Assembly: GCF_048593235.1 (NCBI RefSeq) | Contig: NC_133618.1 | Span: forward strand, 161,599,162-161,663,161 | Reading direction: 5' to 3' | DNA length: 64,000 nt | Origin: Sminthopsis crassicaudata | Taxonomy: Eukaryota | Shown here: in pieces, positions 1 to 64,000 of the stretch | How positions within the stretch are numbered: the first letter of the stretch is position 1 | Layout of the letters: every line of letters starts with the position of its first letter | Notes under the pieces: model-generated | Seen by the model: the letters and a program-made list of their open reading frames with translations, nothing else | What the model was told of the DNA's origin: nothing | The model's database searches: none | Translations under genes and position numbers: made by a program

Positions 1-1289
1 GATTGGATTAGACTGATACATTATAGTATATATAGAGAAAAGCATATCTGTAGCTTCAGCAGACTTAGAAAGCATGTGTTGAAAACATGCATTTCAAAGG
101 CTTTGAGATAACTTGGTTAGCCCTTCTTCTCTTCTGTTTTATTAGAGATTAGTAGAAAAGTTGTGCTTTTATAATGTACAATGCAATTGGATTTTTTTGG
201 TCTGGTTTTGTAAAAACATAAGATTATTTTGGTGTACTAAAAATAATATAGTATTGATACATTTAAAAGCTTCTGAAAATCATTAGTCCCCAAAATCACT
301 TTTATTTTGACAATTCTTTTGTGTTAACGTTTGGATATTAGATCTGTTGCTTAGAAATGAATTTTAAAAAAAATTTTTTTTTTTTTTTGAGCCAACGTAT
401 CCATGCAGTGAGTGCTATTATAACATAGTGGTCCATGTAGCAAAAGTACTTGAGATTCCTTAGAAACAGTGATGTGTTCATCTGATGAAAATGAATTTAT
501 TATGTTTGTGAAGTATTGTTTTTAGTTCTTATTCACGTAGCAGAAGTTAGATTTGATTCCATATTGAAAATGGTTGAGTCCTTCCTTCAGCAGTTACCTA
601 TCATTCCTATTCCCAGCTTTTGACCATTGCATAGGCATTATCACAGCCATCCCACAATTCATCAGAACATAGCATACAAATACAGAATCTTGGGATGTAG
701 AAAGTTTAATTGTGATATCTTCATCATGCTTCTACTGGGTTCAGCATCTCTTTTACTTTACAATTCACTATGAAGTTGGGTTTCTATTTTATGCCTTGAC
801 TTTTGCACCCCAGAAATGTAATAACAAACAGTGTACTACCAAGAAAAATTGGATAGATACTGAACAAAACCATGGAGTGAGTGTTTAGCATAATTGCTCA
901 TATGTAATTGGTGGAAGTTTATGCACTAAAGTGATGATATTGGTTTTACTAATGTCTTGCCAATGAAACTGCCCTCCGTGCTACTTCAGGGAACAGGTAA
1001 TACTTAACTTAAACCTTGTTTGGGGTTATTATTTGAAGTGCTTTGCCAGTCTTAAGAGTACTATGTGATTGCCATCTAGTATTACTACTCTTACTACAAC
1101 TATTACTACTGCTACTGTGATGACTTTTAACAATGATGGAATCAGAATATTATCACTGAAAAGAACTTTAGTGTTTGTGTGATTCATATTCTCATTTTAT
1201 ATATCAGGAACTTGGGACCTTGAAAGTTGAATTTTTTTTTTAATTACAAAATAATTAAATAATGTTTTCCCAATTATATGCAAAGACAG

Positions 1290-1705
1290 TTTTTTTAAAA
1301 ATTTGAATTCCAGAATTTCTCCCTTCGTCCCTAAGATGGAAGGCAATTTGATATAGATTATATATATTGGAACATGTAAAGCATATTTCTGTATTAGTCT
1401 GTTGTGAAAGAGAAAGCAGACTAAAAGCAAAAAGAACTTAAAAAAATTAAGAAAATAAAAAATAGTACACTTTAATCTGAATTTATATTCTTTTTCTGGA
1501 GGTGGATAGCATTTTTCTTCATGAGTTCTTTGGAATTGTCTTTAATCATTATATTGTTGAGAATCATTAAATCTCAGTTGATTATCATAGAATATTGCCA
1601 TTACTGTGTATAATATACTACTCCTGGTTCTGATCACTTCACTCTGTGTCAATTCATGCAGGTCTTTCCAGTTTTTTCATCCTGTTTGTCATTTCTTATA
1701 GCACA
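1290..1705 (-). mobile_element. L1 3' UTR fragment (marsupial type)
   Basis: Typical antisense marsupial L1 3' text (tttttctggaggtggatagc...ttgatcat...ctggttctg..cacttcactc), recognised by eye. Confidence 0.7.
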
Positions 1706-2227
1706 TGATTTCTTTTAGATCACACATTTGGTTGTAGCTTCTTGTAATAGAAACAAGGCTCTCAATTTTGGTAGTATTTTTTTTTCACAGTTCCATTGAA
1801 AAAACTTTCTGTTTTAACTTAGGGAAAGGTGGTATGTTACCTATTTTTGAGTTGCAGGAAGTGTGGAGGTATAGAAAATGTGTTTAGATAAATCTACCCT
1901 GTAAATCTAGGTAGTGACATTTTAGGATTTTAGCCTTCCTTGGCTATTAGATGCTGTTGTTGGTATTCTGAATAGTATTTTGAACATCTTTGCTTTAGTA
2001 GTATGTCTTCCAAATGTACCTTAAGGATTTTCTAAGTTTTGGGTCCAAACCTTATTTTTTTATAAAGAGAAATGATGTAGACATTGTTCTGAGTTTGTTT
2101 TCTTTACTTCTTTTTTTAAAATTAGTCTGAAGCTAGCACTAGTGAGAACTTAAGGGGAGGGAGGGTTGGTTTAGAACTTTGTGTCTCATCTCTGAATTAA
2201 GCTTTTTTGTGTGTATGTGTTTGACAG

Positions 2228-2248
2228 GTTAAAGAAAGTCAAGCCGTG
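2228..2248 (+). other. RRBP1: 5' UTR portion of the first coding exon; 1-2227 is upstream intron
   Basis: T-rich tract and ttgacAG at 2221-2227, then 21 nt without ATG before the start codon. Confidence 0.85.
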
Positions 2249-4640
2249 ATGGATATCTATGACCCCCAGACCTTGGGAGTTATGGTGTTTGGTGGATTCA
2301 TGGTCATTTCAGCCATTGGAATCTTCTTGGTATCTACATTCTCCATGAAGGAGACATCCTATGAAGAAGCCCTAGCCAATCAGCGTAAGGAAATGGCAAA
2401 AAATCACCATCAGAAAGTAGAAAAGAAAAAGAAGGAGAAACCTGTGGAGAAGAAGGGACGGGCGAAGAAAAAGGAAGAGAAACCCAATGGGAAAATACCT
2501 GAACCAGAATTGTTTCCCAATGTAACTGTCATCTCCAAAGACTCCATTCCTGAGAGAAGTGTAGTGGTGGCTCCTATTGTGCTAGAACCTGTCAAGTCTT
2601 CAAAATCTCAAGTGGCACTAGCAGCAGTACCACTACCAAAAGCAACAGTAGGGCAACCAACCAAAGGAGTAGCACCCTCACCACCACCATCAACAAAAGG
2701 AGCTGTAGCAGCACAGCCAAACAAAGGAGCAGCAGCAGCACAGCCAGCTAAAGGAGGAGCAGCAGCAGCAGCAGCAGTGCAACCAAACAAAGGAGCAGCA
2801 GCAGCAACAGTGCAACCAAACAAAGGAGCAGCAACAGCACAGTCAACTAAAGGAGGAACAGCAGTAGCAGCACAGCCAGCTAAAGGAGGAACAGCAGCAG
2901 CAGCACAGTCAGCTAAAGGAGGAGCAGCAGCAGCAGCACAGCCAGCTAAAGGAGGAGCAGCAGCAGCAGCACAGTCAGCTAAAGGAGGAGCAGCAGCAGC
3001 ACAGTCAGCTAAAGGAGGAGCAGCAGCAGCACAGTCAGCTAAAGGAGGAGCAGCAGCAGCACAGTCAGCTAAAGGAGGAGCAGCAGCAGCACAGTCAGCT
3101 AAAGGAGGAGCAGCAGCAGCACAGCCAGCTAAAGGAGGAGCTGCAGCAGCACAGTCAGCTAAAGGAGGAGCTGCAGCAGCACAGTCAGCTAAAGGAGGAA
3201 CAGTGCAGCAAACAAAAGGGGCAGCAGCACCACAGCCTAATAAAGAAGCAGCAGTACAACCAACTAAAGGAGGAGCAGCAGCAGCACAATCAGCTAAAGG
3301 AGGAGGAGTAGCAGCACAACCAACTAAAGGAGGGGCAGCAGTAACACAGCCCACTAAAGGAGCAGCAGTGCAGCCAACAAAAGGAGGAGCAGGAGCAGTG
3401 CAACCAAACAAAGGAGCACAACCATCAAAAGGAGCAGCAGCACAACCAACCAAAGGAGCAGCAGCACAACTAACCAAAGCAGTGCCACCACAAACAAAAG
3501 GAGTAGCAGTATCACCAGGAAAACCTGTAGCTGTGGCAGTGGCCCCATCTTCCTCAGTAGAACAAGGGGCAACAGCAGCACCATTAGGGAAGCGAGCAGC
3601 AAAGGCAGCTCGGGCGGCAGCAGCCCAGGCGGCGGCAGCCACCCAGGCAGCTGCAGTTCAGGCAGTACCAGTAGTGCCAGCATCTTCAGTGGGGCAAGGG
3701 GCACCAGCGCCATTGGGGAAGCGGGCAGCAAAGGCAGCTCGGGCAGCAGCAGCAGCAGCAGCAGCAGCAGAGGCAGCAGTGCAGGCAATACCAGTGTCAC
3801 CAGGGGAGCAAGGAGCAGCAGTATCAGCACCATTAGGGAAGCGTGCAGCAAAGGCAGCTCGGGCGGCAGCAGCAGCAGCGGCAGCAGCGGTAGCTGCTGC
3901 AGAGACAGCAGTTCAGGCAGTACCAGTAGTGCCAGCATCACCAGTGGGACAGGGGGCAGGAGTATCAGCACCACTGGGAAAGCGGGCAGCAAAGGCAGCT
4001 CGGGCGGCAGCGGCAGCAGCAGCAGCAGCCCAGGCAGAAGCAGCAGTGCAGCTAGTACCAGCCTCACCAGTAGGGCAAGGGGCAGCAGCACCAGTTGCAT
4101 CTGGAGGACGGGCTGCAGCAAGGGCAGTTCGGGCAGCTGCAGCAGCACAGGCAGCAGCAAAAACAGCTTCTGCCCAGGCAGTACCAGTGGTGCCAACATC
4201 ACCAGTAGGGCAAGGGACCCCACCAGCACCAGCCTCAGGGGCTCGGGCAGCATCGAAAGCAGCTCGAGCAGCAGCAGCTCAGGCAGTGCCAGTAGCATCA
4301 GTAGCAGCTGTGGTAGCAAGTACCCCTGCACCCCCCCTGCAAGGGCAGCCTGCTTCATCCCCTAAGGAAAAGAGGAAGAAGGAAAAGAAGGTGGCAAAGG
4401 TGGAGCCAGCACCCAACCCTGTTGTGAGTTCCATACATGTCCTTTCCTCCAAGTCCTCAGTGCTGGAAGCTGCTCCCAAAGAGGTTCCCGTGGTTGCTGT
4501 TCCTCCTGTTGGCACAAAGACCAGTGCCCCTGCTGCCAACCTAGCCCATGGCAAAAAGGCAGAAGTAATTGGCAACCATGAGGAGCCAAAGAATGAAGCC
4601 CCATCAAAGAAGAAATCTTCCAAGAAAAAGAGTGAGCCAA
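2249..4640 (+). CDS. RRBP1: RRBP1/p180 first coding exon: signal-anchor TM, Lys-rich region, lineage-specific Ala-rich repeat arrays, conserved basic block
   Basis: MDIYDPQTLGVMVFGGFMVISAIGIFLVSTFSMKETSYEEALANQRKEMAK... closely matches the human RRBP1 N-terminus as recalled. Acceptor tttgacAG|g at 2226-2227; ATG 2249 in good Kozak context (gtgATGg); donor ccaa|GTaagc at 4641 (phase 1). The ORF track starts at an upstream GTG and reads through the donor to 4687. Confidence 0.97.
2651..3502 (+). repeat. Coding tandem array A: ~30 units of A(n)Q[S/P][A/T/N]KG(G), with a near-perfect 30-bp core at 2971-3199
   Basis: acagtcagctaaaggaggagcagcagcagc (or a 1-nt variant) recurs at 2971, 3001, 3031, 3061, 3091, 3121, 3151, with a partial unit at 3181; degenerate units on both flanks. 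Confidence 0.97.
3545..4300 (+). repeat. Coding tandem array B: ~6 units of ~40-47 aa, PLGKRAAKAAR-polyAla-QAVPVVPASPVGQG
   Basis: PLGKRAAKAAR starts at 3581, 3710, 3830 and 3971; two degenerate units (SGGRAAARAVR, SGARAASKAAR) follow. Confidence 0.95.
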
Positions 4641-5294
4641 GTAAGCCTCTGATTTCTTTATCAGACTGGATTAATAAATTGTCCTAGTGAGTAGAGGGGA
4701 TGTCTTCTCTTCTAGGTTTTCCATTCCATTCCATTTGGCTTTTATAAAAGCCCCAGTCAAATGATGAGCATTAGTAGTATGTTTTCTTGCTTTTAATGTT
4801 GAAAATACACAATCCCTCAAATGGTGTTTGATTATAGATTCACTTGTTGGGGGTTGGGGAGGTGAAGTACTTTTAAGTTTGTAAAGAGAAAGTTAATGTA
4901 GATTTATTTGATAAGTTTTCTAACTAATAATTTTGTGGGAGGGGAGAGAGTAGTAATAAGACATCTTGTTCTTTTGTTGTATTTTATAGAGAGATATGTC
5001 TATGGTGTTCTTGTTTTAGATACTCTCAAATTGATTCCATAACTACTTTATTTAAAGTATTTTGACAGCCATTTGTTTGAGTTATTTAACTGTGTTTTGT
5101 TTGAAATGAAATTCTTATAAGAAATATGAAATGTTTGGAAAAGCAGCATGTGGTTTAGGGCTTCTTTGTCAGCTAAGTTTACCTGATATTTGTTTCTGCT
5201 TGATTTATGTTCACAGCCTCCTCTTTTGAGGTTTTCAGCATCATAACAGATACCATCATATTTCATTTATATTATTGGATCTATTTGCATTGTG

Positions 5295-5640
5295 AATCAA
5301 AATTGTAGATTTGCAGAGTTGAAAAGGACCTCAGGTCAGCATAACCCCCTAACCAAAGAATGAATGCCGTTATCCTCTGCTTGAAGACTTCAGGAGTGAC
5401 AGAATTTAGGCAGCCCATATTGATTTTTGTATATCTCAAAATTTAGCCAATATTTTTCTCTCTATAGCTTCTGCCCAGTGTTCAATATTTTCTTCTAAGA
5501 TTAGTCTGACACTTCCTCTCCATGATACCCCTTCAGGTATCTAATAATAAATTATTTTGTCTCTGCCAAATCTTGTTTTTCAGACTTAATATCTTCAATT
5601 TCTTCAACCAGTACTTTGGATAATTAGTTTTTAGTTCTTT
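5295..5640 (-). mobile_element. CR1/L3 3' end remnant
   Basis: ctctgcttgaagacttc...ggcagcccat...ccatgataccccttcaggtat resembles the antisense L3 3' end. Confidence 0.6.
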
Positions 5641-6549
5641 CATCATCCAAGGACACATATCATCTCAATATATATCCTTCCTTTATATAACTAATTTTTT
5701 ATCCTTAGTTTATATGTTATCTTTTGGGATCTTGATTCTATTAGTAAGTATATTAACTAAGCTCAGCTTCATATCCTGTATAGACTTGATAAATAGGTCA
5801 TATATGGTTTTATCCAAATCATAGATTAAATCTCTGCATTGAGTTTAAAAATAAATGACAGGGGACTCCAAAGCCTTCTACTATTCAAGACTCCTTCCAG
5901 ATTAACAATCTTTTATTCGTTATCATAGGCATAGAAGCATAGAATCACAGAATGTTAGAGCTACAAGGATCTCAGACAACATCTTTCCCAGGTCTTTCAT
6001 TTTATTGATCAGGAAACTAAGAACGAGAACAGTTGGTCTACCTATTTTTGTGGAGCTAATAAAGGATAGAGTTGGCACCCTAGCACAAGTCTTCTGATTT
6101 CTAGGTCTCCTGTGCTATGCTATACTCTTTGAATCCAGCCAACTTAAAACTTAAACTTAGCTTAAAAAAACAAACATACTTTATTGATGCTTCTCAAGTC
6201 TCTCTCTTCTCTCCCCCCTCCCCCCAAAAAAGTGAAACTTCTAAAATGAAGCTAAGCAAAACAGATAAACTCATTGGCAAATATATTGCCAATTTATTCT
6301 GTTACCTGTCTGCCTAGGATGCATCAGTTCTTTAAAATAAAGAACAATCATTACATTTATCAGAGTTCTGATGTCTTTAACTGTTACTTTATTTTATTGT
6401 AGTCATATAAATCATTCTGGTGGTTTTGCTTGGCATTCAGTCAAACCTTTCTAAAGTCATCTAACGATATTATCCAATCCAAGTTGCTCTTTCTAGTTGA
6501 TTGATTTTATCAATTACCTTAAGATAAATAACTTACTAAAATCAATCAA

Positions 6550-8640
6550 CTAGTCAGCTCTCATTTATTAAGGACTTTTTTGGTGATAGTTACCCTACCA
6601 GTTACAAGTTACAAGTGACAAAAAATGAAATAGCTTACATTTAATGGGGAAGATAGTCTGTATTTTCAACATAAAAATAAATAAAAACAAAAAAGATCAA
6701 TATAAATTAATCTTAGAGGGAGTACTAGCAGTTATAAAGATCAGGAAGGGCCTCATTCATATAGAAGGTGATAATTGAACTGCATTTTAAAAGAAAAGAG
6801 GAACTCTGAGATAGAATACATTACAGGCTTGAGGGATGGCCAATACAAAGATATGGTACTAAGAGAGGGAGTTCTATTCTTAAGGAGCAAAGAAAAGGCT
6901 AGTTTGATTGGATCACTGTACTCAGGGAGGTTGGAAACATAGGTTGAGGCCAGATTACAAAGGACTTTAAAAACTAAGTAGAAGAATTTATATCTTGTCC
7001 TAATGACAGTAGAGTTGCTGGAATTAATAGAATTGAAGAGATTGATAATGGTCAGAACTGCACTCATGAAAAAGTCACTATAGTTACTATATATAGGATG
7101 ACCTATAGTGAAGACTTGAGGTCAACCAATTAGGAGGCTTTTGAAATAATATAAGAAAGAGTTGTTGAAGGCCTGAACTGAGGTGCTAGTTGGTGGAGTA
7201 GAAAGAAAACAGTTGGTTGCAAGAGTTATTATAAAGGTAGAAATGTCAAGGCTTAGATTTTTTTTTTAATACATATATTAAGAGAGAGTCAGAAATTTAG
7301 TGAGAAGTCTAAGATAATGCTAAGATTATGAACCTCTGACTGGAAAGATGTTGGTGCTTTCAATAGAAATAGGAAATTTTAGAAGAGTGGAGGGCTGGGG
7401 GGAAGGGAGAGAGAAGGTCAATGTTGGACATTTTCAATTTCAGATGCCTTCAAATAGTTGACTGAATTGTCTAATAGGCAATTAATAACAGAACTAAAAG
7501 CTCAGAGGAATTGACTGAAATTGGAAATGTAGAGCTAGGAGTCATCTTCGTAGAGATAATTCCTAGGAATTGATAAAGCTATCAAAAGGAATGGAGAAAA
7601 AGAACAAAGAACCTAGGATAAAATATGGATAACAGAATTAGGAGACATGATATGGATGATGACCCAGCAAAAGAGACTAGAAGAAAGTGGTCAGATAGGT
7701 AGAAGCAAGAACCAGGAAAGATTAATATCATAAAATTCCAGAAAGGAAGGATAAGAAGGAAGAGAGAGAAAGAAAGAACATGGAGAGAGAAGAGATGAGA
7801 ATCTATCATAGAGAAGGTAATCAGTAGATAACTTGTTAACTTTGGAGAATGCACTTTCAATTGATGAGGTTGGAAGCTAAATTCAGCAATTAGGGAAGGA
7901 AGAATAACGTCCAAGAAAACATCAGATTTAGCGATTGGGATCATTGATCACCATAGAAAGAGGGATAATGGCAAAGGGTTGAAGAATTTGTGACAGAAAT
8001 GAAGGCATTGAGTTGATTAGATAATTTTTTTAAAAAGAAGTATGGCTGAAAAGGGAGGCAAGATATAGAATGAACTGGGGATATAATATGTTCTAATTGA
8101 AGGCATTTTCACCATGGGGGAGACTTGGGTATGTTTAAAGTCACCAGGAAGAAACCAATAGAGAAGGAGAGGTTGAAGATATGAGAGATTAGAGATGATT
8201 GAGGATTCACTCGTCTGAAGAAGATAAAGGAGTTGGTATTGAGGGCACATATAGAGGGTATAATCTTCTTTACATATAGAAAGGCTGCCTCTATCAGAGC
8301 CTGGGGGAGTAGAATATTGTTATCAAAAGTTTTGAGGTAAGAATGGGATAACATGGAGCTCATACCAAATGGCTTTGGTTTTCTCAGTAAAGTAAGAGGT
8401 GAAATCCTTTGTAGAGAATGGAAAGAGGTGAATGGTATGGGGAGTGAAGAATATATTTTAGAATAACCTTTAGGGAGGAATAAATAATTAATCTGTTGCA
8501 GGGAGAGCCCAATTGAGATTGAAAAACCTGAAATGTAACCCGTCAACACAGCACATCCAACTACATTCAAGAGTTTGTGAATATGAGGGGAGGAAGTGGA
8601 TGGTATGAATAATCTTTCTTCCTTTTTCCCATAGAATAGC
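6550..8640 (-). mobile_element. Long L2 LINE remnant
   Basis: Purine-rich antisense L2 text; ORF 8109-8675(-) contains ...KIIPSICALN, resembling the L2 PSTCALD motif. Confidence 0.7.
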
Positions 8641-9989
8641 CATCTCTTCCCCTGTTGATGTCTATTTTTTATCACATTTTAGGTCATATTGGGTTTTGGC
8701 TTTCCAAACACTATTCTTGTTAGGATCTTGCCATGCATTTGTACATATGCTCTTTCAAAATTCAAATTTGTCAGTATATACATATAATATCTCTGATTAG
8801 CTACACTGGTCTTTTTAGTCTGCTTCCTCTCCCCCTACCCCCATTTTTTCCTCATCTGAATCTATTGTGACCCTTTTGTCAGAATTTTATTCTTGATGTC
8901 CTCCTATCCCTCCCGAATAAGCTTCTTTTTAGATTTCTTGAGTCACAGGCTTATAATAAGTCTTTCTCTTGTTTCCAACCCCTGTCCTAATACTAGGGGA
9001 CTTCAGCATAAATATCTATACTGCCTCAAATGCCTTAACCTCACAACTCTTCAACTTAATCATTTCCCATGACCTATTCCTCCACCCTACTTAGATATAC
9101 AGAAGAGGTCCAGACCTTTGATTTTGCCATCACCTAGAAGTGTTTCCTGAATTTCAGAGTTCATCAACTCATAGATTCCTTTTTCTAATCATAATCTTTA
9201 TCGTTCCATTTCACCTTCTCTCTAGCAACTCCTAATTTTGTTCTTTAGCCTTATTATGGCCTTTAATACTTCAATCCCTTAGTTCTCTCCCATGTCTCTA
9301 CCTGGTAAATTCTCATCCCTTCTCTGTCTTGTTGACTTGGCCAAGCAGTTTATTTCTAAACTTTCCATTTTTCTTTTTGTCCTCTTACCCTTTATTGTAT
9401 TATTGACTTTGCTCTGTCAAACCTCATCTTTGGGATTATCCCCACCTTCGGATTATCCCTTTGCTACTATTCTCATGTGGCTAAATAAAGCCCCAGAAAA
9501 TCACAATGAAAATCACATTTGATACAAATTTTTTTATATCTCCCTACTCACTGTCCCATTCCCTACAGTGATTTTTTTTCTAAACTTTTTCATCCCTTCT
9601 CAAGCTTCTATAGTTTCCCCTCACCTTCTCAGCTGAGAACTTTGTTTCATATTTCCTTGGGGGAAAAAGAGCCCTTTGCTAAGAGCTCACTTTTATTCTC
9701 TCTTTTTCCTCTCAAATCATTTACTGTCTTATCTATCACCTATTTTTAGATGAAGAGATGGCTCTTCTCCTTGACCAAGATAGATTCCTTCAGCAGGCAC
9801 AAGTGATCCTTTCCCTTCTCTAGCAGACTGCTCCCTCCTATATGCTACTTTCTTACTAGTCTTCAGTTTTCTTCCCCGTCTCCTAACTGCTTCCTTATTA
9901 CTTACAAGCATATCTATACAACAAACACTTCATTTTCAAAAATCCCTCACTTGATTTATCTATTTCTTATAGCTATCCTTCCTTTTTGT

Positions 9990-10137
9990 CCCCCCCCCCC
10001 CCCCCAGGCAATTAGGGTTAAGTGACTTGCCCAGGGTCACATAACTAGGAAGTATTAAGTGTCTCTGGTCAGATTTTGAATTCAGATCTTCCTGACTTCA
10101 GGCTGGTGCTGTATCCACTGCCCCACCTAGATGCTCC
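9990..10137 (-). mobile_element. WSINE1-like tRNA-derived marsupial SINE
   Basis: aggcaattagggttaagtgacttgcccagggtcaca...tatccactgccccacctagatgctccc matches the antisense WSINE1 consensus as recalled; tccttccttt repeated on both sides (possible TSD). Confidence 0.8.
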
Positions 10138-10149
10138 CTTCCTTCCTTT

Positions 10150-10370
10150 AAAAAATTTTTTTAATTTAAATTTTTATTTTCAATTCCAAATTTTCTTCTT
10201 CTCTCCTGCCCTTTCCCCACCCATTGAGAAGCAAGAAATATGTGTTATATATTTAAAGTCATGCAAAACATATTTCTACTTTAGCTATGTTGTGAAAGAA
10301 AAAAAAAGCAAAATAAAAAATATATATACTTCAATCTGCAATTAGAGTTTATCAGTTCTCTCTGGAGATC
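10150..10370 (-). mobile_element. L1 3' end fragment
   Basis: ccccacccattgagaagcaaga...tacttcaatctgcaattagagtttatcagttctctctggag. Confidence 0.65.
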
Positions 10371-13300
10371 TTTCCTCTTTTTTGTGACTAAACTCTTTGA
10401 GAAAGCTGTGTATAGTGTGTCTACTTCCTTTCCTCTTATTCTCTTAATGCTTTACAGTTTGGCTTCCAACCTCATCATTCAAATGAAAAGTCATTCTCCA
10501 AAGTTACCAATGATCTTTTGATTGTCAGGTGGACTTTTCTAAAGCCTCATCTTCTAAAGCCTCATCCTTGCTGCAGCCTTTGACACTCTCTTTTCTTTAA
10601 TGCTTTCTTCTCTCTAGGTTTTCGTGACACTGCTCTGTCCTGGTACTACTCCTACCTGTCTGACTGCTCCTTCTCAGTCTTCTTTGCTGAATCTTCATCC
10701 TGATCACTTCCACTAACTGTGAGTCTCTCCCAAGGCTGTGTCCTGGGTCCTCTCTTCTCATCAGATCCCATGTATTCAATTTATCATCCCTATGCTGATA
10801 TTTATATAGCCCTCACCTCTCTTGACCTCTAATCTCATATTAAAATGTTCATGAGACATCCATTAGCTATGTTGATTGGACGTCCCATTGGCATCTTAAA
10901 CACTTAAAAAAGTGAACTCCTTAGCCACCCTCCTACTGAAGCCCTCTCTCTTTCCTGTCTTTCCTGTTAGTGTGCAGGTTACTACTCTGTGCTCATTTCC
11001 CTGGGCTGAAAGCCTGAGGTGTCATTCTCTGCTCCTCACTATATTATCCTCCATATCTAATTTGTTGTCTCCTCTGACATTTTCACTACCATAGTGTGGA
11101 TCTTTTTCACCTCATTTCTGGTGTATTGCAATGGGTTTCTGCCTCAAGCTCTTCCTAGTCCAGTCTATGCTCCATTCAGCTGTCAAATTGATCTTAAAGC
11201 ATAGTTCTGACTATCATTCCCCATCTAGTCAACTCTACTGGCTCTTTATTAACTCAATGATCAAATAAAAAATTCTTTGGCTTTGAAAACCCTTCACAGT
11301 TTGGTCCCTTTCTACCTTTTCATTATTCTCAGACCTATTCCCCTCTCATTTCTCTTTGATCCACTGACACTGACTTCCTCACTTTTTCTTGTACAAGACA
11401 CTCCATCTTCAAATCTATGCATTTTCACTGGTTTGGAACGCTTTTGCTCTTTATCTCTGCTTTTTTCAAGTCCCAGCTAAATTAGATTTTGTCTTCTACA
11501 AGAATTCTTTTGGTATCTCTAGTAATGCAAATGCTTGTCTTTCTGCGACTTTCTCCAGCTTATCCTCCATATAAGTTCTTTTAGAGGGGATGTCTTTTTT
11601 TTGGTCTCTTTTTGTGTCCTAGTACTTAGCACAATGCCTACAATGTGGGCAATTAACAAATGCTTGTTCACTTAACCCGATTGATTTGTAAGGAGAAACT
11701 TTGTAATTTGGATGTGGAACTTACATATATTTTCTCCAGCTGGATTCTTGTCTTTTACCAAACATCACCATCGTTTTCCTTCTATTTTTTCTTTCTTAAT
11801 AATCCTCATTCAAGTCTTTATGCTTCTCAGATTTTGGACCATCCATAGGACTATTTATTGTTCAGTATGTTCCTCTGTCTTTTCATTCATTACCATGTCT
11901 TTTTCCATTAATTTCATTTCATTAAATATCACTGATAACAGTAAAGATTTTAGAGCCTTCATTTTCCTGCTGTCTTCATATGGTCTCTGAAGATCTTTCC
12001 TTAGGGGGTTCCCTGTTATATTTCAAATTCATGCCTTTGTAAGATGTCATTCCTTCCTATTTATATCAAGTCATCCTCTATAATTAGGAAGTTAGGAAGT
12101 GTGAGAACTGACTCCTAGGTTCAGTGACAGATATCATTGCTCTTAGTAGCATCTTCAGATATAGAATTTGAGAAACACCTTTTTCTAAAGAAGATACTAA
12201 TGCATTTTCTTTGGGAAGACCTTTATATACATTCTTTATTTCTGAAGTTCAGCTGTCCTTCCCCTCTTGGCAGTTTGAGGTTTTTTTTTTGTTTTTTTGT
12301 TTTTGTTTTAATTTTTAGTTTTTTCTCTTGTCCTTTATTACATCCTTCCTGCTGGGAATGTTTTGTGTTATGGATTCGTGTTTAATGTTTGTTTGTGGCA
12401 GAAGCCCCAACATAATCCAACCTTCACATTCCTATCAAAGGAGAGAACTTTGCAGCTTCTCCCAGGCAAGCTGCAGGCGTAGGAACTCTTACACTACCTC
12501 CTAGTCTCCCAAAGTAAACATTAGTAATTAGTAGTCCCTGCCAATGCCATCTGCAAGCTGTAGCTTCAGATGGCAGAAGTCTTTCCCTTCATAAAAATTC
12601 TATATTCCTTCTTCTTGTGCCCTTTTGCTTTGTACCCGAGACTCCTAGACTTCCTAGATTCTTCTCTTGCCTGTCATCTCAATTTTCCCATCTCCCAAAT
12701 GTAGGGCAAGCCATTCTTTAGAAGTGTTTTGAGTGCCTACTATTTTCTCTTGCTTTGGTTCATTTTAACCCTTTGCTTATAGAAAAGCCCTGTGAAATCT
12801 AAACTTTCAGCTGTCTCCTGTTGCAGGAAACATCTGAGATCAGCCTGTGCTTTTTTTTTCTTCTTTCCCTTAACACAAGTCTTTTCCCAACAGAAAACGA
12901 ATTTCACAGTAGTTAAGCAGGGGAAGCTTCTGAGTCAGATCTTCCTAGTGCATCTTAATGATTTTTTCTGCCATGACTTTCCAAGACATCAGATAGGCCC
13001 ACATTCAAATGTAAATACAGTAATCCCTTCAGGTTCACAGCAGGGTTATGTTCCTGGAAACAACATGAATATAAAATCCATGAGTATAGATACTAAAAGC
13101 GTATGAGGAAAACTAGTCTTAAGAACGAACACATGTCAGAACTGGTAGCTAGCAGTAGTCTCACATCTGTTTTTGCAACCTAAAGATGAGATTTGCATTT
13201 ATAAGAACTGCATTTATAAGCTTCACATTTTGTATGGTTAAAAAAAAATCTCCACACAACTTCATCACTTTCCCTATAAAAAATAAATGGCTTTATTTTA

Positions 13301-14379
13301 AATATTTGTTTTGGAGTAAATTTTTAATGTTATTATCTTTGAAAAATGTCTCTAGCCTTCTTGGAGAATGATGTTTTGTTTTGAAGCTCCTGTTATGAGC
13401 ACTGTAGTGTAGCCCTTGTTGGGTGACCTTTGAAATTTGATTTCTGTTTTTACTTGTTTTATGTATATACTGCCCTTTAATTCACTTAACTTGGTAGCAT
13501 CTATAAAATACCACTACCACCAAAACAAACATACATAGCTTATTGAAATCATGGCTGCCTATCTGAGTATGGATAAGTGTATTCTTCCTCTTCTGAATTC
13601 CTAGAGATCTCTAATGTATTGTCTTATATGATAGCTATTGGTATATTATATATAACTAGTAACTGTAATGGCTATAGTTCATATACCATATACAGTTATC
13701 CTATAATTATATTTTTAGACAGTTTTATGTAATTATATATAGATTTATAGCTATCTGTACATAGAGGTAGTTTTGGTTCTTCCTACTTATTGGATGTTTT
13801 TCTGATTTTGCTTACTTTGTATCATATCATTTTATGTAAATTTTCATACAGATGTTAATTAGAAAGAAATTGACTCTTGTGGTATAGAGGAATTGTTTTT
13901 ATATGAAAAGAAAAATGATTTAAAGGTAAAAAACCCAGGAAAAAGATACATAAATGCTTCTCTGGATGGAGAATTGTAAAGAGTAGAACAACATGGGGGT
14001 TGTTCCTTGTATTTGTCTTACTTGAATAGATCTGGGATGTCCTTGTTGTGGGTTTTACCCATTTGTGTAGCTGGCACTTTATCCTTACCTTCTTACCCTG
14101 TGCCCTTCTCTAGTATATCCATAAAGTCTCCTCAGAAGATTTATCCAGTGAATTAGATGGCTTCTACTTGATCACTTTATGTTGCAGGAATTTTAGTACA
14201 GCACATGGACCATCCATTTGTTATCCTAGTGGAATAATATCCCAGATACAGTTTTTCTGGGGGAAAAGGGGAGACTGTTTTCTCCTTATTTTGCACAGGA
14301 GGGAAATGCACTGGTTACAGGCTCAGTCCCAAAGCTTTGATATTCCATTTCTAAACTGAGCTGATCGATTCCTTAGGCA

Positions 14380-15995
14380 GTCTGATGACCTTCCTGCTTT
14401 CAGAACCTCCCTATTGGTGCTCACCTTAGTGTATACACTGAATCAGCTTAGCCTACTGCAGTTCAAGAGATGCAAATGCCTCAGCTTCCCCAATACCCAT
14501 GACTATACTTGTATACCCAGATCTCTTTCATCTTTAGATCCTTACTATATATCCTATCGATCTCCTTAGATGTTTTATTAGGCCTCATTCCTTATTCTTT
14601 TTAACCTGTCAGCTGCATGACACTGTTGTTCACCACGTCTTCCTGTATTATCTCCTCTAGATTTTTGTGACACTGCTTACTCCTAGATTCTTCTCCTTGT
14701 CTGACTACTACTGCTGCTCTTTCCCCCTTGCTGGATAACCATGTCTTCCTGTATTATCTCCTCTAGATTTTTGTGACACTGCTTACTCCTAGATTCTTCT
14801 CCTTGTCTGACTACTACTGCTGCTCTTTCCCCCTTGCTGGATAACCATGTCTTCCTGTATTATCTCCTCTAGATTTTTGTGACACTGCTTACTCCTAGAT
14901 TCTTCTCCTTGTCTGACTCCTACTGCTGCTCTTTCCCCCTTGCTGGATCATTTTCCCTGTTATACCCATTAGCTATGGTTTTTACCATAAGGTTCCTTCC
15001 TAGACCCTCCTCTCTTCTCCCATCACACATTCTTACTTGGTGACCTCATTATCTCCCAAAGTTCAGTTGTCCTTTCTATGGAAATGAATCAGATCTATTT
15101 ATCTAGATTCAGTCTTTCCTGAATTTCAGTTCCATTTTACCCACTGCCTATTGGCTATTTCTAATTGGATGTTCCTGGAGACGTCTGAAACTCCACAAGT
15201 CGAAAGCAGGACTTATCTTTATTCCGTAGCCTGTCCCTATTACTATCAATGGTACCATCATCCTTTCAATCCTGTTTATCATATTGGATTTTCTCTTCTC
15301 CCTATTTATGTTCATGAATTGTAACATTTCTTGTTTAGGTCTGCTGTCCATTTGTATAAATCACCCTCCTACCCTACTTTAGACCCTCTTCATCTTTTAC
15401 CTAGACTTTTTTATAGAAATAATGCAGTCTCTTATGTGACCTTCCTTCTTCTAGGCTCTCCCTGCAGAAGTGATTTTCTTAAAGTATAGGTCTTATCATT
15501 TCACTCCTTCTAGTCAGTAAACTCAAGTGGCTTCTCTTACCTTTAGTATCAAGTATGAACTTCTCTGTTTAACATTTAAAGCTCTTTATCATCTGATCCT
15601 TCACTCTAAAGTCAAGCCATATTGGCAGCCTGCTTGGTCTTCTCTCACACATGCCCCTGTGTGTATCCCATCTATGCCTTAACATTATCTGCTCCTTATT
15701 TTTGAAATGTTCTTTCTTTACTTTCCCTTTTTGGAATCCCTGATTTCCTTCAGGATTCAGCTCAAGTTCTGAAGTGTTTCCAGGCTACTTTCTTCTTCTT
15801 CCCCCTCGCCTCTCCTTTCAAGCTCCTAGAGCCTTTCCTTCTAGAGTTACTTTTAATCTGCTTAGTGTATATATCTATATATATAATATCTCCCCATTAG
15901 ACTTTAATCTTGAAGGCAGGGACTACTTTGATTTTGCTTGGCTTGTAACATAAGTGCCTGGCACATAGTAGATACTAAATAAATCTTTGTTGACC
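14380..15995 (+). mobile_element. L2 remnant, RT to 3' end (duplicate at ~21413-23028)
   Basis: L2 RT-like text (gacactgttg..., tggtgacctcattatctccca...) and 3' tail agtgcctggcacatagtagatactaaataaat. Confidence 0.75.
14633..14948. repeat. 106-bp unit x3 tandem repeat inside an L2 remnant (second copy at 21666-21981)
   Basis: Units start at 14633, 14739 and 14845 (cca[c/t]gtcttcctgtattatctcc...). Confidence 0.96.
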
Positions 15996-16499
15996 AGTTG
16001 TTCTTTAGTCTTCTTGGGTGACTAGCCCCTACTTTCTGATGTCATATATTTTGTGAATGATATCCCTCATGTTACTTCTTCCATATAGGTCATTATTTTA
16101 AATATTCTCCATCCTATATTCAACCACCATGTCTTTCTCCATTGCTTTTCATATCACCCTTAACTTTGATTCTAAAGGGACTATAATCTTTTAAGATTTG
16201 TACCATATAGCAACACTAGCAGAATATTTGAATTGAAAAGATGAGCTTTAATGTTGACAATTCATTATCATTTAAAACACTATAATTTCCCAAATGTAAT
16301 CCAATTCAGCCGGTTATTTCCCACTATTTTAATTAATTGTCATTCTGTGGTTTCTATATGTGTACTATATATAGTATGTGTGACAAAATAGTGTGTGTGT
16401 ATATATCTACACATATATACATACATATGCATTCTTAATAGACTGACCTTCCAAGTACATGTCATAGTTTGAACATTTTTCGTTTATTTAGTTATTTCT

Positions 16500-17750
16500 G
16501 TAAATAATGTTAGGTCAATTCTTTTTTTAGTTATTATGGTGTAGTTATCAAATTCTCCTGTTTGATTGATAAATCATATTAACTACAAGGAAGCATCTGG
16601 AAAAACACTAAAGAGAATCCCTTTTTCCTTCATAGGACATCTTCCTTGATAGTTATGAGAGCCTTTGTCAAGGATTACTTCCATTGATGTTAACAGTAAA
16701 TCTCATCAAGCTTTCTGTAGACTTGTTTTTAACCTTCTGTTTTATAAGGTAGTACTTCTTTTAGTCTTACATCTCTGGGTGTTTTGGTGGGTTTTTTTTA
16801 ATATACAAATGGGGTTGTATTGTAAGTTGGTGTTGCTCTTGACAACCATCTCTACACTTGACAACAAGATAACACGCTTGCTAACTGTAGAGGTTTTTTA
16901 GATCTTTTAGCCTCCTCATTATCCTGATGGTTTTATATCTGTTAAACATTTGCAGGAAACAGTTATACTCTTATCATTTTCTGTTCCTCACTTTAGATAA
17001 GTCAGGTTAAAATTGTCTTTTTCTCATTGTTATCTTCTGATTTGTTGCTAATTTTGACCTTTACTCAGTTTGTATCTTTTATAATTCCCACTAGTCACTT
17101 CCTGTCTGTAGCCAGTTTAATTTTTTGGGATCACAGAATCACAGAGTGGGATATCTGAACAAGAATCCTCTCTACAAACATAGTTGAGTTATCCAGTCTT
17201 TGATCACTTAAATTTGAATTGTATTTTCCAATTTTCTTTTCCCCATCTTTCCTCGTGACTACCTTGAGTCACAGAGCAGCAAAACATATGGACTGTTTGG
17301 GGGGTCCTTTCAAGTTGTTGATAGGATTTGCCTTCTTCTTCCTTTGCAGATACTAAAAAGTGGTTATTTTCATGATACTGTTGAACTCATTAAGAACTCT
17401 GTGATAATAATGATAAACTATCCCTTGAAAAATGATGTTACCTACAGATGCAAGATGAAAGAAGTTAAATCTAATTCCTTTGTTTGTATATCCAAGGTGA
17501 ACCTATGAATATCTTCCCATTAAGCCTATAGTTTTTCTTTGTTTTTTGGTTTCATTTATTTCAAGAATGTCAGTAGTGATATGGTTGATTTATTGGAAAT
17601 CAATAACAAATCTTTTTGCTAAGTTAATAAATTATTTTAAAATGGTTAATTCTTAGAATTCCATACTCCCTTTCCTTTCACTCCTTGATTGTTATTTCAG
17701 AAGTGGAAGGTTTCATGACATTGAAGGCCTCAAATTCTTTAATTTATTTG
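16500..17750 (-). mobile_element. Possible very old CR1/L3 remnant (duplicate at ~23530-24780)
   Basis: Scattered similarity to antisense CR1 RT and 3' text; heavily decayed. Confidence 0.35.
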
Positions 17751-17989
17751 TTTGTTTAATTTTCACAGCCAAGAATTCATCCAGTGGTCAATTCATTTCA
17801 ATCACCATTTCTATATTTCCTGGAGTAGACAAATGAAAATTAAATAGTCTGCTCTCAAAGAGCTTACTTCCTCTATACTTACACATAGATAGTAAATATA
17901 AGGTAGATTTTTTTAAAATAAGGTAAAGTGGGCAGGGTATACTGGTAAAATACCTAACAACTGGTGCTGCTAGGAGGTGTCTTGTAGGG

Positions 17990-18190
17990 AATATCACTTA
18001 GGATGATGAAATCTTAAATTTAATTATAAAAGAACTTAGACACGAGTGCCCCCCTCATTTTAAATATGAGGAAACTGAAGCATAGAGTTAAAATGATTTT
18101 TCTCAGCATTTGAATTTGAACTCAGAACTTCTTTGTGTCAATTCCAGCGCTGTGCCCCCTGTACCAAAGGTATCCAATTCAGAGCCCAAA
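17990..18190 (-). mobile_element. MIR-family SINE (duplicate at ~25020-25220)
   Basis: cccctcattttaaatatgaggaaactgaagcatagag...tttgaactcagaactt core. Confidence 0.75.
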
Positions 18191-18594
18191 ATAGCCCCAC
18201 ATTTGGCTCACAGAACCAGATTGAAATGTAATTGTGAAATATTTAATAAAATAAACAAAATTACAATAAAAACAAATAATCTGAATAATGTGGTTTTCTA
18301 AGTCAGTATGTGCCCTTGTATGGGCATGTATGTATTAGGGATCCTGATATATGGTTTAGTAGTTCTAGTTACCTTTTGAATTTGATACCATTTTCTCACC
18401 ATAACATTGCCTTATTAAGAAAGTAATTGGAAATCTATAGAACAGAATGACTTTATAATTAAGTAGAGAAGTAAAATTCTAAAAATTTGAAGCTATAATG
18501 GGATAGAGAAAGACTTTCCCTCATTCCATTTTCAGTTTTGTTTTTGGAGAAGAGAATTTTGCTACAGTACAAATACATATAAAACTTATTTTTT

Positions 18595-19020
18595 AAATGA
18601 ATGAACAAACCTTTAATAAGTGCTTATTTTGTGTTAAGGATTTTGCTAAGCATTAGGGATCAAATACAAAAATGAGCCAGCCCTTGAGGATCTTCCATTT
18701 TAATGTGTTAGAGACACTGCTCTAATAAGATTATATACCCAAGCCACAGTATGAAGTTTTATGGTGAATAAAAAGGTGAGTAAAACAAGATCTGGGCTTT
18801 TAGAACTTAGAGTCTAGTAGAGGTAAATTAGTACCAGATTGTGAAGGGGATTGAATTTTGCTCAGCAGCTCATAAAGAGCTTTTGCAGGGTTTGGGGCAA
18901 AGCAGTGACATGATTAAAACAGAAAAGTTTTTTCTGCCTAAACAGAAAAGATAAATCTAGCAAGGGGACCTGGAGTGAGAGGAGAGGGAGTGGAGATGGA
19001 AAGATGACAGTGTAGGCTGT
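18595..19020 (-). mobile_element. L2 3' region (duplicate at ~25626-26051)
   Basis: aatgaacaaacctttaataagtgcttattttgtgttaagg...ctaagcattagggat. Confidence 0.7.
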
Positions 19021-19598
19021 TTACTTTGTCTATTGATATCTGACATTTACCTAGTACTTTGAAATTTTCAAAGAGTTTTATATATCTTCTTTTGCCATAG
19101 TCAGCAGGAATAAAGAAGAGATGGATAGGAGAAAGATTTAATTTAAACCATTTTAGTAAGTGCTTATAGTGTGCAAGTCACTGCTTTGTTAATATCTTTC
19201 TTTGAGGGTTCCCACTAAAGACAGAATTTCCATTTGGATGGAATGTGAATTTAACAGTTTTTATAAAGGAAATCTTGTAAGCTTGGTTTTAGGTGAATCT
19301 ATAAGGGTGGATCTCAACTGAACACTGTGAAGTGGTGGGTGGGAAGTAAAACTTCTTTATCCCTGTTCCCCTTGCTTCTCCATGAATAAAAATTTTCCAT
19401 GATGATTTTTGTGCAGAATAACAGAATGAAATAAGAACTCCATAAGAAATTCAACTCTTCAACTTTTATCAATAATCTTTGAATTATCCACCATTCTTTT
19501 ACCTACCTCTTAGTTTCATAACTATATATTTCTCAGTTTGAGTTCTGTACAGATCAATGTCTTTCTCTGCTATCCTTTCCTTTCTCTTCTCTCTCTTC

Positions 19599-19907
19599 NN
19601 NNNNNNNNNNNNNNNNNNNNNNNNNNNNNNNNNNNNNNNNNNNNNNNNNNNNNNNNNNNNNNNNNNNNNNNNNNNNNNNNNNNNNNNNNNNNNNNNNNNN
19701 NNNNNNNNNNNNNNNNNNNNNNNNNNNNNNNNNNNNNNNNNNNNNNNNNNNNNNNNNNNNNNNNNNNNNNNNNNNNNNNNNNNNNNNNNNNNNNNNNNNN
19801 NNNNNNNNNNNNNNNNNNNNNNNNNNNNNNNNNNNNNNNNNNNNNNNNNNNNNNNNNNNNNNNNNNNNNNNNNNNNNNNNNNNNNNNNNNNNNNNNNNNN
19901 NNNNNNN
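19599..19907. other. Assembly gap (309 N) after a CT-rich run
   Basis: Ns in sequence. Confidence 0.99.
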
Positions 19908-19959
19908 ATTGATGCCTAAATATTATGGAGACTGAACTGGAGGCTAATATATGTGATGA

Positions 19960-20145
19960 GGGACTAACTTATATAATGATTTAAGATTTGCAGAGCTCTT
20001 AACACTGGAAGGTAGGTGCTATTGTATTGGTATACTTATTTTTGAGGTAATGAAACTGAGGCTGAGAAAGGCAAAATGATTTTGCCCTAGTAAAATCTGA
20101 GGTGGGATTTGACCGTCCAGTTCACCAAGTCCAGTGCTCTGCCTG
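19960..20145 (-). mobile_element. MIR-family SINE (duplicate at ~26965-27150)
   Basis: gtaggtgctatt...tttgaggtaatgaaactgaggctgagaaagg...tctgaggtgggatttga. Confidence 0.7.
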
Positions 20146-20149
20146 CTGT

Positions 20150-20305
20150 GGTGTTATCAAACTCAAATAGAAACTGAACCACCAAACTATAAATAAGATC
20201 CTTGCTATCACAAATTGACTGAGAAAACAACACTATTTAAATTTTATTGTATTTTTATTTCTTTTGTTAAATGTTTCAATTTCATTTTAAACTGATTCCA
20301 GAAGC
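20150..20305. mobile_element. Partial hAT-type non-autonomous element next to the duplication junction (duplicate at ~27155-27310)
   Basis: tcaaactcaaatagaaa...ttgtatttttatttcttttgttaaatgtttc resembles a marsupial hAT MITE as recalled. Confidence 0.4.
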
Positions 20306-23300
20306 CTTATTTTTTTAAAATGGCTTTATTTTAAATATTTGTTTTGGAGTAAATTTTTAATGTTATTATCTTTGAAAAATGTCTCTAGCCTTCTTGGAGA
20401 ATGATGTTTTGTTTTGAAGCTCCTGTTATGAGCACTGTAGTGTAGCCCTTGTTGGGTGACCTTTGAAATTTGATTTCTGTTTTTACTTGTTTTATGTATA
20501 TACTGCCCTTTAATTCACTTAACTTGGTAGCATCTATAAAATACCACTACCACCAAAACAAACATACATAGCTTATTGAAATCATGGCTGCCTATCTGAG
20601 TATGGATAAGTGTATTCTTCCTCTTCTGAATTCCTAGAGATCTCTAATGTATTGTCTTATATGATAGCTATTGGTATATTATATATAACTAGTAACTGTA
20701 ATGGCTATAGTTCATATACCATATACAGTTATCCTATAATTATATTTTTAGACAGTTTTATGTAATTATATATAGATTTATAGCTATCTGTACATAGAGG
20801 TAGTTTTGGTTCTTCCTACTTATTGGATGTTTTTCTGATTTTGCTTACTTTGTATCATATCATTTTATGTAAATTTTCATACAGATGTTAATTAGAAAGA
20901 AATTGACTCTTGTGGTATAGAGGAATTGTTTTTATATGAAAAGAAAAATGATTTAAAGGTAAAAAACCCAGGAAAAAGATACATAAATGCTTCTCTGGAT
21001 GGAGAATTGTAAAGAGTAGAACAACATGGGGGTTGTTCCTTGTATTTGTCTTACTTGAATAGATCTGGGATGTCCTTGTTGTGGGTTTTACCCATTTGTG
21101 TAGCTGGCACTTTATCCTTACCTTCTTACCCTGTGCCCTTCTCTAGTATATCCATAAAGTCTCCTCAGAAGATTTATCCAGTGAATTAGATGGCTTCTAC
21201 TTGATCACTTTATGTTGCAGGAATTTTAGTACAGCACATGGACCATCCATTTGTTATCCTAGTGGAATAATATCCCAGATACAGTTTTTCTGGGGGAAAA
21301 GGGGAGACTGTTTTCTCCTTATTTTGCACAGGAGGGAAATGCACTGGTTACAGGCTCAGTCCCAAAGCTTTGATATTCCATTTCTAAACTGAGCTGATCG
21401 ATTCCTTAGGCAGTCTGATGACCTTCCTGCTTTCAGAACCTCCCTATTGGTGCTCACCTTAGTGTATACACTGAATCAGCTTAGCCTACTGCAGTTCAAG
21501 AGATGCAAATGCCTCAGCTTCCCCAATACCCATGACTATACTTGTATACCCAGATCTCTTTCATCTTTAGATCCTTACTATATATCCTATCGATCTCCTT
21601 AGATGTTTTATTAGGCCTCATTCCTTATTCTTTTTAACCTGTCAGCTGCATGACACTGTTGTTCACCACGTCTTCCTGTATTATCTCCTCTAGATTTTTG
21701 TGACACTGCTTACTCCTAGATTCTTCTCCTTGTCTGACTACTACTGCTGCTCTTTCCCCCTTGCTGGATAACCATGTCTTCCTGTATTATCTCCTCTAGA
21801 TTTTTGTGACACTGCTTACTCCTAGATTCTTCTCCTTGTCTGACTACTACTGCTGCTCTTTCCCCCTTGCTGGATAACCATGTCTTCCTGTATTATCTCC
21901 TCTAGATTTTTGTGACACTGCTTACTCCTAGATTCTTCTCCTTGTCTGACTCCTACTGCTGCTCTTTCCCCCTTGCTGGATCATTTTCCCTGTTATACCC
22001 ATTAGCTATGGTTTTTACCATAAGGTTCCTTCCTAGACCCTCCTCTCTTCTCCCATCACACATTCTTACTTGGTGACCTCATTATCTCCCAAAGTTCAGT
22101 TGTCCTTTCTATGGAAATGAATCAGATCTATTTATCTAGATTCAGTCTTTCCTGAATTTCAGTTCCATTTTACCCACTGCCTATTGGCTATTTCTAATTG
22201 GATGTTCCTGGAGACGTCTGAAACTCCACAAGTCGAAAGCAGGACTTATCTTTATTCCGTAGCCTGTCCCTATTACTATCAATGGTACCATCATCCTTTC
22301 AATCCTGTTTATCATATTGGATTTTCTCTTCTCCCTATTTATGTTCATGAATTGTAACATTTCTTGTTTAGGTCTGCTGTCCATTTGTATAAATCACCCT
22401 CCTACCCTACTTTAGACCCTCTTCATCTTTTACCTAGACTTTTTTATAGAAATAATGCAGTCTCTTATGTGACCTTCCTTCTTCTAGGCTCTCCCTGCAG
22501 AAGTGATTTTCTTAAAGTATAGGTCTTATCATTTCACTCCTTCTAGTCAGTAAACTCAAGTGGCTTCTCTTACCTTTAGTATCAAGTATGAACTTCTCTG
22601 TTTAACATTTAAAGCTCTTTATCATCTGATCCTTCACTCTAAAGTCAAGCCATATTGGCAGCCTGCTTGGTCTTCTCTCACACATGCCCCTGTGTGTATC
22701 CCATCTATGCCTTAACATTATCTGCTCCTTATTTTTGAAATGTTCTTTCTTTACTTTCCCTTTTTGGAATCCCTGATTTCCTTCAGGATTCAGCTCAAGT
22801 TCTGAAGTGTTTCCAGGCTACTTTCTTCTTCTTCCCCCTCGCCTCTCCTTTCAAGCTCCTAGAGCCTTTCCTTCTAGAGTTACTTTTAATCTGCTTAGTG
22901 TATATATCTATATATATAATATCTCCCCATTAGACTTTAATCTTGAAGGCAGGGACTACTTTGATTTTGCTTGGCTTGTAACATAAGTGCCTGGCACATA
23001 GTAGATACTAAATAAATCTTTGTTGACCAGTTGTTCTTTAGTCTTCTTGGGTGACTAGCCCCTACTTTCTGATGTCATATATTTTGTGAATGATATCCCT
23101 CATGTTACTTCTTCCATATAGGTCATTATTTTAAATATTCTCCATCCTATATTCAACCACCATGTCTTTCTCCATTGCTTTTCATATCACCCTTAACTTT
23201 GATTCTAAAGGGACTATAATCTTTTAAGATTTGTACCATATAGCAACACTAGCAGAATATTTGAATTGAAAAGATGAGCTTTAATGTTGACAATTCATTA

Positions 23301-26300
23301 TCATTTAAAACACTATAATTTCCCAAATGTAATCCAATTCAGCCGGTTATTTCCCACTATTTTAATTAATTGTCATTCTGTGGTTTCTATATGTGTACTA
23401 TATATAGTATGTGTGACAAAATAGTGTGTGTGTATATATCTACACATATATACATACATATGCATTCTTAATAGACTGACCTTCCAAGTACATGTCATAG
23501 TTTGAACATTTTTCGTTTATTTAGTTATTTCTGTAAATAATGTTAGGTCAATTCTTTTTTTAGTTATTATGGTGTAGTTATCAAATTCTCCTGTTTGATT
23601 GATAAATCATATTAACTACAAGGAAGCATCTGGAAAAACACTAAAGAGAATCCCTTTTTCCTTCATAGGACATCTTCCTTGATAGTTATGAGAGCCTTTG
23701 TCAAGGATTACTTCCATTGATGTTAACAGTAAATCTCATCAAGCTTTCTGTAGACTTGTTTTTAACCTTCTGTTTTATAAGGTAGTACTTCTTTTAGTCT
23801 TACATCTCTGGGTGTTTTGGTGGGTTTTTTTTAATATACAAATGGGGTTGTATTGTAAGTTGGTGTTGCTCTTGACAACCATCTCTACACTTGACAACAA
23901 GATAACACGCTTGCTAACTGTAGAGGTTTTTTAGATCTTTTAGCCTCCTCATTATCCTGATGGTTTTATATCTGTTAAACATTTGCAGGAAACAGTTATA
24001 CTCTTATCATTTTCTGTTCCTCACTTTAGATAAGTCAGGTTAAAATTGTCTTTTTCTCATTGTTATCTTCTGATTTGTTGCTAATTTTGACCTTTACTCA
24101 GTTTGTATCTTTTATAATTCCCACTAGTCACTTCCTGTCTGTAGCCAGTTTAATTTTTTGGGATCACAGAATCACAGAGTGGGATATCTGAACAAGAATC
24201 CTCTCTACAAACATAGTTGAGTTATCCAGTCTTTGATCACTTAAATTTGAATTGTATTTTCCAATTTTCTTTTCCCATCTTTCCTCGTGACTACCTTGAG
24301 TCACAGAGCAGCAAAACATATGGACTGTTTGGGGGGTCCTTTCAAGTTGTTGATAGGATTTGCCTTCTTCTTCCTTTGCAGATACTAAAAAGTGGTTATT
24401 TTCATGATACTGTTGAACTCATTAAGAACTCTGTGATAATAATGATAAACTATCCCTTGAAAAATGATGTTACCTACAGATGCAAGATGAAAGAAGTTAA
24501 ATCTAATTCCTTTGTTTGTATATCCAAGGTGAACCTATGAATATCTTCCATTAAGCCTATAGTTTTTCTTTGTTTTTTGGTTTCATTTATTTCAAGAATG
24601 TCAGTAGTGATATGGTTGATTTATTGGAAATCAATAACAAATCTTTTTGCTAAGTTAATAAATTATTTTAAAATGGTTAATTCTTAGAATTCCATACTCC
24701 CTTTCCTTTCACTCCTTGATTGTTATTTCAGAAGTGGAAGGTTTCATGACATTGAAGGCCTCAAATTCTTTAATTTATTTGTTTGTTTAATTTTCACAGC
24801 CAAGAATTCATCCAGTGGTCAATTCATTTCAATCACCATTTCTATATTTCCTGGAGTAGACAAATGAAAATTAAATAGTCTGCTCTCAAAGAGCTTACTT
24901 CCTCTATACTTACACATAGATAGTAAATATAAGGTAGATTTTTTTAAAATAAGGTAAAGTGGGCAGGGTATACTGGTAAAATACCTAACAACTGGTGCTG
25001 CTAGGAGGTGTCTTGTAGGGAATATCACTTAGGATGATGAAATCTTAAATTTAATTATAAAAGAACTTAGACACGAGTGCCCCCCTCATTTTAAATATGA
25101 GGAAACTGAAGCATAGAGTTAAAATGATTTTTCTCAGCATTTGAATTTGAACTCAGAACTTCTTTGTGTCAATTCCAGCGCTGTGCCCCCTGTACCAAAG
25201 GTATCCAATTCAGAGCCCAAAATAGCCCCACATTTGGCTCACAGAACCAGATTGAAATGTAATTGTGAAATATTTAATAAAATAAACAAAATTACAATAA
25301 AAACAAATAATCTGAATAATGTGGTTTTCTAAGTCAGTATGTGCCCTTGTATGGGCATGTATGTATTAGGGATCCTGATATATGGTTTAGTAGTTCTAGT
25401 TACCTTTTGAATTTGATACCATTTTCTCACCATAACATTGCCTTATTAAGAAAGTAATTGGAAATCTATAGAACAGAATGACTTTATAATTAAGTAGAGA
25501 AGTAAAATTCTAAAAATTTGAAGCTATAATGGGATAGAGAAAGACTTTCCCTCATTCCATTTTCAGTTTTGTTTTTGGAGAAGAGAATTTTGCTACAGTA
25601 CAAATACATATAAAACTTATTTTTTAAATGAATGAACAAACCTTTAATAAGTGCTTATTTTGTGTTAAGGATTTTGCTAAGCATTAGGGATCAAATACAA
25701 AAATGAGCCAGCCCTTGAGGATCTTCCATTTTAATGTGTTAGAGACACTGCTCTAATAAGATTATATACCCAAGCCACAGTATGAAGTTTTATGGTGAAT
25801 AAAAAGGTGAGTAAAACAAGATCTGGGCTTTTAGAACTTAGAGTCTAGTAGAGGTAAATTAGTACCAGATTGTGAAGGGGATTGAATTTTGCTCAGCAGC
25901 TCATAAAGAGCTTTTGCAGGGTTTGGGGCAAAGCAGTGACATGATTAAAACAGAAAAGTTTTTTCTGCCTAAACAGAAAAGATAAATCTAGCAAGGGGAC
26001 CTGGAGTGAGAGGAGAGGGAGTGGAGATGGAAAGATGACAGTGTAGGCTGTTTACTTTGTCTATTGATATCTGACATTTACCTAGTACTTTGAAATTTTC
26101 AAAGAGTTTTATATATCTTCTTTTGCCATAGTCAGCAGGAATAAAGAAGAGATGGATAGGAGAAAGATTTAATTTAAACCATTTTAGTAAGTGCTTATAG
26201 TGTGCAAGTCACTGCTTTGTTAATATCTTTCTTTGAGGGTTCCCACTAAAGACAGAATTTCCATTTGGATGGAATGTGAATTTAACAGTTTTTATAAAGG

Positions 26301-26629
26301 AAATCTTGTAAGCTTGGTTTTAGGTGAATCTATAAGGGTGGATCTCAACTGAACACTGTGAAGTGGTGGGTGGGAAGTAAAACTTCTTTATCCCTGTTCC
26401 CCTTGCTTCTCCATGAATAAAAATTTTCCATGATGATTTTTGTGCAGAATAACAGAATGAAATAAGAACTCCATAAGAAATTCAACTCTTCAACTTTTAT
26501 CAATAATCTTTGAATTATCCACCATTCTTTTACCTACCTCTTAGTTTCATAACTATATATTTCTCAGTTTGAGTTCTGTACAGATCAATGTCTTTCTCTG
26601 CTATCCTTTCCTTTCTCTTCTCTCTCTTC

Positions 26630-26912
26630 NNNNNNNNNNNNNNNNNNNNNNNNNNNNNNNNNNNNNNNNNNNNNNNNNNNNNNNNNNNNNNNNNNNNNNN
26701 NNNNNNNNNNNNNNNNNNNNNNNNNNNNNNNNNNNNNNNNNNNNNNNNNNNNNNNNNNNNNNNNNNNNNNNNNNNNNNNNNNNNNNNNNNNNNNNNNNNN
26801 NNNNNNNNNNNNNNNNNNNNNNNNNNNNNNNNNNNNNNNNNNNNNNNNNNNNNNNNNNNNNNNNNNNNNNNNNNNNNNNNNNNNNNNNNNNNNNNNNNNN
26901 NNNNNNNNNNNN
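26630..26912. other. Assembly gap (283 N) with the same flanks as the first gap
   Basis: Ns in sequence; flanks ctctctcttc / attgatgcct identical to the 19599-19907 gap. Confidence 0.99.
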
Positions 26913-29199
26913 ATTGATGCCTAAATATTATGGAGACTGAACTGGAGGCTAATATATGTGATGAGGGACTAACTTATATAATGATTTAAGATTTGCAGAG
27001 CTCTTAACACTGGAAGGTAGGTGCTATTGTATTGGTATACTTATTTTTGAGGTAATGAAACTGAGGCTGAGAAAGGCAAAATGATTTTGCCCTAGTAAAA
27101 TCTGAGGTGGGATTTGACCGTCCAGTTCACCAAGTCCAGTGCTCTGCCTGCTGTGGTGTTATCAAACTCAAATAGAAACTGAACCACCAAACTATAAATA
27201 AGATCCTTGCTATCACAAATTGACTGAGAAAACAACACTATTTAAATTTTATTGTATTTTTATTTCTTTTGTTAAATGTTTCAATTTCATTTTAAACTGA
27301 TTCCAGAAGCCTTATTTTTTTAAAAAAAGCATTTTATAAATGATAAAGCCCTATATAAATGTAGTTGCTGTCATTTTTAATACTACTACTAATATTATTA
27401 TTAAGTAATAACTGAATTGTCCATGTAGCTTGTTTTAGTCATACCTTGTGCAAGTATAGAATTTACTCTCAAAATCAAGTAAAACTACAAAATGGAAGTG
27501 GCAAATTTTTAATGACCCATAATTGTTGTGCTGCAGACTGGTAATTAGGTACTAGTGGTAAGCATTTCCCATTAATGACTGTAATTTGTTTTATTTTAGA
27601 GTAACCAATAGTTTTTTCCCCCTCTTCTCATTTTGTTAATTCTTCAATATCAATAATCAGTGCCAGTGTCTGGTCCATAATTTTCCCTCATTACTCACAC
27701 ATATATTTATTTCCTGATAACTTGAACTCTTAGAAGTTAAAGATCTGAGATATAGCTTTTATCTGGAATTTTCTATCTTCTTTTCCCCCATTCCCTCTCA
27801 ATCTGATGAAGTCCTTGAATTGCTTATCTAGTTATGGTATTCTGGGTGCCTGAGTATTGAGGATTTAGTGCTTGTTACTGAAAATGTATGGAGAGCATGC
27901 CTGAGGGAGAGACTGAATAACAAAAGAGGAGGAACTTGAATTGGAAGGTGGGGATGGCACTTGTGGAGGCACTGGGTAGTGAGGATCCATAGGAGTATAG
28001 GAATATGGTATGGTTTGTTCTGAAAACAAATTGTTTGAAGTCTAATGAGAACAGTGACAAACAAAACTCCACATCAGTGTGTTTTGCTGTTGACAGTTTA
28101 TTTTTATGTGAATCTATGATTTTGCTGATTTAGACACCAGGGTAGACTTGCAGCTGTTCCGAGCCATAGATGGTCCTAGAGAGCCGTTTGAAGCACTGGA
28201 GTATAACAAGTGCATGGGACATCAACTCAGGACTTTCTGACAGAGGCTTGTTCTCTTTCTTTCCATTGAATGACACTATCTTTCTGAGGATACATCTTTA
28301 TATTTCTGTATCTCTCTACAATCTATATTTATGCTAATGTAAGTTATTAAAGCTTAAAATGTCACTAAGGATTTTGAGGACATTTATTTAATGTTATGGT
28401 TGATGAATTTTTAACTAAGTTATTTCTGTTGATTAATTTCTTGGCTATTTTTTCTGCTTGTTTAATGTTTAGTTTATTTTTGTTCTGAATAAATATCAAG
28501 CTTATTGGTAATCAGAATTTTTAAGTGAATACAATGTTCACTTTTCCCAAGTTTGCCTCCATATAGCCAAATAGAATCTCATTTCTATCAGCACTATGCC
28601 TTTATTCTCTGTTTTGGAAATGTTGTAAAGTTATAAGAAAGCAAGTTGTAATTTCCCCCCTCATTATTTAGATGCCATTGGTGTAAATTAGAAACCATAT
28701 CCTTGACAAGAAAGAATTCCTTGTTGTTAGCACCAAAATTGAAAGCCTAGATATTTAAAATCATGGTTAAAATGGGGTTAACTGACCAAGAGTAAACAGG
28801 ATCCAGCTTTTAACCTGCATTAACTGGACAAATTTTACAGTCTCCAGGTGTCTGAGGTTTATTAGAAACTTAATCTGCCTTTCCTTGGAAAGCTTATTGT
28901 TTTGCTAATTGCTCATTTGTTCTATAATTCCTATTCTTTGGTTCTAAAATTCATGCATACATAGCAATATAGATAACAAGTGTTATTTATAGTCCAGTCC
29001 TACATTTTGGAAATAAAATGAAATATGCAGATAGTCAAATTTTCTAGTACCTGCTGGCCCAACACTGAGTGTAGTAGATGTCCAAAACAAATAATAGTAT
29101 CATAGCAAGTTAGGGACCTTAGCTCCTGACTGAATCCTTCATTTCAAAGTTGAGAAAACTGAGGCCCAAGTATATTATAAGTGAGCTATCCATCTCTAA

Positions 29200-30230
29200 C
29201 TTGTCTATAGAAATAGACAAGTTGAAGTCACCTATTTTTTAGTCCCCCAGGTTCATAACTCTAGCATTACTTTTGACTTCTCATTCTTCTTTATTCACCT
29301 GCATAGTTGCTTTCCAAATCTTGCCATTTCTACCTTTATAACATATCCTCACTTCTCATGCTACCACTAATTAAGTTAGGTACTTCATCACCTCTTGCAT
29401 AAATTGCAGTGGTCCCCAATTAGTCTTCTAGTCAAGTCTCTTCTTATTCCAGTTCATGCTCCTCCAAGTAGCTGAAGTGATTTTTCTTAAAGATATTACC
29501 ATGTCACTCCTCTAGTCAATCAGTTCTAGTTCTTTATTCCCTCCATATTAGCTTTTAAAGGCCTTCATTCACATCCTGCTCCCATAACTTGATCTGATTA
29601 TACATTCTCTTTGTACCTTACAGTCCAAATAAATAAACTGCCTTTACTCTGTTGTTTTCAACACTCACCTGAAGCACCACTATTTTACATGAAACATTTT
29701 GTGATTCTTTGAGTGCTATTACTCTACCCCTCTAAATACTTTGTGGATTTTTTTCCTTCATATTTTCAATATCTTTTAAATCTATAACCATCTATCTATG
29801 TATCTACTTATTTACTCAGAATTCACTTATATATGTATATTGTTGTTCCCATCTAGAATAAAATTTTACATTTAAGGGAAGTACATTTGCTAAATAATAA
29901 CATGGAAAGGATATTCTGTGAGACTTTAGCATTGGCTGAGATAGACAATTCTTCTAGTCTGGAAAGTGTGTTGATTCACAGAGCAGTCGTCTTAGAACCT
30001 CTAGCTATTTGTGAGCAGGGTTTTGTTTTGTTTTTTTTATATATATATTCCTTAGATGATTGTGAAGCTATGTCAGTGGCTCAAGCCTTAATCCTCTGGA
30101 CTAATGAGGTCTTCAGAACAGTTTCATTGTTCTTCCCCTCAGGAGGGACAATTTGATCTTCTGTCTTTGTGTTATCCTCAGTACATAGGCCTGATATATT
30201 TTAAGCACTTAATAAATGCTAGTTGATTGA
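29200..30230 (+). mobile_element. L2 remnant
   Basis: L2-like text ending cctcagtacataggcctg...gcacttaataaatgctagttgattgatt. Confidence 0.65.
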
Positions 30231-32126
30231 TTGTCCATAATGACAGGTTATAACTATCAGAGAGGATTTAAATCCTGAGCCAGTGCCTCTTCCATTGTAC
30301 CATACTGTCAAAGGGAAACAGAAACCGAGGGACACATAAATATGAAAAATCAATAAGTCTGGTTACATGCCCAATTCATTGATCTCTTCTTCTCTATTTT
30401 ATTCTTGTAACTATTTAGAGATATAAAATTTACCCTAAAAACTGTGTTGGTTGTATCCCAAAGGTTTTGGTATGTTGTCTTATTATGGTTATTCTCTTGG
30501 ATAAAATTATTGTTTCTATGATTTGTTGTTTAATCCACTCATTCTTTAGAATGAGGTTTATTTATTTCCAATTGGTTTTTAATCTATCTTTCCCTGCACC
30601 TTTATTGAATGTAATTTTTATTGCATCGTGATCTGAAAAGGAAGCATTTACTATTTCTGCCTTTCTGCATTTGTTTGTGGGGTTTTTATGCCCTAATACA
30701 TGATCAGTTTTTGTAGAGATGTCATGTACTGCTGAGGAACAAGAAACTAGGGAGGTTAATAGAATCTTAGAAAACTTAGATTCTATTAACCTCCCTAGTT
30801 TCTTGTTTACTTTATGGTTAGATTTATCTAATTCTGAGAGGGGGAGCTTGAGGTTCCCCTACTAATATAATTTTGCTTTCTATTTTTTCCTATAATTAGC
30901 TTAATATCTTCTCTAAGAATCTGGATGCTCTTCTTGGTGTAGTACCACTTCATTGTCTATGGTACCTTTTAGTAAGATCTTTCCTTTCTTATTTCTTTTA
31001 ATTAGATCTATTTTTGCTTTTGCTTTATCTGTGATCAGAATTGCTACCCCTGCTTTTTTTTTTTTTTTTCCTTCAACTGAAACATAATAAATTCTGCTCT
31101 TAGCCTTTTACCCTTATTCCATATGTATCTCTCTGTTTCAAATGTGTTTCTTGGAAACATATTGTAGAATTCTGGTTTTGATCCACTCTGCTATCTGGTT
31201 CTGTTTTATGGGAGAGTTCATCCCATTGATATTCACAGTTATGATTACCAATTATGTATTTTCCTCCATCCTATTTTCTCCTTTCTATATACTTTGTTCA
31301 CTTTTTCTACTTTATCACATTCCTACTTGGTAGAGTATTTTGGTCCTTTGCTGCCCTCAGCCTGCTCTCTCTTCTCTTACCCCTTTTTCCTAGTGTTTCT
31401 GCCCTCCCTTTTCTTTCCCCTTTCTCCTCCTCCTTACAGAGCAATATAAATTTCTATACCCAGCTAAGTGAATGTGTTATTCCCTGAAACTGATGAGATT
31501 AAGCTTCAGAGCTTATCCCCCTCCATTCTTTCCCTCTGTTGTAATAGATCTTTTGTCCCATTTTCACCTCCCCTTTCCTCTTCTCCTAGTGGTCCTTTTT
31601 CCACTCTTTAATGCCTTTTTCTTTGATTTTATAACATTAGTTGGTTTATATCCACACCCTCTATGTATACCTCCCCTCCCCCCACAGCTGCCTTAGTAAA
31701 AAAGATGCAGTTCTCAAGAGTTACAAGTTATCATTTTCCCTGTCTGGGGATGTAAACAGTTTAACCTTTAAATATTTTTTTTTTCTTTCCTGTTTACCTA
31801 TCTATACTCTTGAGTCCTGTGTTTTCAGATCAAATTTTCTGCTTAGTTCTAGTCTCTTCTATAGAAATGATCAAAAGTCTCTTACTTCATTGAAGAAACT
31901 CCCCTGAAAGATGCTACTCAATCTTGCTGGGTAGTTGATTCTTGGTCGAAATACCAGGTCCTTTGCTGTCTGGAATATAGTATTCCAGGCCTGCTGATCT
32001 TTTATGTAGAAACTGCCAGATCCTGGGTGAGGAATCCTGACTGTGGCTCCTCAATATTCGAATTGTTGTTTTTTGTTTTGTTTTCCTGGCAGCTTGTAGT
32101 AGTTTTTCCTTGAAATTACAGTTCTG

Positions 32127-33400
32127 CATAGGACAGTTTACCTCTCAAACCTGTGGAGGAGGAAGGAATTTGTGACCAAAGAAGAACTAGAGATCATTAT
32201 TGATCACAAAATAAATAATTTTGATTATATTAAGTTAAAAAGTTTTGTACAAACAAAACTAATGTAGACAAGATTAGAAGGGAAGTAATAAACTGGGAAA
32301 ACATTTTTACATTCAAAGGTTCTAATAAAGGCCTCATTTCCAAATTATAGAGAATTGACTCAAAATTATAAGAAATCAAGCCATTCTCCAATTGATAAAT
32401 GGTCAAAGGATATGAACAGACAATTTTCAGATGAAGAAATTGAAACTATTTCTAGTAATATGAAAAGATGCTCCAAATCACTATTGATTAGAGACATTGC
32501 AAATTAAGACAGCTGTGATATACCAGTACACATCTCTCAGATTGGCTAAGATGACAGGAAAAGATGGACACTGATGCATTGTTGGTGGAATTGTGAATGA
32601 ATCTAGCCATTGTGGAGAGCAATCTGGAATTATGCCCAAAAATTTATCAAACTGTGCATACCCTTTGACCCAGTAGTGTTTCTACTGGGATTATATCTCA
32701 AAGAGATCCTAGAAAAGGGAAACAGACCCACATGGGCAAAAAGGTTTGTGGCAGCCCTCTTTATAGTGGCTAGAAACTGGAAACTGAGTGGATACCCATC
32801 AAGTGGAGAATGGCTGAATAAATTGTGATATATGAATGTTATGGAATGTTATCGTTCTGTAAGAAATGATCAGCAGAATGATTTCAGAGAGGCCTGGAGA
32901 GACTTACATGAACTGATGCTGAATGAAGTGAGCAGAACCAGGAGAACATTATACACAGCAACAACAAGACTATACAATGATCATTTCTGATGGATGTAGC
33001 TCTCATCAACAATGAGATGGTTCAAACCAGTTCCAGTTGTTTAGTGATGAAGAGAACCGCTACACCCTGAGAGAGAACTGTGGGAAATAAGTGTGGACCA
33101 CAACATAGCATTTCCACTCTTTTGGTTATTATTTGCTTGCATTTTTGTTTCCTTCTCAGGTTTTTTCTTTCTTTCTAGATCTGATTTTTCTTGTGCAACA
33201 AGATAACTATATAACTATGTATACATATATTGAATTCAACATATACTTTAATATATTTAACATGTATTGGACTAGCTGCCATATAGGGGAGGGGATGGGA
33301 AGGAGGGAAAAACTTGGAACAGAAGGTTTTGCAAGGGTCAATGTTGAAAAATTACCTATGCACATGTTTTGTAAATAAAAATAAAATAAAAAATAAAGAG
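32127..33400 (+). mobile_element. 5'-truncated younger L1 (~1.27 kb) with A-rich tail and TSD
   Basis: ORF2 C-terminal remnant (WRAIWNYAQK..IKLCIPFDP), dasyurid-type 3' UTR, A-rich tail 33373-33397, TSD attacagttctg at 32115-32126 and 33401-33412. Confidence 0.92.
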
Positions 33401-33822
33401 ATTACAGTTCTGGAGCTTTGCAATAATGTTTTTTTTGGATTTTACTTGTGGTATTTCTTTCTAGAGGTGATGGATTCTTTTAATCATTATTTTGCCCTCT
33501 GGTTCTAGTATATCAGGGCAATTTTCCTTGATGATCTCTTAAAGAATGCTATCCAGGTTCTTTTTTTTGATCATGGCTTTCCGGTAAACCAATAATTTAA
33601 AAATTGCCTCTCCTGGAATCTATTTTCCAGGTCATCTATTTTTCCAGTGAGATATTTTGCATTTTCTTCCTCTCCCTCCTCCCCCATTCTTTTTAGTTTA
33701 TTTGACTGATTTGATGCCCCATAGAGTCATTAGTTTCTAATTTTTAAAGTAGAATTTTCTTTAATTAGCTTTTATATCTCTTTTTCATTGGATTAATTCT
33801 ACTTTTCAAGATGTTGGTTTTC

Positions 33823-33823
<1 letters not shown>

Positions 33824-33884
<61 letters not shown>
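33824..33884. repeat. (TG)30 microsatellite
   Basis: Direct reading. Confidence 0.98.
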
Positions 33885-33886
<2 letters not shown>

Positions 33887-36800
33887 TGCATTTGGCCAAT
33901 TGTATTTTTTCAGGAATTGTCTTTGGTCAGTTTTTGTACTTCCTTTTCCAAAATGTTGACTCTCTTTTGCATACCTCATTTCTTTCCCCAGTTTTTCTTC
34001 TATCTCTCTTATTTGCCTTTTAAGACCAATTCATATCATCCTTTGACATTTCCCATATGGGCATTTTGTCTTCTAAGTTGGTGTTTTGATCTTCCCTGTA
34101 ACCATACATAGTTGCTTTCTATCATTAAGGTTCATTTTCTTTCTTTTTTCCTATTTTGTGACTTTTAAGGTTGAGTTCTGCTCCTGGGGTACAAGAAATA
34201 CTGTCCCAAGCTTCTTATGCTGCTCTGAGCCTTGGCTTTGTGTACATGAGCTCCTTATGTTTGGTGTCTTGCTTACAGCAGTGGGTAGCAATACTCTCTC
34301 TAAGCAGTCTCATTTTCCAGGCTTGCAATTTTCTTTCTGTTCTGGGACTGGAGACTGCCCCACTGGTTGCTGAGCTTATGTGTTTATGGCTTTGCCAGAT
34401 ACCATCTGAGGTAGGCTTGAAAACCTTTTTCACCCTATTGAAAATGACTTTTCTTGAAGTCCTTATAATCTATTCTGAGCACTTCCTGTTTCACTCCGCC
34501 ATTTTGGCTCTGCCCCTGGTACTCCCAAACCAACAGATTTATAGTCATACTTAGACATCCAATAAATTCTACAAATGCAGCCAAATTTATAGAAATAGAG
34601 ATTTGATAGGCAGGTAGGGAGCATAACATATAGAATTCCAAGACTTATCTCCTATAGCTGAAAGAATTTAATCTGAGGTTGAGGTAATTCTGTTAATACA
34701 ATCTCTGAATGAAGCACACAGTGGTTTTTTTAGTGTCCAGTGTTACAATTACCCTACTGTCTTTTTATTTGGTCCTTGCTGCTATGACCACATCTTTTAG
34801 CTACCCCATGACTTGATTCTTTTGTCCTCTCTCTCTCAGAATCCAGCCTTAACAGATGAGCACCAATAGCTCCTGAGCCTACAACTGTCATTCATTCCCC
34901 CAAGTCCATTTCAATCATAACTCCCTACCTATCTACCCAATGTGATATGTACAAGAAACCTTTTAAACCAAATCCACTTGAGTCAGCTGTTTTTGCTCCA
35001 TGACTTGTACTGGCTATTCAAAAGGCTGTGTTTTCTTAGCCAAAGATTTATATTTTTGTACCTTCTAAAACAGTACATTCTTAAAATATCTCCTTTGAAG
35101 TTCTCTGATAACTGTGCCATGTAGTGAAGGCAATCCTGGGTTCTTGAAGACTTTACAGGAAAAGTACATGATGGGATAGGACCTACTAGTTTGGAAGGTT
35201 TTGAGTCTAGAAGCTATGGCTTAAGTTCAGAGGGATTGATTCTCATGCTGACACTTTCCCCCCCCTGTCACAGCAACTCAGGAAGACCAACTAATCAAAA
35301 AGAAGTGATAATGGATTTCATTGATGTTCCAGAGCACCCGTGCTAACACCATCACAGATTCTTGATGTGGTAATAAAATCTGGTGCTTTCTAGTTCTTTT
35401 TAGATTTCATATATCATTTTTATTTTTACAGCAGCCCTATGACAGGATGCAGGTGATATTACACTCATTTCATGGATGATGAAATAACAGTAGAGAGACT
35501 AGGTGGAGAAGCATGATGGCTATCTTAAAACGTTTGAAGTGCCCTTCTGTGGAGAAAGATTAGATTTCTTTCTGAGAAATGTGCAGATGCAGACCCAATT
35601 AACTGACTTTTGATTTGAATAGGAACATTTAGTTTAGGCATAATACAAAGTACATTAAAAAAAAAAAAAAAAGAGTGATGTATAAGACTTTCAAAGGTAG
35701 ATAGGGCCTGTTTGTGAAGATCTACCTAACTGGTGGAGGGGAATCTAAGATTTTGATTTCCTACCATCTGGAGTGGGTGAGCACCTCCCCCCCCCTTTTT
35801 CTGTGTTTTTGTTGTTTATTAGCCATTTTCATTGTATCTTAAGATTGTTGATTTAAAGCTGGGAAGAGTCTTTGAGGCTTTTGATTCTAATACTCTTTTT
35901 TTAGCAGATGAGAAAATAGGAATGTTGAGCAGCTTGTCCAGGGCTACATATGTAAGAAGTATCTGAGACCAGGTTTGTCCTTATTCTGATTCAAAGCTCT
36001 GAATTCTTATCCTCTGTACCTATTTATTAACATTTTTGTGTTCGGTCAACTTGAAATTGGGGAAATCCTTACAGGAGTTTTAAGAAATGATGACTATAGT
36101 AAGATGGACAGACTTTTTTTTCCCCCTTATAATGAATCAATTAAGTAGATGGCATAATTGTTGTTATGCCCTTTTACAAATGAGGAAATTGTGTTATCTA
36201 GATTCTGTAGTTATTTACAATTTAGAGCTGAAAGGGGCTTTCTACATCATCTTGTGCAATTTTATCATTTTACAGGTGAGATAACTTAGGCCTAGAGGAA
36301 TTTTGATTTGTTGAAGGTTGCACACTCTAAGACTCCAAATATAACTCCTTTCCCTTACTCCATTCTGTGTTTCTATTTGCCAATAGTCATAATAATCGAG
36401 AAATATTGAAGCCAGCATTTGAATTTGACTTTTGACTCATAGCCATCTTCTCTCACTACCTGTGCTCTTTTAATTGATTTGTTTTTGTGGGGGCATCTTT
36501 TCAATACATTTTTAAAAAACACCCTCCTAATGTTGAATTAATGTGACCATTACTTTAATAGGAAAATGCTTTTAGGAGTTGGTAAAATTCTAATTGATGA
36601 ATTTATGCTCTTTGTTACCCTTATGTAAATCTTACACACTTGGATAACTTGACTTTAGCAAATGACAGCATCTCAGACTTCTGAGAGCAATATCAATTGG
36701 AGAATTAGGCAGGGCATAAATTAATTACTCACCGTAGTTTTCTCAACAGGAAGTGAATTCGGATGACATTGGCCAAATTTCATTTAGAAGGTTCAAGAAA

Positions 36801-51369: not shown

Positions 51370-51518
51370 CTCCAGCAGATTCTGATGGCCCCCTCTATCT
51401 ACCCTATAAGACTCTGGTGTCTACTCTTCGAAGTACAGTTTTCAATGAAGGGGAAGCCCATTGTCTCATCGAAATCTTATCAGAGAAGGCTGGGATTGTC
51501 CAGGATACCTGGCATAAG
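51370..51518 (+). CDS. RRBP1: RRBP1 second coding exon (149 nt; TPADSDGPLYLPYKTLVSTLRSTVFNEGEAHCLIEILSEKAGIVQDTWHK)
   Basis: ttaacAG|ct acceptor completes the phase-1 codon from 4640; donor aag|GTaagg at 51519. Matches human GPPDADGPLYLPYKTLVSTVGSMVFNEGEAQRLIEILSEKAGIIQDTWHK as recalled. Confidence 0.97.
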
Positions 51519-54328
51519 GTAAGGAGTATCTTGACTCTTACTAGAAATTTTAACAGTGACTGTGTGTCTGTGTATTTGTGTGCACTTGTACATGTGTATT
51601 TCTCCTTTTCTCCCTCCCCCACGTGAATGAAAACAAATAGAAATTGTTATGTAGCTTTTGTACCACACACAGCCTCTGTAGCAAGATGCAGCTGTGCTTA
51701 TGGTGATGTATTCCCAGATGTGAATGTATAGCACTGATGAACTCATGCCGAAGTTGTTAAACTGGAAAGAAAATGCTTATAAAACAATCTGGTCTTTTAA
51801 AATTGTTCTTCACTTTTCTTTTCAGAAAAGAATATTGTCTTATCCCCTTCATCCCAATCTGGGTTTAGTCACAGTTTAAATATATTTTGCCTTTTGCTAC
51901 ATTATAATCGCCATTGAGTTTTGAAAACAATGCATACCAGTAACAATTGCAAGCCTTCACTTTAAGGTGATGGTGGTAGTGGTGACAGCATTTACATAGC
52001 TTTATATAACATTTCTATAGATTTTTAAGCCTGGCAAAGCACTTTGTGTGTATTATTTGGTCTTTACAACCCTGTGAGGTAGAATTTTATTATCATCCCC
52101 ATTTTACAGGTGAGAGTACTGATTTTGAGAGGTAATAAGTGACTTGCCCAAGACTCCACAGCTAGTGTTTGAGATTGAATTTAGACTCTATAAACACTGT
52201 TTTTCTTGTTTATAAAGTGAGGGAGTTGGACAAAGAAACTCCCAAGAGCTCTTCTTTCCCTAAATCTATGACCCTATAATCTGCTCATGAAATGTACTCT
52301 CAAGTTATATCTTGAAAATAACCAAGAACAAGAGTGGAATATGTAGAATATTTCACATTTGAAACTCAGTTAGAATGATCCAAAAGCTCAGATCCTTACA
52401 TTCTAGTAGACTGGAAGTTATTTGAAGGTAGAAGCTGGGTTTGTTTTGTTTTGTTTTTAATTTTGTCTTTCTATCCCTAGCATCTAAATACACTTAACAA
52501 ATGCTTTTTGAATTTAATACCCTACTTTTTGGAAATAAGGGTTTAATATCCTTCAGTACTGCTTTCCAACCCTTTTGGAGTCTTTATTCCCTGTCATGTG
52601 ACCAAAATCCTTCGAGATGTGCAATATGACCCATATTTATCTTTGTAAATGAAAAATAATTTTGTTCAGGAGATTTTTCATCATTTCTGGACATAATTAG
52701 AGACATTCTGGGATGTGCCAAGCCCCAGGCTGGTACTCATTGCTTGAGAGAGACCCAAATAATTGCTCCAGAGTGAAGTTTCCTTGCATCTGGATCATCA
52801 CTGAAATTTGTCAAAAGGTATTCACTGCCCCAGAGTTTCTTATAGTTGTATTTGTGGAAGGCCATGCAGGGGACATCTGTCAACACCCCTAACAAATGAT
52901 TTGGCTTCTTCACCCCTCCAGAGTAGCATTTTTCCACCTGCCACAGAGTCTGGGGCAGTTAGCAGCTTGAAGAAACAATTCAGCTCTCCTGGAGGCCTAG
53001 GCTAAACTCCATTGCATGGAACTAGAAAGTGGGCTTTTTCTTCTTGCTGCATGAGTTTGTATTATAACTGTTATGTTGGTCCTTAGTCTTATGCTTCCTA
53101 AGGGGTTTAACAGGTTCATAAAGCCTAAGATATGGCAATATAAGGGTGATGTGTTAATGGTGTTGGGTCATTAGCCCCAAAGTCCTACAAGTTCTTATAG
53201 CTTAATCTTGCTTTTGATGAGGGAAGCTTTGTATCTTGAGCATTCCCACCTTAAGAAAATTGGCTGAAATGGAACTACTGCTGGTATAGCGTTGCATAGA
53301 ATTGGTCGTATTTAGTTATGAGGTGTCCTCAGAGCTACATCTCTGTTTGGAAATGAGATGGATTTGATGTGTGTGTATCATCAAAGAAACCTGGTAACAG
53401 CCTGGTGTAAAGGACCCTGGCTCTGAAATCAGGATTTGGGTTCAATCTCATCTCTGATTGTGCCCTCTTTGACCAAGGGCCATCATCACTTAGTCAGCCA
53501 TTATGCATTTATTAAGCACTACTACATATGAAACTCTCATTATGAAAGGGGAAAAAAAAAAGAAACAAATTCTGTTTTCAAGGATTTTGTAGCCTATGAG
53601 AGAAAACAACACGAACATATTAAATGTACATAGAATTTTTTTATACTTTTTGATTTTTATACTTAATAAATAATAATCATAGTAGCTAACATTTATATAG
53701 TGATTTAAGGATTGCAAAGCACTTTACCCATGCTTAGTAATCTGTGAATTAAGTGCTATTATTATCTCCTTTTTCCAGGTGAGAAAATGGGCCAGAGGGG
53801 TCAAGTGACTTGCCCAGGGTCACACAGCACAATTGTATGCACATTTTCCCCATTCCACGCCCAGCTCTCTATGATTTGATTATTTCTAAAACATGTAAAG
53901 TATGTACTAGGCAGCTTGTGTAGGAGAAGGAATTAGTAGCTGTTCTAAACAGGGACCAGGAAGGCCTCAAGCAGAGAGGTGTTGTTTGAGCCGAGTCATG
54001 AAGGAAACCTGAGGGGATATGTTCCAGCCATGGGCAAATCATTAAGAAACAGTGTTGTGTCTAAGGAGCAGCAAAAATACCATATGACTGCACCAGAGAA
54101 CATGGTGAAAGGAAGGTAAGGTATAATGAGCCTGGAAAGGAAGGCAAGTTATTAACTTCCCTGAGCCTTAACTTCCTTATTCTGTAAAATGAGGGCTTTT
54201 GATTAGAATGAGATCTTTTCTAGTTCTAGATCTGTAGTCCTGAAGTGTTAGAAATTTTCTCCTTTCTTTGGAAATATTACCATTAATAAATTGACACCAT
54301 ATTAGGTGTTTTCTCCACACCCTTTCCC

Positions 54329-54470
54329 ATTATTATAATTAACTATTATAATTATATTATTTTATAATTATATTATATTTATAATATATTTATAAATATA
54401 ATACAATATATAATATATATATAATTATATTATATTATAATTAATTATTATAATTAAATTATAATTAATT
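54329..54470. repeat. Almost pure AT low-complexity tract
   Basis: ~140 nt with only two non-A/T bases. Confidence 0.95.
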
Positions 54471-55779
54471 TAGATAGCTTCTAGCTATCTAAAATGGGTA
54501 AGAGGACTCTGGAAAAATCTTTTCACTTCTTTATCAAATGAGTTAATTTTTATTTGGAAAGTATTTATTGTGGTTCCTGGAACTTAGAAAGTCCTTAATG
54601 AATACCTATTCTACTCCCCCTTCTTCCCTCTTTCCTCCTCTTTCCTCCCTGTCCTGGTTCTGAGCAGTAGAGATGATTTCAAACATCATGGGGGCAGCTG
54701 CCTATCCTTGGCCCAGGGCAGGACTTTGAACACAAATCCTGAAGATGAATCTTTATTCATTTCATAGCTGAGACTAGACCTCTTTTCAAACTGTTTCCCT
54801 TAGCAGCTTCCAGCATAGGCAGCACCTCACTTCCCAGGAGGTGGAGCTGAGAAGGGGGCACGTGACTGAGCATGTGATGTAATTTGACCAGAACTTGTAG
54901 GTGGGACTTGTGGAATTGTTGCTTTAGACTTGGCTGAATGTCCATCTCTTGCTGTCCAGCAGTGGAGGGAGCAGGGGTCTGGCTGCACTTGCTTTTGCTT
55001 TTGTTCCTTTACTTTTTTGGTGTCTGGGAAAAACCTAGGTCTCCATCCCTCTTAACTTTGCCTGCTGCCCTAGATCTGCTCTGACATTGAGCTAAACTGA
55101 ATAGCAGCAGCCTAGCTCTGCAGCCCCTCTCCCCTCCTCCCACTTCTTTCTCATCCTTTCTCTCTCTGCTAGGAAAGTCCACAGGGATGCAGTCCAGATT
55201 TGCCCAACTGAGCCTAGGAGAGGTAATATGGTGCCATCCTTTTTTTAGGAAAAATTGTTTGTTTTAAATGTTTAAGATTATTGTTCAGTATCCTACTTTT
55301 CTTCTACAGAAGTTATTAATAATAAACTTTTAATAAGCATTATTAATAATAAGCATTTTGAGTTTGCATAATGCTTCACATATTTTAACTCAAGTCTCAC
55401 GACAATTCTGTGAGGTAGGTAATGTTATTATTCCCATTTTATAGTAGTTGTTTTGTGTTATTGAGAATGATTCTTCTGTTCTATATAGTTAGTAGTTCAA
55501 TTTCGATTAGCTTGTTATATTCCTTATTGAGCTAAGAATGGTTATAGTCTGGAAGTTCTCATTAAGTTTTCTTTCTAATTCAGAATTGATCAGTTATTTT
55601 GGGGGAGTGAAGAAATTGTATGTATGGTATATTTATAGATACATTAAAACCAAAGCCAAGAACTCGAAGGGCCTGGCTGTTATCCTCTCAATGGATTTGG
55701 GGATGCAGCAGACTCCATACCTTGTGGTAGTTAGGAAAGACTCGTCTTCTACCTCTGAACCCTCAGGCTTCTTAACAAT

Positions 55780-58060
55780 TTAGTTCAGTTCAGAAGCATT
55801 ATTAAACATTTACTATATGTCAGATTCCATGTACTTGGTACTTGGGAAGAGAGAGACAAAAAAATGAAACTGTCTCCCCTGAAAGAATTTACATTCTCTT
55901 GAGTAGAATGGATTAAGGAACAACCTGTATCCTAAGTGATTATAGAATATTTTTAAAAATATGAAATAATTTGATGGTTGGGGAGAATTATGGCAAGGAA
56001 TGGTGGGACCTATCAGGGAAGGCCTCTGATAGGGATCATTGCTTGAAAGGGGCTAGAGAGTGAGGAAGGAGAAACAGTTGATGCTAAGGCATGGAGATGG
56101 CAGAGCAATGGAAATGAGGCCACTTGTACTGGAAGAATGTAGACTCCATGAAAGGAAGTCCTGAACGCATCTAGGAAAGAAAGGGTAGTCAGATGGTGAA
56201 AGGCTCTAAAAGAAGAGCTTGGATTTTATCCTAAAGGCAAGAAGAAACTGATGAAGCTTCTTGAGCAAGGCAGTGACGTGGTGACACCTGTGCTTTTGGA
56301 ATATCTTGTTTGATAACTGGACAGTAGATTAAGGAAGAGACTCAATTTAGGAAGCTCTTGTAGTCTAGGAAAGCTTTGATGAGGGGCCAAATTAAGATCT
56401 GGCCGTGTGTATGCCTTTGAGATGTGGTGGTGGTGGGCAGGTATAGACATGGCCACTGATAAGGCTGTGTTTCCCATTACAAAGCTACTTGTTTTTCTGG
56501 TGTGATTCTGAGCATAGCCAAATACTTCATATAATTTCCTCTTTTTTGTATGTGAATGTCTTACACAAAAACTGTATAGGTTTTTTTTCTTTGAGGCAAT
56601 GTAGTTTGGTGAGAAGAGCAATAACCTCAAAGTGAGGGGCCACATATATGCCCCCTGATGCTCAGTCTATCATTTGTCCTTTTTGATCCTCATCTGTAAA
56701 GTGAAGAGAGTGGCAATGCTTATATTGCCTGTTAGGCACAGGGGAAAGCAGTTTCAGAAGTTCATTTCCACCCACCACTTTACTGAAACTGTTTTCAAAT
56801 ATCATCAGTGACCGAGTCACTAATCCAAATATATTTTTTGGACAATTCTCCTACCTCTCTTTCTCCTCCATTGGATGGACCCTTTTCTTTAATTTTAGTG
56901 TGGGTGTTTTCCTGAGGTATATCCGTGGCTCTCTTCTCTTTCCTTCTATAGTAATTTCTCTGTTGGCAACCTCATTTACCCCCAAATTTCTCACAGTTAT
57001 TCACTCCTTATTTACATGCCACAAGTATTAGATTGCCCCCTTCTTCTGTAGCCTTTTTATGGAACATCCATCATTCCCTGAGGTCCTCTCACTGTGAAAA
57101 TACCCTTCTGCTATGCTGACCCCTTTATTCCATTGTGAGTTCCTTCATTTTGTGTAGAGGTCCAGGCCAGCCTTTGTTTCCCTCTAGACTATCTTTCTGT
57201 CTCTCCAGACTTTAACAACATGCTTCTTGGCAGATAACTTACCCCACCTTTCTCTTCCTTCTCTCTCTCTCCTTCCCAATTCTTTCCATCTCTTCTTTGT
57301 ATATGGCTTTCCCCTATTGAATTGTAAGCTCCTTTAAGGCAGGAACTATATTTTTCTTTGATTTTGTATCCCCAATGTTTAGCACAGTGCCAAGCATACA
57401 GTGTTTTGCTAAATGTACCTGAAAAGATGACTTTCATATCTCAAATAAATATTTCTCTTCTGAGTTCTAGACCCCACATTGACTAGTTGAACATTCAGTT
57501 CAGTTCAAACAGGCTTTATTTAGCATTTAGAATGTGCCAAATGCTGTGCTATTTGCTGAGAAAATATGAAGCAATCCCTACCCTCAGGGAGTTTTACTTA
57601 TTACTGAGGGAAAGAACTGTACACACACATAGGTAAATACAAAGTGTGTGTGTGTGTGTATGTGTGTGTGTGTGTGTAAAGCAGTAACATCTTTGGAAAG
57701 AGCATAGTGACAAGTAAACCAGGAGCCAGGTGAGGAGAGCAAGCATTCCAGGCAGCCGGGAGAGATTAGGTGTCATGTATGATGAATCATAAGTGGGCTG
57801 GTTTGACTAGATGTAGTGTGTGGCAGGAAAGAGGATGGTCATGTGAAACCAGGCAGGAAACATAAACTGAGGCTAGGTCATCCTAGAAGCACTAGGGACC
57901 CATTGAAACTTATAGTGGATGGTAATGATGTGGTCAGACCTGTGCGTTAGGACTATAGGTTTGGCAGCTCTTTGGAAATGGATTGGAGAAGGGAGCGACA
58001 GGAGGAGGGTCAGAGAGGTCAGTTAGGAAGCTGCTATGATACAGGTAAGTGATGATAATT
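55780..58060. mobile_element. Cluster of L2 remnants in both orientations (~55780-56420 -, ~56740-57410 +, ~57490-58060 -) with MIR and (GT)n
   Basis: L2 tails (ttcagttcagaagcattattaaacatttactatatgtc; ccaatgtttagcacagtgcc) and internal L2 text. Confidence 0.65.
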
Positions 58061-59041
58061 CTCAGGGAGCAAAAAAAGAGATGGCTCCTTCATTCACTTT
58101 GGTAGTTGTTGAATACACAAGACTCAGCAGCAATTAAATGGGATTATCTCACCACCTCATCCTTCTGACTTTCTCATTCATGTCAGGGGCAACACCATTT
58201 TCACCTGGCTCTCCTTGTTTAACCTTCTTCCTTACTATCCTACCCAGGTATGTTTATTCTACTTCTTGTTCCCATCTGTCGTTTGTGCTCTATTTCAGCT
58301 GCTGCCACCCTGAACCAAACCGGTTTTTTCCTGATCTCCTGAGCTGCTTCAGAGGCCTTAGAGATCTTTCTGCTTTTCTCTGCCACCTCGGGTCCATCCT
58401 TCCTGCCACTGCCATTCTTGGGACATATTATTTATAAATATCACTTGATTAAACAGCCATAATGCAGAGAAGGTTGCCCAAGCTTTTTGGAAATAATTAA
58501 CATATCTACTAGTATTATTAATTCTAATGTTCTTGGTTCTCAATGAGACAAAGGAGTTTGCTTGGAAAGTATTGTTTTCAGACATGACCGGCAGGTAGAG
58601 AACTGAACCAGATGATCTCTTGTGATGCCCTCCACTCCATAATTATGAGCCAGTTTAGTGTAGTGAAGTTTAGTGTAGTGAAGATCAAGTATGGTGCCAG
58701 GTAGGCTCACCTCTGGTGACTCTAAGCTGTATGACCCCAAGCCTTTGTTTCCTCATCTGTAAAATGGGGATACCTGTAGTACTTACCTCTCAGGGTTATT
58801 GAGGGCAAAACATGAGATAATGTCTGGCAACTTGATTTTTAATAAACCCTAAAGCCTACAAACCCATAAGCTATTTGTATTATTGCCCTTTGAAACCTGA
58901 AGGATATAAACTGTTTTCTTTGGGAGTCTCATTCCTTATAGGACAATTGTGCCTCCTACTGTTGTGTCTAGGAAAATCATAGAATATACAGCTACCAGGC
59001 ATTTCTTAGTTACTAATTTGAATTTATTGGTGCATTTGTAG

Positions 59042-59164
59042 GCTACTCAAAAGGGCGATCCGGTAGCAGTTTTGAAGCGACAGCTAGAAGAGAAGGAAAA
59101 GCTACTGGCTACCGAACAACAGGATGCTGCTGCTGCCAAAAACAGACTGAGAGAACTTAATAAG
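59042..59164 (+). CDS. RRBP1: RRBP1 third coding exon (123 nt; ATQKGDPVAVLKRQLEEKEKLLATEQQDAAAAKNRLRELNK), start of the coiled coil
   Basis: tttgtAG|gct acceptor, aag|GTaaat donor at 59165, phase 0/0, 41 codons. Matches human ATQKGDPVAILKRQLEEKEKLLATEQEDAAVAKSKLRELNK as recalled. Too short for the ORF track; found by reading. Confidence 0.97.
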
Positions 59165-59819
59165 GTAAATCCCATGTAGTCTTATCTATAGACATATTCC
59201 TTCTTCTATCCTTTTTATTAGTAAGATGAAATGAAAAGAGCCATAATGTGACTCAAAGAATCAGGAAACTGCTGGCAGCCCATGTCCTTCATTGGTGATT
59301 GTAAAGACACCCAGATCAGAGCCCTTAGATGTTCCTGGGAGTGCCAGCTCTGTGGCAAATGATGGCATGGGTGGGTTGTAGACTTTATCACTGGAGGGAG
59401 TGCCTACATGGAGGAGGCCCCAGATCCATTGAGAAATACCTAACCTCTCATCAACACTTCATATTCCTCTCACTAAGTTAGGATTAGCCCAGCAGACTGG
59501 TCTCTAGGTTTAATGTCTAACTCTCTGAGGATCTTGGAGGAAACCCAGAATAGGATGAAGACTTTGGTTTCCTGTTTCATTTTCTTAGGTATGTCAGGCT
59601 TAGGCTACCTGCTTAAGCTTTTGGCTTAAACCAAATTGGGTCTTTTGTTAGGCTTCCTGGTGGGCCTTTTGTAATGATAAATACTTGATGGAGCTGATTA
59701 CCTTAATTTTAATTATTTGTTGGTTCTCCTTTTCCTTCCTTCTTCCCCTACTTGTTCCTTTTAGTTCTTTGTTTGTAAGGCTTTTGTATTGTAGGAGATA
59801 GATTACTGACCTTTTTACT

Positions 59820-59950
59820 AGGAAAATTGCTTAATTTCTCATGGCTAGGCAATTTTTCTAAAATTATAAGTTGCAGAAATGGTACCAACTTGCATTGGTA
59901 GAGGATTTCCTCACTCAGGAGTTCCCTGTACTAGTGAACTGAGAAGTCTA
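59820..59950 (+). mobile_element. MAR1-like SINE 3' part
   Basis: ggcaatttttctaaaattataagttgcagaaatggtaccaacttgcattggtagaggatttcctcac..gagttccctg. Confidence 0.6.
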
Positions 59951-61539
59951 GCCATCATCTCCCTTCTTGCTAACTAGCACCTCTCTACCAGGAGGATAAG
60001 TCAGGAAACTAGAGCGGGTGAGACTAGTCTAATCTTGTACCCTGTGAATTATAGTCAAAAGTGAGTTCTGCATTTTTTCTTTCTCTAGCCAACTATTAAT
60101 TCATAAGGCACACCTACATATAGTATTAAGTGTTGGTTTTCAGTCAGAATAAGTTATCATAAGCATATTTGGGCATTGTTTCACATCAGTCTGTTTAGGT
60201 ACTTAGAACAGAGATGTTAGTACCATTATGTCTAATCTGATATAGAAATCAAAATGTCTAAGATGGCTTCTCCTCGGAGGAATGCTTTCTTCTTACCTCT
60301 CTCTTTCCTGTCCAAGGGAATATAAAATGAGTCAGGTTTATGTCAGTTCCATTACTAATTTGTATGATTGCTGTAGGGGAAATTAAGTATAGGTGAGTGG
60401 GAATCAGAGGACTTTGGAAGTTTGTGGTGTTAAAGTTTGGGCCTTTGAGAGGGACCTTTTCTAAATCTCAGTATCCTTTTGCTCATGCACATTTCTGGGC
60501 AATCATCTATAGAGGATGTATTCATGAAAAGTATGGATCAGTCATTTGCTTCCTTAGCAGAAGGTCCATATTATTATATTTCTCTTTAAAAATATAAACT
60601 TTACAGCAATTGTAGCAAATGCCAACCATCAAATGAACAAAATGAAGACTAAAATCACAAATAAAACTTTGAATGGAAAATTACTGTCATTGTATTGCTT
60701 ATAAATTTATACAACACTTTTACAAAAATCATTTTATTTGCTCTGTCCCCTTCATGTGGGTATCTTAGTCATAAAGTTTTGCTGAGGTAGTGTTGTTGTT
60801 TTTTTTTTAATTTAAACCTAGTTCATGTGTTTTCTTTCTTCACTCTACATCACTTTGTAAAAGTCTTTGCCTTTTTCTTTGTAATCTCCTCCCTTCACTC
60901 TCCACATTTTTCACCCTTTCTGGTGTTATAATATTCCATCAGTTTGCCTCAACTTTCTTAGGAGTATATCCTCACATGCCACATTTTAAAAGTATCATAA
61001 TTTTAAAAAAGCTTCAGCCCTGAGGAATATGAGTAATTGAGAGTAGGACTTTGTCTCTAGTATTAGAAGAAGTGAGGAAACTTTGACACTTAGGATATGG
61101 AGACCTCTGACAGATAAATTGTGTTTATAATTCAATTCAGTTCAATTCAATAAACATTTCAAAGCCTAGCATGTACCAGGCACAGGGCTAAATCCTGTGA
61201 ACCTGAATTAACATCCTAGCTATACCATTTGTTACCTGGGTAAACATAAGCAATTCACTTAATTTTTCTTGGCCTCATTTTTTTAGCTTTAAAATGAGGA
61301 AGTTCCAGTATTACAAGCTTCAGAGAAGGACTTCAGTAGAACTTAGAGATGAAAGTAATTGTAACCCTTTTGGTAGCAAACAAACGGAAACTGACAACAT
61401 TTCTCTATGAAAGTCATGGAGAAAAAATATACAAATAAGGAATAAAATGCAAGATAAATACAGATAATGAACAGATAACACATCGCTTGTACAGAGCATT
61501 TGTTCATTCAGCCAATATTTATTCAGCTATGTACAAGAC

Positions 61540-62745
61540 ACAATTGATAAACAAGGATGTGTATCAAATTTGCAGATGGCAGAATCAAGAGGAGCAGAAT
61601 TAGGATCTAAAAAGGTCTTGATTGGCTAGAATGATGGAACCAAACAACATGAAATTTAGTAGGGATAAATGTGAAGTCATATATTATGTGATTTGACAAG
61701 TTTTTAAAAGTCAACTTTATAAGTTTAAAAAAAAAAAAAAGATTGGGGATCATAATGAATTACAATCTCCTTAAAGTCAGTTGTGTGATATGAAAAGACC
61801 TGATCATAAATTAAGATTGTACTGAGAGTCAGAGAATTTAGGGGTAAGGAAATGAGATGATCCTGCCCTGGTTAGATGCTGGCTATTCTCAGACCCCTTT
61901 TTCTCCCTCTCCTCCAACCTCAGGCAACGCGTGATAGGGACACTTACTACCACTGGGGCTAGGCTTCTCTTTTTGCCTAGGCTGTTTGGACTGTCACCCA
62001 ACTTGAAAAGGTTGTCCACAACTTCATTCCTTCTGAAGAGATGGAGACTCCTGGCCTTATTCTGCCATTGCCTTTTAAGGTCCTTCCTCTGTCTCCTGAA
62101 GTTCCTGGGCTCAGTTACTTGACCTACTTGTATAAGCTGAGGACCTCTGCCATCTGAACCACTTAGTGACTTGTCTCCTCATCTGCCCTGCAGTTTGCCT
62201 CTTACTTGTCATTTCCAGATTAGATTAGATTAGATTATGAACTGCTTGAGACTGGGATCCATCATAGTCTTTTCTATTTGTGCCTCCAGTGCATATTGCT
62301 TGATATGCATGGAGTAAGTACTTCTCTAGCTCTGTGATACCTTTTTTCCCATTGGAAATAAGGATGATGAAAGGATTATTTTGATTTAGAGTTTGAAGGA
62401 AATAGTGAGGTTTAGCCTAGAGAAGAGATGGTTTTTTGGGGGGAAGAGAGGACATGTGAACATATGAATTGGCTTCAAATATTTGAAGGGTTGTCAAATG
62501 GAAGATTCGTTAAACTTGTTCCAGGACAGTCCTGAGTTCTTAACAATAAGTATACCAAAGGGCTGTCAGCTGTCTCAGAAGATGACAAGCACTCTTTCAC
62601 CTTGTGTCTGCAAGGAAGAAAGTTGCATGGGTCACTTTTTGGAGGAAGCATAAAGAGGATTCTTGTTCAGGTGTAGATTGAACTAGATGGTTTAGTTCTA
62701 GCAGGTCACTGACCTTCAGTATTCTTTCCATCTTTAAATCCTTGA
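61540..62745 (+). mobile_element. Fragmented CR1/L3 LINE (RT C-terminus and 3' end)
   Basis: aaatttgcagatg...atgaaatttagtagggataaatgtgaagtc (KFAD...MKF.RDKC motif) and tttagcctagagaagaga...cttcaaatatttgaagggttgtca. Confidence 0.75.
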
Positions 62746-64000
62746 TCAAATGAAAACTTTATAAATAATTTTTTTACCAGTCCTAGAATACTTGCTATTC
62801 TTTCTGTAGGTTACAATAATGTTGCATCAATTACTAGTGATTGGTACTGGCCTTGAGAAATAGGGAATTAGTGCCTCAGTCTAATAGAGTCCCATGAATT
62901 TGCTAGAAGATTATTTTTTGTTTGGAAGTGGGGGTAGGAGGAAAGTTGTTGCAGTTGGGGGTTTTTTTTTTGTTTGTTTTTTCCTTTTTTTAGATTTAAG
63001 ATTTTAAAAGATAGTATTCCTAAGGAGAATATGGCTCATATTTTGGCCAAGAATCCAATTAGTACTTCTTCATGTTTTATTCCTGGTTACCCCAGTGCTT
63101 CCATTGAAAAACACAAATGTTTCATCTGGTCACTCTGTTGCTATGGTTTATGTAAAAAAGTAGAGTGCTCAGCTGTGAGGTTACAATTTCTTTTTTCTTA
63201 GGAGAACTGATTAGGAAGAGAAATAATTCAGGTTACAATAAGTACTTAAATTTTGTCTTACGATAATTCTTTCCAAGATCCTGTCATGTTTAAGAAAGCT
63301 GCCATATTTAGAAAACAAGTATTTGGATTTAAATCTGGCTCTACCACTTTTTATTTGTGTGATGTGAGACTGGTTATTTAACCTTTCTTGGCCTTCATTT
63401 CAACATCGTAAAATGAGGTGCTTAGGTTATGTAAGATGATATTGGCGATATAATTTTGTTCTTACTTTGTGATCTTAAGATCTTAGGGTTTGTTAACTGA
63501 CTTGCAGAGAATTGTCTTGAAGACCTCACCATGTCTGAGGATTTCTTTTTCTTTTGGATAGGTAGGACATCTTTGTGAGACTCTCTGGAGTCTTTCTCTA
63601 ACCTATACTTCCCTGCTCTATGCTGTATTTGATAGTAGTCAGGATCATTTAACAAAGCTCGCCTGCTCTCTATAGAGGAATTAAAAATATATATAACATG
63701 TATACATGAAAGGCCTTTGTGGAAAGAGAGCTTGAACAATCTTACTCTACTTGAATAAATTTCATTTTTTGAAATCAACAGACAACAAATCTAGGAATCT
63801 TCTATCATCTTTTCATTTAGTTGTAAAACAGGGAAGATAATAGACTGATGCAGAGAATTGTCTGCCAAAGCTTGCTTTTGTTCCCTGTTCTCTTGTTTAC
63901 TTATGGAAAAAATAAATTCAGATAAATTTAAACCAAAAGCTTTGGGTTAAAAAAGATTGTTCTTATACCAAGTCTATATAGGAAATCAGCAGGCTCAGAT

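What the first reader, a model, noticed from the sequence alone, without database searches (positions are those of the whole stretch)
2651..3502. Apparently independent basic decapeptide array in marsupial p180/RRBP1, at a different site from the eutherian one
Seen in sequence: ~30 Lys-containing units whose homogenised core is exactly 10 aa (AAAAQSAKGG, 30 bp, net charge +1). The array lies N-terminal to the conserved block SSPKEKRKKEKKVAKVEP...LEAAPKEVPVVAVPPVG. Established (recalled): in human, dog and mouse p180 the tandem decapeptide NQGKKAEGAP (also net +1 per 10 aa), the classical ribosome-binding repeat also implicated in microtubule binding, lies C-terminal to that block. The two units share no real sequence similarity and sit on opposite sides of an anchor, so they are not positional homologues. 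Arrays A and B together (2651-4348) carry 54 Lys/Arg against 6 Glu, with no Asp and no aromatic residues. Inference: the same exon twice evolved a long basic low-complexity tether with the same period and charge density, suggesting selection on charge spacing rather than sequence.
Basis: partly seen in the sequence, partly recalled or inferred. Interest (0 to 1): 0.85.

Follow-up and report, generated by a model that had tools for sequence, protein, structure and literature searches.

The report
Marsupial p180 grew its own repeats
In this marsupial the ER protein p180 (RRBP1) carries a long, transcribed, positively charged repeat tract that differs in sequence and position from the well-known repeat of placental mammals. 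Platypus DNA holds a third kind and birds and turtles have none, so mammals seem to have built this charged tether independently several times.

Summary
Window 2228-4640 (+) is the large first coding exon of RRBP1/p180. Array A (2651-3502) has 30 units, each with one Lys, and a homogenised 30-bp core encoding AAAAQSAKGG. Array B (3569-4336) has six units of about 43 aa. Arrays A and B together (2651-4348) hold 54 Lys/Arg, 6 Glu, no Asp and no aromatic residues.

RNA contigs stop exactly at the exon's two splice sites, give zero depth in both introns, and cover both arrays.

Both arrays lie at the same place in koala genomic DNA, although the koala RefSeq model skips them. Array B is colinear unit by unit between the two species.

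Chicken and turtle exons have no array. Eutherians keep a 50-aa unexpanded stretch where the marsupial arrays sit, and carry their NQGKKAEG-type array about 95 residues downstream. There, marsupials, platypus and sauropsids have a single unexpanded copy.

Platypus DNA holds a third, in-frame array: about 72 copies of a 27-bp unit encoding KQPQQQQQQ. It is also skipped by its gene model and sits at a third insertion point.

Frog, Xenopus and lungfish orthologues have further arrays of their own. Most arrays, including all the long ones, carry about one net positive charge per 8-11 residues; lungfish and array B are sparser.

Independent origin is well supported. Selection on charge is plausible (dN/dS 0.28-0.38) but not proven.

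The parts
2228..4640 (+). Large first coding exon of RRBP1/p180 (ATG at 2249). It is spliced to the next exon at 51370.
   Evidence: AG at 2226-2227 and GT at 4641-4642. RNA contigs start at 2225/2228 and end at 4640. Their loose end after 4640 maps to window 51370. RNA depth is 0 in both flanking introns.
2267..2341 (+). Transmembrane anchor (QTLGVMVFGG...LVSTF)
   Evidence: Near-identical in all vertebrate orthologues fetched.
2384..2494 (+). Lys-rich region, the known RNA-binding part of p180
   Evidence: Pfam PF05104 covers residues 33-176 at E=2e-25. RNA binding by the human region is reported in PMC3362647.
2651..3502 (+). Array A: 30 units with one Lys each. Net charge +29 over 284 aa.
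   Evidence: The terminal units are orthologous to koala's (94-95% DNA identity), while the centre is homogenised within the species.
2891..3199 (+). Homogenised core of array A: ten units AAAA(A)Q[S/P]AKGG, four of them identical 30-mers
   Evidence: Short-read word depth is about 5 times baseline on the core contig.
3503..3568 (+). Junction segment between arrays A and B (VAVSPGKP...SSSVEQG)
   Evidence: It is conserved in koala.
3569..4336 (+). Array B: six units of about 38-47 aa. Each has a basic Ala-rich stretch (APLGKRAAKAARAAAA...) followed by a Pro/Val/Gly linker (AVQAVPVVPASPVGQG). Net charge +19.
   Evidence: Six colinear units in koala, 81% aa identity, dN/dS 0.28. AlphaFold single-sequence model predicts six helices at low confidence.
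4358..4513 (+). Conserved single-copy 52-aa anchor block (SPKEKRKKEKKVAKVEP ... KEVPVVAVPPVG) that separates the marsupial site from the eutherian site
   Evidence: 52-53 aa in every species compared.
4547..4576 (+). Single unexpanded copy of the segment that eutherians amplified (HGKKAEVIGN)
   Evidence: Also single in koala, platypus, chicken and turtle. This is therefore the ancestral state, not a reduction.
4607..4639 (+). Conserved Lys cluster at the exon end (KKKSSKKKSEP)
51370..51518 (+). Next coding exon (PADSDGPLYLPYK...), start of the conserved cytosolic body
   Evidence: tblastn with koala RRBP1. The RNA loose end maps here. Sequence.

Best explanation
Window 2228-4640 is the first coding exon of marsupial RRBP1/p180. 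Between the membrane anchor with its Lys-rich region and a conserved 52-aa block, it has gained about 560 residues of lineage-specific low-complexity sequence.

Array A is a probably disordered Ala/Gly/Gln tract with one Lys every 9-11 residues. Array B is six Ala-rich Arg/Lys modules, probably helical, joined by Pro-rich linkers. Both arose in place by tandem duplication of the ancestral linker. Both predate the split between this species and koala. Array A's centre is still being homogenised and resized by unequal exchange.

The arrays are not homologous to the eutherian decapeptide domain. That domain arose separately downstream of the same block, by amplification at a site where marsupials keep one unexpanded copy. 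Platypus gained a third array at a third point.

Inferred function: like the eutherian repeats, the arrays form a long, flexible, acid-poor polycationic tether on the cytosolic face of rough ER. It would hold polyanions (ribosomes or rRNA, mRNA, possibly glutamylated microtubules) by multivalent charge contacts, working together with the Lys-rich region and the coiled coil. What would matter is length and charge density, about +1 per 10 residues, rather than sequence.

Shown here: identity, anatomy, transcription, presence in koala, absence in sauropsids, different insertion points. Inferred: disorder and helices, the in-place seed, and the binding function.
For: - Gene identity.
- Anatomy and composition.
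- Transcription: three RNA runs from two closely related organisms cover 2225-4640 in pieces, including arrays A and B. Depth is 0 in the flanking introns, where the DNA run has 46-48. The contigs continue into the exon at 51370.
- Koala: genomic DNA L001:3001-5159 aligns over about 2.1 kb at 73% and encodes both arrays at the same place. Array B is colinear, six units to six. First and last A units are 94-95% identical.
- Constraint (window vs koala): dN/dS is 0.38 for the 3' part of A and 0.28 for B, against 0.37 for the N-terminus and 0.18 for the anchor block. Units B1-B4 read RAAKAAR in the window and RAARAAR in koala, so charge is kept. The indel seen in organism B is 15 nt, in frame.
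- Independence: chicken and turtle exons are contiguous with no array. The stretch from KPNGKIP to the anchor block is 619 aa in the window, 511 in koala, 683 in platypus, 47 in chicken and turtle, and 50 in eutherians. The stretch after VPPVG is 23-32 aa everywhere except eutherians, where it is 283-411. The flank alignment shows three separate insertion points. BLASTP finds no similarity between arrays.
- Charge density: net charge per residue is 0.102 (window A), 0.103 (koala A), 0.123 (platypus), 0.093 (Otolemur), 0.094 (Phyllobates) and 0.118 (Xenopus).
- Structure: array A has no predicted secondary structure (pLDDT about 30). Array B gives six helices of 25-31 residues (pLDDT 50-60).
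- Function of the eutherian counterpart: reported ribosome binding by the repeats. Repeats plus coiled coil are both needed for ribosome binding (PMC11338522). The basic domains contribute to mRNA anchoring (PMC3362647).
Against: - No binding or rescue data exist for any non-eutherian array.
- Even in eutherians the role of the repeats is disputed. A three-repeat peptide did not bind RNA. The coiled coil, not the repeat domain, drove polysome assembly in one study (PMC3326322).
- Sauropsids do without any array, and eutherian isoforms without repeats exist, so the tract is not needed for core p180 function.
- Codon usage in array A is almost uniform (GCA 88 of 104 Ala codons, AAA 30 of 30 Lys codons). 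The invariance of Lys may therefore reflect recent amplification rather than long purifying selection.
- dS in the arrays (0.39-0.42) is twice that of the unique parts (0.15-0.19). This suggests some paralogous misalignment, so the dN/dS values are rough.
- Unit number differs between species (30 vs 19).
- Only two deep marsupial lineages were sampled, and no opossum.
- The AlphaFold model is low confidence.
Confidence: 0.7

Rival explanations
1. Neutral expansion. The arrays are slippage or unequal-crossover products of a (GCA)n/(CAG)n-rich stretch in a permissive disordered linker. They are tolerated but have no binding role of their own. At most they act as a spacer whose length matters little. 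Similar charge densities arise simply because each seed happened to contain one Lys from a Lys-rich neighbourhood.
For: - Many vertebrate lineages have different arrays in this exon.
- Copy number differs between the window and koala, and the core is identical at the DNA level.
- Codon usage is uniform.
- Sauropsids have no array, and eutherian repeat-less isoforms exist.
- RefSeq models of koala and platypus omit the arrays.
Against: - Array B has kept six colinear units since the koala split, at dN/dS 0.28.
- The K/R exchange preserves charge.
- Across about 560 residues there is no Asp, there are no aromatic residues and only 6 Glu.
- No unit in 49 marsupial A units has lost its Lys; the largest K-K spacing is 13-14.
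- All three mammalian lineages reached 400-680 residues with net charge between about +35 and +80, while sauropsid linkers are net negative.
Confidence: 0.25
2. Array turnover from a common mammalian ancestor. The first mammals already had a basic array in the linker before the anchor block. The marsupial and platypus arrays are its remodelled descendants, possibly including a reading-frame change between CAG (Gln) and GCA (Ala). Eutherians lost it after building a replacement downstream.
For: - The marsupial and platypus arrays lie within about 30 residues of each other in the same linker.
- Both are built on CAG/GCA-type trinucleotide runs, and the older marsupial units are 27 bp, like the platypus unit.
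- All three mammalian lineages have long arrays, whereas sauropsids have none.
Against: - The insertion points are separated by a conserved motif (VAVEPVPV in platypus, VVAPIVLEP in marsupials). That motif lies after the platypus array but before the marsupial one.
- No protein similarity was found.
- Unit make-up differs: Lys follows Gln-Pro at a different spacing.
- Eutherians show no relic at that site.
Confidence: 0.12
3. Artefact or non-coding. The arrays are an assembly expansion, or an intron-like segment removed from the mature mRNA, as the ~995-aa koala and platypus gene models imply. In that case the protein would lack them.
For: - The koala and platypus models skip the arrays.
- The koala skip begins at a GT.
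- Eutherians have isoforms that splice out their repeats.
- Contigs cannot show rare isoforms.
Against: - RNA contigs from three runs cover array pieces at depths like the rest of the exon, with no joint skipping them. Intron depth is zero.
- The frame is kept across 1.7 kb, with in-frame variation between organisms.
- The platypus model junction is not canonical by my reading.
- The koala model is explained by a 122-bp tandem duplication that breaks the frame in that assembly.
Confidence: 0.03

Closest known systems
Eutherian p180/RRBP1 decapeptide repeat domain (consensus NQGKKAEGAP, 54 copies in dog and human)
   Same: Same gene and same exon, on the cytosolic side between the membrane anchor and the coiled coil. 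A long tandem array with no aromatic residues and net charge about +1 per 10 residues (0.093 vs 0.102 per residue). The core period is 10 aa.
   Different: It lies on the other side of the conserved 52-aa block, about 95 residues downstream. There is no sequence similarity. The eutherian unit has two Lys and one Glu, while the marsupial unit has one Lys and no acid. Marsupials also have a second module type (array B). The marsupial array has no functional data.
Platypus RRBP1 array (about 72 copies of a 27-bp unit encoding KQPQQQQQQ; L002:2305-4199), found here
   Same: Same exon and same linker before the anchor block. One Lys per about 8 residues, no acidic or aromatic residues, 633 aa, and omitted from the RefSeq model just as in koala.
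   Different: Gln/Pro-based rather than Ala/Gly-based. The insertion point is about 30 residues upstream. No similarity. Transcription was not tested here.
Arrays in amphibian and lungfish RRBP1
   Same: Lineage-specific Lys-containing tandem units in the same exon: Phyllobates terribilis, 12-aa AKGGNKQAPQAD, about 25 copies; Xenopus tropicalis, 7-aa KPAPVSQ, about 12 copies; Protopterus annectens, 15-aa EKPVPSPKD... units, 6 copies. The two amphibian arrays have similar net charge density.
   Different: Shorter (79-288 aa), with different units and insertion points. Protopterus has a lower charge density (one net + per 16 residues). They are known only from gene models.
Repeat-less p180 isoforms (human isoform 2 of 977 aa, short mouse isoforms, chicken ES/130)
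   Same: The ~995-aa koala and platypus models resemble them. They may reflect real internal splicing of the repeat tract.
   Different: In chicken, the absence of repeats is a property of the gene, not of splicing. In this window no skipping joint was seen.
Recurrent repeat evolution in KNL1 (PMC4558858)
   Same: A scaffold protein whose repeat arrays are regenerated independently in many lineages. Known to me here only from the title and abstract listed.
   Different: KNL1 repeats carry a defined phospho-docking motif. The p180 arrays share only charge and composition.

Membership tests
RRBP1/p180 orthologue | N-terminal single transmembrane anchor followed by the Lys-rich region (Pfam PF05104) | tested here: met
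   PF05104 at E=2e-25, 90.9 bits against a cut-off of 25. The N-terminal 134 residues are 88% identical to koala RRBP1 in a global alignment and 92% in BLAST local alignments.
RRBP1/p180 orthologue | Conserved block SPK[DE]K[RK]KKEKKVAKVEP ... KEVPxVxVPPVG and Lys cluster at the exon end | tested here: met
   Present at 4358-4513 and 4607-4639. The block is 52 aa, as in all species compared.
RRBP1/p180 orthologue | Downstream coiled-coil body starting DGPLYLPYK | tested here: met
   Exons at 51370-51518 and about 59042-59164 match koala RRBP1. RNA contigs join 4640 to 51370. The rest of the gene lies outside the window.
Eutherian p180 decapeptide repeat domain | Unit matches consensus NQGKKAEGAP | tested here: not met
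   BLASTP finds no alignment between array A and the Otolemur array. The unit is AAAAQSAKGG or AAVQPTKGG.
Eutherian p180 decapeptide repeat domain | Array located C-terminal to the VPPVG block | tested here: not met
   Arrays A and B lie N-terminal to it. Only 31 aa, with a single HGKKAEVIGN, follow VPPVG.
Eutherian p180 decapeptide repeat domain | Period of 10 residues and net basic charge of about +1 per unit | tested here: met
   The core units are 10-11 aa and the overall density is one net + per 9.8 aa. The edge units are 6-12 aa.
Eutherian p180 decapeptide repeat domain | Binds ribosomes in vitro and in vivo | not testable with these tools
   Known only for the canine and human protein.
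Common-descent array shared by marsupials | Same arrays at the same position in a second, distant marsupial | tested here: met
   Koala L001:3001-5159 holds A and B, colinear with the window. Opossum was not available.

The most novel reading that the evidence does not exclude
The polycationic 'ribosome-binding' repeat domain of p180 is not one conserved domain. It is a trait that monotremes, marsupials and eutherians, and on a smaller scale frogs and lungfish, each built anew at different points of one exon. Most of the arrays, including every long one, converge on about one net positive charge per 8-11 residues with almost no aromatic residues, and the mammalian tracts run to hundreds of residues. 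If so, its function is set by polyelectrolyte properties (length and charge density) and not by sequence. The long version may also be a mammal-wide adaptation of rough ER that arose in parallel after the three lineages split.
Probability: 0.45. Interest if true: 0.85.

Novelty: new variant of a known kind. Interest (0 to 1): 0.68.

Why it matters
The decapeptide repeat is the defining feature of p180. Whether it binds ribosomes, mRNA or microtubules specifically has been argued since the 1990s.

Natural proteins that replace it with unrelated sequences of the same charge density give a ready-made test of sequence against charge. One can swap the marsupial or platypus tract into a eutherian p180 and ask what is rescued.

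It is also a clean case of parallel evolution of a disordered polyelectrolyte domain, with three insertion points in one exon across the three mammalian lineages.

There is a practical warning too. RefSeq models of koala and platypus RRBP1 (about 995 aa) leave out 1.5-1.9 kb of in-frame repeat. Protein databases therefore hide the feature, and comparative studies based on them would wrongly conclude that only eutherians have a repeat domain.

Tried and rejected
- Search for other marsupial or echidna RRBP1 proteins. Three word-index searches and the full HMMER search of representatives returned no protein carrying arrays A or B. The only marsupial entries were the koala model and P0121, a model that skips the whole exon. 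An exact look-up of P0121 found no contig. Opossum and echidna therefore remain untested.
- Chimeric full-length profile. I tried aligning the exon with koala RRBP1. MAFFT aligned the arrays against the coiled coil (A1 and A2), so I did not search with it. A2 was useful only for the window-koala array columns.
- P0167. It scored against array A but is an unrelated FHA-domain protein with TPSRAQSPKG repeats, a composition match only.
- BLASTP between arrays gave nothing. Low-complexity filtering may contribute, so the argument against homology rests mainly on position.
- The AlphaFold model is too low in confidence for a fold search, so none was run.
- Lys invariance as proof of selection. I considered this and rejected it after seeing that all 30 Lys codons are AAA.
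- Exact splice boundaries of the koala and platypus model 'introns'. I could not reconstruct them; one residue at each junction does not match the DNA held.
- Expression of the platypus array could not be tested, because the read tools refuse such loci.
Full report
**What is at the coordinates**

The + strand carries an 813-codon open frame at 2246-4687. Splice signals and RNA evidence trim it to an exon at 2228-4640 with ATG at 2249.

Its product starts with the p180 membrane anchor and Lys-rich region. Pfam PF05104 matches at E=2e-25. The N-terminal 134 residues are 88% identical to koala RRBP1 in a global alignment (92% in BLAST local alignments). Further RRBP1 exons lie at 51370-51518 and about 59042-59164.

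Tandem Repeats Finder reports a 30-bp array over 2654-3416 / 2725-3368 (score up to 707). It also reports a 261-bp, two-unit periodicity over 3569-4216.

Cutting array A after each Lys gives 30 units of 6-12 residues. Ten central units (2891-3199) read AAAA(A)Q[S/P]AKGG, and four of them are identical 30-mers. The edge units are mostly the 9-aa type AAVQPTKGG.

Array B (3569-4336) has six units of 38-47 residues. Each has a basic Ala-rich stretch and a Pro/Val/Gly linker.

**Is it real and expressed?**

Many public runs hold 91-98% of the exon's sampled 31-mers. I laid four of them on 2100-4800.

- The DNA run covers the introns at depth 46-48.
- The three RNA runs (two of organism A, one of a close relative, organism B) have depth 0 at 2100-2190 and 4648-4800, but cover 2225-4640.
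- The RNA contigs start at 2225/2228, with a loose end into an upstream exon. They end at 4640, with a loose end that maps exactly to window 51370.
- Pieces cover arrays A and B: 2225-2745, 2816-2921, 3170-3734 and 3910-4640, plus short core contigs.
- No RNA joint skips the arrays.
- The core contig has about five times the baseline word depth, in line with the assembled copy number.
- Organism B differs by an in-frame 15-nt deletion and one of the two G>A changes listed.

Limits: these are assembled contigs broken at the repeats, so rare isoforms and the exact unit count are not settled.

**Comparison with other species**

The first protein search returned RRBP1 of about 995 aa from koala, platypus, many birds and turtles. 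Longer eutherian forms carried the NQGKKAEG-type array. Taken at face value, that would make the window's arrays unique to its lineage.

The genomic DNA says otherwise.

- **Koala.** The model maps as residues 1-114 at L001:3001-3342 and 116-225 at 4830-5159. The skipped 1.5 kb aligns to the window's arrays at 73% identity and encodes arrays A and B in frame. A 122-bp tandem duplication (3381/3503) breaks the frame in that assembly and probably caused the model to skip the region.
- **Platypus.** The model maps at L002:2001-2306 and 4209-4586. The 1.9 kb between is one open frame with the flanks. It consists of about 72 copies of a 27-bp unit encoding KQPQQQQQQ.
- **Chicken and turtle.** Their exons are contiguous (230 and 226 codons) and have no array.

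**Positions of the arrays**

I used four anchors present in every species and measured the stretches between them.

| Species | KPNGKIP to SPKxK block (aa) | VPPVG to terminal Lys cluster (aa) |
|---|---|---|
| Window | 619 | 31 |
| Koala | 511 | 23 |
| Platypus | 683 | 31 |
| Chicken | 47 | 31 |
| Turtle | 47 | 32 |
| Otolemur | 50 | 411 |
| Naked mole-rat (one isoform) | 50 | 283 |

The block between the two stretches is 52-53 aa everywhere.

With the arrays cut out, the flanks align cleanly and show three different insertion points:

- platypus after KDLEPE;
- marsupials about 30 residues later, after ...AAVPLPKATV;
- eutherians about 95 residues further on, after VPPVG...TGTA.

A short conserved motif (VAVEPVPV in platypus, VVAPIVLEP in marsupials) lies after the platypus array but before the marsupial one.

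BLASTP finds no alignment between array A and either the eutherian or the platypus array.

The single HGKKAEVIGN at 4547-4576 corresponds to a single copy in koala, platypus, chicken and turtle. It is therefore the unexpanded ancestral state, not a reduced eutherian array.

**A wider pattern**

The exhaustive HMMER search, with names, shows further arrays of different units in the same exon of other vertebrates:

- Phyllobates terribilis: 12-aa units, about 25 copies;
- Xenopus tropicalis: 7-aa units, about 12 copies;
- Protopterus annectens: 15-aa units, 6 copies;
- several fish.

Net charge per residue is alike in most arrays: 0.102 (window A), 0.103 (koala A), 0.123 (platypus), 0.093 (Otolemur), 0.094 (Phyllobates) and 0.118 (Xenopus). 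Lungfish (0.063) and array B (0.066-0.074) are lower.

The unexpanded sauropsid linker is net negative.

**History within marsupials**

Array B has six units in both species. They occur in the same order, with the same distinctive fifth and sixth units, at 81% aa identity.

Units B1-B4 carry RAAKAAR in the window and RAARAAR in koala. This is a concerted change that keeps the charge.

In array A, the first and last units are nearest to their koala counterparts (94-95% DNA identity). The central units are nearest to each other (97-100%). Their Ser variant is absent from koala, which instead has a 22-aa double unit. The array is therefore old, but its centre is being homogenised and resized separately in each lineage.

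The flanks and the B linkers share the pattern V-A-x-V-P...G-Q-[G/P]. The first A units resemble the GQPASSPK motif just before the anchor block. From this I infer that both arrays grew by duplication of the local linker. That is my reading of the sequences, not a statistical test.

**Constraint**

Nei-Gojobori estimates for window against koala:

| Segment | dN/dS | dS |
|---|---|---|
| N-terminus | 0.37 | 0.15 |
| 3' part of array A | 0.38 | 0.39 |
| Array B | 0.28 | 0.42 |
| Anchor block to exon end | 0.18 | 0.19 |

The arrays are thus no less constrained than the rest of the exon. The doubled dS, however, suggests some paralogous misalignment.

No unit among 49 marsupial A units has lost its Lys. 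But all 30 Lys codons in the window are AAA, and 85% of Ala codons are GCA. Recent amplification therefore explains much of the uniformity.

**Structure**

A single-sequence AlphaFold model of 2651-4348 is of low confidence (mean pLDDT 39.6). Array A has no secondary structure (pLDDT about 30). Array B forms six helices of 25-31 residues (pLDDT 50-60). I use this only as a hint: A is probably disordered and B probably helical modules.

**Likely function**

In eutherians the repeat domain is the reported ribosome-binding region. Together with the coiled coil it is needed for ribosome binding in neurons (PMC11338522). The basic domains contribute to ribosome-independent mRNA anchoring (PMC3362647).

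Other work gives the main role to the coiled coil (PMC3326322). A three-repeat peptide did not bind RNA.

The best reading for the marsupial arrays is the same job done by different sequence: a long, acid-poor polycationic tether that holds polyanionic partners at the ER surface by many weak contacts. I put this at about even odds against a largely neutral expansion.

The independent origin of the marsupial and eutherian arrays is far more secure, at about 0.85-0.9.

**Novelty**

The library searches found no paper on RRBP1 repeats in marsupials or monotremes. A 2025 review treats the 54 decapeptides as the conserved feature of p180. Protein databases searched here contain no array-bearing marsupial or monotreme RRBP1.

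This is a known protein with a new, non-homologous version of its hallmark domain.

Two first-reader notes on this same window bear on the result. One on the second repeat family (s1-153557) agrees with array B. One on the 'reduced' canonical unit (s1-153556) is corrected above.

Noticed in passing
L002:2305-4199 (platypus genome record CM014208.1): An in-frame array of about 72 copies of a 27-bp unit encoding KQPQQQQQQ (633 aa, 78 Lys, no acidic residues) sits inside the RRBP1 first coding exon. The 997-aa RefSeq model P0002 omits it, and the junction of that model is not a canonical intron by my reading.
   Followed up: partly
L001:3381-3624 (koala): A 122-bp tandem duplication inside array A shifts the frame in this assembly. 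The 993-aa RefSeq model P0001 skips about 3343-4829 and so hides both arrays. It is unclear whether this is an assembly error, an allele, or a real internally spliced isoform.
   Followed up: partly
L003:1501-2190 (chicken) and L004:1501-2178 (turtle): The first coding exon is contiguous and has no repeats. The lack of repeats in chicken ES/130, which older papers treated as a possible splice variant of p180, is therefore a property of the gene itself.
   Followed up: yes
P0172, P0166, P0164/P0263, P0177, P0181, P0183, P0186: Frog, Xenopus, lungfish and several teleost RRBP1 models each carry a different short tandem array in the same exon, Lys-containing in most of them (Oncorhynchus P0181 is an Arg-containing AQEAR repeat). 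The exon behaves as a nursery for repeat arrays across vertebrates.
   Followed up: partly
P0121 (UniParc UPI0007B3FC5A, unnamed marsupial model): This 927-aa model joins a translated 5'UTR exon directly to the DGPLYLPYK exon, skipping the whole first coding exon. Its junction peptide matches the upstream loose end of the RNA contigs.
   Followed up: no
window 4547-4576: Koala lacks 8 residues here (TKTSAPKAEV against TKTSAPAANLAHGKKAEV), so even the unexpanded eutherian-type seed varies in length between marsupials.
   Followed up: no
window 2608-3642 (-) and 3354-4358 (-): Two long reverse-strand open frames (344 and 334 codons) run through the arrays. They are the expected by-product of GCA/CAG-rich repeats that lack stop codons in most frames, not evidence of antisense genes.
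   Followed up: no
window 2674-2703: DNA and RNA contigs from other loci share this 30-base Pro/Ser-coding stretch (loose ends on both sides in runs X1 and X6). The same short sequence therefore occurs in at least one other transcribed place in the genome.
   Followed up: no
window 19599-19907 and 26630-26912: Two runs of N lie inside the 46.7-kb intron between 4640 and 51370.
   Followed up: no
P0167: An unrelated 2628-aa FHA-domain protein with a long TPSRAQSPKG decapeptide array was the only non-RRBP1 protein to score well against array A. It is another basic 10-residue repeat with one Lys per unit.
   Followed up: no
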